Source: Octopus sinensis (lineage: Eukaryota). From it: a stretch of 64,000 nt of DNA. Positions 1 through 64,000 of the stretch are shown here, in pieces; position 1 is the stretch's first letter; each line of letters opens with the position of its first letter. A program made the translations under genes and the position numbers. The notes beneath the pieces were generated by a model that worked only from the letters and a program-made list of their open reading frames with translations, did not search any database and had not been told where the DNA came from. The stretch covers positions 14,322,001 through 14,386,000 of the forward strand of contig NC_043017.1 in NCBI RefSeq assembly GCF_006345805.1. Reading direction: 5' to 3'.

Positions 1-1592
1 ATGTGGCTGGTGTTACTCGGTGTTGTAAGCTGCACATAGCAAACATATTATATTACTTGACTATTAATTATTAAGAGGCAATTATGAGAAAATTATCTTG
101 TTGCAATCTTTAACTGCAAAATGGATTGATAAACCCTCAAGAATTGTAGATTGTGAAGCCATAATTAGCTGTCTGTAATAATCAATGTTTCTAGCGAGAA
201 ACTAAAATAGTCAAAGCATAATTAAATAAGACATTTCTCAAAACCATTTATAATTTCAAAGTCCAAAAATATATTTGAAAATAAGTGATTCATTTAATTG
301 CTACCATCAAAAACGTACTCCCAGGCGAAGTCTACATGATTTTTGGAATTTTTTCTTATTCTCCTTTAATATTCTTCAAAGAATATTACAAAGACTAAAT
401 GATAATCCCTCAAATTCAATATTAGTGTTGTAAGTTTTATCAAAATCAATCAAAACAGCAACTGCAGAAGTGTTTCAAGAATAGGTGGTGCTAAAAAAAG
501 AGGTTCGGCCATGAGAGTAATTAATGGACTAGATAAGTAAATCTATAGGGAGATTCTACAAATTGTAATTATTTCGAATTTCATGTCTATTCTAAATTAA
601 TAAATTCAATTAGAATTACTAACGAGGTTAGCAAAGTCTTTACCTTCTGCTTTGTGATGCAGTTGCCTGGTTGGGTGAGATGACAGCGTCAAATATGGCA
701 AAGATTTTATGATTTTAGATAAAGTTGAATTTGATGATAATGGGTTGTTTGTTTTCGCATAAAGGAAGAACAAATTAGAATTGGAGATGAAGAGTTACTT
801 AAATCTTCTGAAAATAAACACAAAAACTTCCAAAATTTCGAATTCATCTATCTATCTGCCCATCCATCTATATAACCTTAGGTCAGCTCTTTATGAATAG
901 ATCTATGATCAACAACAGTCCTGAGTTGACCATCAATTTCTTTTCTTTTTGTGAGTTTGTATATAAACATACATATCTACACACACACACACAGGAGACT
1001 ACACTTCCAAAGTAAAGTTCATTTAAGATCGTAGGATGCGATTTAAAGGAGATTAGTCTACTATTTCTAGCAGATCAAACACACTTCTATTTTTAAACTT
1101 TAATGTTACTTCATTAACTGATCAATCTGTCACACTTTATCTGGAAGGAGTCCTTCACTTAGAGATTGTAGTGACCCACTCACTAGAACACCTACCAGGA
1201 CTGGCAGCCACACCCATTACAGCTATTCTGGTGAAACAGTTGTCAGATTGTGGATTAATATTATCATTTTATCATTGCAAGAAAGATGCCCAACCACTAG
1301 AAATATCACACCCACTACAGCTAATTTTGCTATAAAATAAAAAATAGTTGTCTTATTGCAAGAAAGGAGAATGATGAGTGCTTAAGAGATAAATAGGGAA
1401 TACGTAAAAAAAAAAAAAAAGAAAAGAAAAGAAAACTTATATTATGTCTACAAAAGTGCAACAAAAGGAAACAAAAGGTTTTTTTTGATGGGGTGGGGCA
1501 GGAGGAGGCGGAGGAGGAGGAGCTCAGTTGGCAGGTACTAACATAGAGGACACTCAACAAAAGGCAGCAGCCAACATAATACAGTTTTGAAC

Positions 1593-1727
1593 CTTGAGTC
1601 CAAATCCAAGTAACTTCAGAACACACTCAATGGTGAAAAGAATAGTGAAGGCAATGTTTATGTATTTTTGAACGTTCAGGAAGATTTTGGCCTGTGGGTT
1701 CGGTTCAGGATAAGGGTTGACATAGAA
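1593..1727 (-). CDS. Cav2: Cav2 exon, IVS1-S2 loop and IVS2 (FYVNPYPEPNPQAKIFLNVQKYINIAFTILFTIECVLKLLGFGLK)
   Basis: 135 nt, strong tttcag acceptor. The donor AAG|gttcaa is weak and was placed by homology (FGxx|NYF boundary), so the 3' end is less certain. Confidence 0.9.
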
Positions 1728-1960
1728 CTGAAAAAGGAACAAAATACCAAGAAACAATATTACTATATATATGTAAGAAATCCATACTAAAATACTTGCC
1801 TGTTTATTGATTGCTCTGTATTTCCTGTGTGACTGGTCTCAATATATTTTAAACATGCTCAGACACCAACAAATATTCAATCAAGTAATACCATCATTTA
1901 CTTTACTAACACAGCCGTTAAATCAATCACAATCTTCTGCTTTGTTATCATCATCATCAC

Positions 1961-2025
<65 letters not shown>

Positions 2026-2383
2026 ATAGTAGCATTAATCAAAGTAGGATGAGTGAGATACACTTGATGGAGGTAATTGCTGATGGTGTCTACAAGATTG
2101 AATATTTGGTGATTCATAGTAAATCTAGCATCCATAGCTAGCATCCGAGAGGAAAGAAGATTACAGTTGCCTAACATCCTAGAACAAGCAAAACAAAACC
2201 TAGTTCCTCAACAACTTTTTCTAGTTTAAAAAAAAAAAAGGAAAAGAAATGACAGCAGAAGCAACATAGGTAAAGCCAATATTGGAACTGAAAGAAACCC
2301 AGAAAAATGGAGAAATGAAAGAATTTGTTTAGCTAAAGCTGAGATGTACAAACATTTACATGTGTGTGTGTGTGTGTGTGTGT

Positions 2384-2414
<31 letters not shown>

Positions 2415-3251
2415 TGTGTGTGTATGTGTATGTATGTGTGTGTGTATATATATATATATACACACACGCGCGCAAAATATTTACAAGTGTGTATATACCT
2501 ACGTGTGCATATGTATGTGTGCATATCTCTGCATGTGTGTACACACATACACACACATATGTATAGGTAATAAGCGATGCACAAAATTAAAGATGTTATT
2601 TCACAGAGAATCATTTTATTGAAATCAAATAATATTTTGTGCCAAGAATTAATAATGTTCCAAATATCATGAGAAGAGTTTGGTTTTCTTTTTTGACTGT
2701 TGAACATCACAGCTTTGAAAAAAATAAACAGTAAGTGCTTTAAGATCTCTAAAGTACCAAAAGCTGCTACCTTTCAGATTGTGAAAAGCTCCATAAAAAC
2801 TACTAAAATTTCTCTGATTGTTTGACTCCTTAATAAAGAGATCAATTCTTGATTTTGCAATAAGATCTGATGTAAGAGAACAGAGTGACAAAGAACCCTT
2901 GGCAGACTTGGTAGATACAATATTAGAGTAACTGATATATGTTTGATAACATATAGCATTAGTGTAGGTTAGTGGTACACACAATATATATGTGTATGTA
3001 TCCTAGTATACATATATCATTGAAGAGAGAGTGAACTTTCTGCTGATGCACATTGCTAACTATAGCTGATAGGATACTGGGAAACAATATATATATACAC
3101 ACACACACGCACAAAATATGGGGGTTTAGTTCACAGGTGATCTAAATGACTAAGTATGCTGGGTAAGTGCTGTAACAGATTACCAGGACTGCAAGGTCAT
3201 AGCTGAGATGGGAATCATGGAACCTTTGTTGATTCCCAATATAGCAGATCG

Positions 3252-3531
3252 ATAACTGTTAAAGAGGACAACAAATGTTAAAGCAAGACAAACATCACAA
3301 GTTATAAACATTATTATTATTGGAAGAATTCAGTCTTACAGCTGTTTCTGTGATATCCCAAAGTATGGGATATTCTGCCATCGGAGATGAATATTTTCCT
3401 ATTTTCCCTATTTGTCTCTGATGATGGAATATCCCATATTCTGGGATATCTCAGAAACAATAATAATAATAATGTATATGACTTGAGATGTTTGTCTTGC
3501 ATTAATGTTTGTTGTCCTCTTTAACAATTAT
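3252..3531. repeat. Nested imperfect inverted repeat (MITE/foldback-like)
   Basis: Outer arms about 3252-3320 and 3460-3531, inner arms 3344-3393 and 3409-3458. About 80-87% identity by eye. Confidence 0.8.
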
Positions 3532-3544
3532 ATATCATATACAT

Positions 3545-3575
<31 letters not shown>

Positions 3576-3592
3576 ATATATATATATATGTA

Positions 3593-3849
3593 TATATTGG
3601 CAGGGCTGGCCTGCTAGGTAGCCGGCCAGAATGCTAGAAGAAGATCATCAACGATCAAACTACAAGGGAAATTCTCTAGAGGAAGAATTCAGCGAACACC
3701 AGAACCAACTTTGGCGGGCAGGACATATGTTGGTTCTGGTGTTCGCTGAATTCTTCCTCTAGAGAATTTATTTCCCTTGTAGTTTGATCGTTGATGATCT
3801 TCTTCTAGCATTCTGGCCGGCTACCTAGCAGGCCAGCCCTGCCAATATA
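3593..3849. repeat. Near-perfect palindrome: arms 3593-3709 and 3729-3849, 19-nt loop
   Basis: Arms are exact reverse complements except for a 4-nt insertion in the right arm. Confidence 0.95.
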
Positions 3850-4031
3850 CACATATATTTGAATTTTCTCTGACTCCTCAGATTTTTTGAATGCTGGACT
3901 ACTGGTTTTAAATTGATATTAAAATTAATATTAATTTATCTCCCTCAATTTTTAAATATATATATATATATACATACATATGTATATATTTTTAGATACC
4001 AAGGCCTAAATTCCCTGTAGGAGAGGTAGTC

Positions 4032-4067
<36 letters not shown>

Positions 4068-4113
4068 ATTGGTAAAAACGGTAAGATGCAGCCAGACTTT
4101 TCACACAGAGGGG

Positions 4114-4328
<215 letters not shown>

Positions 4329-4714
4329 CCCTCTGTGTGAAAAGTCTGGCTTCATCCGAAAAAATATATATTATGAAACAAAAATAAACACAAAATTTAT
4401 TACACGAATCTGTTACCACCACGACAGACAACTATTTAACGCTGAACACGAGTTTGATGTTGAATACATCCACAAATTTTCCGCTCAGATAGCTCTTCCC
4501 AAGACTACAAGACGGCTTCGTGCAATTCATGCCTCGTTGTAGGGTTTTTCAGTTCAACTTTATCGGCCAAAACTTTGAAAATGCCTTCATCTAATGGATT
4601 CCACGTGTAAACATGTGTTGAATAGAACTCACTGAATAAATCTTAACTGTGTTGTCAATTGTATGCACCTGACATATGCTAACGTGTTTGCAGCCAGACT
4701 TTTCACACAAAAGA
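4329..4714. mobile_element. Tc1/mariner-like MITE in a TA tract
   Basis: TIR core tgtgtgaaaagtctggc at both ends, with TA flanks. A further exact TIR copy at 4091-4112 lies on the other side of the (TA)n tract. Confidence 0.65.
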
Positions 4715-6182
4715 TATATAATAAATGTTTCAGTAATGAGAAAATGGATTTGGTATTAATCTTTCTTTTGTACAACTGTCAATTCCACCCATCCTGCTAC
4801 TGTCCCTTATGGGTGGGAATCCTTTCAGAATGTTGTGTTGCATCCGTTTTGAAGACTGGGTCTCATCAGATACATCTATACATAAAGGTTTGTGTCTCCC
4901 TAACCAGATGGGCATATAACAACATGTCAGCCAAAACTTGGGATCGTTGTACATCCATCTTCTTGTTACTTAAGCAATTATTATTATTATCATCTCAACT
5001 AACACTGCAGAATTCCTCAAGTAGATCCAATGGAAACACACCCCGACTGTGGATGATACATTTACTTTCTAATTTAAATTCAATGTGAAAACTAAAATTA
5101 ATTAGATTATTATTTTTTAATGAAGTTTGTATATTTGTCATTGAAATCTTTTTCACATCACAAAAGTGGAAGAGAAGTACTGTTGTCCGTTAGCCAAGAG
5201 TCTAAAACTTGAATGGTAGGAAAGGACTTTTAGAATGTGACCTGACCCAAATACTTGCAACAGTGGAGTCTGTTAAAGGCACGTAAGAGGGAAGTTTGGT
5301 GGAGCTAAACTGATTTAAGATTAAATTCACCACTTCCCAAGGGAAGCTTAAAGACGGTTTCTATTTACCAACTTTCAGTCACAAGACTGATTGACTTCAA
5401 ACTATGGTTGCCTAACCCTAACCCAAAGATAATGGAATCAACCAACAAAATTGTTAAAGGGCTTCAAGGTCACAGAATGAATGAAGATGCTATAAATCCA
5501 TTTGGAATTCTCCTTAGTAGAGCCATAAAGTTGCATCCATGTCTGTAATTATGGAACAGCCCAAATTATGAGCCAACCCATCTAGTTTATATAATTATTG
5601 TATTAAAATGAAATGTTCAAAGCAGGAATCATCTACAACTAGGCCCTGTATTACCAAATTTCCCTCACTGTGCTTTGGTGAACCTGATGTCAGGATGGAA
5701 GATATATGCTTAAGGTTCTGTTGGTAGGATTGAACTCAAAGTCACACATTTGTAAAGGAAACTTGTAAATCACTTAGCCATAACAGTATTATAATTACAC
5801 ACTACAACTGTTTGATTCATTTGCATATGCAAATGGGGTTAATGCAAGACAAGTGTTTTGTAAACTGGTTAGAGTAACACAGCACTCAGGAGCCAGAGAA
5901 AAAGTGTTAAAAAAACTTGTAAAGGTTATTGGATTCTCTGGTTAGAATTATTTCCTGCTAAATAAATTGTTTTGCTTTTACTGGTTTTAGTTATTCAACT
6001 GTGGCCATGTGGGAGCACAGTCTACAATGGTTTTAGTTAATTAAACAAATCCTAGAATTTATTTAAGTCTGTAGCTGATTTCATAGAACTGGTAACTTAT
6101 GGTTTTTGACAAAGGGATTTACATGGGGACACACACACACATATATATATACAAATCTAAGTTTTTATATATATATATTATG

Positions 6183-6690
<508 letters not shown>

Positions 6691-6706
6691 CATACATATA
6701 TATATA

Positions 6707-6744
<38 letters not shown>

Positions 6745-8396
6745 TATATATATATATTATACACACTTACATATCCACATATATACATGTATACAATGGA
6801 GTTCACACTATTTCTGTCTACTAAACTTCATTCAAAGAAGATGCTCAAGGGTGTCAGGCAGTGAAATTGAATCTAGCTATGTGGCTATGAAACAAACTCC
6901 TTAGCCACATGCCTGTACCTGGTCTGAAGTTTACTTACTCTTTTGTTTTGTACTTACTGTTTTATTTTCAGTTTTATATACTATGAATTGATATTTTTAA
7001 TAATATTACTATTTCGTAGTCTTGTGAGGTCAATTTATTTATGAGGCAGAATTAAACCGTTTGACAGGGTTATTCAACATGAAAAATATGACTCACACCT
7101 GATAGAAACCAGAATCCAAGGATTTTTGTAAAGAGCTGTATTGACAACATTATTATTAAGTTCCAAGAGAGTTCAATAAATTTTAATTTCTGCGAGAAAT
7201 GAAAGAATTTCCACACAGTACCCAAACTCTCTTCAGGGTTTTCATTGCTATCTCCTAGCATTTTATCATAAGAAATTGTTCTACCAAAATAGTTCCAGAC
7301 TGTTACAAGTTGAAGATTCTGTTCCACACTCTCCCTTGTCTTACACTGAAAATGTTCTGATGGGTCTATGTCAGAATAACACGCATGAAATACAAACTCC
7401 TGTTCCCCAGACACTTTGTGAGTTTTAAATATTCAACAATAGTTGGCTTTGTTTTCTGTCCCTCCCATATATATTTGCATTATGCACACACACACACACA
7501 CACACGTGTGTGTATATATACACACACATGTGTGAATATATGTATGTATATGTAGAATGTTTTGCAATACTGTGAAAAGCTGAAAAGTCTCCTCCTAATT
7601 CATTTGTATTGAGAAAAAGAACAAAAAGAAGAAACACCCTTGCCATTAATTGTTTAACGAGAAAATAGGTTTGCTGATTTATATTTGTCCATTAAAATTG
7701 GACAACTTAGTGAAAATGAAGTTGAATTTAGTAAAATAGGGTCTTTTGATAACCTTGCAAAGGTAGCAGCTAGAAATTGAAAAAAATGAAAGCAAGAGAA
7801 CAATCTTTGAGACCCTATGTTTCCTGGCTTACCCTTATGCCAAATCCCATTAATTTCAGCACACATTCTATTGTGAACAACACTGAGAATGCTAAATTAA
7901 GTTTCTGAAGAGCATTTTTATATTCATGTGACGAGCCATTATACTGACAAAGAAAGGGAAAAAATATAATGAGCTTATTTTCTTTCTAGACAAAAATACC
8001 AACGAACGATTTAAAACAAAAGAAAAAAAAAAGAAAGACAGAAGGCAACAACAATATTCAAGAAACAAAAAATGAAATGAAGCATTAATTCTGAAAGAAA
8101 GCATTAGTAAAATATTGGAAATATAATACTTCATGTGTCAATAGTGAGATTATTATTATCATAAATGATACAGTTAACGACATCTATTAATTACTAATTA
8201 ACTTTGTAAAATTAACCATTTTCAAATATTTATTTTCTCATTGTATGAGTCATTAGTCATCCAATTTAATGTTCATTTAATCAAATCAAATTTTACTTCA
8301 TTTTTAACGAAATACTTCATTACAGATAAAACTCTAACTTCGCATTAATAACAATAAAAACAACAACAACAACAATTATTATAACAGCAGCAGCCC

Positions 8397-8434
<38 letters not shown>

Positions 8435-9166
8435 ACGACAAGAAGGAAAATAAAAACATTCCTTTCTTTGAATTGATTTGATAGGGGTGTTATAATCATG
8501 GAGAGTACAGATGAAGCTTTAGAGGTCAGGGTACCAGTAATTAGAGATAAGATAAAGACGTAAGAGTCTACATTTTGTGCAACACCACATGGTTAGCTGT
8601 TGTTTCTGGCACTACTGGGTACTCTCCAATGTTCCCACAAAGTGAATTTGATGGTGGTGGTGGAGACGGGAGGGAAGGGTTGCCTGTTTAACTGCTGCTG
8701 GCTTAGGTATGAAACAAACAGACTATGCTTTTACATGTTGTTGGGGGAAGGCAAGGGGCCAATTACTCTATGTATTATCTATCTATCAATCATCTAGCTA
8801 GTTAACTAGCAAGCTAAATATATATATATATATATATATATGTGCGTGTGTGTGATGGGCGTCCCCACAATTTCCATCAACCAAATTTTATTCACAAGGG
8901 ATTAATCTGATCCCCAGGTGTCATACAATGGGATGATCCTAAAACTCTGTGGTTGCAAATATTCCAGCCTCACAATCAAACCTGCATTTCAATAGATCCA
9001 ACTGTAAGCCAGCAAGAAATACACCAAATGATGAACAAGGAATAGTTTAATAAACAGATCTTTCCAGAATTATATGAATGTTGGCACCTGACATGAAATT
9101 AAATCATACACAGGTATCTCCATGGAGTAAACAATATTTTAATGTACAGCAGGGTGCAACAGACTG

Positions 9167-9215
<49 letters not shown>

Positions 9216-10634
9216 CAGTTCTTATGTAGATGATGAGGATTAGAGGCTCTGAACAGAAACTAGATGAAATGACATGCTTTGTCTAGCTCTGTCTTCCTGT
9301 CTGCCTAATACGTTTCAGATATAATTAATCATTATCTCCTGACAGTAGAGAGTGGATGGGTCTCACAACATCCTGCCACCTGCCCTAGTCCTTCACAGAA
9401 GGAAATATATCTTGGCTTTTCTGGGTGTCATAGTTTTCATTTAGCATATCTTTTCTAGCTTGATGCTATTTCTATCAGCAATAACTGCATGGCATCAACT
9501 GAAGACATTTGATCATAGTTCTATCACTTGAAAGAGCCTCTGTGACAGGCCTAAAGTGTCTCCAGCATCAGGTTCTTATAAAAATTTGTAATAAACTATA
9601 GATTTATTCCTAATAGATTATCATTCAACTGGCTGATAATAATGCTTAGATTATCTTCCTTTAATATATATCAATACCATAACAGTGTTGACCAGTTTTA
9701 AAATAGGTATGCCACAATGCTGTGCTTTAAAGGGTTATCAGTATGTAGGTAAGGAGCAGAGCATATAATTAGAAGACACTGCCTCAAATAAACAATCCAA
9801 TCCATATGGCGGTGCCCCAGCATGGCCACAGCTCATGAGCTGAAACTAGAATCAATCAATCAATCAATATCAGAAAGGGAAAGTGGATTTATGAGATTGA
9901 TAAAGACAGAGAGGTTATGATGGTTGATAGGGGCCTGTGTGTGTGTATTTCCTGATATTTCCACTCTTTTACAGTGAGACAAACAATTCCCAATAGTTCT
10001 TGTCATTTAAAGAAATACTTTTCCACTATTTTCTCTTCTGTCTAGACAAATGATATAAAATTTCCTGATATTTCCCATCCTTTATAGTAAAATACTATTA
10101 TATTTCCCTGTATATTTTTCTGAAACAAAAGTCAGTAAACATGAAGAATAAAACAATAATTTTACTTAGCTGCCATAGTTTTGCTATTTCTTCAGAAAAA
10201 CAACATAAAACAAGAAACTAATCTAGAAATTAGATAAAATTTAAATATTTCCAAATAAAATTTTTTTTAATGATTTAATTTATGTAGACAGTAGAAAATT
10301 ATACTTCTAATTAACAATTATCATAATTACAAGCTATCATATAATTACAAGCTATCATAAGATTTTAATATGCTATGATTTTAATAGGGACAATTTAATT
10401 AACTGTACCCATCCCTTATAAGTTTCTATCTTTAAATTCAAAAGCATCTTTACAAAATAAACCATTTGTGCTTTATAATTTACTAAAACATAGATTCATC
10501 GTTAAAAAACAAATTAATAACAGTCAGTTACTACTATCAATTATGCTGACATTGTATAGTTACTAATTCTTAATAAGGACAATAAAAAATCGAAAGAGAA
10601 TTTAATAAAAGAGAAACATGAAGGACGAATTTAC

Positions 10635-10799
10635 CTTCATCATGAGGACGACTGTATTTAAAGCAATCAGTATCATGACGACATATTCGAACTTAGGTGA
10701 CACAACAACCTTCCATATTTTGTATTTTAAGGAATTTTTATTTTTGGGCATATATCGACATGATGGCCGTGCTTCAATGGCAAATTCTATACACTGTTT
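10635..10799 (-). CDS. Cav2: Cav2 exon, III-IV linker and IVS1 (KQCIEFAIEARPSCRYMPKNKNSLKYKIWKVVVSPKFEYVVMILIALNTVVLMMK)
   Basis: 165 nt, tttcag/gtaaat, phase 0 to 0. Confidence 0.97.
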
Positions 10800-11654
10800 C
10801 TGAAATGTAAGAAAACAATATTGCATAAACGACCAAATTTTGAAATAGCAATTATTAGATTCAGTACAGCTTATATATAAGACAACATTCTTGAAGATTC
10901 TGGAGACCAGTGTTTCCAAAAGATTTTCTTGTCAAAACATATTTTAAAGCAAATAAAATATGATAAAGCAATGTGAAACAAAGCTCAAGGACAAAACACA
11001 CCACTGGGAATCGAACTGAGGATTGTGAGTTGAACACTCTAACCACTTTGTGTTTAAAACACATTGCTCCAGCCCACTCAGAGGGCAAAAAATGAATTGT
11101 ACCTGTTATTCAAAGGGGCCAGCCTTGTAACATTCTGTGTCATGCTGAATCTCCCTGAGAATTACATTAAGGGGTATGCATGTCTGTGGAATACTCAGCC
11201 ACTTGCACATTAATTTCATGGGCAGGTTGTTCCACTGAACAGGAACACTCACCATTGTAACCAACAAAGAACTAATTGTATCTGATGCTCAGGTTTGGCC
11301 ACATATTTTCGTATATAAGTATTTATGGATCTTATATGGAGGTAGGGAATATGTTTCATGTATTTTAAAAGTAATTTAGTCAAGAAGGGGTCATACACAT
11401 GGCCTTCTAAACACCACCAACCATTGGAGGTACCATCTGAAGATATCTTCCCTCCTCTGACTAGTCTCAGAGAGCCTGTGAAGGGTTAGGAATTAACCTT
11501 CTCTGCTAGAATTAAGAAGTTAATGAACTTTAATATAATTGCACACAAATCACATAATCCTTAATAAAGAGAAAGGAAAAGAAAAATAATTTTAATTTGT
11601 AAGACCAGGGAAAATATTAAGTGATAATCTGATAATTCAATTGTTAACAGACTG

Positions 11655-12380
11655 TGGTGAAAGATGGAAGAAAACACATTGCTAAAATTGCCAAGAAGGC
11701 TGAGGGTGTCTTGGCATCACTCACCAAGTCCTTTGTGAGCCACTCTCTGGCTATCTATCTGAGATTTTATATAGCTATGGTGTGACCTCACCTGGAATTT
11801 GCATCACCAGTCTGGAACCCCAATCTTGCCCAGGATATTAATCATCTGGAAGCCGTTCAGCGATGTGCAACCAAGAGAATACCCTCCATCAGGCATTTGC
11901 CATATTCTGAACGCCTTACTTCCCTGGGTATGGATACATTGAAACTCCAACGTCTGGCAGCTGACTTGGCAGACACCCATAAAATTATCAACCATCTTAC
12001 AAACAATAACCCTGAGCACCTTTTCAAACTCCACCTGTCTAACACCTGTGGACATGTTTACAAAGTCAGAAAGCAGCACAGCTCCCATGACTTTCGGAAA
12101 CATTTTTTCACGCTAAGAGTTGCTGAAGCAAGAAACAAACTGCCGGCATCAGTTGTTAGTTGTCGGAGCACTGCATCCTTCAAAATTCCCATGCTTCCTG
12201 AGATTCGCCTACACTACACCTGATTTTCTCTCCTCCATACACACGCAAGCATGTATCTGACTCATACACTGTTCACTTCCCAGACATTTGTACATTACTG
12301 CATATGCTTTATATGCACTTTTGACAAGTTGTGGTGCACTGAGCACTGTATACAAGAATTTCATTATTATTATAATTATA
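11655..12380 (+). mobile_element. CR1/L2-clade LINE 3' fragment
   Basis: PHLEFASPVWNP..INHLEAVQRCATKRIP..LPYSERLTSLGMDTL..RKHFFTLRVAEARNKLP followed by an (ATT)n tail. Boundaries approximate. Confidence 0.85.
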
Positions 12381-12423
12381 AAATACGAAAAGTGAGAAAG
12401 AAGAACTAAGAAATGTCAAATAC

Positions 12424-12625
12424 CTGGTTTTTATCTAAATCTTGATCTACTAATTCGTTTTCTCCTTGCTCTTGAAACGTTATGATAATTAAGGCCACAA
12501 AGATGTTAACAAAGAAAAATGGAAAGACAATGAAAAACACAACGTAGTATATTGCCATTTCCATTCGGGAGCCAGGTTTTGGTCCCATATCATCGTTTGT
12601 GGAGTCCATGGAATTCTTCAAAACT
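12424..12625 (-). CDS. Cav2: Cav2 exon, IIIS6 and start of III-IV linker ([67 protein letters not shown])
   Basis: 202 nt, ttctag/gtattt, phase 2 to 0. Confidence 0.97.
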
Positions 12626-14818
12626 CTAGAAAAAAAAAGAAAAAATATATTTATTAATAAAAATACATTTGTCAATTTAAATATATTTATTAAATTTGAA
12701 ATCAAAAACAATATTTGGTTTTGGAATAAAGTTTAGATAAAAATGAAACTAAATATTTCTCACATTGATAGAAAGCCACAAATGTTGGTGACAGAGAATT
12801 GTGGTTGACTGAACTGGTTCCTCATATATGACTGGTACTTATTAACAACACTCAAATATAAGGTAAAGGTTATTCTGATAGAATATAAACCTTGGATGTC
12901 AAACATCCAAAGTAAGTCCTGAAAGACATTTTATCCTGTCTTCTATAAAGTTTGCTGCCTCACACAGCTTTAAACATCATATTAACCATGTTAGCCCAAC
13001 CAGAAATAGGTTCCTCTTTTTTTTAACTTTACACATGAGGTATTTCATAGCAGCCTTTGTCTTACATTGCCATGTTTATACCAAAGTTCATTCCTTCTTC
13101 ATTGCTACCTTTTCTCAGTCATCTAACATCTGATGTCAACTTATAAGACGAAAGTTCAATGAATAAATTTAATAAGACAGAAACTTGTTCACAGTTATTT
13201 CCCCATTTCTCACCAAACACTTCCTTCCCACTGCATGTCTCCCCTCCACCATTCTCTTCAAGCTTGTCTTATTTACCTTTTTTCAACAAAATAAATTAAA
13301 CCTAACAATTTTCTCTTCACTACATGTATAGTTTCAATTAAGAGCATAAATTATTTGGGCAAGGGAAGGATTACCATATTAGGTTAATCCTTACTCACCG
13401 AAAACAATAAACAATAAAGGTGTTGTGTAGTTAGGCAAGTTACTTTACTCTACCTCCCAAAGAAATACTGTGGCTAGTAAGGTTTTTACCTTCATCTACC
13501 CTTAAGGTCAGATGCAATAATCAGAGAGTTACGTTGGTGCTGGCATAGTTTTTAATAATGCAACACTAATGTGTCACCATTTTACAGTTGTGTCACATTG
13601 TCTGTGTAGTTAATCTAATTCTCTTTTGATAATTGTTTGTTCTGGATGTAGAGGCTATTTCTGTGATCTCCATAGGATCCGTAACACTAGTGATATCAAT
13701 GTAACAGCAGCTGGGAGGATTGCGGTGGGATGATGCTCAGGGGAAGCAGGACTGAGAAGAGGAACTGAAAGGATTAGCACATTACATGTGGTGAGAGGGG
13801 AAGAGATGAGTAGGTCTGGTGGTCCTAAGAGGAGACATCAGATCAGTCAGCAGAGAGAGGCAGAGACACAGCATATTTGTGGAAGGAAGATTGAAGTGTG
13901 TGTCCGGCATTGTTTTATTGTTCTTCTCATCAATGATTACATTTAATTTTTCTTCTTTGAAATACAAGATTTTTATGAAGGAGAAAGAAAACAAATTGTT
14001 TGTATCTCTCTCCATATTTAGAAAGTTGTTCAAGTTATTGACTCATGTCAGAACAAGAGACTGTGACATTCCATCCAGATGATATTGGCTGATTGTAAGA
14101 AATTAGCAGTCAAGTACTGGGCTTTATTTGTCTTCTTTCTCTCTTTTTGGTCAGTTGTAGAGTAATGGGTTCCACAAAATTTAGACATCAAAACAGTGGT
14201 CCCATGCTTACATTAAGGGTTGAGGATTCAAAGAAAGGTTAGGTTGACCTAAGCCCTGGAACAAATTTAGTTGCAGTAACACAATGTGGTCAGTATGGTT
14301 ACTTTAATAAAATAAAATTTTATTTGTATCAAAGTGAGGTATGCTTTTTGATCAACGTTTAAATCAAGCAAGCAACAGCAAGGGAGACAACTCCAAAGCA
14401 GAACTAGATTAGTAGAATGGATTGATCGTTTGGCATTTAGATGACCCTGTCTAATGTAATGCTTATTTATGTCCGTTGTTTTGAATGAATCTTGCATTAT
14501 CTTGTAGCTTCAAGATTTCAATCATGTGATAGTTTATTTTTATAATGATATTGTAGGGTAGGTGTGAGAAGCCAGATCTGGTGAGTTTAAATGCTAAAGG
14601 ATTAAAACAGAAAATGTGGAAACAAGAAAAACAGTGCGGTCTTTAGTAGGTAAGGTTTCAATTTTAGACATGGTTTGGGTTTATTAAATTGAAACACGGG
14701 ATTAATTTAAAATTCATATAATGTATGCCCTAAATGTGAATGGAACCATAGCAGAACTGATAAACGAAACTACAAAGCAGAAAACTCAAACACAAAGTAG
14801 AAAGCTGTTTGATCTTAC

Positions 14819-14962
14819 GTTGGCCAACCTTCTCCTGTTGTGACAGTAAACAATGTCAGCATTGCATACATAGCATTGTCGTAATGGAAATCTTGCCGGA
14901 GCCATTCCCGGTTCTTAACGCGCGGTTTATCTGACTTATCTTCATAATCAAAATATTGACCC
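14819..14962 (-). CDS. Cav2: Cav2 exon, domain III turret and filter ([48 protein letters not shown])
   Basis: 144 nt, ttacag/gtaaga, phase 2 to 2. Confidence 0.97.
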
Positions 14963-15346
14963 CTGTAATAATAATAATACCAACAACATTATAAGAATAA
15001 GAATAACAGTTTCAAAATTTGGAACAAGGCCAACAATTTTAGGGGATGGGGAAAGGGAATTACATCAAACCCAATACTTGAATGGTACAAAAAGTACTTT
15101 CCTGAAAGAATGAAAGGCAAATTGACATTGAAGGGATTTGAACTCAGAATGCATAGATCCCAAACTAAAAATCACAAGGTATTCTAAGCAACAATGTAAG
15201 GACTCTGCAAATTTGCCACTTAGTTGTTGAATTAAATCCCTGAAAATTCTCTTTTTTCAAAATTAACTAAAACATTAAGAATGTCTCCCATTAGAAATCT
15301 AAGTAAGGAATGGTTAAGAAGCAAGACTGAGAGAATGGTAACTTAC

Positions 15347-15507
15347 TGACATTCTTCTCGTGTGGATTTTGACATGTCTGTACAGTAAAAAAACTTTCCT
15401 TTGAATAATTGCACAGCCATTACAGCAAAAATGAATTGAAATAAAAGATATACAATAAGAATGTTGGATACATTCTTTAATGAGTTCACCACACAATCAA
15501 ACACAGC
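15347..15507 (-). CDS. Cav2: Cav2 exon, IIIS5 ([54 protein letters not shown])
   Basis: 161 nt, tttcag/gtaagt, phase 0 to 2. Confidence 0.97.
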
Positions 15508-16756
15508 CTGAAAATGAAAAAAAGAAAAAATACTGTTTAGAATCATTTAGATTTACCATCCAATCAAGCATAACACATAACCAACAACTGTGTAACAATG
15601 TGTGTGTGTGGGGGAGGGGGAATTTTTTCTGTACCAAGGATAAGATTTTGAGTGAATGTGTGGGGGTTGCACCTATAATCAAAATACAATTTATATTATT
15701 GATACAATAACCCCCCCACACACACACACAAGATACAGCAAAATTCATATAAAATTACTGGTTTTTGTCTTAAGCGATCTTTCTTTTTCTTTTTATTGTT
15801 TGACATGTGAGGTTTTAGATGTTGGTGACATACTTGGATGCAGGCAAGGTGTATTTCCCTTACTTCTGCTTTAAAATTGATTTTAAAATAGAAATGTTAG
15901 GTGTATAGACAGGGAGTTTATGTTGTGTGGATATAGTCAAGGGATATCCAATCAAGGGAAATGTGTAAAGCATGTAAATATATAGAAGGGGTCTAATCAG
16001 GGAGATTGTGTATAGTGTGGAGAGTTTGAAAAGAAAATTAGATTGTCAACCTTCATCTTCAACATAATCTATGTAATTGATTTAATTCAACTGAGAAAAT
16101 TATAAAAATATAAAGAAAAGAAATTATTATAATTGGAAACACAAAAACCTGTCATATACAAATATTTCAGGTGTAGAAATGGTACTAGACATTTCTAAAC
16201 CTACCAATGCTCACTAAACATTGGTAGTAAAACACCATCTAGGATATAATAATAATGATGATGTCTCATTCTGACTCTGAAATGTAATTTGGAAGGTACT
16301 AAATATTAATTTTTTATTTATTGGCAAATTCCACAATCAGAAGAAACTGATGAGGTTTGCATTGCAACAAAAATCAAATTCAAAAACAGTAGCTCCCATG
16401 AAGCTTGGTTGGTGGGAAGAGTGAAAAAGAAATTCTATTTTACCTATTCTTTTGAATAAAAAAGTATTTTGGGACCAACCTCACTGTTAAGGCAACGGTT
16501 AGCCTTGTGAGCCTTAAACAGTCTTCTATATTTTGCCCTATCTTCTAGATCCTCCCTTGATAATCCCTCTGTCCTTACTTCCATCATCCTTTCACCTTTC
16601 TATAAAGTGTTAAACAGCTTCATTCCTCACAATAAGCAAAATTATCAAAAGGTACAAATTCTTTTGGAATCCATGTTTTATGCTTCATCGTTTTATGATT
16701 TCATCACAAAATATTAAAAACTACAGAGATATTTGATAAAAATTTAAAATACTTAC

Positions 16757-16853
16757 TTTTAATTTTGGAATTCTGTTAATGGTTTTTAAGGGACGAAGTA
16801 CACGTAAAACACGTAATGATTTGATAGTATTAAGGTTTCCTCCTGCGCTGTCG
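16757..16853 (-). CDS. Cav2: Cav2 exon, IIIS4 ([33 protein letters not shown])
   Basis: 97 nt, ttttag/gtaagt, phase 2 to 0. Confidence 0.97.
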
Positions 16854-16951
16854 CTAAAAAATACAATGAAATCCCGATATTAATAATTAGTAATTAATAA
16901 TATTTCTAAAATATTACTAATTGAATACTTTATAAGATCTTTCTCTCCCTC

Positions 16952-16986
<35 letters not shown>

Positions 16987-17269
16987 TCATTTTTGCATTT
17001 GGTTTGCAAAATTCTTTATGTGAATTTCTGTCTTGAAACAAATCTTGTTGTGTCTTGGGAGAATCATTACACCAATATTAACAACACGTACACCAGTTCA
17101 ATTCTACCCCTTTATTATTAGTCAATTGGCTAAATATTGATTCCATTAACAAATTGATTGTTTGTTTACTTATTTATTTGTTTAACTTGTTGGTTAAACA
17201 GAAAATCATTTCCATTTTTTTCTTGCTCGTCAAAGTTCTTTCGTCACCATTTGAAACCTTTTCAGTGAC

Positions 17270-17600
17270 TTACACACACACACAAACATGTGCAGGAACA
17301 CACAGACACACGTGCATACAAACACACATACACACAGACATGCATAGCTACACATTCACACAGATATGCACAGGCACACACATGCATGCATGCACACACA
17401 TGCACGCATGCACACACATGCATGCACGCACACACATGCACGCACGCACACACATGCACGCACACACATGCATGCAAGCACACACATACTTATGCACATG
17501 TGCATACACACAAGAACACTCACATACATGTACATGTGCACAGGAATGCACACACATACATGCAGGGATATGCACACACACATGCAGACAATCACATACA
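17270..17600. repeat. CA-derived compound microsatellite with 12-bp cacacatgcacg-type units
   Basis: Direct reading. Source of the HTHMHA/CVCM pseudo-ORFs. Confidence 0.85.
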
Positions 17601-18177
17601 CACCTACCCTATTCTTCTCACCCTCCTCACAGGAAAGAACTACACCCTACAACTTAAACACACCTTACACCCCACCCCATAAACCCATAAACCTAAAGCA
17701 GACACAAGACAAAAGCAAAGAGATAAAGACAAAAGATGAACTCAAAAAGAAGTCAGCAAGGCCTGTGCATACACACCAACACACCCATATATACAAGCAG
17801 TCCCATGAGTACACACACACACAATCAAACCTACAAGACATCCTCACTTTTACTTCCTCTCCCTAACTACACACACATACAAACAATAATGTCTCAGATA
17901 GACGAAGATGGCCTTCAGAGTGAGATAAGTCAGCAAGAAGGTTGTGAATGGTGATGAAAAAACTTTGTCAAACTAAAAAAAATGTTTAATTAAAAAAAAA
18001 GCCGAAAGAAGCTTGACAAACAAAAATAAAAAATATGATTAACTGCTTTAATCAATAAGTTAAGCAAATGATCAATTAGTTAGCTGGATATATATTTAAC
18101 CAACAGACTAATAATAAAGGAGTGAAATTAAACTGGTGCATGTGTTATCAATATTGGCATATTGACTCTCCAAAGCC

Positions 18178-18242
<65 letters not shown>

Positions 18243-18794
18243 GACGGAAGTGATATATAATCAGAAAATATATCCATGATAATTACAAGGTTAATTAATA
18301 CCAGGTCATTAGGCTTCAATATGCTATTACAAGGCAGACCATCTGGATGGAATAAATTTGCAGTTTATTTTTCAGAGAACTGGTTTCAAACAGTTAAGAG
18401 GAACAAATTCAAAATAAAAAGCAGAAAGGCATAAACCTCACATATAGTTCAGAATTTGGTTGTTCTCAAAAATTTTGTAATTGGTTATAAGCATCATTTT
18501 TAAGTAATTACATAATTTAGGTACATAATTAATCGATTTAAAAGTGAGGTCAATGCCAGAATCAAAAACTGGTAAACAAAATTGTTACTGAAGAAATTAT
18601 TTTGTATTTCAAAACATTGAATTTTTAAATGAAGCCAGCAAAAAAAAAAAAAAAAAAAAAAAAAATTGTAATCAAGAGAAAATTTCATAGTTTATTTTTC
18701 TTCATCATAAAAAAAAAATGTAATTTGCCAAACTGAAACGTACTTGTTAAATTCTTTAACCAAAATAAGTGAAAAATCAATTTAAAATACTTAC

Positions 18795-18901
18795 CTGAAT
18801 GCAAAAGCTACCAAAGCACATATGACAACCGTTGCATCCAGAATGTTCCATGCATCCCGACAATAAGCGCCAGGATGAAGTATTATACCAAGATCTACAA
18901 T
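18795..18901 (-). CDS. Cav2: Cav2 exon, IIIS3 ([35 protein letters not shown])
   Basis: 107 nt, tttcag/gtaagt, phase 0 to 2. Confidence 0.97.
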
Positions 18902-19905
18902 CTGAAAATAGAGTTTTGTAGATAACAGAGTGAGAGAAATTGCAGGAATTGGAAATAAAAGGCAAACATTATTAGTTTTGAAATCTATATTTTCAAACAG
19001 TAAAGTAAGAATGTAATTAGACAAGACTTTTTTTATTAATTATCATTATCTATGTGAATAATTTTGAGTATAAAAGGCAGGGTATGTAAATTAATGAATA
19101 TTAATTAATGTCTGTTCTTTGGTCACATTGATGGCAGCATTAAACATGTTTTACTTTTGGTAGACCACATCAGTATACTTTAACCATTATTACTGCCACA
19201 GTCTAACTATTACTCCTGCAGTCCACCACATGGAAGATGTTGCAATTAACACACTTGGCCAGTGGATCTAACATTTATAATTAACACTCATTACTTAACA
19301 GCATGTTGGTCTGGCATTTCTAAGAAACTGAAGAATTTCTTGCCACAGTCAATATGGCCACATTTCCAACTCTGAGCTAATGAGCGAGTCTCTGTATGGT
19401 CACTCAGTCTGCAAGAAACAGCTGCCACATCACCTCAAAATTCACAATCTATTGTCTATAGAGACAAGACACAACAATGTAATCCCATATACATCACAAA
19501 GATGTGAAGGTCATGGCAGGACTACTTTTGACGACATGTTGGTTCAATAGGGATTAAGATGGGATTAAACAATAACAAGTTAAACTCTCTTTAACAGCCG
19601 TGTTAAATTCCCTACACAAATTGCTGTGTATAATATTTATTTCCTAATTTTCTCTCTCATTTCCTCTATCTAAACCAGCTACTTCACTGTCTCTACTGAT
19701 ACCACCAAGGGGCTGCCCCATAATGTGGCAGACAATCAGCTACACCAAGATCAACACTCAGACGCTGACTGTATGAAATGAAAGGTGAAAAGCGAGGACC
19801 TGGAAACTGTTGAAGTTGATCATATTTGACAACAGATTGATGGAGAATGGAGTTTAGAGATGATAGGGGCAAATCAGGGACAGCAGAAGAGATGCATTAT
19901 TTCTT

Positions 19906-19936
<31 letters not shown>

Positions 19937-20159
19937 GACCACTACCACTACCACCACCACCATCATATGTACATGGCACCTACAATAGACAGGGTTGTTC
20001 AACCATCAAAGATCTCACTTTTAAGGAACTCAACATTATCATTGATTTTGCATTGACAAGTGAAGGATGAAATGAAGACATGTGTAGGTATATGTCAATG
20101 TATGTGTATATAAATGTGTGTATGTGTGTGAGTTAGAGGAATAGAAAGAGCTGACATAC

Positions 20160-20349
20160 CTTTAGTAACATTTCTATAGTAAAAACTCCAGTAAAAACAT
20201 AATCAAAATAATTTAATATTTGGTTGTTTACAGACTCGTCGTTGACAGGGTCTTCTGCAGCCAGAGCGATACTACTGGCACAAATAACGATCATGATGAA
20301 TAAGTCAAAATAACGTAGGTTGACCACAAAATGACAAAAGCGGCGGACA
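20160..20349 (-). CDS. Cav2: Cav2 exon, IIIS1-S2 ([35 protein letters not shown]...FTIEMLLK)
   Basis: 190 nt, ttgcag/gtatgt, phase 2 to 0. Confidence 0.97.
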
Positions 20350-20874
20350 CTGCAAAAGTGAAAGAGAGAAACGGGTGAGATCGATTACAAAATTAGAGGT
20401 GGTCTCAGGAAGCTTATTAAAATAGTTCAGAGCCAGGGTACTGTTGTATGTTATAAAAAGAATTTAAATGTTTAATAAATTTAAACACTATGAAACAAAA
20501 TGTCACTTTTAATTAAATACTAGTTTGAGTTTGATCATGTAATTAACAAAGGAGTTATAATGATTGGAATGAAATCAATTTAGATTTTTAATCCAAACAT
20601 TTGCACACAAACATACATGTATAACAAAATGTTTTATAGCAATTCTTTTGTTGCAGCAGTTCTTGTTTTGGGAACTCATTCCATTCAAATATTTATTGTA
20701 TAAAACAGCTAAAATAATCTCCTACAAAATCAGTTCCAATAATCCTTAGAGCCAGTAATTCTACAGCTGGTTTTACAAGACCATACTTGCAACAAAGACA
20801 CAATAATATTAAAAATACTCTGTTAAATACTGACACAAACCATTAATTAGAGAGATATGAGAATTGACACTTAC

Positions 20875-20992
20875 GGATTGGTCGGACCGAAAATAAACAT
20901 AGAACTATAAGGCAACATAGGTTTTGGGCCACCAAATGCAGGTTCTTCTGAATTTCCGTCTTGGGGTTGGATATTCAGACTAGAAGTGCTGC
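20875..20992 (-). CDS. Cav2: Cav2 exon, distal II-III linker (STSSLNIQPQDGNSEEPAFGGPKPMLPYSSMFIFGPTNP)
   Basis: 118 nt, tttcag/gtaagt, phase 1 to 2. Confidence 0.96.
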
Positions 20993-23900
20993 CTGAAAAC
21001 AAATTAAGGAATACAATTAGAAGATTATTTCACTTGTTTCACAGCAGAAGATATTTTGTCCTTTCAAGATTTCTCTTTAATATTTGTTTTGAGAGAGAAA
21101 ATAAATTTACATATCTGAACTCACAATCATTTAATTAAATACAGACAATTAATTAAATTTTCAAATTGCTAATTATTCTCAGAAAAAATGTTACATTTAT
21201 AATTTATTCACAATGAAAATTTATTTTATTTGAAGACAAACTGACTACAACTAATTTATAACACTTATGAAGGTTTTAAACAATATTTATTAAAAATTGG
21301 ATATCTTATTTTAAAATATAATTTCTGTTCATTTAAATTTTAATTGTGCAAATTTTGTGAATGAAATTTTGTATAAAACAAAATAGTGAACTATCAAATA
21401 AAACTTTCATTCTAAGCAATATCTTTAATTATAAAGGCTAAAAAATAGTTTGCTTTTTAAAAAATGCATAAATCTTCAGGATTTGCAATGATAACAAATT
21501 GGCATTTAGCTCAAGTCACAAAAGTTGTGTATGGCTTCAGTTCAAGATAAAAACTTGTAGTCATGCTTTAAGCAATATTGACATTTCTTCTTTCTCAATA
21601 TTTATTGCATAATTTTATTTCTCATGTCTAGAAAACAGAGAAATATCAGGACTTGCCTGAGTTGGAAGTAGCTAAATCATTAACACATCTTTTACACACA
21701 CACACACACACACATGTGTATGTGTGTATGCATGCATGTGTGAAGAAAACAGGGAGCTAACACACTTCAGTTAATTATTTTACTCATTAAACAGATACTA
21801 ATATTTTGGATAATTTTAATTAGCAATATAATTTTATTTAGAAGCTTACTAATTGAAAAAATTGTCTGACACCAAATTAAACCTTTTCTTCTTGTTATAT
21901 TATTTTTATTTTCACTTTAAATGAAAATTTTATATATGAAATATAGAATGCATAAAGTTTTTATTAATTAATTAATTAAAGAGTAATTAAAGACAGAGAA
22001 TCAGCAGAATCAGGATGAAAGACCAAATGGTTGCAGTGTTTAGTTGCAAACCTTCAGGGTTTTAGGTGCAAATCTCACTTAGACTGATTCTGTTCTTCAT
22101 ATTTCCACAGCCAATAAAATTCCAATTAGGTCGTGGGGGTCAATATAATTTACTGTACATGACCCATCCCCATAACTAAATGTGAGACAGTGTGTATATG
22201 CTAGAATGCAACACTTTAAAGTAAATATAACCAATCAAAACAAAGTTTTCCAAAGTTGTCGAAAGAGTTTTTTTTTCTGTATCATTGAACCATGTCTGAT
22301 TTGAATTTTGAGGAAGAAATAAAAATGTTTTGTGAAGTTTCTTTGGATGTTATGGAGAATAACATTCCAAGATAGAAAGATGAAGTAGCAGTGAAATAGT
22401 TGTAACAAAACAACTGAAGAAACAATATCATTTCTCTTAGCCTTACAAGAAGGAAAACATCCAGCAAGTTAGAGACTAGACATAGTACTAGTTACTGTTC
22501 ATGTTGAAACCCAGCAGAAGTGAAACCTTGCATAGAGAAAGAAATACTCAAAAAATGTAAAATACATGAGTAAAAAGAATTTAGTGACAATCAAATGAAA
22601 TATAGAAATTCTCATGAGAAAATGGTCATGGCATCAATAATAATAATTGTCGACATGCAACCAATAAGTGATTCAGAAGTTTTAACATGCTTTCTCATTA
22701 AATTGTATTTTTTAACCTCATAGTTACAAGAACCTTCATATACCGACAGAATTCATTGACATGCAATAAAAATAGAAAATTTTGTCTGTAAACTGAAGTG
22801 TGAATAGACAAGAAAATGTAGTTTTGCAAACTGTCTTTGAATAACATGCTTATTCTGCTTTTGGAACTGTAAAAATATTTGACAGACATTTGAAGCATTT
22901 GATATTAAAAGACAAGAATGCATAAGACTGAAAATAATAGGACCAAATACCATTATTTCTAGCAGATATTACATATTTTGCAGTCTATGTATTTGGTGCA
23001 GGTGTGTGGTTACTGTCTACGTGAAGAATGGGTGTATAACAGTCTATGTTATATGAGTGAAGGGTGCAAGCTTGTGGATAGATGTGTATATAAAGTGCAG
23101 GTACTGTTGTGTGGTTAAATAGTTTATTCAGCAATTATGGGGTTTTGGAATTTGATTCTAATTTGTAAGTAAAACTTGATAAACAGGAACTATATCAGAG
23201 AGGCCATTCCTGGGTTTGAGAAGAAGACTTAAACCACCACCTGGTTTCATACCACCATCTGGCTCTTATGTGCCTTTCATGAAGTTCTTTTTCTTGCAAT
23301 CATTTGGTCAGGTTTCTGGTCTGAGGGTAACTTCTTGCCACCAGTCACAAAACCCCAGATGAAAATATCAACTGATTCTTCTCTGATTAATCTATTAAAG
23401 AATAATATCTAAAATATGAGGAATAATGAAGTACAATTCATAGTTTTTAGTCATTGTACTCACAATGTCTGGTCAGTAAATCAAAGAGAACTTTATTTAC
23501 TTGGTCCTTATACATGAGGACAAAACCTTCTGCAGTGATAGGTATATTCTCTCTTACTTTTAGCTGCATGAAATGGAAGGGTCATATGTGTGATTTGTAA
23601 CATGCAGAGTTTGGTGAATAAATAATTTGAAACATGCAATTTAAAACTTAGTTTATAAGTTTAGTCACAACAAGGAAAAGAATGATTTTTTCTCTCCTTT
23701 CTTTATTCCTTAAATATATCTTAATTTATGTGAATTAAATAGGGATCACATACTCCTTAACTCTAACTGTGCCTGGTCTGTTCTTCAGTTAGATAGACAT
23801 ATTTGTAAGGAAACAGTAGCTCATGAATATGTAATCTCTATCTGGCATAAATTAACATATATTACATTTGATGTACTGAACACACTTTTGTGTGTGTGTG

Positions 23901-24849
23901 TCTATATGTTTGTGTAGATAAAAATAAAATTTAAAACTAGAAAAAGCTTGCATTATTTCATGTTTCTGTCTAATATTGGTGTGGTAGTGTGAAGACAAAT
24001 CTAAACATGAGGGTTCAGTGAAATAAGATTGCAGGGAATTAAACTACAAAAAGAAAGAAAGAAAGAAAGAAAGAACTGAAGGTTTTTAAAACAATTTCAC
24101 TTCATTCAACATAAAGTAATAAATGTTTTGAATGACTAAAGTTGATCTAAAGGAACGAATGACTTGTCTACTGAGAAGACAAAGAAAAATGACAAAAGTG
24201 AAAACCAAAGATATAAAAACCAATCAATACTGATGGGAGAAATGAATCTTTAAAAGAACTAAAACCCTTCAGAAATATTCAAAAGGAATACGCAAGCGGA
24301 GCCATTAAGAAAAGAAAATCTTCTAAATGTGATGATATCTTTGAATATTAATGATGTGCAGTCAATAGGTTTTAGAAGAAATTTCAAAGTTTCTAAAGAC
24401 ACAAAGAAGATAAATTTAGAGTTAGAATTAAAGTTACTAATTTCTGAGAATTTTAATGAATTCAAAAGGAATTTGAGGAAACAAACCAATACGAATGAAA
24501 CAAAATTTGCTTTTTGTTGCAGAAGTAAAAGATTTTAGTAAAGAATTTGTTTTTCATTAAAGAAATTAAAATTTGAATAAACTATTTTGTCATTATTTGA
24601 TTCTCAAAAAAAAAAAAAGAAAAAAAAAAAAGAAAGTTTAATTTTCGGCATGCATCAGTTTGGTTGGAACGAAAATTACAGTTGCAAGCGGAAAATTATT
24701 GAATATTCTGATTTCCTAAAGTAAAAAATTTTTAAAGACAGGTAGTGACCAGCGCCACCAGCACTATCACCACCACCATCACCACCACCACCAACACCAG
24801 CACCATAATCATTACAAAAGAGAACATTCTTCCTTGGAAGACACATTAC

Positions 24850-24876
24850 CTGGTTGAGTATTGATTCTGTTTGCAT
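24850..24876 (-). CDS. Cav2: Candidate Cav2 II-III linker microexon, 27 nt (N-ANRINTQP-G)
   Basis: Acceptor atttttattcatag, donor CAG|gtaatg, symmetric phase 1 to 1, no stop. It can be skipped without a frameshift. Confidence 0.6.
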
Positions 24877-25169
24877 CTATGAATAAAAATCAATGACAAA
24901 AAAATATGTAATTGAAGAAAGTTCGACCATTAATTTACCTCAAAAATAAACTGAATCTTTAAAGAAGGAAAAAAATATGTAACAATATTAGAGTGAATCG
25001 AAATTAAATGAGTTTTACATTTTATGCAAATTAACCTAGCTTTATACAACATTAGTTCACATCATTACGTTACGTTACACTTAACAGCATGTTCTTCGTG
25101 CAGAGGAGGGGAAAGTTTCCCATGGCATTATTTTATTTTGCTCAGTCAGTGAATGGTTTCTACTTAAAG

Positions 25170-25203
<34 letters not shown>

Positions 25204-26058
25204 TAAATGCACAAATGTTATTATGATAGTCATTTAAAGCTCTGACAAGTGCATATGGGACTATATTGTGCTAAGGTGGCCTAATAAAGATGAAATATCT
25301 CTAAAGATGTCACTATATTTACCAAACATCAAATTCCCTGCTCACTCTCTATATCTCTATTCAATTTTTAATTGGTTTGGATTTCAAGGTTGCCTCCCTT
25401 GTCTTTTTTCATAACAATTGTCATTAACATTAATGATTTCATCTTTTCATACAGCCATAATCCTAATTACAAATGTTTTGGAGCTCACTACATCAAGTAT
25501 GTTAGCCTCTACTTAACTGTGTGTCCTTTATGCAGAAAGTTATAGCCATGCCATTAGCTTCATGAACATTAAATATGGACATAGGTAGAGAAACCATGAG
25601 AGGAACAGAAATGAGTGGGAGGTGACATGTTATTTTCTATTTTAATTGCTGAACACTGGATCACTGTACTAACTGGAGTAACAGTGACAAAGAAATGCTT
25701 GGAACTTAATGCAGAACAGTTTGCAAAAATACCAGTATTCTTGCCAAAATCTGTACCCTTAGCTGATATATTTCAGCAAAATATATACATACACACACAT
25801 ACACACACAGTTTTCTTCTTCCAAATTTCACTTATAAGGTATTTCCTAATACCTTATTAGACTTCTGGGGTCTGGCAGAAGAATTTGGACAAGGTACCAC
25901 ATAGTGGGATAGATTCTGCAGTCATGTAATTATCAAATGCACTTGTTACCTGCACTCGCATATCAATATTATATTTGTATTTCATTTGTGAAAGAAATTT
26001 TCTACAACACAAGAAACTATGAATTGAATAATTAATAATTATATTTCATTAAACTTAC

Positions 26059-26186
26059 TTGATTCATTTAAACTGACATTATCAAGTGGGGAGCGTTCCT
26101 TTTTCAAATTTGAGTCCATGTCAATTTTATTTCGCTCGCCTTTTAAGTTGTTCTGGTTAAGATTTGAGTCCAAACGGGAAGTATGA
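26059..26186 (-). CDS. Cav2: Cav2 II-III linker exon (HTSRLDSNLNQNNLKGERNKIDMDSNLKKERSPLDNVSLNES); alternative start at 26198
   Basis: 128 nt (or 140 nt from the upstream AG), tttcag/gtaagt, phase 2 to 1. It is the only candidate I found that bridges the required phases. Confidence 0.86.
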
Positions 26187-29100
26187 CTGAAAGAAATACT
26201 GTAAGTGAAAAATTTTATCTTAACAACCGAATAAACATTTGTGCAGAAGAAAACTAAGATTTAACAGGTCTGACTAGATAAGAGTGAGGAGGAGGGCAAG
26301 GCAGTTAATGCTGCTGAGAAAACTGAAAGATGAAAATCAAAAACAGAACATTAGTAAAAGTTGACTTGAAATTAAAATGGAAATGATTTATGGAAACTAA
26401 ACGAAGGAAGAAGCAAACGAAATAAAACTTGGTGTGCAATAAAAAAGAAGGTGAGGAAGAAAGAAAAGTGATGTTTAAACATGACCAAACATGGAATATT
26501 TGATACAACACGAATAATGAAGTCTACATGCTGCTTTCATTGTCTTTTGTAGATAATTGGAAGTTTATGTAGAATGTATGTGTTGTAGTCATGTATGTAT
26601 AATGTACAATAAAAATGTAAGGGCTTGTCATTTTTACACAACTAGACTGTATGACGTGCGTATATAAAAGGTAGAACACAAAGGTCACCTCAAAGGTCAA
26701 CATATCTAATTGCTGCAGAATGAAGTGTGAGTGTGTGTGTGTGCTTAATGTATATGTTTGTGTATGTGCACACAAACAAACAAACTAATATTTGTTTTTA
26801 TAAGTATTGAAATGTGTATTGAATGATAAAAATTAGATGACATTTTTCCAAACACAGAAATATTGGGTAAATTACTTTTATAAAGCAGAAAAATTTGTCA
26901 ATAACCAGCCATGTTTCTTATGTTGTAGAAAATGGTTGGTTGTTGACAAATTTTGGTAAGGCTAATTTATCTAATATTTCTGCTGTTCTGTGTTTGAATA
27001 AATATCATCTAATTTGAATTGTATATGTTTATGTATAATGTACAGTCTATGTATGGAGAAAGGTGAAAGTTTTGTTAAATTTGTATGTAATATATAAGGA
27101 GTGTGTATAATGTATGTATGGACTTGTAAAGGTTCACTTTCTATAAGTTTATATAATGTATAACAATGATGAAATTTGACAGTATTTCATATTGATTTGA
27201 TAAGAAGGAGCTGTAGCTAGAGGCAGTACAGACTCCACAGATTGATTCTGACTGATATAACCAGAAGTCTTTGAGAAATTTCTCAGAAAAATAATTTCAT
27301 CAAAGATATTTCTTATTTTTATGGGTTTCAGTTTTGTTATTGCCCACATCTGGTCTGGTCGTTCATGCATGTTCTCTTACTGTCCACACCTGATGCAGTG
27401 GGCTGTACATGATCACTGGACCTGCTAGAAATAACAGCCAATTCTCCTTCAACTCACACTCTACCGTCATAAATTATTAGAACACACAAGATTATGTAAT
27501 CCTTCACACCTCCAGAGAACACAGGATGGTCATAGATGCAATACTTTTTATCATGGTTCAAGTTTGACCAGAACTGAGGTGGGGTTCAAACAACTTCAGA
27601 TATCAGAGATGATCATGAAAGAGACTTGTTTACCTTTGCTATAAATATATTGACAATCACAAACATTAACACCTGTGGTCTATACATTAATTAATAAAAA
27701 AGACATTATGGGGTTACACTACACTTATGGACATAGATGTGGGTTACAATGATTAGGCATAAACCCATTGTAAGGTAGAGAATTTGTCTCTCCTGGTATG
27801 TGAACACTGGCACCAGTTGACTGAGCAGACAACACCAACAGTGATATTAAAAGGAGTAAGTTTAGCAGATATTATAGGATGTTATATGGCATGAGAAAAT
27901 ACTTTAAGAAGTGTTGGTCATGCACTCCACCTAGACTTACTTCCAATCATTTTCACCTTATTTCATCTCTGAACCAATAAAGACTTGAAGAAAAGACTCA
28001 CCCTAATATTTCAAGGGTCTCTCCATCCCTTAAAACCAATTATACACAAAATAAACAGAAAAGTGCCCCAACAGTTGTGTGGAGAGAGCAGAGGGTGAGA
28101 CAAGAGATGAAGAAGCATTGAATATGAAACTTCAACTCTATTGTGAGAAGAAGGGGTTAGAAAAGATATCCCAGCCATCAGCATATATATTGAACAGGAT
28201 ACAGTATAATGAAATAAGTACCTGCATGTTGCAGAGATTTATTTATAGATATATTCTGGGTTATATAGGTAGATATATATGTCAACTACGAAAAGCTATG
28301 ATCCCTTATGGTGTATATATCACTCAGTAGGCTATAGCATATCAGAGAGAAATATTAGTCAGGAATGGCTCAGAAGAGGATTAAGACCAAATATTTTGTT
28401 CTATTGTGAAAAGAAGGAGAGAGCGATAGATGGGACTAGAACAAAATAGAACCATAATCCATCACAGAAACTTTTATAGGAATCGGTAAATAGGATTCAA
28501 CTGATGGATAATGTATGTGTGTCTGCATGTACCTATGGATATATGACTGTGTGGACGTGCATCTGTGTGTGAATGTTTGTATATCTGATGAGGTGGACAT
28601 ATCCTTCATCCACAAAACTTTAAGTAATGTAGAGCAGGTTCAAACTGGTATTAAATACATGTAACTCCAACCAAATGTGTTGAGTGCTGCTTTCTTTAGC
28701 TTGCTCACCTACCCACATGTGTGTGTGTGTGTGTGTGTGTGTGCATGCACACACAGGTTTCAAAGTGCAAAAGGATATATAATTATGTGAATATATATGT
28801 GTGTGTTTATATATATATATATATACATACACACACATACATTCACACACACACACATTTACAAAAATATATAACAAAGAGCAATAAGAAAATGAATTTA
28901 AAAGAACTGCTGTATAAGTTACATAAATATTTATACTTACCAAAATATACAAGAAATCAATTTAATTTAACTATAACTTCATATAGACAATACCTTTTAT
29001 ACTAACATTGCTACAATATATATATATATGTATTGCTGCCTAGTCTAGCTCTCTTTTGCATATATGTATATAGTTGGTAAATAAATTTACATGTGTATGT

Positions 29101-29788
29101 TTAAGAAACAGGTATTTAGCTCAAATTAATCTTGTGGTTAAATGTATATTATACATACATATATACACACATACACACATGCTATTATCTATCACTCCTT
29201 GAAGGGCCTGGCAACATAGATGCATGTACTCTAATCTACAATACAAAATAAATATCACCAACGATTTAGATATTAAATACAATGACAGTCATAAAGAAAT
29301 GAACCATTCTCCTAGAATGGTTGTACTCCAGCATGGCCTTAGTTACAACTGATAAAAGAAACTTGAGTTCTGAAGAGAAATATCTACATTCTAAAGTTCT
29401 TTATTATAATTGGTTATTTCATGTTTACATCTACTAGAGTGCTGTTTTGGTTGTTATTAACAAGTTAATAATTCTAAAGTAAAGATTAGTAGCAATTAAA
29501 ATGAGTTAATTTAGAAGTTGTTAAAAAAGTTGATCACAGGAAAGACAGCTAACAGAGAAATTCAAGTATTTCAGATAAACATTAACCCTCAGCCAGAAAC
29601 ACTAAAACATATTTAGAGGTGGGCACTTACCCTACAGTTTTAAACATCTTCAATAAAACAATGAAAAAGTCAAAACTTTAAAAAAAAGAAAGAAAAATTT
29701 CCACTTGAAAAAATACCATTCCAAGTTTGGGCTTTGATCGGCATTTCCATTATTTTGTTTTTCTCTCAGATTTAATAATTATACCTAC

Positions 29789-29910
29789 TAAGGGAAATTG
29801 CCTGTTTTTAAATCTTCATTGTTCTGTGGTGAAGGAGGACAAATGTTCACTTGTGGCGGAGTTAGTCCATACTGGTCTGGGCAAAGATCTTTTTCAATTT
29901 CTTCCATTCT
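29789..29910 (-). CDS. Cav2: Cav2 II-III linker exon (RMEEIEKDLCPDQYGLTPPQVNICPPSPQNNEDLKTGNFPY)
   Basis: 122 nt, poly-T aacag acceptor, donor gtaggt, phase 0 to 2. The terminal TA is completed to TAT by the next exon. Confidence 0.9.
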
Positions 29911-30535
29911 CTGTTAAAAAAAAAAAAAACAACAGGCAAGATTGAATTACTTGAAGAGTCTAAACCTATGAAACCTAAGTCCATGAGTTCAATATCTACA
30001 AACATGGGAATGTATTTATGAAACAGAAATATTTCACAATCTGAAAACTGTTGGAGGTTTCTAAAAGGTACACAAAAGATTAAATTAAGAAAATTTACAA
30101 TAAAAGAAAAATCGATTTTGCTATCAAAAAATTAGCTTAAATTTTTAGTCCCCCATTTTGGGGACAATAAGTCACTTTTTCAATACATATGCACTTACAC
30201 ATCTATATATGTAATACCTATACAAACATATGTATTTAAATATACATCAATGGAAATATAGTCTGTGTATGAGTGAGTATGTATGTGCTTGTATGTATGT
30301 GTGTGTATACACACACACACAGGAGCAAGTACAGCCATATAGATAAGAAGTTCATTTTGAAAACATGGTTTCAAGTTTGTTCCACCGTGTTCTATGATGT
30401 GTAGACAACAGCTTTGGGTTGGAGTTAAGGAAGGGCATCCAGTCACAGAAACCATACCAAAATCAACATTGGAGCAGCATGACACCTACACCATCCAACC
30501 TACACCAGCTTAGAAAAAGTATGTTAAAGAGGATG

Positions 30536-30572
<37 letters not shown>

Positions 30573-30582
<10 letters not shown>

Positions 30583-31508
30583 CTATGGTTGCAGAACAAA
30601 CAAATACAAGGTCATCCAAGTAGCATTTCGTATCTCAAATATTTAATCACAAAATGCTTTTTCTTTCACATAGAATATACATGTATAACATCACGGAAGA
30701 TGAAACATAACTCATCAGTACAAGCATATAAGAAAATGCAAGAAAAATGTGTGAATACAGTTCATCACGGTTAAAAGTTAATACTTTAGCGATTAAGAAA
30801 TATATATTTTTTTAAAAACATTACAACACCTAGAATAATAAATACGTACAAATATAAAGTAATATATAAATATATAGATATATAAAAAAATATATAAAAA
30901 TACATATATATAGGAAGCATATAAATAAGTAATATATAATATATAAGGTATATATAAGGTATATAATGTGCATTAAATACAGTGATGTACCCCTGAAATG
31001 GCCAAAGGGAATGTAAATATGGTTTCTTCTTCTTTGCTTGGACACTGGATTTTAACTATAGGTTTCCCTTATCTGAAAAGTAAATTTTAATGAGAAAAAA
31101 AAAAAATTTCTAAACAATGAACTTTTATCTTACCTTATATATTATATATTACTTATTTATATGCTTCCTATATATATGTATTTTTATATATTTTTTTATA
31201 TATCTATATATTTATATATTACTTTATATTTGTACGTATTTATTATTCTAGGTGTTGTAATGTTTTTAAAAAAATATATATTTCTTAATCGCTAAAGCAT
31301 TAACTTTTAACCGTGATGAACTGTATTCACACATTTTTCTTGCATTTTCTTATATGCTTGTACTGATGAGTTATGTTTCATCTTCCGTGATGTTATACAT
31401 GTATATTCTATGTGAAAGAAAAAGCATTTTGTGATTAAATATTTGAGATACGAAATGCTACTTGGATGACCTTGTATTTGTTTGTTCTGCAACCATAGTT
31501 TAATATAT
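30573..31508. repeat. Long inverted repeat: 378-bp arms (30573-30950 and 31131-31508), 180-bp spacer
   Basis: Compared base by base: 377/378 identical, no indels. The only mismatch is 30783/31298. Confidence 0.97.
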
Positions 31509-31639
31509 TTGTCTCATTTAATTGAACACTTCTATAGCAGTCCTATTAAACATTTTGTTCCTGATAAGAAACAATCACTTTATTATTGATATATATATAT
31601 ATATATATATATAAATATAAATATAAAACACCCACTACA

Positions 31640-31797
31640 CTCGTGGAGTGGTTGGCATTAGGAAGGGCATCCAGCCGTAGAAACACTGCCAGATCTGACT
31701 GGGCCTGACGAAGCCTTCCAGCTTCACAGACCCCAGTTGACCCGTCCAACCCATGCTAGCATGGAAAGCGGACGCTAAATGATGATGATGATGATGA
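31640..31797 (+). mobile_element. 3' fragment of the same (GAT)n-tailed SINE-like family
   Basis: High local identity to 59000-59157 and the same tail. Confidence 0.75.
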
Positions 31798-32070
31798 TAT
31801 ATATATATATATAATATATATATATGTATATGTATATATATATATATGTGTGTGTGTGTGTATATATAATGAAAGGAAGGGGAATAAGTCAATGGTATTA
31901 GTTACAAACAGATCTAAAGAGTCACTGAATTTTCCAAATAAAATGAGATGGAACACTAGTTAAATCCATTTTCGTTTTCATTTTGCTGGCAAGCTCTAGA
32001 GAAACATACATACATATATATACATGCATATAAATATATATACACACATAAATACATATATTTACTTATA

Positions 32071-32295
32071 CAGTAATCCCTTGACTATCGCAAGTGTTAC
32101 GTTGCAAACCCCCCCCCCGTGATAGGTGAAAATCTGTCAAGTAGAAACAATACTGTACTGTATATTTTTTGTATTATTTTTATAATTTGTATATATTTAT
32201 GTCATTATAAATGCAAAACAACACCACGGAGGAACTGACATAAGCTTAAATAATAAATCGTGATAGGTGAACTGCAATATGGAGAGGGATTACTG
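32071..32295. mobile_element. Tc1/mariner-superfamily (pogo/Tigger-like) MITE, 225 bp
   Basis: TA at 32069-32070 and 32296-32297. TIR CAGTAATCCCT at both ends, with repeated subterminal gtgataggtgaa. Confidence 0.8.
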
Positions 32296-32522
32296 TATAT
32301 GCATACACACACACACGCACACACATGCATGTATATACATACATCATCACCATTTAATGTCCATATTCCAAGATGGCAAGGGATGGATGGTTTGACAAGA
32401 TCTGATGTGTTTCAGTAATGTATAATGCTCCAGTATCTGGTTTTCCAAAGTTTCTATGACTGGATGCTCTTCCTAATGCTTGGGCTTTTACCATACTATC
32501 AGCACTATTGAGGCCACCATAC

Positions 32523-32553
<31 letters not shown>

Positions 32554-32557
32554 TTAT

Positions 32558-32610
<53 letters not shown>

Positions 32611-33158
32611 TATATATATCCAACACATACCAGCATGACAGTTTGACAGGAGCTAACAGGTTTGAGAACTTCATTGAGACCCAGGCTTTGGCCTGGCTTC
32701 TGTGGCTGGATGTCCTTCCTAATGCCAATCACTTTACAAAGTGTGGTCAGTGATTTTATGTGACCCCAGCACCAGTGAGGTGACCAGGCAGCATGTAAGA
32801 ATAAGATCCCCTTCAAGTGTGTGGGTGTGTTCTACAATAGTAGGGGATGTGGGTTGAAGTGAGAGAAAAGGAGCTGGATTAGGCTTCTTGCTATAGAAAG
32901 AGGGGCTGCATTTTAGAAGAGATGAGTGGGGTGGGAGGAATGATGGGGCTGAAGCAGGAAAGAGATAAAAATGGTGGTGATGAAGTGTCAGGGTGGTCCT
33001 TCAAGGTATGAAGTGAGTAAAAGTGAGTGGGGACATGAAAACAGGGGATGTGGGTAAGGAGAGGCTGCAGGAAAGAGAATCAGAGAATATGTGTGCATAT
33101 GTAAACAAACACACATATGTATATATACACACATGCTCATATATATATATATATGCAT

Positions 33159-33192
<34 letters not shown>

Positions 33193-35554
33193 CAGTGGTG
33201 ACCCTGGCACTTGGGCTGTTTGGGCTTAGCCCGAGTATAAATTTAGTAAAGTGAATGTGTTTTTGCAATCTGATTTAATTTCTGCCAACACTGACTTCAA
33301 GTATGTAATAACTCGGACTCCTTTATTTTCTTTCAGTGTCTGGCAGTTGTCTTAGAGGCGCTCTATGTCAAAAAATATTATTCGTGGCAGATATTTTCTT
33401 GACATCGTTCACATGCGCCTGACTTGGAGTCAGAAGTTACAGCCCGAGTTGTTATCTATACTCGTAAAAATTAGAAAAAGAAATGAGAAATTATCCAGCA
33501 ACTCAGGCTGATATGAACGAACGTAGTAGGTGTAAAAAAACTAACTGGCATCTCTTGCCAAGGATACAGGCAACAGTCAGATCGCTGATGTTTGTTGTGC
33601 ACTCCGCTGTTATTATTTGATTGTTGTAATTGCGTCTCTGTGTATAGATCAGCTGTGTTTTGCAGGGTTGCTTTATTTTAACCCTTAACTTAGAAATGGG
33701 GGAAGACATAGTGCTAGATATAGAAAAATAAACCATTTGGGGCTAGAAATAAAGTGGAAAAACATGAAATTCTACGAGCACATGTCTTATGTGAAATCTG
33801 TGATAAGCCCGAGTGATGCTGATGACCTGGAGTCACCTCAGATATATATATATATACATACACACACATATATATCCATGTGTATACATATATATATATA
33901 CATATGTATGTGTATATACACACAAACACCCTTCTAGCTACACATACTGATGCACTTGTAGCTACAACCTGTCACCCTATATTATTAATGTATTATCATA
34001 TATAAATAAAACAACTTTTAACAAATATATATACTCATATACACACTAGAATTGTTCCTATTTTATACATTTTGATCTTCTATTCAAGTCAAGTATGTTT
34101 TATAGCAGTATCAAACTCCCCAGTACGGGACTGGTACTTTATTTTATCAGTCCAAGAAAGACTAACAAGATTGTAACTCTGAGCCTTATTTATCGCGTAT
34201 TAAATACTGTGGCCATATTGTCCCATATTGTAAAGTAATTCTGTCAATAAGCCAGTATTTTAATATATTTAACAATATTATTATCAAGATTTAAATGTAA
34301 ATATGATTACTATGTATAACTTTTCATACACTAATTAGTTCTGTTGTGAGAAAACGTTTTCATAACAATCCTGCATTGCTCCGATAATATTTCAAATATG
34401 AAGAAACCAAATTTCATTTAATTCCAGCAATACATGCTACAGATGAGAAAATAGATTAAAATATGATCTTTAGCTTCTGAGTTTGTGTATGTCATCACAG
34501 AACAGGTCATGATGTAGCCCCTACTAAATTAACTGCCTGAAAAATATAGGTATATAATTTCAAACGGTATGCTAATTTATTTCCTAAGCTCATTCTAAAG
34601 TACTTTAGAAGAAATGTCACCATCTTTGTCAATAAATATTCAAATAAGATCATTTAATCCCAATACACAGTCTTCAATCACTGGATTATTTCTAATCATT
34701 TTAAGGTCTTCTGAGAGACATTCCACTGATGAGGTCAAATAACACTGAAATATGTCTATAGTTGTCGCCACACTGAAAATACCAAGCTCACATTCAATAT
34801 TTTAATTAATTTAAATTCCTAAATTGTCTCCGCTACCATTCTTCACCAGAATTAGTTATTAAAATAACGAGGTTGTTATCCTTACTGAAGCTATAATTTT
34901 AATTAATTAAGAGTTCTCAACTCAATTCCTTATATCCAATATCCACTTCACTCTTTCTTTTTCATCCTCCCACAGTCAATACCAAATAAACTTCTCTAAA
35001 ACTTCTTCAAACTTTTTCAGCCTTATCACAATGGTCAGTGATTTAAAAACAGTAATTATGGTAACAGAAACAAATTGAGAATCTATCAACTCAGAAGTGA
35101 TTGAATTAATTGTATGAATGGTAGCACTGCCAATGGCCAATGTTGCTTTCGTTTGCATTATATTCAAGTTAGGATAGTGTTTTACTGAGGAGCTTGGAGT
35201 AGCAGGCTGGTTTGTATCTTGGCAAGAATTTTATACAGAAGTTGATTGAAAATAAAGCAAGAATAACAATTACAAATTATTAGCATAGCAAGAGCAATGA
35301 CAACATTTTATATTGTCAGACCCAGCTGGAGCTAAATGTCCGATTTAATCTTCTTAGTACCAACCTGTCTGAGATTGATCCTGGTTTTAATAGGTTTCCA
35401 CATTTGAATTAAAAAAACCTTCCTCAAACTTTTATGTAAGACCCAGACACTAACTCATACTCAAAAAGTCAACTACTTTCCTAAAGTCTCCTGAATTCTT
35501 GACTATTTTAAAAATATATTTAAAAAGATAAAAAAAAAACTCATTAGCATAGAT

Positions 35555-35915
35555 GGCAGTGTGGTAAGAAGTTTGCTTTCTGACCACATGGTCTGGGGTT
35601 CAGTTCCACTACATGGCACCTTGGGCAAGTGTTTTCTACTATAGCTCCAGGCCAACCAAAGCCTTGTGAGTGGATTTGGTAGATGAAAATTAAAATAAAG
35701 CCCATCATATATATATATATATATATATATCTGCCCCCCCCCCATTCACAGCTCGACAACCAGTATTGGTGTGTTTAAGTCACCCATAATTTAGCAGTTC
35801 GGCAAAAGAGACCGATAGAATAAGTACCAGGATTTAAAGAAAACAAAATGTACTGGGGTTGATTCATTTGACTAAAATCCTTCAAAGCAGTGCCCCAGCA
35901 TGGCCGCAGTCTAAA
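35555..35915 (+). mobile_element. tRNA-derived-type SINE with internal (AT)n tract
   Basis: Head gtgtggtaagaagtttgct..ggttcagttccact..ggcaccttgggcaagtg resembles pol III A/B boxes. 3' end gtgccccagcatggccgcagtc. Related copies at about 37575, 39445, 60560, 9790 and 36600. Boundaries approximate. Confidence 0.7.
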
Positions 35916-37019
35916 GATAAAAAGATATAAGAATATGTTAATGTAAGGATGAATGAAGCTGATGGCTGTGACAGCCGAAAGCATCAACAGAAATAAGGCT
36001 AAGTCCAGAAAATATCAAATATTAACTGTAGCTATAATCTGTAAAGACAACATTCTAGAAAAGTCAGATTTTATAAATATTTTGAAGGAAAAAAAAAGAA
36101 AGAAAAAGAATAAAAAGACAAACCAGAAAAATGTAAAAGTCAATATTTACAGGTTAAATTCTTTAATGATTTTGACAATTCACTTTTGAGTTTGTGACAT
36201 TTTAGCAAAAACAAGGAAATACATTTACAAATGAACATTTAACAAAATCAAGAAATATTGATTAAGCAAAAATCACTGAAAAAGCTGAAAGAGAGGTGGG
36301 AGGAGGATGAGGAGGAGATGAAGAGGAAGAAAGAGAAACTAGCAAAAGAAGAGAAATGCTTAAAGCCTTTTACGGGTTCTGCTTTTGGTCAAGAGCTTTA
36401 ACAAAAAGGATCACTGTTCGGTAGGTTACATAGAATCGGTTAATGGCGGCGAGGAAATGAGGGAACTAATTATCAAGGAGAACAAATGTACAGTTAAACG
36501 AAGATACACTAATTGTTGCACATTCCAGATCTTTAATTAACAAATTTTATTTTTTTTTATATGAGATGAATTGAAATTTATAAAAACTGTCCAAAGCCTA
36601 CCAACATGGCCACAGTCCTAAGACTGAAACTAGTCAAAGGGAAGCACCCCACTCCCATCACCCTTAAACCTGGAATATCAAATATATTTTTTTAAGGCTC
36701 ATTTATGCCCAGGTGGGAAATATATTCTAGAATTAAATACCCAATATAATTCTTGCAGGAAGCTCTAAGAGTAATTCTGTTTACTAAGGAACCATAAATG
36801 GTAATATGGCAGTAGATTGGCATTGTTTAGTTGCAGTATTTTATGTTCTCAGTTCAAATACAGCTGAGATCAATATAATAAATGAGTAGAGAAGTACTGG
36901 GACAAGCTGAAACATTCCTCTGAAATACCCAAGAAGTGAATAACATTAGAAGAGAGGTGAAGAGGATTGAGGCACTGTTTGCACTGCAAAAGCTTTATGT
37001 GTGTGTGTGTGTGTGTATT

Positions 37020-37055
<36 letters not shown>

Positions 37056-39769
37056 ACACACACACACATATATCTGTAAAGACAACATTCTTTGAAAGCT
37101 AATATATATATATCTATATATATATATATATATATATATGAGTATGTTTGTGTGTACATACATACTATATATGTAAGGTGCAAAAAACTTGAACCAATCT
37201 TCTGCCTGATATCCTCCCCTAATTTTAATGAAACTTCAATGAGAAAATTTCCATTAAACTTATTTACCTTTTAGACAACAGTAGCCAACTAGGAGACTGC
37301 ATATAGTCACTAGAAAGAGTAACCAAATCTCCTTCAAATTACACCCTAACATCTTAAATAAACAAGAACACATATATACATGTAAAAAAAAAAACAAGAA
37401 AAAAAAACAAGTGATGATCAAAGCTGGAACATGTTTGATCATAGGTCTACCTGATGAAAGCTAATCTGGGGTTAAGCAACAACTACACTGTAGTAATATA
37501 GTATTTCATGCTCTGGATATAGAAGGCATGTCACAATATCAATATTTATATGTCTTGGTGCGCGCACACACACACAGCTGAAGTGCTAAGAAGTTTGATT
37601 TATGAGGTACCAGGTTCGGTGCTACTGCCTGGTATTTGGGGCAAGGAACTTTTAACCAAAGCCCAGGTCAGCCCCAAACCTTGGAGTTAACACCAGCTGG
37701 CCTGAAGGTGCCTTTAGAAAGAGTTCACTCTATGACAAACATTTGGGTCATATTTCTGGAAACTTTCTCTCAGCAGCCTCAAAGTCTCACAAAAAATTAA
37801 AAAAGCGAGAGATGCAGACCCACCCCACCCCTACCCAACATATTGTTATCTTATTCCATCACATGTGTTCTATTGTTATATAACTTATGTTTGTTTAGAT
37901 TAAACTATTTACATACAACAATTATATACATATAAGTATATATATACAGAGAGAGAGAGATAGAGAGAGAGCAACTATATATAGATTCATATACTATAAA
38001 TACATAGACCAAAGATTCTCATTACTATAAGACTGGAATGTGCAATCAATTTGATGATATTAAAGGATGGAGCCTTTTAACGATCAGTGACAGAGTTCAA
38101 ATGGCTGTTTTTCCCTTCCACAATTACTCAATATTTTATGTGTATCACAAATATTGTGGTATGTTACCAGATGCCATTACTGTAATTAACACAGAACTAA
38201 TTAATGCCTCAAAATAAAATGTCAAAATCCCAAAAGACTTTCCAGTAAAATAGTTTTGACATTATTTTTGTGGTTTGTTGCCCTCCTAGAAAAGCCAGTT
38301 TTGAGGGAAACTAGTTTTGCACATATTTCAAAATTAGGTGGTCTTTTATAGATTATAATTAAAATAGTGAGTAATTGACTTAAAAACCAAGGGAAACCAT
38401 AAAACAGGAATGTCAGATACACAACGTCCATAAAAAACTCTACCAATGATGATGATGACAAGGACAATTTCATGCTCTGATTGGACAAGAGGAAAAAAAT
38501 CATGTTTTGATTTCTTTCCATTTGGTTAGTAACGGCAATCTAGAAGAAAGCTAACATTTCATAGTCATGCTTCCATAAGCAGTCTAGAAACTAATCTAGT
38601 CTTCTATAAGAGGATTCTCCAACATCAAACCAATGTATGGTATGCTTTAGCATCACAGCATCTACAATTATTCTACGATTATTTTCTCTATGTGGGAGTT
38701 TCAGTTTAGTTTCTAGTTTCAATGAGGATTAAAGAAATGGTCTTCATGCTATTCTGTTGGAGACAGAAAGAAAGAAGTTGTGTTATATTAAACATACTTT
38801 ACTCTCAACTATTTTTATTATTTTATACAAATATTTATTAATTCTTTCTTGTGTATACCTAAAAATTACAGTTTATTCCACTCGGATTTTACCAGTTGTC
38901 AAAATAGTCAGATTTCTGACATGAAATATATTTAAGCATTATTTTTAGTTTTAAAATAAAATCTAAATAGGTTTAGTAGTGAAAGGATGTATCTTTGTAG
39001 AAGTTTTAAGACTTTCTTCCTTAACATTGATATAACACAAATATATATTGAACAATGAAGTAATGGAGACAGCAAACCACAAAACCATTTTGATAATCAG
39101 ATGGCAGAAAACTGGAAAGGTTTGGTCAGATTAGCACAATACCATAACAGCCTGGCTTTAGTGAATATGAACATGCATGAATGAAGCCTGAATAAAAGAA
39201 GGGTAGTAAGGAGGTGGTTGAGTGACAATAAGGAATGAACAGGGGGGGGAGAGACTGATGTGAAATATGAGGTTGACTGATGATTGAGGAGTATGCAGAG
39301 AAGATGATGTATCGTTTATTGAGTACCACATGGAATCGAGAGGGTATGGATTTGGATAAAGGAATCACACACAGAATTCTTATATTAACTTAATGATCAA
39401 AGTGGAGTTGATGCTAAAAATCATTCACACACACACAAAAGTGTAGCATGGCATGTGGTTAAGAAGCTTGCTTGGCAACATACTTTGCAAACATGTCATT
39501 TAGGGTTCAATCCCTATGCACAGAATGTTAAGTGCCTTCTACAACAGTTCTGGGTCAGCCAAAGCCTTGTGAGTGAATTTGATAAGTGAAAACTGCAAGA
39601 AGCTTGATGTATAAGCATGTGTGTGTGCGCAGGGGTGGGGATCCATCTGTTTATGCATCTAGACTTTTCTATTTGTATAAACATTCATAGCTCCTTGCTA
39701 CTATGTCTGTAGCAGCTACACAGAACCCCAGACTAGGTCATTTTTTAACAGCATCTATAGAATCATGGA

Positions 39770-40450
39770 ACCAACAGCTGACAAACAGTTGCCTAGCTTT
39801 TTGCTGGAAAACCAGCATTTGAAGATGACAGAGTTCAACAAGATCTTTTAGTCATCAAGACATGGCAGAATTTCCCGAAGATCTATCTTGAGGAATGTGT
39901 CATAGTCATGGAATTCGTTTAAGCTTTGAATGGGGTCTGGCACAACATCCACAGCAATGATTAGGCTATATACATGGCAAACCACTATTAAACATGGTTG
40001 TAAAAGCACTTGAATGAGAAATACAGTAAAGTCAGTCCTTCAGGTCAATAGAAAATTTGTCATCCATTAACATAAGCACGACTTCTCAATACTCAGCCTG
40101 TTTCTGTTCTTTCTTTTTAAAGATGATCTGTTTGAGGGCCGCGTAAATGAACAGTTTTTGCATGCTGAGCCAAAAATACCAGGAGAAGAAACTGACCTTG
40201 CAGTAGCCCAGTTCAACCAATGATATTATTAATGTAGATGCTATAATCAAGGCATTATCTCATCAACAAAGTTGTATTTCATAGCACAGCCAACAGACAA
40301 ATGGATGCTTGAAAATTCTGTGTTATTGAACTAATGAACAAAAAACATAAGGACTTGTCTGTTGAAGTGTGAAGAAACAGCATGAAGATGAGAAGTTTTG
40401 ATACTGTGTGTGGCCAATGAATGACCTGGTTATAGAGGTGACCAGCAGTT
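39770..40450 (+). mobile_element. Heavily decayed LINE reverse-transcriptase fragment (CR1/Jockey-like)
   Basis: VMEFV*ALNGVWHN resembles ALDISKAFDRVWH. Many stops. Boundaries approximate. Confidence 0.4.
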
Positions 40451-42233
40451 ATGAAGCAAGAGTATAAATACAATGAAATCTGAGAAAAGGTAGGGATCCT
40501 CAGTGAAGAGGGTAGGTAGAGGATAGATTTTGCAATTCAGTCATAGGAGATGGAAAATGCACAAAAATATCCAGAAAGTAGTAAGACGTAGGGTTTCAGG
40601 AAAAGGACACGAGATACAATCGTCATAAATTAATGAACTGGAAATTTGTGTTTGTAGTCTTGCTGAATATTTGTGAAAAGCAAGGTGAAAGAAATGTGAG
40701 TAGAAATGAAAGTGAGCCGTTGTTGTTTAGCCTCAGATCAAACCTGATGCAGCAGAAGTGTTCCAGCCGATCACCATTTTACCAACATGTTCTAACGTGA
40801 CATTGTTTAATAATTCCTACTTTTTCAAAACATTAGGTAATTATTTGATGGAAATCTGGCTCCTATTTCCAGCAGGTCAAGATAACATGTGGCAGTTCTG
40901 TTGTTGGTTAATGTTTGCGAAAAGACAGTAGAGATAAAAAGGGAAAGAATAAAGTTATAAACATTAGAAAATGAACCCTCAAAGATGAAATTAGGTTCAA
41001 TAAGGCCTGTTTCTGCAAGATGTTAATTCCTGAGCAACACACAGACAACATGTCTGGGGACTCCAACTAAAACCTATACAGGTTAGAAAGGACTCTGTGA
41101 TCCATTCTGAATGTAGTAATTCTCATGTTGGTTGCATGATAAAACACACACAACTCATGTTGTAAAGTGGTTTGAAATAAGATGGGCATTAGGGCCCTGT
41201 AAAAATCATGCCAAATGAAAATAAGGTGGTTTTTCTGTTGCTCTGTGTGTCTAATGTCAAGGGACTGCAATAGGAAGTAAAAAACTTCACAAATGTCTAA
41301 CCTTTGCAAAGATGAAAACAAAAAAAAAGGGTAGAGAGGGGTAAAAATGAAAATGAAGAAATAAACACTGTTGGTAATTATTATAATTATATTGACTTAT
41401 ATACTTGTTCCCTGATTAATAAATTATATATGCAAATGAGATCAAACATAGGTTTAAAAATGATAATCACACTCAGGTATATATATATATATATATGTGT
41501 GTGTGTATAAGTGGCAATAGGGAGAAATGTTATGGGTCAATATTTTGGGGTATAAAGACTAGAAAAAAATCAGTTTTCTACTGGTTGGAGGAGAAAGTTG
41601 ATCTGAAATTGTGTTCAAACTGAAAGAACTGCATCATAGACCAGTAATGCTTGCCATTTAAAAGACCATTGTAGATCTACTTTTGTTTTATTTTACATTT
41701 GTATAAAATATCAATAAATGTTAGCATACATATATTACCTGTGTCTTGGATAAGATGGAATAGAATCTATGTTCAGGTCGTACATGTACAACAACATCTG
41801 TCAATACTTTATGGCATATGAAATGGTATTACATAAAACATAAGTGAAATATTGTAATAATCCATGGGTTTTCTGGAAATGGCCACCAGAATTCATCCAC
41901 AATGCAGTAGGGAATGGTTTAAGAAAATTTACATTAGGGAATCAGATTTGAAAAATAATTGGGGAGGAAAAAAACTAGTTGTGCGATCAGAAATGAAATT
42001 ATCTTAAGAAATAGGAAATATAATTATCATAGATCACTTCATTGATTTAGGTAAATATTGGGATCAGTTTAGCATTTACAGATCATAAAATTTGGCTGTG
42101 AGGTTGGAGATCTTTAATGACACTACAATGTGAAAGAAGAGGAATTTATCAGATACATTAATGTATATATAAATATATATATATATATACATATTTTATA
42201 TATGCTTGTTTGGCAGGTGTACTTGATACATAC

Positions 42234-42263
42234 TGCAAGTTTTTCCTTTTCAGCAGCTTCCTC
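42234..42263 (-). CDS. Cav2: Cav2 II-III linker microexon B, 30 nt (EEAAEKEKLA)
   Basis: Acceptor cttttatttctaataaccag, donor gtatgt, phase 0 to 0. Homologous to 45184-45213. Confidence 0.8.
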
Positions 42264-42423
42264 CTGGTTATTAGAAATAAAAGATCTTTAAATACTTTGA
42301 AAGAATTCTTCAAAACAAGATTATTAACCACTTTCAAACAGTTAAGTTTCCTAAAGGTTAAAGAAAATCTAGGAAATGATTAAACAAGTTTGTTTTTTTT
42401 TCTTTACAATTTCAATTAAAAGC

Positions 42424-42454
<31 letters not shown>

Positions 42455-42473
42455 ATATATATATATATATTAT

Positions 42474-42509
<36 letters not shown>

Positions 42510-45183
42510 ATACTGCAATAATTTTATAACCTCTAATGTCTACTTTGGTATCATCAGAAAGAAGACTGATAATCATTTCAATGGAATACATCAAACACAC
42601 AAACAATTCTCATGTATAAATAAATAGACAGATTTTACTATTGTCTGTAAGGAGAAATCTCCAATTAAGTTTTATATATTTTCCATAAATATTTATGGAA
42701 AATATAAAATGCTTCTCCCTTTTATTTAACCAGTGGACTGCAACAGTAACAGAATGAACATGTTGACAGCATTGTAGATAATGATAGACACATTTCAACA
42801 TAAATATTTTAAAAACAGAAATTGGATGAGTGAGGAGAGGTCATGTTGGTTCAACCAAGAAGAACTATATTCATAACAAAAAGAAAAAAAAGAAAAAAGC
42901 TAATTAATTAATTCAAAGACATGTTAATTAAACACAAACAAAGATAAAACTTCAAATTCAGATTTAAAATTGAATAATCTCCACTTCTAGAAATTAACTC
43001 TAATTAGCAAGAAGCATGCTGCAATTACAAGTGTTAATGCTACAGTTCTATATAGAATCAATCAATTAATCTTGGTGATTAGATTAAAGCTAAATACACG
43101 GATGGCAGAAAGACAAATTGATTTTAAGCTAAAACTAACATGGCTGGTCTAAACCTAAAAGAAGAGTGAATTGTTTCACAATGAAATTCAAATGACACTG
43201 AAAGAAAACAGATTTTTTTGATAGACTGGGGTCGGGTAGATCTACTGTGAGTCTTTCAACTATCTGTGAAATCTATGGCAGTGTGTATAAAGATATTAGG
43301 GATAAATGAAAATATATATTCTATATAACATTAGCTATGACTAGGTTTACACATGAAATACATGTTTAGTTTTTATTTATATAGTTTTATTTTATAGTTA
43401 TTTGTGTGTGCACATATAAACAAGTAACTGTGCATGTATATGTATGTACTATATATATATATATATATATACGTAATTAATTAATATATATTAATTATAC
43501 ACCTGAACAGTGCCCGAAATGTCTGGATCTAATGAAAAATTTGCCAGATATATATTTTTGGTGGGGATCCACTAATGAAGATTTCAGCAGAAATATTTGA
43601 TGAAAGATCAACATTACCGTATTTGTTTTGACAATAATGTATTAGGGAGAACCAACATCCACATGTCATAATCTTTCTGTCATTCCTTTGTCCGAATAAC
43701 AACAATGTGTCTTCAGTGACAGAGTGCTTCACCGTGTTTTAATGTGAGGCATTATAGAATTGAAATGCTTTCAAGAAAATTAATCATGAGACGCAGTGCA
43801 GTTGAATGGCCACCAGAGTCCTCGAGTCTGTGAGGTGGTGGTGGTGGTGGTGGTTATAAGTCAGGAGACTCCATGAATCAACTCAGCATTATCAATGAAA
43901 TACATTAAAAAAATGAATGCAATCATATCCAGATGTGATAACACTAGAGGAGATAATCCAAGAAGGACTCAACATTCCGGTATTTGGTAGAGTCAAAAAT
44001 ATTGAAAGGTCAAAGGTCACCATTCGCAGCTTTCATTGTTATTTCATGCTTTTCAATAATTCAAGAGCTCTCTTCAGAGATCCTAACTTGACAGTTTCCT
44101 TATCCATTTATTCATTCATACGGACATACACACACATACATATACACGTGTCTATACGTGTGTGTGTGTGATATATGCATGTATGTGTTAGTGTGTGTGC
44201 TAAATAGTGGCTACAGTTACAGTAGAAGAGAGAGCTCTGTGATTGAATCTAATAAAGCTGGTGAGCGATAAAAATTTTTGCTGTTGAATGAGGAATCTGC
44301 AACCAACAAATCAACAGAATTCTCAAGTAATCACAAAATAAAACCACAAACTACTGTAACTGGTGTATATAATATGTAATATTTAATAGTACTTCATATT
44401 ACTGTTAATATTAAGACCAACTGATGTGAATAACAGCTGATATTGGCATGTCAACAGCTCTATACTCCATATATCAACATATGGGCCTGAAAGGGTGAGG
44501 GTCATTACTGGATTGGTTGACTTGAACTCAGAATATAAACTAATAAACTATATACCATATAGCTTCTGTACACCATTCTTCATATTTTGTTAATTTCCCC
44601 AACATTCTGACATAATTACGTAAAAAATTATGTCAACAGGTCTTCACTGCATTGACATAGTTATATAAAAAAGTACAGATCAGGCCCTTGAGAATATATT
44701 TTCTCTGCTACAGAGGAATAGATAGCTGAGTATGTGATAAACGATGGAGATCACCACTGCCACCATCATCTATACGTAATCTGTGATGATGAGTCTGCTA
44801 AAATTTATTTTGTTGGACTCATGGTTATGCATTAAAAATTTTGACTCTTAGACTCCTTGTTTTGAGTTGTTTTTCAAAGTGGCTCAATAATATCCTTCCC
44901 AGCCTGTTACTTCTGTCAATAGATACATATAAGTGTCTATTTATATATATAAACATACACACACACATATATATAGATAGATATATACATACACACACAC
45001 ACATACATACAGACAAGATGTTGCACATAACTATAGATTCACAAATAGATTTTTAAACTATTTTCATTGTTTGTTGATTGACTATTTCATTAGTTGTAAA
45101 CCGACACTGCAAGCAGCCGCTAGGAAGAGCGCTACTAAACCAAGAAGGCAACTAATGGGAGGCAAGATGCAACAGATACATAC

Positions 45184-45213
45184 TTCAAGTTTTTTCTTTT
45201 CAGCTGCTTCTTG
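45184..45213 (-). CDS. Cav2: Cav2 II-III linker microexon A, 30 nt (QEAAEKKKLE)
   Basis: Acceptor tttctttccgtgtttttgacaagcag, donor gtatgt, phase 0 to 0. Continues the charged helix. Homologous to 42234-42263. Confidence 0.78.
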
Positions 45214-46059
45214 CTGCTTGTCAAAAACACGGAAAGAAATGAATGTGCTTACGGGTAAAAGGTTGGCCTCACTTCTAGCTTTCACCATCAAAACATTTAA
45301 TTTTTTTTATATACATTAAAGTCACTTACTTTGAATAATAAAAATAATGAATAATGAACAGAAAATGTAATTAAAATATTTTATAACAACATACTAATTA
45401 TTGTAGAATTATTTTGAATCACAAACAAAAGTTTATTTTTATTAATACAAAACAAAGTGATTTTTGAGTAAAATCATATATCTATAAGCTGTAACATAAT
45501 TGGAGTTAATTATTATTAAATCATTTATAATTAAGTTGAGAGGTTTTAAAAATGCATAACATGCATATTTATTGTTAAACATCTAACCTAGGTTTATTGG
45601 AGTTAATGTTATTAAAGATACACTTCTTTACTGACGATTTAGTACAGAGCTTGCAAATATTTATCCTTGTGACTGGTTTTGACAAACCAATAATCCGATG
45701 TAACCCATTTTCTTAAAATATATCTCAAAAGGGAATGCTTAACATTTGATACTTTTCTTAAGGAAACATTTGTTGGGACCGGTGTCGACAGAGGACCTCA
45801 AATAAGATGTGTGAGTGAATGTCTGATAATTCCCCACAATGTTAATGTTGGGAATAAAATTGCATGAATAACAAGTTAAACAGGAGCATTGTGTGTTGAT
45901 TGAATCTTTGACCTGATTATTTGTGGAAAGAATTACAAGGATAGATGCTTTGGTTTGCTTTGAGTATCACAGCCCAGCATTGCCTAAGTGAAATGTTTGT
46001 ATGCTTCAATGAAATTGATGTCAAAAAGATAAAGTTACTGTTTACTCTTCAGGTAGAAC

Positions 46060-46633
46060 ATGGATAATAGTTGGTTGTAGACTAAACAGAGAGGATATAA
46101 TTGAGCAAACTCCAATACATGTTTTTATTAACTCTGAAGAAATGCCACTAAGCATTCTGTCCTGTAGGTTAATAATTCTGATAATTCACCACCTTAACAA
46201 CCCTAATAATAATAATAATCCTGTCTACTATAGGCACAAGGCCTGAAATTTGGGTGAGGGGACCCCAGTACTCCACTGGTACTTATTTTACTGATCCCAA
46301 AAGGATGAAGGGCAAAGTCAACTTCAGTGGAATTTGAACTCAGAACATACAGACAGACAAAATCCCACTAAGCATTTTGCCCAGCGTGCTAACAATTCTG
46401 CCAGCTCACTGCCTTTTAATAATAATCCTTTCCACAATAAGCAGAAGGTCTGAAATTTTTGGGAAAAGTGTTTGTTGATTATACCAACCTTCGTGCTTCA
46501 CTGGTGTTCATTTTATTGACCATGAAAGGATGAAAAACAAAGCTGACTTCAGCAGAATTTGAACTCAGAAAGTAAATATAGGTGAAATATTGCTTAGCTA
46601 ATGATACTGTCAGTTTGCCACCACCACCACCAC

Positions 46634-46691
<58 letters not shown>

Positions 46692-47890
46692 GCAGAAGAC
46701 CGACAATTTTATGAAGACTTAGTTGATTATATTGATCTGGGGGAGAGGGGGGGCAAAGTTGATCTCCGTAGTATTTGAGCTCAGAAAATTGTGAATTGCA
46801 ACAATATCACAAAACATTTCTTTTGAATCTTTAACAATTTGGCCAATCTAACATCCTTATAGTAATAATAGTAAAAATAAATCTTTCCATTATAGGTAGA
46901 AGGCCTGAAATATTTGGAGAATGAGTTAGAGGATTATTTTGATCTCCCTGGTGGATTAGTACTCATTTCATTGACCCCCAAAAGGATGAAAGGCAAAGCT
47001 AACCTCAGCAGAATTTGAACTCAGAATATAATGGTTGCATATTTTGACACAAGGCCAGCAATTTCAGAAGAGGTGGGTAAGTCAGTTACATCAACCTCAG
47101 CACTCAACTGATACTTATTTTACCAACCATGAAAAGATGAAACACGTGGTTAAATTTAGCAGAATTTTAACTCAAAAACATTAAGATGGTTGAAATAACA
47201 CTAAGCATTTTGTCAAACACAGTAACGATTCTGCTAGCTTGCTGCCTAAATAATAATAATGATCCTTTCTAATGCAGGCTCAAGGCCTGAAATTTGAGGG
47301 GAGGAGGTAGTTGATTTCATCGACCCCAGAATGTCTTCAACCCCAAAGGGATGAAAGGCAAAGTTAACTTCAGCAGAATTTGAGCTTTGAATGTAAAGAT
47401 GGACAAAATACCCCTAAACATCTTGGCTAACATGCTAACGACTCTGCTACGTTGTTGCCAAAATGATGATAATGATAATCCTTTCTAATATAAGCACAAG
47501 ACCTGAAGTTTGGGGAGAGCATGCTAGTTCATCGACCCCCAAAAAAGGGTCAACCGTGGCAGAATTTGACTCGGGACATAAACGAAATGCCTCTAAGCAT
47601 TTTGTCTGGCATGCAAATGATTCTGCTAACTCACTACCCTTAAGACTACTACTACTAATAATAATAAAAATAACAACCTTTTCTGTTATAGGCACAAGAC
47701 TTGAAATGTTTTAGGTGGGGGGGCACAGGCTAGTTGATTATACTGATCCCAGTGTGCAACTGGTAGCGACCCCAAAAGGATGGAAGGTCAAGTTGAACTT
47801 GGTGGAATTTGGAATCAGAATGTAAAGACGGATGAAATGCTGCTAAGCATTTTGCCTGGTGCAGTCATGATTCTGCCAGCTTGCTGTCAC
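46060..47890 (+). repeat. Head-to-tail array of about 8-9 diverged SINE-like units of roughly 200 bp, separated by (AAT)n
   Basis: Recurring aatcctttc..ggcacaaggcctgaaattt..gaccccaaaaggatgaaaggcaaag..agaatttgaactcagaa..ctaagcatttt..gattctgc. Isolated copies at about 50560, 51480 and 53410. Boundaries approximate. Confidence 0.8.
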
Positions 47891-47892
47891 AA

Positions 47893-47915
47893 TAATGATA
47901 ATAATGATAATAATG

Positions 47916-47992
<77 letters not shown>
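47893..47992. repeat. (AAT)n microsatellite
   Basis: Direct reading. Other trinucleotide tracts at 46635-46690 (AAT), 1965-2035 (ATT/AGT), 8398-8433 (AGT) and 19907-19962 (CTA/CAC). Confidence 0.95.
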
Positions 47993-47994
<2 letters not shown>

Positions 47995-48490
47995 AGCAAA
48001 TATTCTGCTCAATACCACAGATTTGCTTGTTATTTGCTTGAGCTTAACCAGTTGAGCATGTCCCTTAGTGGCTGACGATATGTGCATCTCTGATCACGAG
48101 AAGAAGTAGTGGGGGAGCATCATAGCCATGTGTAGAGAGGGAGGCTTTGGGGTTTGAATAATTCACCTTTGGAAACATGGTTATTTTGTTCAACATCCTT
48201 AAGCAACCCTTATTTGGGGACCTTTTGAGTGGGGTGGGTTACTCAACCAGAAGAAAATTCTAACTGGGCCCCACCTGCAAGGTCATGTGCTGTTTATCTT
48301 GATATGAGATCACAATGTCGCACACATATGGTTGTGATGCATGTGCCTGGTGTACCCTTATCAGACGGGTAGTCATGATGGGTATACTGGGCTTCGTATA
48401 TTTTACCCCAGTGTCACTTTGATGGCATGAACTGCTCTCTCACTCAATAATAATAATAATAATAATAATAAGAATAATAATAATAATAAG
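47995..48490 (+). mobile_element. Retroelement 3' end/SINE-like sequence with (AAT)n tail
   Basis: GC-richer non-coding block bounded by (AAT)n tracts and ending ctctcactcaataataat. Family not assignable without a repeat library. Confidence 0.5.
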
Positions 48491-49434
48491 AAGAAGAATG
48501 ATAATGATAACAATAGGTGTCTAGTTGAGACCTGGTCAGAAATAAAATGCAATTCAATTGGAAAATGATAACAATAATACCTGTAATCACTGCATTTTTT
48601 TTTAGGTTTAAATAATCTCTCGTTACATGCTTGCCTTCATACTCATTAGTTTTAATCTTGAATGATATTAAAGGATCATCCTTTTATAATTAATTCAGCC
48701 AGAACTTATCTTTTTATGTCACAAAAACCTGATTAATGATGTAAATTTTAATAATGAAGTCATTAATTTGAAATAATAAAATTCTGTTTAAATCTGTAAA
48801 GGAAAATATTTGAGAAATAATCTAATGATGTTTCTACTGAAGACTAACAAATATAAAAAATTCTGTTGTATATAATTAGATTTAGAAGCTTATTATTACA
48901 GATAAGAGCTTTGTTCTACAGTTTTATTTGTATTTTCAAATTCATATTTTTATAAATTTCGTTTTTATTAAAAAAAAAACAAAAACATTTTTACTAAGTA
49001 TGGTATTTTTAAATGAAGGGAAAATCTAATATTTTGATATTTAACTGAGCACTTTTGATTTTAATTGGGTAAAATATGGAATTCAAGATATTGCCTGATC
49101 TGCATCATCTATAAATAGTAAATAGCACGAGAATTCTTTCTTTGGTTATAAACTCAGAGCCAAAGACACAAATCCGTATTTGTTGCATGGAAGTCTTGGT
49201 AATAGGGTTCACATTAGGGAATTCCATATTAGAGTAATATTTTCAAGAACACAACACTTTTGTAATGTAAGAGATCCCTGTTAGGAATCCATCTATGAAT
49301 ATATATATAAAAATTAATTTACGGTGTCATTAACTCTATTATTATCCAATGTAACTATTTTAAAAATGATAATAACAGAATCAATAACACAGGTGATAGC
49401 AGGCCAAAAAATAACATTAAATAGCCGAGGGATT

Positions 49435-49586
49435 AAAATTAATCAAAGGACATACTAGCTATGTCAACCTGCTTGAAATAACAGTCAAAACTGCAGTTTC
49501 ATCAGTGTCTTTTTGGCGATTTAATAAAAGTTTTGACTGTTATTTCAAGCAGGTAGACATACTTAGTATGTCCTTTGATTAATTTT
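49435..49586. repeat. 58-bp inverted repeat with 36-nt loop
   Basis: 49435-49492 versus 49529-49586, 3 mismatches. Confidence 0.9.
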
Positions 49587-49588
49587 TA

Positions 49589-49638
<50 letters not shown>

Positions 49639-49806
49639 ATCTGTTTCTGTACCAGGGTTTCACACAACACACCAACCTCCAGTAGATTCTGCCATAGTTA
49701 TTGAACCATAAACATAAACATACTTATACACCAAACACCTGTTAGGTGATAAAGATAAATCCATAACTCTATTAGAAATATATAAATACAAATCAGGTGT
49801 ACTCAC

Positions 49807-49907
49807 CTCTTGCCGTACTCCTTCTTGCTCCTCCTCTGCAGCAGTTAGCTCTTGAGCGTTGGCCAAATTATCAACAGCAATGGCCAAGAACACGTTCAGC
49901 AGTGTGT
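49807..49907 (-). CDS. Cav2: Cav2 exon, end of IIS6 and start of II-III linker ([34 protein letters not shown])
   Basis: 101 nt, ctccag/gtgagt, phase 1 to 0. Confidence 0.97.
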
Positions 49908-51101
49908 CTGGAGAGGAGTTAAGGATGTTTATATACTTTCTCTTCCATCTTTATCTAATCAAATGTTTGGATACCAGGAAACAGAACAGAATTTGCATAT
50001 AGGTGCTTGTATGTGTGTGTGTGTAAATTTTGGTGGAATACCCAAACCATTAGCACATCAGACAAAATACTCTGCAGAATTTATTTTTGCTAATTTTGTT
50101 TTGAGTTCAAAATTTGTTAAGGCCAAATTTGCCCTTCATCCTTCTGGGAATTGATAAAATAAAGAAGCATTCAAAGGCATCAGATCAGTAGATGTGGCCA
50201 AAATTCCTTGAAGTATTTGTTCTTAAGTTGTTACAATTGCTGATTCAGTAATTCACAACTTCAGATCTCTCTTTAGACTCTAAAACTTCCACTATCAAAT
50301 TATTTATTTCTTAACTATTTTGCCCTTCTCTATAAACATATTAAATCTCTCATTGCTAATAAACTACATTCTTAGCAGATTCTTCCATCATTCTGCTAAA
50401 TTTTGGTCAAACAATATACATAAATTTCTTTAAACCCAAATATAACTTGCCGAAATTTTCTTAATTAAAAATTTCAATACTTCATATATCATTGATTTTT
50501 AAAACAGACACATAGCTTGAAATTTCCTTAAATTTGGTTGGTGGGGAGGTGTACAGTTAATTAAACTGAACTTATTATTGGAAAGATGGGAACCAAAGTT
50601 GGCCTCAGCAGGATTTGAACTCAAAACATAAAGTATCATAACTTAATACTGTAAAGTAAGTTCCCAATAATCTAACAGTTCTCTTAATTACCATATCAGA
50701 TATTCTTTGTATTAACTGTGCAAAGACTTGCAATCCTAAACTTTCAGTAGAGAGTTAGCACAAGCGGAATGATTTTTAATTTTATTGATCGACATAGATA
50801 TGAGTTTGGACTTAAAAAACACACCAAAGCATAATCTGGGTTTTAGAAAGATTAATCATTGATTTGGAATCTTATCCCAACATAAAGTAGGAGCTTTAAG
50901 GAATTTTGATTTTAAAATGTAACAACATATTAGAATTCTTAATGATGATGGGATGAATAATTAACTTAAAAAGGAAGCAAAATCAGAATATTGTTATTAT
51001 CTCTGCAAAGGATAAAGAATATTTTGTAAACAAGTGATGTCATACTGAAAGAAGATATCAGGAATATTAAATATAAAAGCAAAACACTGTTAGAAGGATA
51101 C
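49908..51101 (-). other. U12-type (minor spliceosome) GT-AG intron
   Basis: 5' splice site GTATCCTTCT at 51101 downward. Branch-point consensus TCCTTAAC at 49925-49918, followed by tcctctccag. There is no long pyrimidine tract. The intron splits the Tyr of GNY in IIS6. Confidence 0.93.
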
Positions 51102-51222
51102 AGTTTCCAAAGAGCACCAATATAATGAAATATGAGCAATATAACATGCCGCCACCACTTATTCCTCCTCTGGCCCGTATTCCACTGTACATGACTTCAT
51201 TCCAGTCTTCACCAGTTAAAAT
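51102..51222 (-). CDS. Cav2: Cav2 exon, domain II selectivity filter and IIS6 ([40 protein letters not shown])
   Basis: 121 nt, ttttag acceptor, donor GTATCCTT (U12 type), phase 0 to 1. Confidence 0.97.
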
Positions 51223-52346
51223 CTAAAAGAATCAAAATGCATTCATGCAATCTGAGATAGAGGACTCACAGAAGGAGGGTTTCAGTCACATTTGCTGTTA
51301 AAAATATTCTTTAAATTGTTTTAATGTTTTTCTCATGACACAAAAAAAGAAAAATCTCAAATTCTTAAACTTGTTGTTCTTCAGATAATTTGAAAAATAT
51401 TGAAGAAAGAGACAAGAGAGGGTGATGAGTTGAAAGATTCAACTTTAATTAACTATTCTGTCTATTTCTAATAATAATTACTTCAAAATTTTGCCACAAG
51501 AGCAGCATGGAGGAGGTGGGGGATGAGTCGATTACATCGACCCGTGTTTCACTGGTACTTATGATGATGAAAAGCAAAGTTAACCGTGGCAGAATTTGAA
51601 CTGAGAACATAGTGATGGGCAAAATATGGCTAAGCATTTCGTCCAGCATGCTAACCATTCTGCCATCTTGCCGCCTTTCTTAATAATAATAATAATAAAT
51701 TCAGCAAACAACCAACCTATTTAATCTCTCAATGCTGGACAAACACAGCAAAAAGACACAATGTTCCCTTACCGTTATTTCAGATCATCTGTTAACCTTA
51801 TGTTTTACACAATCATCCACCTTCTACATTCCTTGATGTTATGCAACAACCACCAATATATCGGTTTTGGGTGGAGTTTGTCTCTATGAAACCATATTCT
51901 CAAGAGATAAGCTGCCATACTGATATATTATATGTCCAAAGCAATTCTCTTTCTGCTTTTTAAGAACTGACAGAAACGTTTCATGGCTCATGGTCCTCTC
52001 ATCAATTAATACAACAACATTGTTAGCATTAGTTGTCCTCGGTTAGTAACTAATCTTGGTCCTGGTCCCTGACTATAACCTCCAGTAAACATTTGTGGTC
52101 CGTGAGTAACTGGGTTTCGTTGTTTTAGCAGGAAATGTCAGGAAGTGATGTAACTTATCTGAACCTTGCTGACAGCATCATTTGCTAGCAGAGGAAGTCA
52201 TGGATTCTCAAACCTTTCTGTGTAAGTTGCTGTCAGTGAAAGAAATAGCTTTTGGTTACACAGATGGAGTAGACGGAAATGACTGAGGACAGGACTTTTC
52301 TCCAAGAAAAGTTTGAATATCTTTGATAAATATTGATTATTGTGGA

Positions 52347-52502
52347 AGAGAGAGAGAGAAAGAGAGAGGGAGAGAGAGCAGAGGGAGTGGGGAGGGAAGA
52401 AGAGAAACGGAGAGAGAGAGAGAGGGGAGAGGAGGAGAAAGGAGAAGAGAGAGGAAGGGACAGAGAGAAAAGGAAGGGAGAGAGAGAAAGAGAGAGAGAG
52501 AG
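52347..52502. repeat. Polypurine (AG/GA)-rich tract
   Basis: Almost purely A/G for about 155 nt. Confidence 0.9.
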
Positions 52503-52639
52503 ATGTGTTGAGCTCTATTATGTTACCGGGTAGTGAAATATTGCCAAGGAATGTGGAGGATGTGTGTAGGTTGGATAGAAATGAATCTTGTGTGTTTCCC
52601 TGGATGTGTCTAATGTTCAATCGAGAGAATGATGGAACA

Positions 52640-52960
52640 GCGACAGACTCAGAAGATACCTCTCTCCATCTTTTCTTTGGTTTTCTTCTTTTGCAGGTTT
52701 CCTTCCACTTGCATATTTCATGGTCCTTCTTTATACAACCAACATCCTCTACACACATCACATTTCTGCACCAATTTCCTTCTCTTGTACACTAAAAATG
52801 ATGCCCCTTACCAACAGCAGAGTACCCAACACACCAATGGTCTGGGAACCATGACGTATCGGTCATTCCCTGGCAAGTTGAGACTCAGGACAAATAAATT
52901 TGATCCCATTCTCCTCTTCTTTCTGGTGACGCTTCTTTCAACAAGGAGAAATTGAAAATT
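52640..52960 (-). mobile_element. Decayed RTE-like LINE C-terminal fragment
   Basis: VMCVEDVGCIKKDHEI..ETCKRRKPKKRWREV resembles the W.GHVMRM..C.KKC....VEG..GRGRP.KTW motif. Boundaries approximate. Confidence 0.55.
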
Positions 52961-53080
52961 TTGACCAGGAAAACCAGCCAAAGATGATGGTTAGGAAGAT
53001 GATGATGATAATGATGGTGTGTGTGTGTGCACGTGAATGCAAGTGTGTGTGTGTGTGTGCATGTATCTTTGCATACTTAC

Positions 53081-53153
53081 TTGAAATACAGTTAGTAGCG
53101 CGATGGGAAATGTATCGAAATGACTGGCGGGCCTCCCTTCTTCAAAATTCATC
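53081..53153 (-). CDS. Cav2: Cav2 exon, domain II turret/pore helix (MNFEEGRPASHFDTFPIALLTVFQ)
   Basis: 73 nt, tgtcag/gtaagt, phase 2 to 0. Confidence 0.96.
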
Positions 53154-53719
53154 CTGACAAACAAACAAAACAAACTGTTAAGCTTTTGAAATATCAAAAA
53201 AAAAGTTCAATGTTAACAACAATCTGTGACACAGAAAGCAGTTAATGGTAATAAAATGTTGGAGACACAGAGTGGCGGCAATATGAGACAACAGTGTTAA
53301 AGTGAGAGAATATCTAGCCAGTGGATGGATATAGCATGGATAAAAAGGACATCAAATAAAAATATCAATTATTGATATCATATCTGACATTGAGATATGG
53401 CCCCACGTTTAGAAGGCAGGGTAAAGTTGATTACACTGACCCCAATATTTAACTGCTACTTTATTTTTGCTGCCCCAAAAAGATGAGCCCAGCAGGATTC
53501 AAACACAAAGAGTTTGTAACTATACAATGGCTGGAATTTTTGTTTAGCATTTTGCTGACACAGTCAATGGAACAATAAATCAGAAGATATGAAATATCAT
53601 TTGAAATGGTTAAATGACGACATCAAACCTTTCAAAAGCTTAGGTGTCACTTAGAAGCACGATCTGGAGGGTATGTATCATGGTTTTGATAATTCTTTTA
53701 GAGGCTGATGTAATTAATT

Positions 53720-54105
53720 GTGGGCAGACTTAAACATGCTCTCAACCCGTCCACCTTTGACACCCCAGCTGGAGAGGTTCACAAATCAAAGCCAACGAAT
53801 GATAAATCTTTGCCACCTGAAGCAATGTGTGTCAACCAGGAGAATTCATCTACGAACCGATTACCCCAGCTCCCCTTCAGGTTTGGCGAAAGCGATGTGG
53901 TGGACAATGAAAAACCTGGCTGATGACAGTCAAGGCTGATCTGGAGCACAGCCTAGGCCCCCATATCTACGGCGTTCACCACTGGAATAAGGAGTGGTTG
54001 GAGATCACCAGGTCTGGTCGGCGTTTGTGAGATGCAGCATTGGGGATGAATGAAGCCAGCTCAACCCACCCAGGTGAATGCTGTCTCAAGACAAGAAGAA
54101 GACAA
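53720..54105 (+). mobile_element. Decayed RTE-like LINE 3' end
   Basis: TVKADLEHSLGPHIYGVHHWNKEWLEI..MNEASSTHPG with a caagacaagaagaag tail. Boundaries approximate. Confidence 0.6.
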
Positions 54106-54664
54106 TGTGTATCTACCAATCCTGTAATAAAGACTGTCTTTAAGATAATACCAAATGCCATAATTCTGCATGGCATTTATTTAACTGAGAGGAGATATTT
54201 AAGAGATAGTTGTGATAAAAACTGCAAGGCTAAAAAAAACAAACAAATCACCTTAGCTTTGTTGCTCATTAACAATAGTCATACTTCATTACTGAGCTGA
54301 CTTTCATCATGTGTGTGTGTGTGTAATTCATTAAGATATAACTGTATAAAGGAGAGGTAAACACTATCAAACAATGATTAACTACACCAAACAGGAACGG
54401 AGACAACTCAAAATCAAACTAAGCACTTTTTGACACACAGTGCTCCAAATAATAAACAGGAGAGCTTGGTTTTTAACAGACAGGTATGACAGCTCTCAGC
54501 CTGTTTCAGCTTTGACAGATCTTCTTAGATAATATATGATGATATGAAAGGGAACAACAGACTAAAATTTAACAGACATAATTGATATTCCTGGGCATGT
54601 TTTGATGATGGAAAATGAGGTATGAACGATGTTTTAGGAAGAAAAGATTTCTGCTTGTACTTAC

Positions 54665-54796
54665 ATTCCACCGAATAATTGCATTCCAAGTAAGGCAAAG
54701 ATGAGGATAAATAAGAAAAGAAGAAACAGCAGACTGACAATGGAACGCATACTGCTCAGTAATGAGACGACTAAGTTCCGTAGTGATGACCAATAT
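54665..54796 (-). CDS. Cav2: Cav2 exon, IIS4-S5 linker and IIS5 ([43 protein letters not shown])
   Basis: 132 nt, ctttag/gtaagt, phase 2 to 2. Confidence 0.97.
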
Positions 54797-54940
54797 CTAA
54801 AGAAGAGAGAATAGAGAGAAACAATGGGCAATTATAAGGAAGAAGAAAAAAATATTTTAAATGGAAACATTTTGGATTAACTTAGCCTCTGCCACTCTTG
54901 AAAGATTCTGTGAATAAGTCTTTCAGAAGAAGAACCTTAA

Positions 54941-56018
54941 CCCTTTCATTACTATATTTCTGACCAAAATACACCCCTTATGTGTTTCAATTAATTTCTA
55001 ACATAATCATAAATTTAGTCTGGTTTCATTAAACAACTATAACTTTTTTATTTATCAATATATTAACGTGAATTTTGGAAGATAATTTAATGAAATGTTC
55101 TCAACCAATTCTATACTATAATTTTTGTCACAAAGTGACTCTAATTGCAGGTAGATACAGGTAAATTCAACAAAATATAAAATTATTAAAATTTTGTTCA
55201 AGCATCGCTATAGAAAATGGGTTATTAGCTAATATTCAATTGGGTATACAACAAAATTTTACTATAGAATTTGTAATTCTGGGTAACTTTCTGATACCCA
55301 TAATAATATTTATGGCAAAATAGGCCTTAATTTCATTTAAGGTTGTGGGAAATAACAAACTATCCTTTCTTTCGCTTTGTTTACATTTAGTGTAACAGTT
55401 CGTTTCCGCCGTAATGATTTCAAATGGGCTCATTCGAAAAAGTAAAAAAGAAATAGTCTAAGGCTTTACTCTTCTGGGAAAGTCCGTGGCTTGGTCCAGT
55501 TTCTTCAGAAAAATCACCGAAAGAAACAGTTTTTAAATTTTCACTCCATTCAGGTGCCAATTCATTTTCTTTATCGCTGTCGGAGCTCTCGGATTCACTG
55601 TTTTCACTTTCGGAAAATGAAACATCAGATTCATTATCAAATACCACATGCTTTTTTTTTTCAGTCATAGAGTTAGATTTATGAAGGTCTTCAGTAGAAA
55701 ATCCATCGAATTCTGACTCGCTGCTTGATATAATGAAATTTGTATCCATTTTTTGTCAGAATTACAAATTTTGAAAACACAATAGGAACAAATTTCGGGA
55801 AAAAATCTCCCAAAATTCACGGAATTAAAATTACACTTCGAATTTTGTACAAAACTGTAGTTGAACTCTTTACGAAGTATAATACGTGTTTTCACGAATG
55901 TACTAAAGAGATTTGCTCTGATATTTTCATTTGAATATGAATAGGTAAATTCGGGCGGCTTTGGGCGGTTTGGTGACATTAACCAACATTTTTTTCGGGT
56001 GGTTTGGTAACGAAAGGG
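54941..56018 (-). mobile_element. Internally deleted piggyBac-like DNA transposon
   Basis: TTAA at 54937-54940 and 56019-56022. TIRs CCCTTTCATTAC and CCCTTTCGTTAC. Frameshifted acidic, Ser-rich transposase N-terminus (55236-55749: ALDYFF..EIITAETN..TTLNEIKAYFAINIIMGIRKLP). Confidence 0.85.
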
Positions 56019-56029
56019 TTAAAGCAAGT

Positions 56030-56290
56030 ACAAAATCCTGTTTATCTCCGCTCCAGATGTTTGAGTGCTGGACCCTTTATCAGCACCAGATCAGACAACT
56101 GGAAGCATTCTATCTTTGGTTTCATGAGGTGGGACAAGGTGTCTCATACCAATATCCTCAAGAGGGCTGGAATGTACAGCATTGAGGCCTGCATCCCTTG
56201 TCTTCTCTGCTGGGTTGGCCATATGATTTAGATGCCAGGTAACCGGCTCTCAAAGATGGTCTTATTCACAAACATATTAATAGGTATGTG
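56030..56290 (+). mobile_element. Decayed RTE-like LINE C-terminal fragment
   Basis: Broken frames give RQLEAF..RWDKVSHTNILKRAGMYSIEA..LCWVGHM..RLSKMVLF. Boundaries approximate. Confidence 0.7.
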
Positions 56291-56358
56291 CACATATCTA
56301 TTTATATGTAGGTATACCCATATATACATACACAATGACAGACTGAAATACAACTCAC

Positions 56359-56471
56359 CTTGTAACTTTAAATGTTCGAAGCAGCCTAAGGGCACGGAGT
56401 GTGCTGATGCCGAATGATGAGCCATCTTTAAATGCTGACCAGACCACTTCAAAAATACTACAAAGAATAAC
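56359..56471 (-). CDS. Cav2: Cav2 exon, IIS3-S4 ([38 protein letters not shown])
   Basis: 113 nt, tgttag/gtgagt, phase 0 to 2. Has the S4 R-x-x-R pattern. Confidence 0.96.
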
Positions 56472-57260
56472 CTAACAAAAAAAGTGAGATAATTAGAATA
56501 AATGAGTTACCATCAAATTTATTGAATATCAGAGTCTTTCTCATTACAACCATCTTTATATTCACATTTAATTTTTATCAATTCTGAAGTTACATCCCTT
56601 GTCTGTTTTGATCAGAATTAATTAGTATAACAAATAATATTTTCTGTTCCCAGTGACTATTTTGTTTTTTCCAGTTCAAATGAAAAAGTCCTCCCATTAT
56701 CATATAAACTATAAAATTAAGTGAAAACGTATTTCTCACAAAATTTACAAGAATTTGCTGTTTAATTTCAATTAAAATGTCTGCTACTCCAGCCATTTAA
56801 AAACCCTTCACTATTATTCATTGCAATTATAATTCTTTCACTTTTCTTCACTTACATTTAACATCTCTCTATCTGCCATTCACTCCTGCATCATTTGTCA
56901 TTTAAACTTCCCTCTTGTATTGATATCACAAACAACAACACATTGTAAACTTTATGTGAGTTTAATCATTAAAACAGCCCAGGTTCAATTCTTGATCAAA
57001 GACATATATTTGAAGAACTATGGCATTCAACTATGATTATATATTGTTACACAGGTCAAACCACAGTAAAGACAAAAACAAAGAATTGAGGAAGTCAAAC
57101 CCTTTCCTGTATTACTGTGTTTTTTAGAATACTATTAAGAATAGAAAACTTAACCAAAAGTCTAATCTAATGTAGTTAAAGTTAAATCAAATGTCTTTCA
57201 CTGCTCTACTTCAAGTAGAATATTAATTAATGAATATTAATTAATGAGATTGATACTTAC

Positions 57261-57373
57261 AAGACAATCGAATATGTTGAATGATGATTGAAAATAAAGT
57301 CGCACTCCCAAACCATACATTTTTATGAGCATCTCAGACATAAACAGGGCTAAAAAAACAAACTCCATAACAT
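57261..57373 (-). CDS. Cav2: Cav2 exon, IIS2-S3 ([38 protein letters not shown])
   Basis: 113 nt, ttacag/gtaagt, phase 1 to 0. Confidence 0.96.
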
Positions 57374-57496
57374 CTGTAAAAACAAAAAGAAAAGTAAATT
57401 ATATTTTCTAAGCGTAGACTTTCAGTTTTTCTCCTTTCAAACTTTCACTTTTTTCAACCCTAGGTCTTTACCTCATCCCTAGGTCTTTACCTCATC

Positions 57497-58685
57497 TGAA
57501 ATGGATTCAGAATGGGTGCTCAACGCTGAGCCAGATACTATGCCTACGCAGACTTATTGAAGAATCAAAAGCATTTAATCGCGATCTTGCAATGGTATTT
57601 GTAGACTTTTCTAAAGCGTTCGATTCTGTAGATAGGTACAAGATGTTTGAAATCCTTAAGCTCTATGGGATACCAGACAAAATCATTTCTGCCATCAAGG
57701 TCCTCTACACAGATACGTCATCAATCATCTTAACCCCTGACGGAGAAACATCATCTTTCTCAATAAAAGCCGGAATACTGCAGGGAGACACACTCGCCCC
57801 ATTTCTTTTCATCATTGTTGTTGATTATGTGCTACGTATGTCAGTTGATACCATCTCTGGCAAGGGCTTTGAAATAAAACCAAGAAGTTCCAGACACCCA
57901 GCTGAGTACTTGACAGACACTGACTTTGCTGACGACATCGCTCTTATCAGTGATTCTCTCTCCAATGCCCAGTCTCTTTTACAATCTCTTGAACAAGCCT
58001 CAAATTGTGTAGGTCTTTACCTCAATGAGGCCAAAACTGAATACATAAACAAGTGCCTGTCCAACAGTGATTGCATCATCCATACTCTCAACAATGCGCC
58101 CTTAAATATGGTTTCTGATTATAAATATCTTGGGTCATACATATCATCATCTGGAAAAGACTTTCTAACTAGAAAGGGTATGGCCTGGTCAGCCTGTAAT
58201 GACATGCATAAGATCTAGTCATCAAATCTAAGTAGAGACTTCAAACTTGAAATCTTCAAAGCCACAGTCGAACCAATTCTACTATATGGCTCAGAAACCT
58301 GGACGTTATCAAAGAAGCTTGAGAAGCGGTTGGATGGAACCTACACTCGCCTCCTTATGAGAGCTCAAAATCTCTCGTGGAGGCACCATCCAACCAAAAT
58401 GCAAATATATGGGAAACTACCACCTGTGTCATCACTTGTGAAAGGTAGGAGAGTCCAGTTTGCTGGACATTGTTGTAGAGCTGAAAAAGAAGTAATTTCT
58501 ACTCTTCTCCTCTGGAAGCCATCTACTCGCAATACCAGAGGGCGCACACTCTCCTATCCTGATGTAATCTCCAGGGATACAGGCATCCAGCAACAGGACC
58601 TCCTTAATGCCATGATGGGCCGTGAAGTCTGGCGTAGCATGGTAAATTCCATTGTCTCGACCACGGTCGAACAATGATGATGATG
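57497..58685 (+). mobile_element. 5'-truncated RTE-type non-LTR retrotransposon (RT domain plus C-terminus)
   Basis: RT motifs FVDFSKAFDS, GILQGDTLAPFLF, FADDIAL, YKYLGS, FAGHC. One in-frame TAG at 58216-58218. (TGA)n tail. 8-bp target-site duplication acctcatc at 57489-57496 and 58686-58693. Confidence 0.93.
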
Positions 58686-58784
58686 ACCTCATCCCGCCAA
58701 TAATGCAAAATTAAAATAAAAGAACATTTTTTTTATCCCTCGGGGTTTGGAAAAATATCAGTAACTGATATTAGTAGAGTGCCA

Positions 58785-59157
58785 AGAGCACCATCTGAGC
58801 ATGATCGTTGCCAGAGTGGCTAACTGGCTTCCATGTCAGTGGCATGTAAAAGGCACCATTCGAGCATGATCGTTACCAGTGTCGCCTTACTGGCACCTAT
58901 GCCGGTGGCATGTGTAAAAAGATTCAAGCAAGGTCATTGCCAGTACTGCCTGACTGGCCCCATGCTAGTGGCATGTAAAAAGCACCTACTACACTCTTGG
59001 AGTGGTTGGCATTAGGAAGAGCATCCAGCTGTAGAAACTCTGCCAGATCAAGATTGGAGCCTGGTGCAGACATCTGGTTCGCCAGTCCTCAGTCAAAATC
59101 GTCCAACCCATGCTAGCATGGAAAGCGGACGTTAAACGATGATGATGATGATGATGT
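58785..59157 (+). mobile_element. SINE-like retroelement with internal tandem repeats and (GAT)n tail
   Basis: The 3' part ggagtggttggcattaggaag..catgctagcatggaaagcggacg..gatgatgat recurs at about 31640-31797 (+), about 30400-30535 (+, diverged) and about 32345-32770 (-). Boundaries approximate. Confidence 0.75.
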
Positions 59158-59644
59158 GAATGGGGAAAATGGATATGTATACAGATTAAACAAAAGGGGT
59201 GTATCTATCTCTATTTATCTGTCTATCAACTTGAAGCAAGAGGGTCGCTGCATGACTCCATGTCTTTCCATCTCAACTTTTGAAAATTAAAGAAATCTGT
59301 GAAACCAGTTAAGTCTTTCAAAATAAAAAAAATTAAAAAGCTAGATGAACTCCATTCCATATTCAATTTCCTTCTTCTATATTTCTACCTATGTGCAATA
59401 GATGTAAAATTTATGCTGTTTAATATTCAAAATATGTTGCTTGCAAATACTTTTTTAGTTGAATCCCGATAGAAACATGCAAATTTATTCCATCACTATT
59501 TGTTGCATTGTAATAACGTATTAGAGTTTAATGACATCATGAATATTTTTACGATGTTTCTGCATTAACTCTCTCTCTCTCTCTCCTTCTCTCATATAAA
59601 CAAACACATACAAATGTATGCATGTTGCTGACTGCAATACTTAC

Positions 59645-59772
59645 AAAGAAATTCTGTATGCCACTCTGCTTGGCCATAATGTTCTGAGGCTACACACAGA
59701 GTATTCAGCAATACAAGGATAATCACAAACCAATAAAATGCTTGGGATTTCACACTTTTACGTATTGTAAAC
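59645..59772 (-). CDS. Cav2: Cav2 exon, IIS1 ([42 protein letters not shown])
   Basis: 128 nt, caacag/gtaagt, phase 2 to 1. Confidence 0.96.
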
Positions 59773-60053
59773 CTGTTGGAAAGAAGAAAAGAAATAAGAT
59801 GGTAAATAATTAGTAGGTGTTTTTCTAATTAATTGGGTAAAAACATTAATGAGATGAAGATAATATTACTGAAAATGATGTTGTTGCTGATGATTATAAA
59901 TTCAAGATGGATTGCTACTCCCACATCTGAATAGTCTACTCTCCCTTTGCCTCTACCCATAAAGAATATATCAAGCCAAATCCAATAAATGGTCACCATG
60001 GCCAATGGACAGTATGTCACTTAGCAATAGATTCCAAACTTTGAGAGTCTAAC

Positions 60054-60403
60054 TGATTACCTCCATAGCATGGTCCTGTTTGAGTGGAGGTAATTTGAGT
60101 GATTACCTCTGTAGCATGGTTCTGTTTGAGTGGAGGTAATTTGAGTGAGTGGAGGTAGTTTGAGTGATTACCTCTGTAGCATGGTTCTGTTTGAGTGGAG
60201 GTAGTTTGAGCGATTACCTCTGTAGCATGGTTCTGTTTGAGTGGAGGTAATTTGAGTGAGTGGAGGTAGTTTGAGTGATTACCTCTGTAGCATGGTTCTG
60301 TTTGAGTGGAGGTAGTTTGAGTGATTACCTCTGTAGCATGGTTCTGTTTGAGTGGAGGTAGTTTGAGTGATTACCTCTGTAGCATGGTTTAGTTTGAGTG
60401 GAG
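60054..60403. repeat. Minisatellite, 46-bp unit with a 19-bp internal duplication in two units
   Basis: Unit tgattacctctgtagcatggttctgtttgagtggaggta(a/g)tttgag starts at 60054, 60100, 60165, 60211, 60276, 60322 and 60368. Confidence 0.93.
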
Positions 60404-60973
60404 CTAAGAGCAGAGACACAAATCAACAATGAAAATCAGATTTCAACAAAAAGGAAATATATTTGCTTAAACTGGTCAAATGAGAGGCCATGTTTTTAAC
60501 AAGTACACTTTGTGACCACACACATCTGGCTTCAATTACACCTTAGGCAATTATCTCTCCTATAGCCACAAGTTGACCAGTATCTTTGAGTAAAATTTTA
60601 GCAGATAGAAACTCTGCAGAAGCCCATCCTATATATGTGTGTGTGTGTTTGTGACTATGTTTACTGGTGTAAACCAGTCTTTTAATTTATGCCCCTTCCA
60701 CCAAAAGGTAAAACTTAGTCCTTTGATAAACAGACACCAATAAAATAGGAACCAAACTGTCAATATGATTGACAGAACCCTGTTGAAGGTAGTGCCCCAG
60801 CATGACCATATTCTAGTAAGTGAAACCAGTAAATGTTTAAGTCACCATCGGAGTGACCAAAACTTCAGAGTCAGATGATAAATTTGTTCTCTTAAAAAGT
60901 ATAGAGTAACCCATCAAATTAGTGTAAAACTGTATTTACTATAACTGAACATAAAAACAAATACATATTATAT

Positions 60974-61058
<85 letters not shown>

Positions 61059-61082
61059 GGAGAGAGAGTGAGAGATGCTTAC

Positions 61083-61164
61083 CTAAGATGTTTTTCTGCT
61101 CTCCAAAAGCCAGCACACTTTCCGTGGGCTTTTCTGTTTTTTAAACCTCTACCAAACGAATCTC
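61083..61164 (-). CDS. Cav2: Cav2 exon, end of I-II linker (DSFGRGLKNRKAHGKCAGFWRAEKHLR)
   Basis: 82 nt, caatag/gtaagc, phase 1 to 2. Contains the FWRAEK motif. Confidence 0.93.
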
Positions 61165-61437
61165 CTATTGGTAAAGAACAAAGTTTATGATATCAGTATG
61201 TATATAAGTTTACACACTCACACATCCAATTTTAGAAATCAAAGATACGACACAGTTGTTACTCAGAGTTTGCAACTCTGTATAGTGAGTTACAATGAGT
61301 AGGAGCAACAATAATGTCAATGTTGAAACTGTGCTATCTTTATTTTAAAGAGATATTTAAACTCTGATAATAATGCATGGGATTTTTTTTGCCCTCTTAT
61401 TTGTAAATACAAATAATTAAAATGTGTGTGTGTGTGT

Positions 61438-61469
<32 letters not shown>

Positions 61470-62477
61470 TATATGTAATATTTTCATGTAAGGAATGGTA
61501 GAAGACACTCGGCATAGAAGCAAAATCTCTGATTGATTGAAATATAAACAATGTACTTCTCTTCATTAGATATATTACAATGGCTGCTAGTGTGTGTGTG
61601 TGTGTTTGTGTGTGTGAATGTGTTTATACTATACTATGAAAATATGTTTACATTTTGAAAAATCTTTACACACACACATACACATATGTGTATGTTCGTG
61701 TATACATATATAAGAGAACACGGAATTCCAGAAAGCCTTTGAACAGATTAACAGTAAAAAAGGCCAAGACTAATTTTTATTATTCTAACCAACTCTTACC
61801 TGAAAAATGTTAAAATTAGTTCAAATCAACAGAAGAAACCAAAAAGGTTTCAAAAAAGAAATGATTAAGATTTGTGATGCTAATTATACGAAAAAAAAAA
61901 AGTCTAATTAATGAAGGAATATGGCTGCAACAGCATGAAGGGAAACATTCTTCAAGAAACCTAAAGAAGGAGGAGAGGAATACCCCAGGGTCACATTCTG
62001 CACAAAAAGCAAATGAGTGCTGACATACTAATTAATGGAGTTGGAATTAATAATTAATTAAAGCAATAATGAAAGAATAAGGGCATTAATAGTGATGAAT
62101 TCTGCTCCAGAGGAGGCAGTCAACCTCAATATTTACATTAACTAAAATTAATTGAAATTTGAATGTAAGGTTTGCTGGGGTAGGGGTGTTTGATCTGAAA
62201 CAGTACAGGGAGACAACTATGGACACATTTTGGTCTTATTACACCTCCTTGGTTAAGTACCAACTAACGAGAAACTAGATGACACACACACGTGTGTGTG
62301 CATATACGTGTGTGTATATATATATATATATGTACACATATATACACATATATATACACCTATACATACAACTATATATCTTACATATATATATCTTACA
62401 TATATATATATATTCAATGTTCATTTGCTAATACACACACATGTATGTATTTGTGTATTTATATATATGTATTTGTG

Positions 62478-62529
<52 letters not shown>

Positions 62530-62931
62530 CACAAATACACACATGTGTGTGTATTAGCAAATGAACATTGAATATGACAGCTAAAAATAACAATGGGCAG
62601 CTGTAAAAAATCAAACACTTTCGCAAGAATAACAGTGATTATTTTGTCAACCCTATCATTATTTATTCCCTGAAACTCTTCCTGTTTATTTCTCAGTTAT
62701 CAAAACCAAACTTAGCTGAAGAGGAGTAATAAGATGGAAATATGTCATCACACTACCACACACCAACCCACACAAATACCTGAATTTTCTTTGGTCTTAT
62801 TTGTTACCAGAATCAATCTCTAATTTGATGGGTCTTTCATCTCATTGGCAGAATAATTGTAGTTAATTAACTATTCTTTTCTCATGACATTAGTTAATAC
62901 ATGAACACCAACATCAATAAAGCCACATTAC

Positions 62932-63024
62932 CTGATAAAAGGTCATCATCATTATCTTCATCTCCAATATTTAATTCTTTTTCTTCTTTAATTTTCTTCA
63001 CTTTTTGGGCAGCTAACCTCCGTG
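62932..63024 (-). CDS. Cav2: Cav2 exon, I-II linker (ARRLAAQKVKKIKEEKELNIGDEDNDDDLLSG)
   Basis: 93 nt, ttccag acceptor and gtaatg donor, phase 1 to 1. Resembles the EARRR..KKLK..acidic stretch of invertebrate Cav2. Confidence 0.88.
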
Positions 63025-64000
63025 CTGGAAACCAGAATGAAATTTCAACAGTTTTAATAAATTTTGTCAATTTTATTTTGTTATTTATTTGCTTAAGCAG
63101 CCAGAAGAAGAAGGGTAGCATTTGTAAACCTGCAGCTTCAATAAGAAAGGGTTGTAACTACCCTTAGAAGGAGAGAACTATCCTGAATAGTTGCAACAGA
63201 ATAGACCCCACCAAAGACACTTAAGGGTTAGGTGATGAAGTCATTTACCAAATAACAGGGAAGGTGTCCCCTACTAATGGACTTCTGCAGTTTCTTTCCA
63301 CCAAATTTTCACTGACAAGGCACCAATGGAAGACACCTGTCGAAGATGTTACATAGTAGGATTGAACCCCAAACCAAACTGTTGTGAAGCTGACTTCTTA
63401 GCCACACAACCATGCCTGTGTCCATTGTAGTAGAGGACATTCAGGTACAAGTGTATAAAACACATGAAAATGTATTTAAGTTCAACCGGTGATTTTCAAC
63501 ATGTTTTCATGGACAGTGCACTGAATAAGATACCAAATGGAGGCATTAACGCACATTTTACACTTTGCTGTAAAGGAATATAGAGAGACACTGAAACAGC
63601 AGTGAATTACAAACACCTATGTTTTAATATTCAGGCCTTTTCTGACTTGCCTCAAAGACTTACAGCCATATATGGCATGCAGTGTCTGTGGTATAGTGGT
63701 TGATTAAATCTCTCAGCTAAAAATTTGACAGGAAAAATATTAAAATAATAATAATGACAAAAAAATTTGGGAAAAAATTTCTTAAAATAGAAAGTGAATC
63801 ATGTAAAATAAATCAAAGTAAAATGAAAATTAAGATCTAAAAAAGAGAGGATGCTGTGTTGCAAGATCTAAGATGGATTACGTTACATTTTAACTACATT
63901 GTATAAAGAGAGGATGCTGTGTTGTTGAGTCTAAGAAGGAAGCAACTTTACTACAGTGTGTGAAGGTGTTATTGGAATCTAAGAGGAAAAGATAATTCAT

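What the first reader, a model, noticed from the sequence alone, without database searches (positions are those of the whole stretch)
42234..45213. Duplicated pair of 30-nt microexons in the Cav2 II-III linker
Seen: two 30-nt phase-0 exons 2.9 kb apart, CAAGAAGCAGCTGAAAAGAAAAAACTTGAA|gtatgtatc and GAGGAAGCTGCTGAAAAGGAAAAACTTGCA|gtatgtatc. They share 25 of 30 nt and an identical 9-nt donor, and encode QEAAEKKKLE (net +0) and EEAAEKEKLA (net -2). They sit in about 20 kb of otherwise repeat-filled intron between the IIS6 exon and the RMEEIEKD exon. Inference: they arose by exon duplication. Inclusion of none, A, B or both keeps frame and would change the length (steps of 10 residues) and charge of the helix that continues from IIS6. 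The ends differ more than the middle, and AAEKxKL is retained. The spacing does not sterically force mutual exclusion. I do not recall this pair being described, but I cannot check.
Basis: partly seen in the sequence, partly recalled or inferred. Interest (0 to 1): 0.8.

Follow-up and report, generated by a model that had tools for sequence, protein, structure and literature searches.

The report
Duplicated microexon pair in octopus Cav2
In an octopus presynaptic calcium-channel gene, one of two near-identical 30-base mini-exons is already an annotated, reportedly optional exon, and the other looks like a preserved but unannotated twin whose use still has to be shown.

Summary
On the minus strand, 45213..45184 (A, QEAAEKKKLE) and 42263..42234 (B, EEAAEKEKLA) share 25/30 nt and an identical 9-nt donor. 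They lie in the 19.9-kb intron between the IIS6-end exon and the RMEEIEKD exon of an Octopus bimaculoides-type Cav2 alpha1 gene.

Exon B is not new. All three UniProt isoforms I recovered read GVRQE|EEAAEKEKLA|RMDEIEKD. Dunn et al. 2018 (PMC5818475, Table 1) list this insert as an alternative sequence in the proximal II-III linker of Octopus Cav2, absent from KOF72121.1.

Exon A is in none of those three isoforms, and the only paper my searches found on this locus does not mention it. Its homology to B covers only a 53-nt block: 14 nt of 3' splice site, the exon, and 9 nt of 5' splice site. The flanks are at background identity. That pattern points to an old tandem exon duplication with both copies kept under selection, so A is probably a rare or cell-type-specific exon. 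I found no transcript evidence for it.

A gastropod Cav2 (Littorina) and another animal contig lack any insert here. The skip form has close to the ancestral length, and each exon adds 10 residues. Nothing forces mutual exclusion.

Novelty is modest: a new candidate member of a known kind.

The parts
49807..49907 (-). Constitutive exon encoding the end of IIS6 and the start of the II-III linker (..[33 protein letters not shown]). Donor G|gtgagt, ends in phase 0.
   Evidence: 100% identical to residues 626-658 of A0A0L8G525.
45184..45213 (-). Candidate microexon A, 30 nt, phase 0-0, QEAAEKKKLE. Unannotated paralogue of B.
   Evidence: It is not present in P0121, P0123 or P0124.
45214..45227 (-). 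3' splice-site region of A (gtttttgacaagcag). It is part of the 53-nt block homologous to B. It contains a tandem AAGCAG (NAGNAG-type) acceptor that could add one Gln (exon start 45216).
   Evidence: sequence; extent of the BLASTN block.
45175..45183 (-). 5' splice site of A, gtatgtatc, identical to that of B. It has A at -1 and T at +4, with U1 complementarity continuing to +8.
42234..42263 (-). Microexon B, 30 nt, phase 0-0, EEAAEKEKLA. Annotated exon, reported as an optional insert.
   Evidence: junction 49807>42263 reproduces the UniProt isoforms. PMC5818475 Table 1.
42264..42277 (-). 3' splice-site region of B (atttctaataaccag), homologous to that of A.
42225..42233 (-). 5' splice site of B, gtatgtatc.
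29789..29910 (-). Next constitutive linker exon (RMEEIEKDLCPDQYGLTPPQVNICPPSPQNNEDLKTGNFP + TA). Donor TTA|gtaggt, ends in phase 2.
   Evidence: There is one residue difference (E in the window, D in the UniProt models).

Best explanation
The window carries part of the Cav2 (presynaptic, cacophony/N-P/Q-type) calcium-channel alpha1 gene of Octopus bimaculoides or a near-identical relative.

The intron after the IIS6 exon holds a two-member cluster of tandemly duplicated 30-nt microexons. B (42263..42234) is the established copy. It is included in most annotated isoforms and reported as skipped in one. A (45213..45184) is its upstream paralogue.

The only homology left between the two loci is the exon-definition unit itself: the last 14 nt of the 3' splice site, the open 30-nt exon, and 9 nt of the 5' splice site. 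From this I infer that the duplication is old and that both copies have been kept by selection for splicing and coding. A would then be a low-abundance, tissue- or stage-restricted alternative exon missed by the annotation I could see.

Both exons share the same sub-optimal donor (A|GTATGTAT, against G|GTAAGT for most constitutive exons of this gene). This fits regulated rather than constitutive inclusion.

Each exon inserts 10 E/K/A/L-rich, helix-favouring residues directly after the cytoplasmic extension of S6 of domain II. If helical, that is about 15 A and 2.8 turns. A is charge-neutral with a KKK patch and B has net charge -2. Choosing 0, A, B or A+B would change the length, register and charge of the spacer between the domain II gate and the rest of the II-III linker. 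By analogy with vertebrate Cav2.2 exon e18a, this could plausibly tune inactivation or current density.

Shown: the sequences, the paralogy, the gene identity, and B's inclusion in gene models. Inferred: selection on A, A's inclusion in mRNA, and all functional effects.
For: - Paralogy beyond chance.
- Extent of homology: it is limited to 53 nt (45175-45227 vs 42225-42277, 83% identity, E 1.4e-9). The 300-nt flanks show 31-34% ungapped identity, and the flanks have no repeat copies elsewhere in the window.
- B is an exon: three UniProt isoforms (A0A0L8G525, A0A0L8G5M3, A0A0L8G6E5) read GVRQE-EEAAEKEKLA-RMDEIEKD. The window's exons are otherwise 100% identical to them.
- The same intron position hosts other alternative inserts in molluscs (Aplysia DDL, Crassostrea 18 aa).
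- The inserts are lineage-specific additions: Littorina Cav2 (XP_070176328.1) and animal contig L002 have no insert at this junction, and the octopus skip form has close to the ancestral length.
- The shared donor is weak compared with the gene's other donors.
- Annotated models are incomplete. All three lack the IIIS4 exon that is present in the window, so A's absence from them is weak evidence.
- Precedent: the vertebrate II-III-linker cassette e18a is often left out of annotations and changes inactivation and current size (PMC5633781).
Against: - A is in none of the three retrievable isoforms.
- Dunn et al. compared the isoforms then available at exactly this site and did not note A.
- I could obtain no transcript, junction or cross-species sequence for A.
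- The five A/B differences (3 replacement, 2 silent) are too few to show coding constraint.
- Neither exon has a UGC motif just upstream of its acceptor.
- The functional effects are untested.
Confidence: 0.55

Rival explanations
1. Only B is a functional exon. A is a silent duplicate (pseudo-exon) that is never or only negligibly spliced in, and its similarity to B reflects history rather than present use.
For: - A is absent from all three retrieved isoforms.
- A is not reported at a site that Dunn et al. inspected.
- The five A/B differences include three replacements.
- The donor is weak.
Against: - A neutral relic old enough to have lost all flank similarity should also have lost exon and splice-site similarity. 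Instead 34/39 core positions and 44/53 of the exon-definition block are kept, including an intact AG, open frame and donor.
- A recent duplication of just about 53 nt, landing behind a usable pyrimidine tract, would be an odd coincidence.
- The gene models used as negative evidence even miss the IIIS4 exon.
Confidence: 0.3
2. A is conserved for an RNA-level role: a decoy or competitor exon that binds U1/U2 and SR proteins and so tunes inclusion of B, without contributing to the protein.
For: - The best-conserved parts are the splice signals (donor 9/9).
- A lies upstream of B in the same intron.
Against: - The open reading frame and the AAEKxKL peptide core are also retained.
- There is no evidence for non-productive splicing.
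- No complementary docking or selector elements were found within 400 nt.
Confidence: 0.08
3. A and B are a strict mutually exclusive pair (one and only one is included), as for most tandemly duplicated exons in ion-channel genes.
For: - Same length, same phase, adjacent in one intron, 83% identical.
- The same gene has a mutually exclusive IVS2 pair.
Against: - A skip isoform with neither exon is reported (PMC5818475).
- The intervening intron is 2,920 nt.
- Both donors are U2-type.
- Joint inclusion (60 nt) stays in frame.
- No competing RNA structures were detected.
- So no known enforcing mechanism is present.
Confidence: 0.15
4. The similarity is a chance match in purine-rich, low-complexity intron sequence.
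For: The intron is full of simple repeats.
Against: - 0 matches in 100 shuffles.
- Expectation about 3e-5.
- BLASTN E value 1.4e-9 with the low-complexity filter on.
- One member is a proven exon.
Confidence: 0.005

Closest known systems
Octopus bimaculoides Cav2 alpha1 proximal II-III-linker insert 'EEEAAEKEKL' (Dunn et al. 2018, Sci Rep, PMC5818475, Table 1)
   Same: This is exon B itself: same peptide, same junction. It is present in most isoforms and absent from KOF72121.1.
   Different: The paper lists only one insert and gives no genomic structure. The upstream paralogue A and the duplication are not mentioned.
Vertebrate Cacna1b (Cav2.2) cassette exon e18a
   Same: - A frame-preserving optional cassette in the proximal half of the Cav2 II-III linker.
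- Tissue- and stage-regulated.
- Often missing from annotations.
- Alters cumulative inactivation and current density (PMC5633781).
   Different: - e18a is 63 nt (21 aa), serine-rich and single-copy.
- It lies further from IIS6.
- It has no sequence relation to A or B, so it is an analogue and not an orthologue.
Tandemly duplicated alternative exons of voltage-gated channel genes (Cav2 e37a/e37b; Drosophila cacophony IS6 and I-II pairs; the IVS2 pair of this same octopus gene)
   Same: Paralogous exons of equal length and phase lie side by side in one intron. This is the classical signature used to predict alternative exon clusters.
   Different: - Those pairs encode structured channel segments and are obligately mutually exclusive.
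- A and B are 10-residue linker inserts.
- A neither-exon form is reported, and nothing enforces exclusivity.
Other molluscan inserts at the same junction (Aplysia 'DDL' 9-nt insert; Crassostrea 18-aa HLEEVRQDVHNQFTDHSQ)
   Same: Alternative short inserts a few residues after the end of IIS6 in Cav2 alpha1.
   Different: The peptides are unrelated, the lengths differ, and no duplication is reported.

Membership tests
Cav2-type voltage-gated calcium channel alpha1 gene, II-III linker | The exons encode a four-domain HVA calcium channel that is closest to Cav2. | tested here: met
   - best solved-structure matches are Cav2.1 (8x90, E 4.9e-61) and Cav2.3, ahead of Cav1.2.
- window exons are 100% identical to A0A0L8G525, a calcium-channel alpha1 model.
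- Window exon termini match the peptides that PMC5818475 lists for KOF72118.1 and XP_014784009.1, which that paper treats as Octopus Cav2 alpha1.
Cav2-type voltage-gated calcium channel alpha1 gene, II-III linker | The segments lie between the IIS6 exon and the IIIS1 exon. | tested here: met
   Exon map: IIS6 end at 49907..49807, then A, B, 29910.., 26186.., 24876.., 20992.., and IIIS1 at 20351....
Cassette microexon | Up to about 30 nt, AG/GT borders, frame-preserving. | tested here: met
   Both are 30 nt, phase 0-0, cag| ... |gtatgt.
Cassette microexon | Found spliced into mRNA or protein models (exon B). | tested here: met
   Three UniProt isoforms contain EEAAEKEKLA at the exact junction. 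Table 1 of PMC5818475 agrees.
Cassette microexon | Found spliced into mRNA or protein models (exon A). | tested here: not met
   A is absent from P0121, P0123 and P0124. The peptide was not found in the searched literature. The test is weak, because those models also omit the IIIS4 exon and no RNA-seq data could be queried.
Tandem-duplication-derived alternative exon cluster | Neighbouring exons of equal length and phase with significant sequence similarity. | tested here: met
   30/30 nt in length, same phase, 25/30 exon identity plus splice sites. BLASTN finds a 53-nt block with E 1.4e-9.
Mutually exclusive exon pair | Exactly one member is included in every transcript. | not testable with these tools
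   No transcript data were available. The published neither-exon isoform (KOF72121.1) argues against obligate use.
Mutually exclusive exon pair | An enforcing mechanism: a short intron (steric), U2/U12 incompatibility, frame shift with NMD, or competing RNA pairing. | tested here: not met
   - The intron between A and B is 2,920 nt.
- The donors are identical and U2-type.
- A+B is 60 nt and stays in frame.
- The longest complementarity within 400 nt of either exon is 13-14 nt. More distant pairing is not excluded.
Srrm/eMIC-type neural microexon | A UGC motif between the pyrimidine tract and the acceptor. | tested here: not met
   There is no TGC in the last 25 nt upstream of A or B (sequences). 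I recalled this motif rule from vertebrate and insect work, and it has not been validated in cephalopods.

The most novel reading that the evidence does not exclude
A and B form a cephalopod-specific, combinatorially used pair of duplicated microexons. They set the length (0, 10 or 20 extra residues) and charge of a rigid E/K-rich helix leaving the domain II gate of the presynaptic calcium channel. A would be reserved for particular neuron types or stages, giving octopus a splice-coded way to tune inactivation or coupling of Cav2.
Probability: 0.2. Interest if true: 0.5.

Novelty: new member of a known kind. Interest (0 to 1): 0.3.

Why it matters
Cav2 is the single presynaptic calcium channel of molluscs, so its splice variants are the main source of channel diversity at cephalopod synapses.

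If A is used, octopus would have two paralogous inserts at a site next to the domain II gate. That is a simple, testable handle on how linker length and charge affect gating. It would also be an example of microexon birth by duplication.

If A is not used, the finding reduces to an already annotated and published cassette exon plus a relic. Either way it shows that current octopus Cav2 models are incomplete, because IIIS4 is missing from the UniProt entries.

Tried and rejected
1. The word-indexed protein search with the spliced linker returned only fragments from other animals. I first concluded that no octopus Cav2 was in the databases. This was wrong: the exhaustive representative search found A0A0L8G525.
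2. I first thought B was the orthologue of an ancestral 'EDAMEQQKLA' segment seen in arthropod-like transcripts. Counting residues against those sequences, L002 and Littorina showed that the skip form already has close to the ancestral length, so I dropped the idea.
3. Searches with translated ORFs around A and B, to find orthologous intron DNA in other octopods, gave no hits. A linker-only search also gave no hits.
4. Exact look-ups of window ORFs and of P0121 in the contig collection found nothing on record. Locus L001 starts at the downstream exon and has no upstream sequence.
5. A degenerate DNA pattern scan of the metagenome contigs found 0 matches.
6. The repeat finder output was swamped by TA/CA microsatellites and was not informative.
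7. A search for docking/selector RNA pairing found only chance-level 13-14-mers.
9. I built hypothetical skip, A and A+B variants of the UniProt models for exact look-up. I did not submit them, because the chance of an exact full-length match was low.
10. Literature searches for the peptides, the accessions and octopus microexons found only PMC5818475.

Full report
**Observation**

Reading the minus strand confirms both segments and their borders.
- A is cag|CAAGAAGCAGCTGAAAAGAAAAAACTTGAA|gtatgtatc at 45213..45184.
- B is cag|GAGGAAGCTGCTGAAAAGGAAAAACTTGCA|gtatgtatc at 42263..42234.

They share 25/30 exon positions and 9/9 donor positions. A 33-nt degenerate pattern with up to 3 mismatches hits only these two places in the window, with none in 100 shuffles. 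The analytic expectation for such a pair in the intron is about 3e-5. No third, weaker copy exists at DNA or peptide level.

The upstream exon ends ...[10 protein letters not shown]|gtgagt at 49807 in phase 0. The downstream exon begins RMEEIEKD at 29910. Inclusion of neither, either or both therefore keeps the frame.

**What the gene is**

An exhaustive HMMER search with the spliced linker found a 1857-aa protein, UniRef100_A0A0L8G525, at 97% identity. It has two sister isoforms, A0A0L8G5M3 and A0A0L8G6E5. tblastn of this protein on the window gives 100% identity for every exon from the I-II linker to IVS2, apart from one E/D difference in the RMEEIEKD exon.

The window also carries both IVS2 variants whose end peptides Dunn et al. 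2018 quote for Octopus bimaculoides (FYVNP...LGFGLK and YNGSS...MGFGIR). The best solved-structure relatives of the domain II and linker segment are Cav2.1 and Cav2.3. The locus is therefore the Cav2 alpha1 gene of O. bimaculoides or a nearly identical genome, and the segments lie in the proximal II-III linker.

**Exon B is real and already known**

All three UniProt isoforms read ...[34 protein letters not shown].... A splice-junction search shows that joining 49807 to 42263 reproduces the protein.

Dunn et al. (PMC5818475, Table 1) list this site under 'II-III linker (proximal)'.

**Exon A is not in any sequence or paper I could reach**

A is absent from the three isoforms. Its peptide and junction strings occur in no searchable paper, and the B peptide occurs only in Dunn et al..

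This negative evidence is weak. The same three models also lack the IIIS4 voltage-sensor exon, which is present in the window at 16879..16724 and in the Littorina orthologue.

I could not reach RefSeq isoforms, RNA-seq data or any other cephalopod genome.

**What the sequence says about A**

BLASTN of 1 kb around each exon against the whole window finds only the A-B match. It spans 53 nt (45175-45227 vs 42225-42277, 83% identity, E 1.4e-9). That block is 14 nt of 3' splice site, the exon, and 9 nt of 5' splice site.

Beyond this block, the 300-nt flanks are 31-34% identical ungapped, which I take as background, and local alignment recovers only microsatellite matches. The flanks are not copies of repeats found elsewhere in the window.

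A neutral duplicate old enough to have lost all flank similarity should have lost the core as well. A recent duplication should still show similar flanks. The simplest reading is an old tandem exon duplication in which both exon-definition units have been maintained. This is an inference. The five differences (two silent, three replacement) are too few for a coding-selection test.

**Splice signals**

Most donors of this gene are G|GTAAGT. A and B both have A at -1 and T at +4 but match U1 again at +5 to +8 (A|GTATGTAT). They share a sub-optimal donor whose intronic part must be kept, which explains the identical 9-mer and fits regulated exons.

Both have pyrimidine tracts and a CAG acceptor. 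A has a tandem AAGCAG acceptor that could add one Gln. Neither has a UGC just upstream of its acceptor.

**Mutual exclusion**

- The intron between A and B is 2,920 nt.
- Both donors are U2-type.
- A+B (60 nt) stays in frame.
- I found no complementarity longer than 14 nt between the 400-nt neighbourhoods of the exons and the rest of the intron.
- A neither-exon isoform is reported.

Nothing here enforces one-of-two use.

**Evolutionary context**

The Littorina saxatilis Cav2 (XP_070176328.1) reads [27 protein letters not shown] with no insert. In the animal contig L002, the IIS6 exon ends ...EEEDKE| at the same intron position and is followed directly by KQQQELEKEMEAL.

Counting residues between AAEEE and the E-x-E-K motif gives 9 in Littorina and 11 in L002 and in an arthropod-like transcript (P0006). 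The octopus skip form has 10. A and B are therefore lineage-specific additions of 10 residues each and do not fill an ancestral segment. I had first thought otherwise and dropped that idea.

The same junction carries unrelated optional inserts in Aplysia (DDL) and Crassostrea (18 aa). The site appears to tolerate insertions.

**Likely mechanism (inferred)**

From ELTAA to the CPDQ break, 75-86% of residues are E, K, R, Q, A or L, with only the Gly of EGV and no Pro. Opposite-charge i/i+3,4 pairs rise from 4 (skip) to 9 (A or B) and 15 (A+B). This suits a charged single helix continuing from S6 of domain II.

Each exon would add about 15 A and rotate downstream residues by about 280 degrees. 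A is neutral with a KKK patch, and B has net charge -2.

In mammals, the II-III-linker cassette e18a changes cumulative inactivation and current density (PMC5633781). A comparable role is plausible here but untested.

**Verdict**

- B is known. A is a credible but unproven alternative exon. I put about 0.55 on A being used, 0.3 on a silent relic and under 0.1 on an RNA-level decoy.
- This is a new candidate member of a familiar class (tandemly duplicated alternative exons in channel genes) at a site already known to be alternatively spliced. Interest is modest.

Noticed in passing
window 16724-16879 (-): The IIIS4 voltage-sensor exon (..[31 protein letters not shown]) is present in the window. 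It is missing from all three UniProt isoforms (A0A0L8G525, G5M3, G6E5), which jump from ..VVICAL to AVFDCVV. The public gene models are defective here.
   Followed up: partly
window 24850-24876 (-): A second microexon lies in the same linker. It is 27 nt, tag|ATGCAAACAGAATCAATACTCAACCAG|gtaatg, and encodes (N)ANRINTQP(G). It is present in two UniProt isoforms and skipped in A0A0L8G5M3.
   Followed up: partly
window 26186-26198 (-): Tandem alternative acceptors 12 nt apart (ttacag|TATTTCTTTCAG|TCATACT) explain the ISFS insert after GNFPY in isoform A0A0L8G6E5.
   Followed up: partly
window 7833-7943 (-) and about 1593-1775 (-): Both members of the IVS1-S2 alternative exon pair (YNGSS...MGFGIR and FYVNP...LGFGLK) are in the window. 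Dunn et al. list this pair as alternate sequences for a constitutive region in Aplysia, Crassostrea and Octopus.
   Followed up: partly
window 29789-29910 (-), codon 3 of the exon: The window encodes RMEEIEKD, whereas all three UniProt models have RMDEIEKD. This is the only residue difference in about 780 aligned residues. It may be a polymorphism, a different assembly or a sister species.
   Followed up: no
window 45214-45219 (-): The acceptor of candidate exon A is a NAGNAG-type tandem (AAGCAG). Use of the upstream AG would add one Gln.
   Followed up: no
window 57592-58677 (+): Two ORFs (208 and 115 aa; MVFVDFSKAFDSVDRY...), antisense to the channel gene and inside a domain II intron, look like a reverse-transcriptase fragment of a non-LTR retroelement. 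I did not check them against Pfam.
   Followed up: no
window 60020-60370 (-): A tandem minisatellite sits in the intron. Its minus-strand translation repeats SLKLPPLKQNHATEVITQTTSTQTEPCYRGNHSNYLH several times.
   Followed up: no
L001 (Logan SRR26493809), 29-184 and downstream: An unidentified animal contig carries a close homologue of the RMEEIEKD exon (RQREEMEKELADQFGVDPPQVNICPPSPQNNEDLKT) and the following Cav2 exons with much shorter introns. PPQVNICPPSPQNNEDLKT is identical in octopus, and Littorina matches from PPQVNICPPSP onward. This points to a conserved linker motif of unknown function, at least in molluscs.
   Followed up: partly
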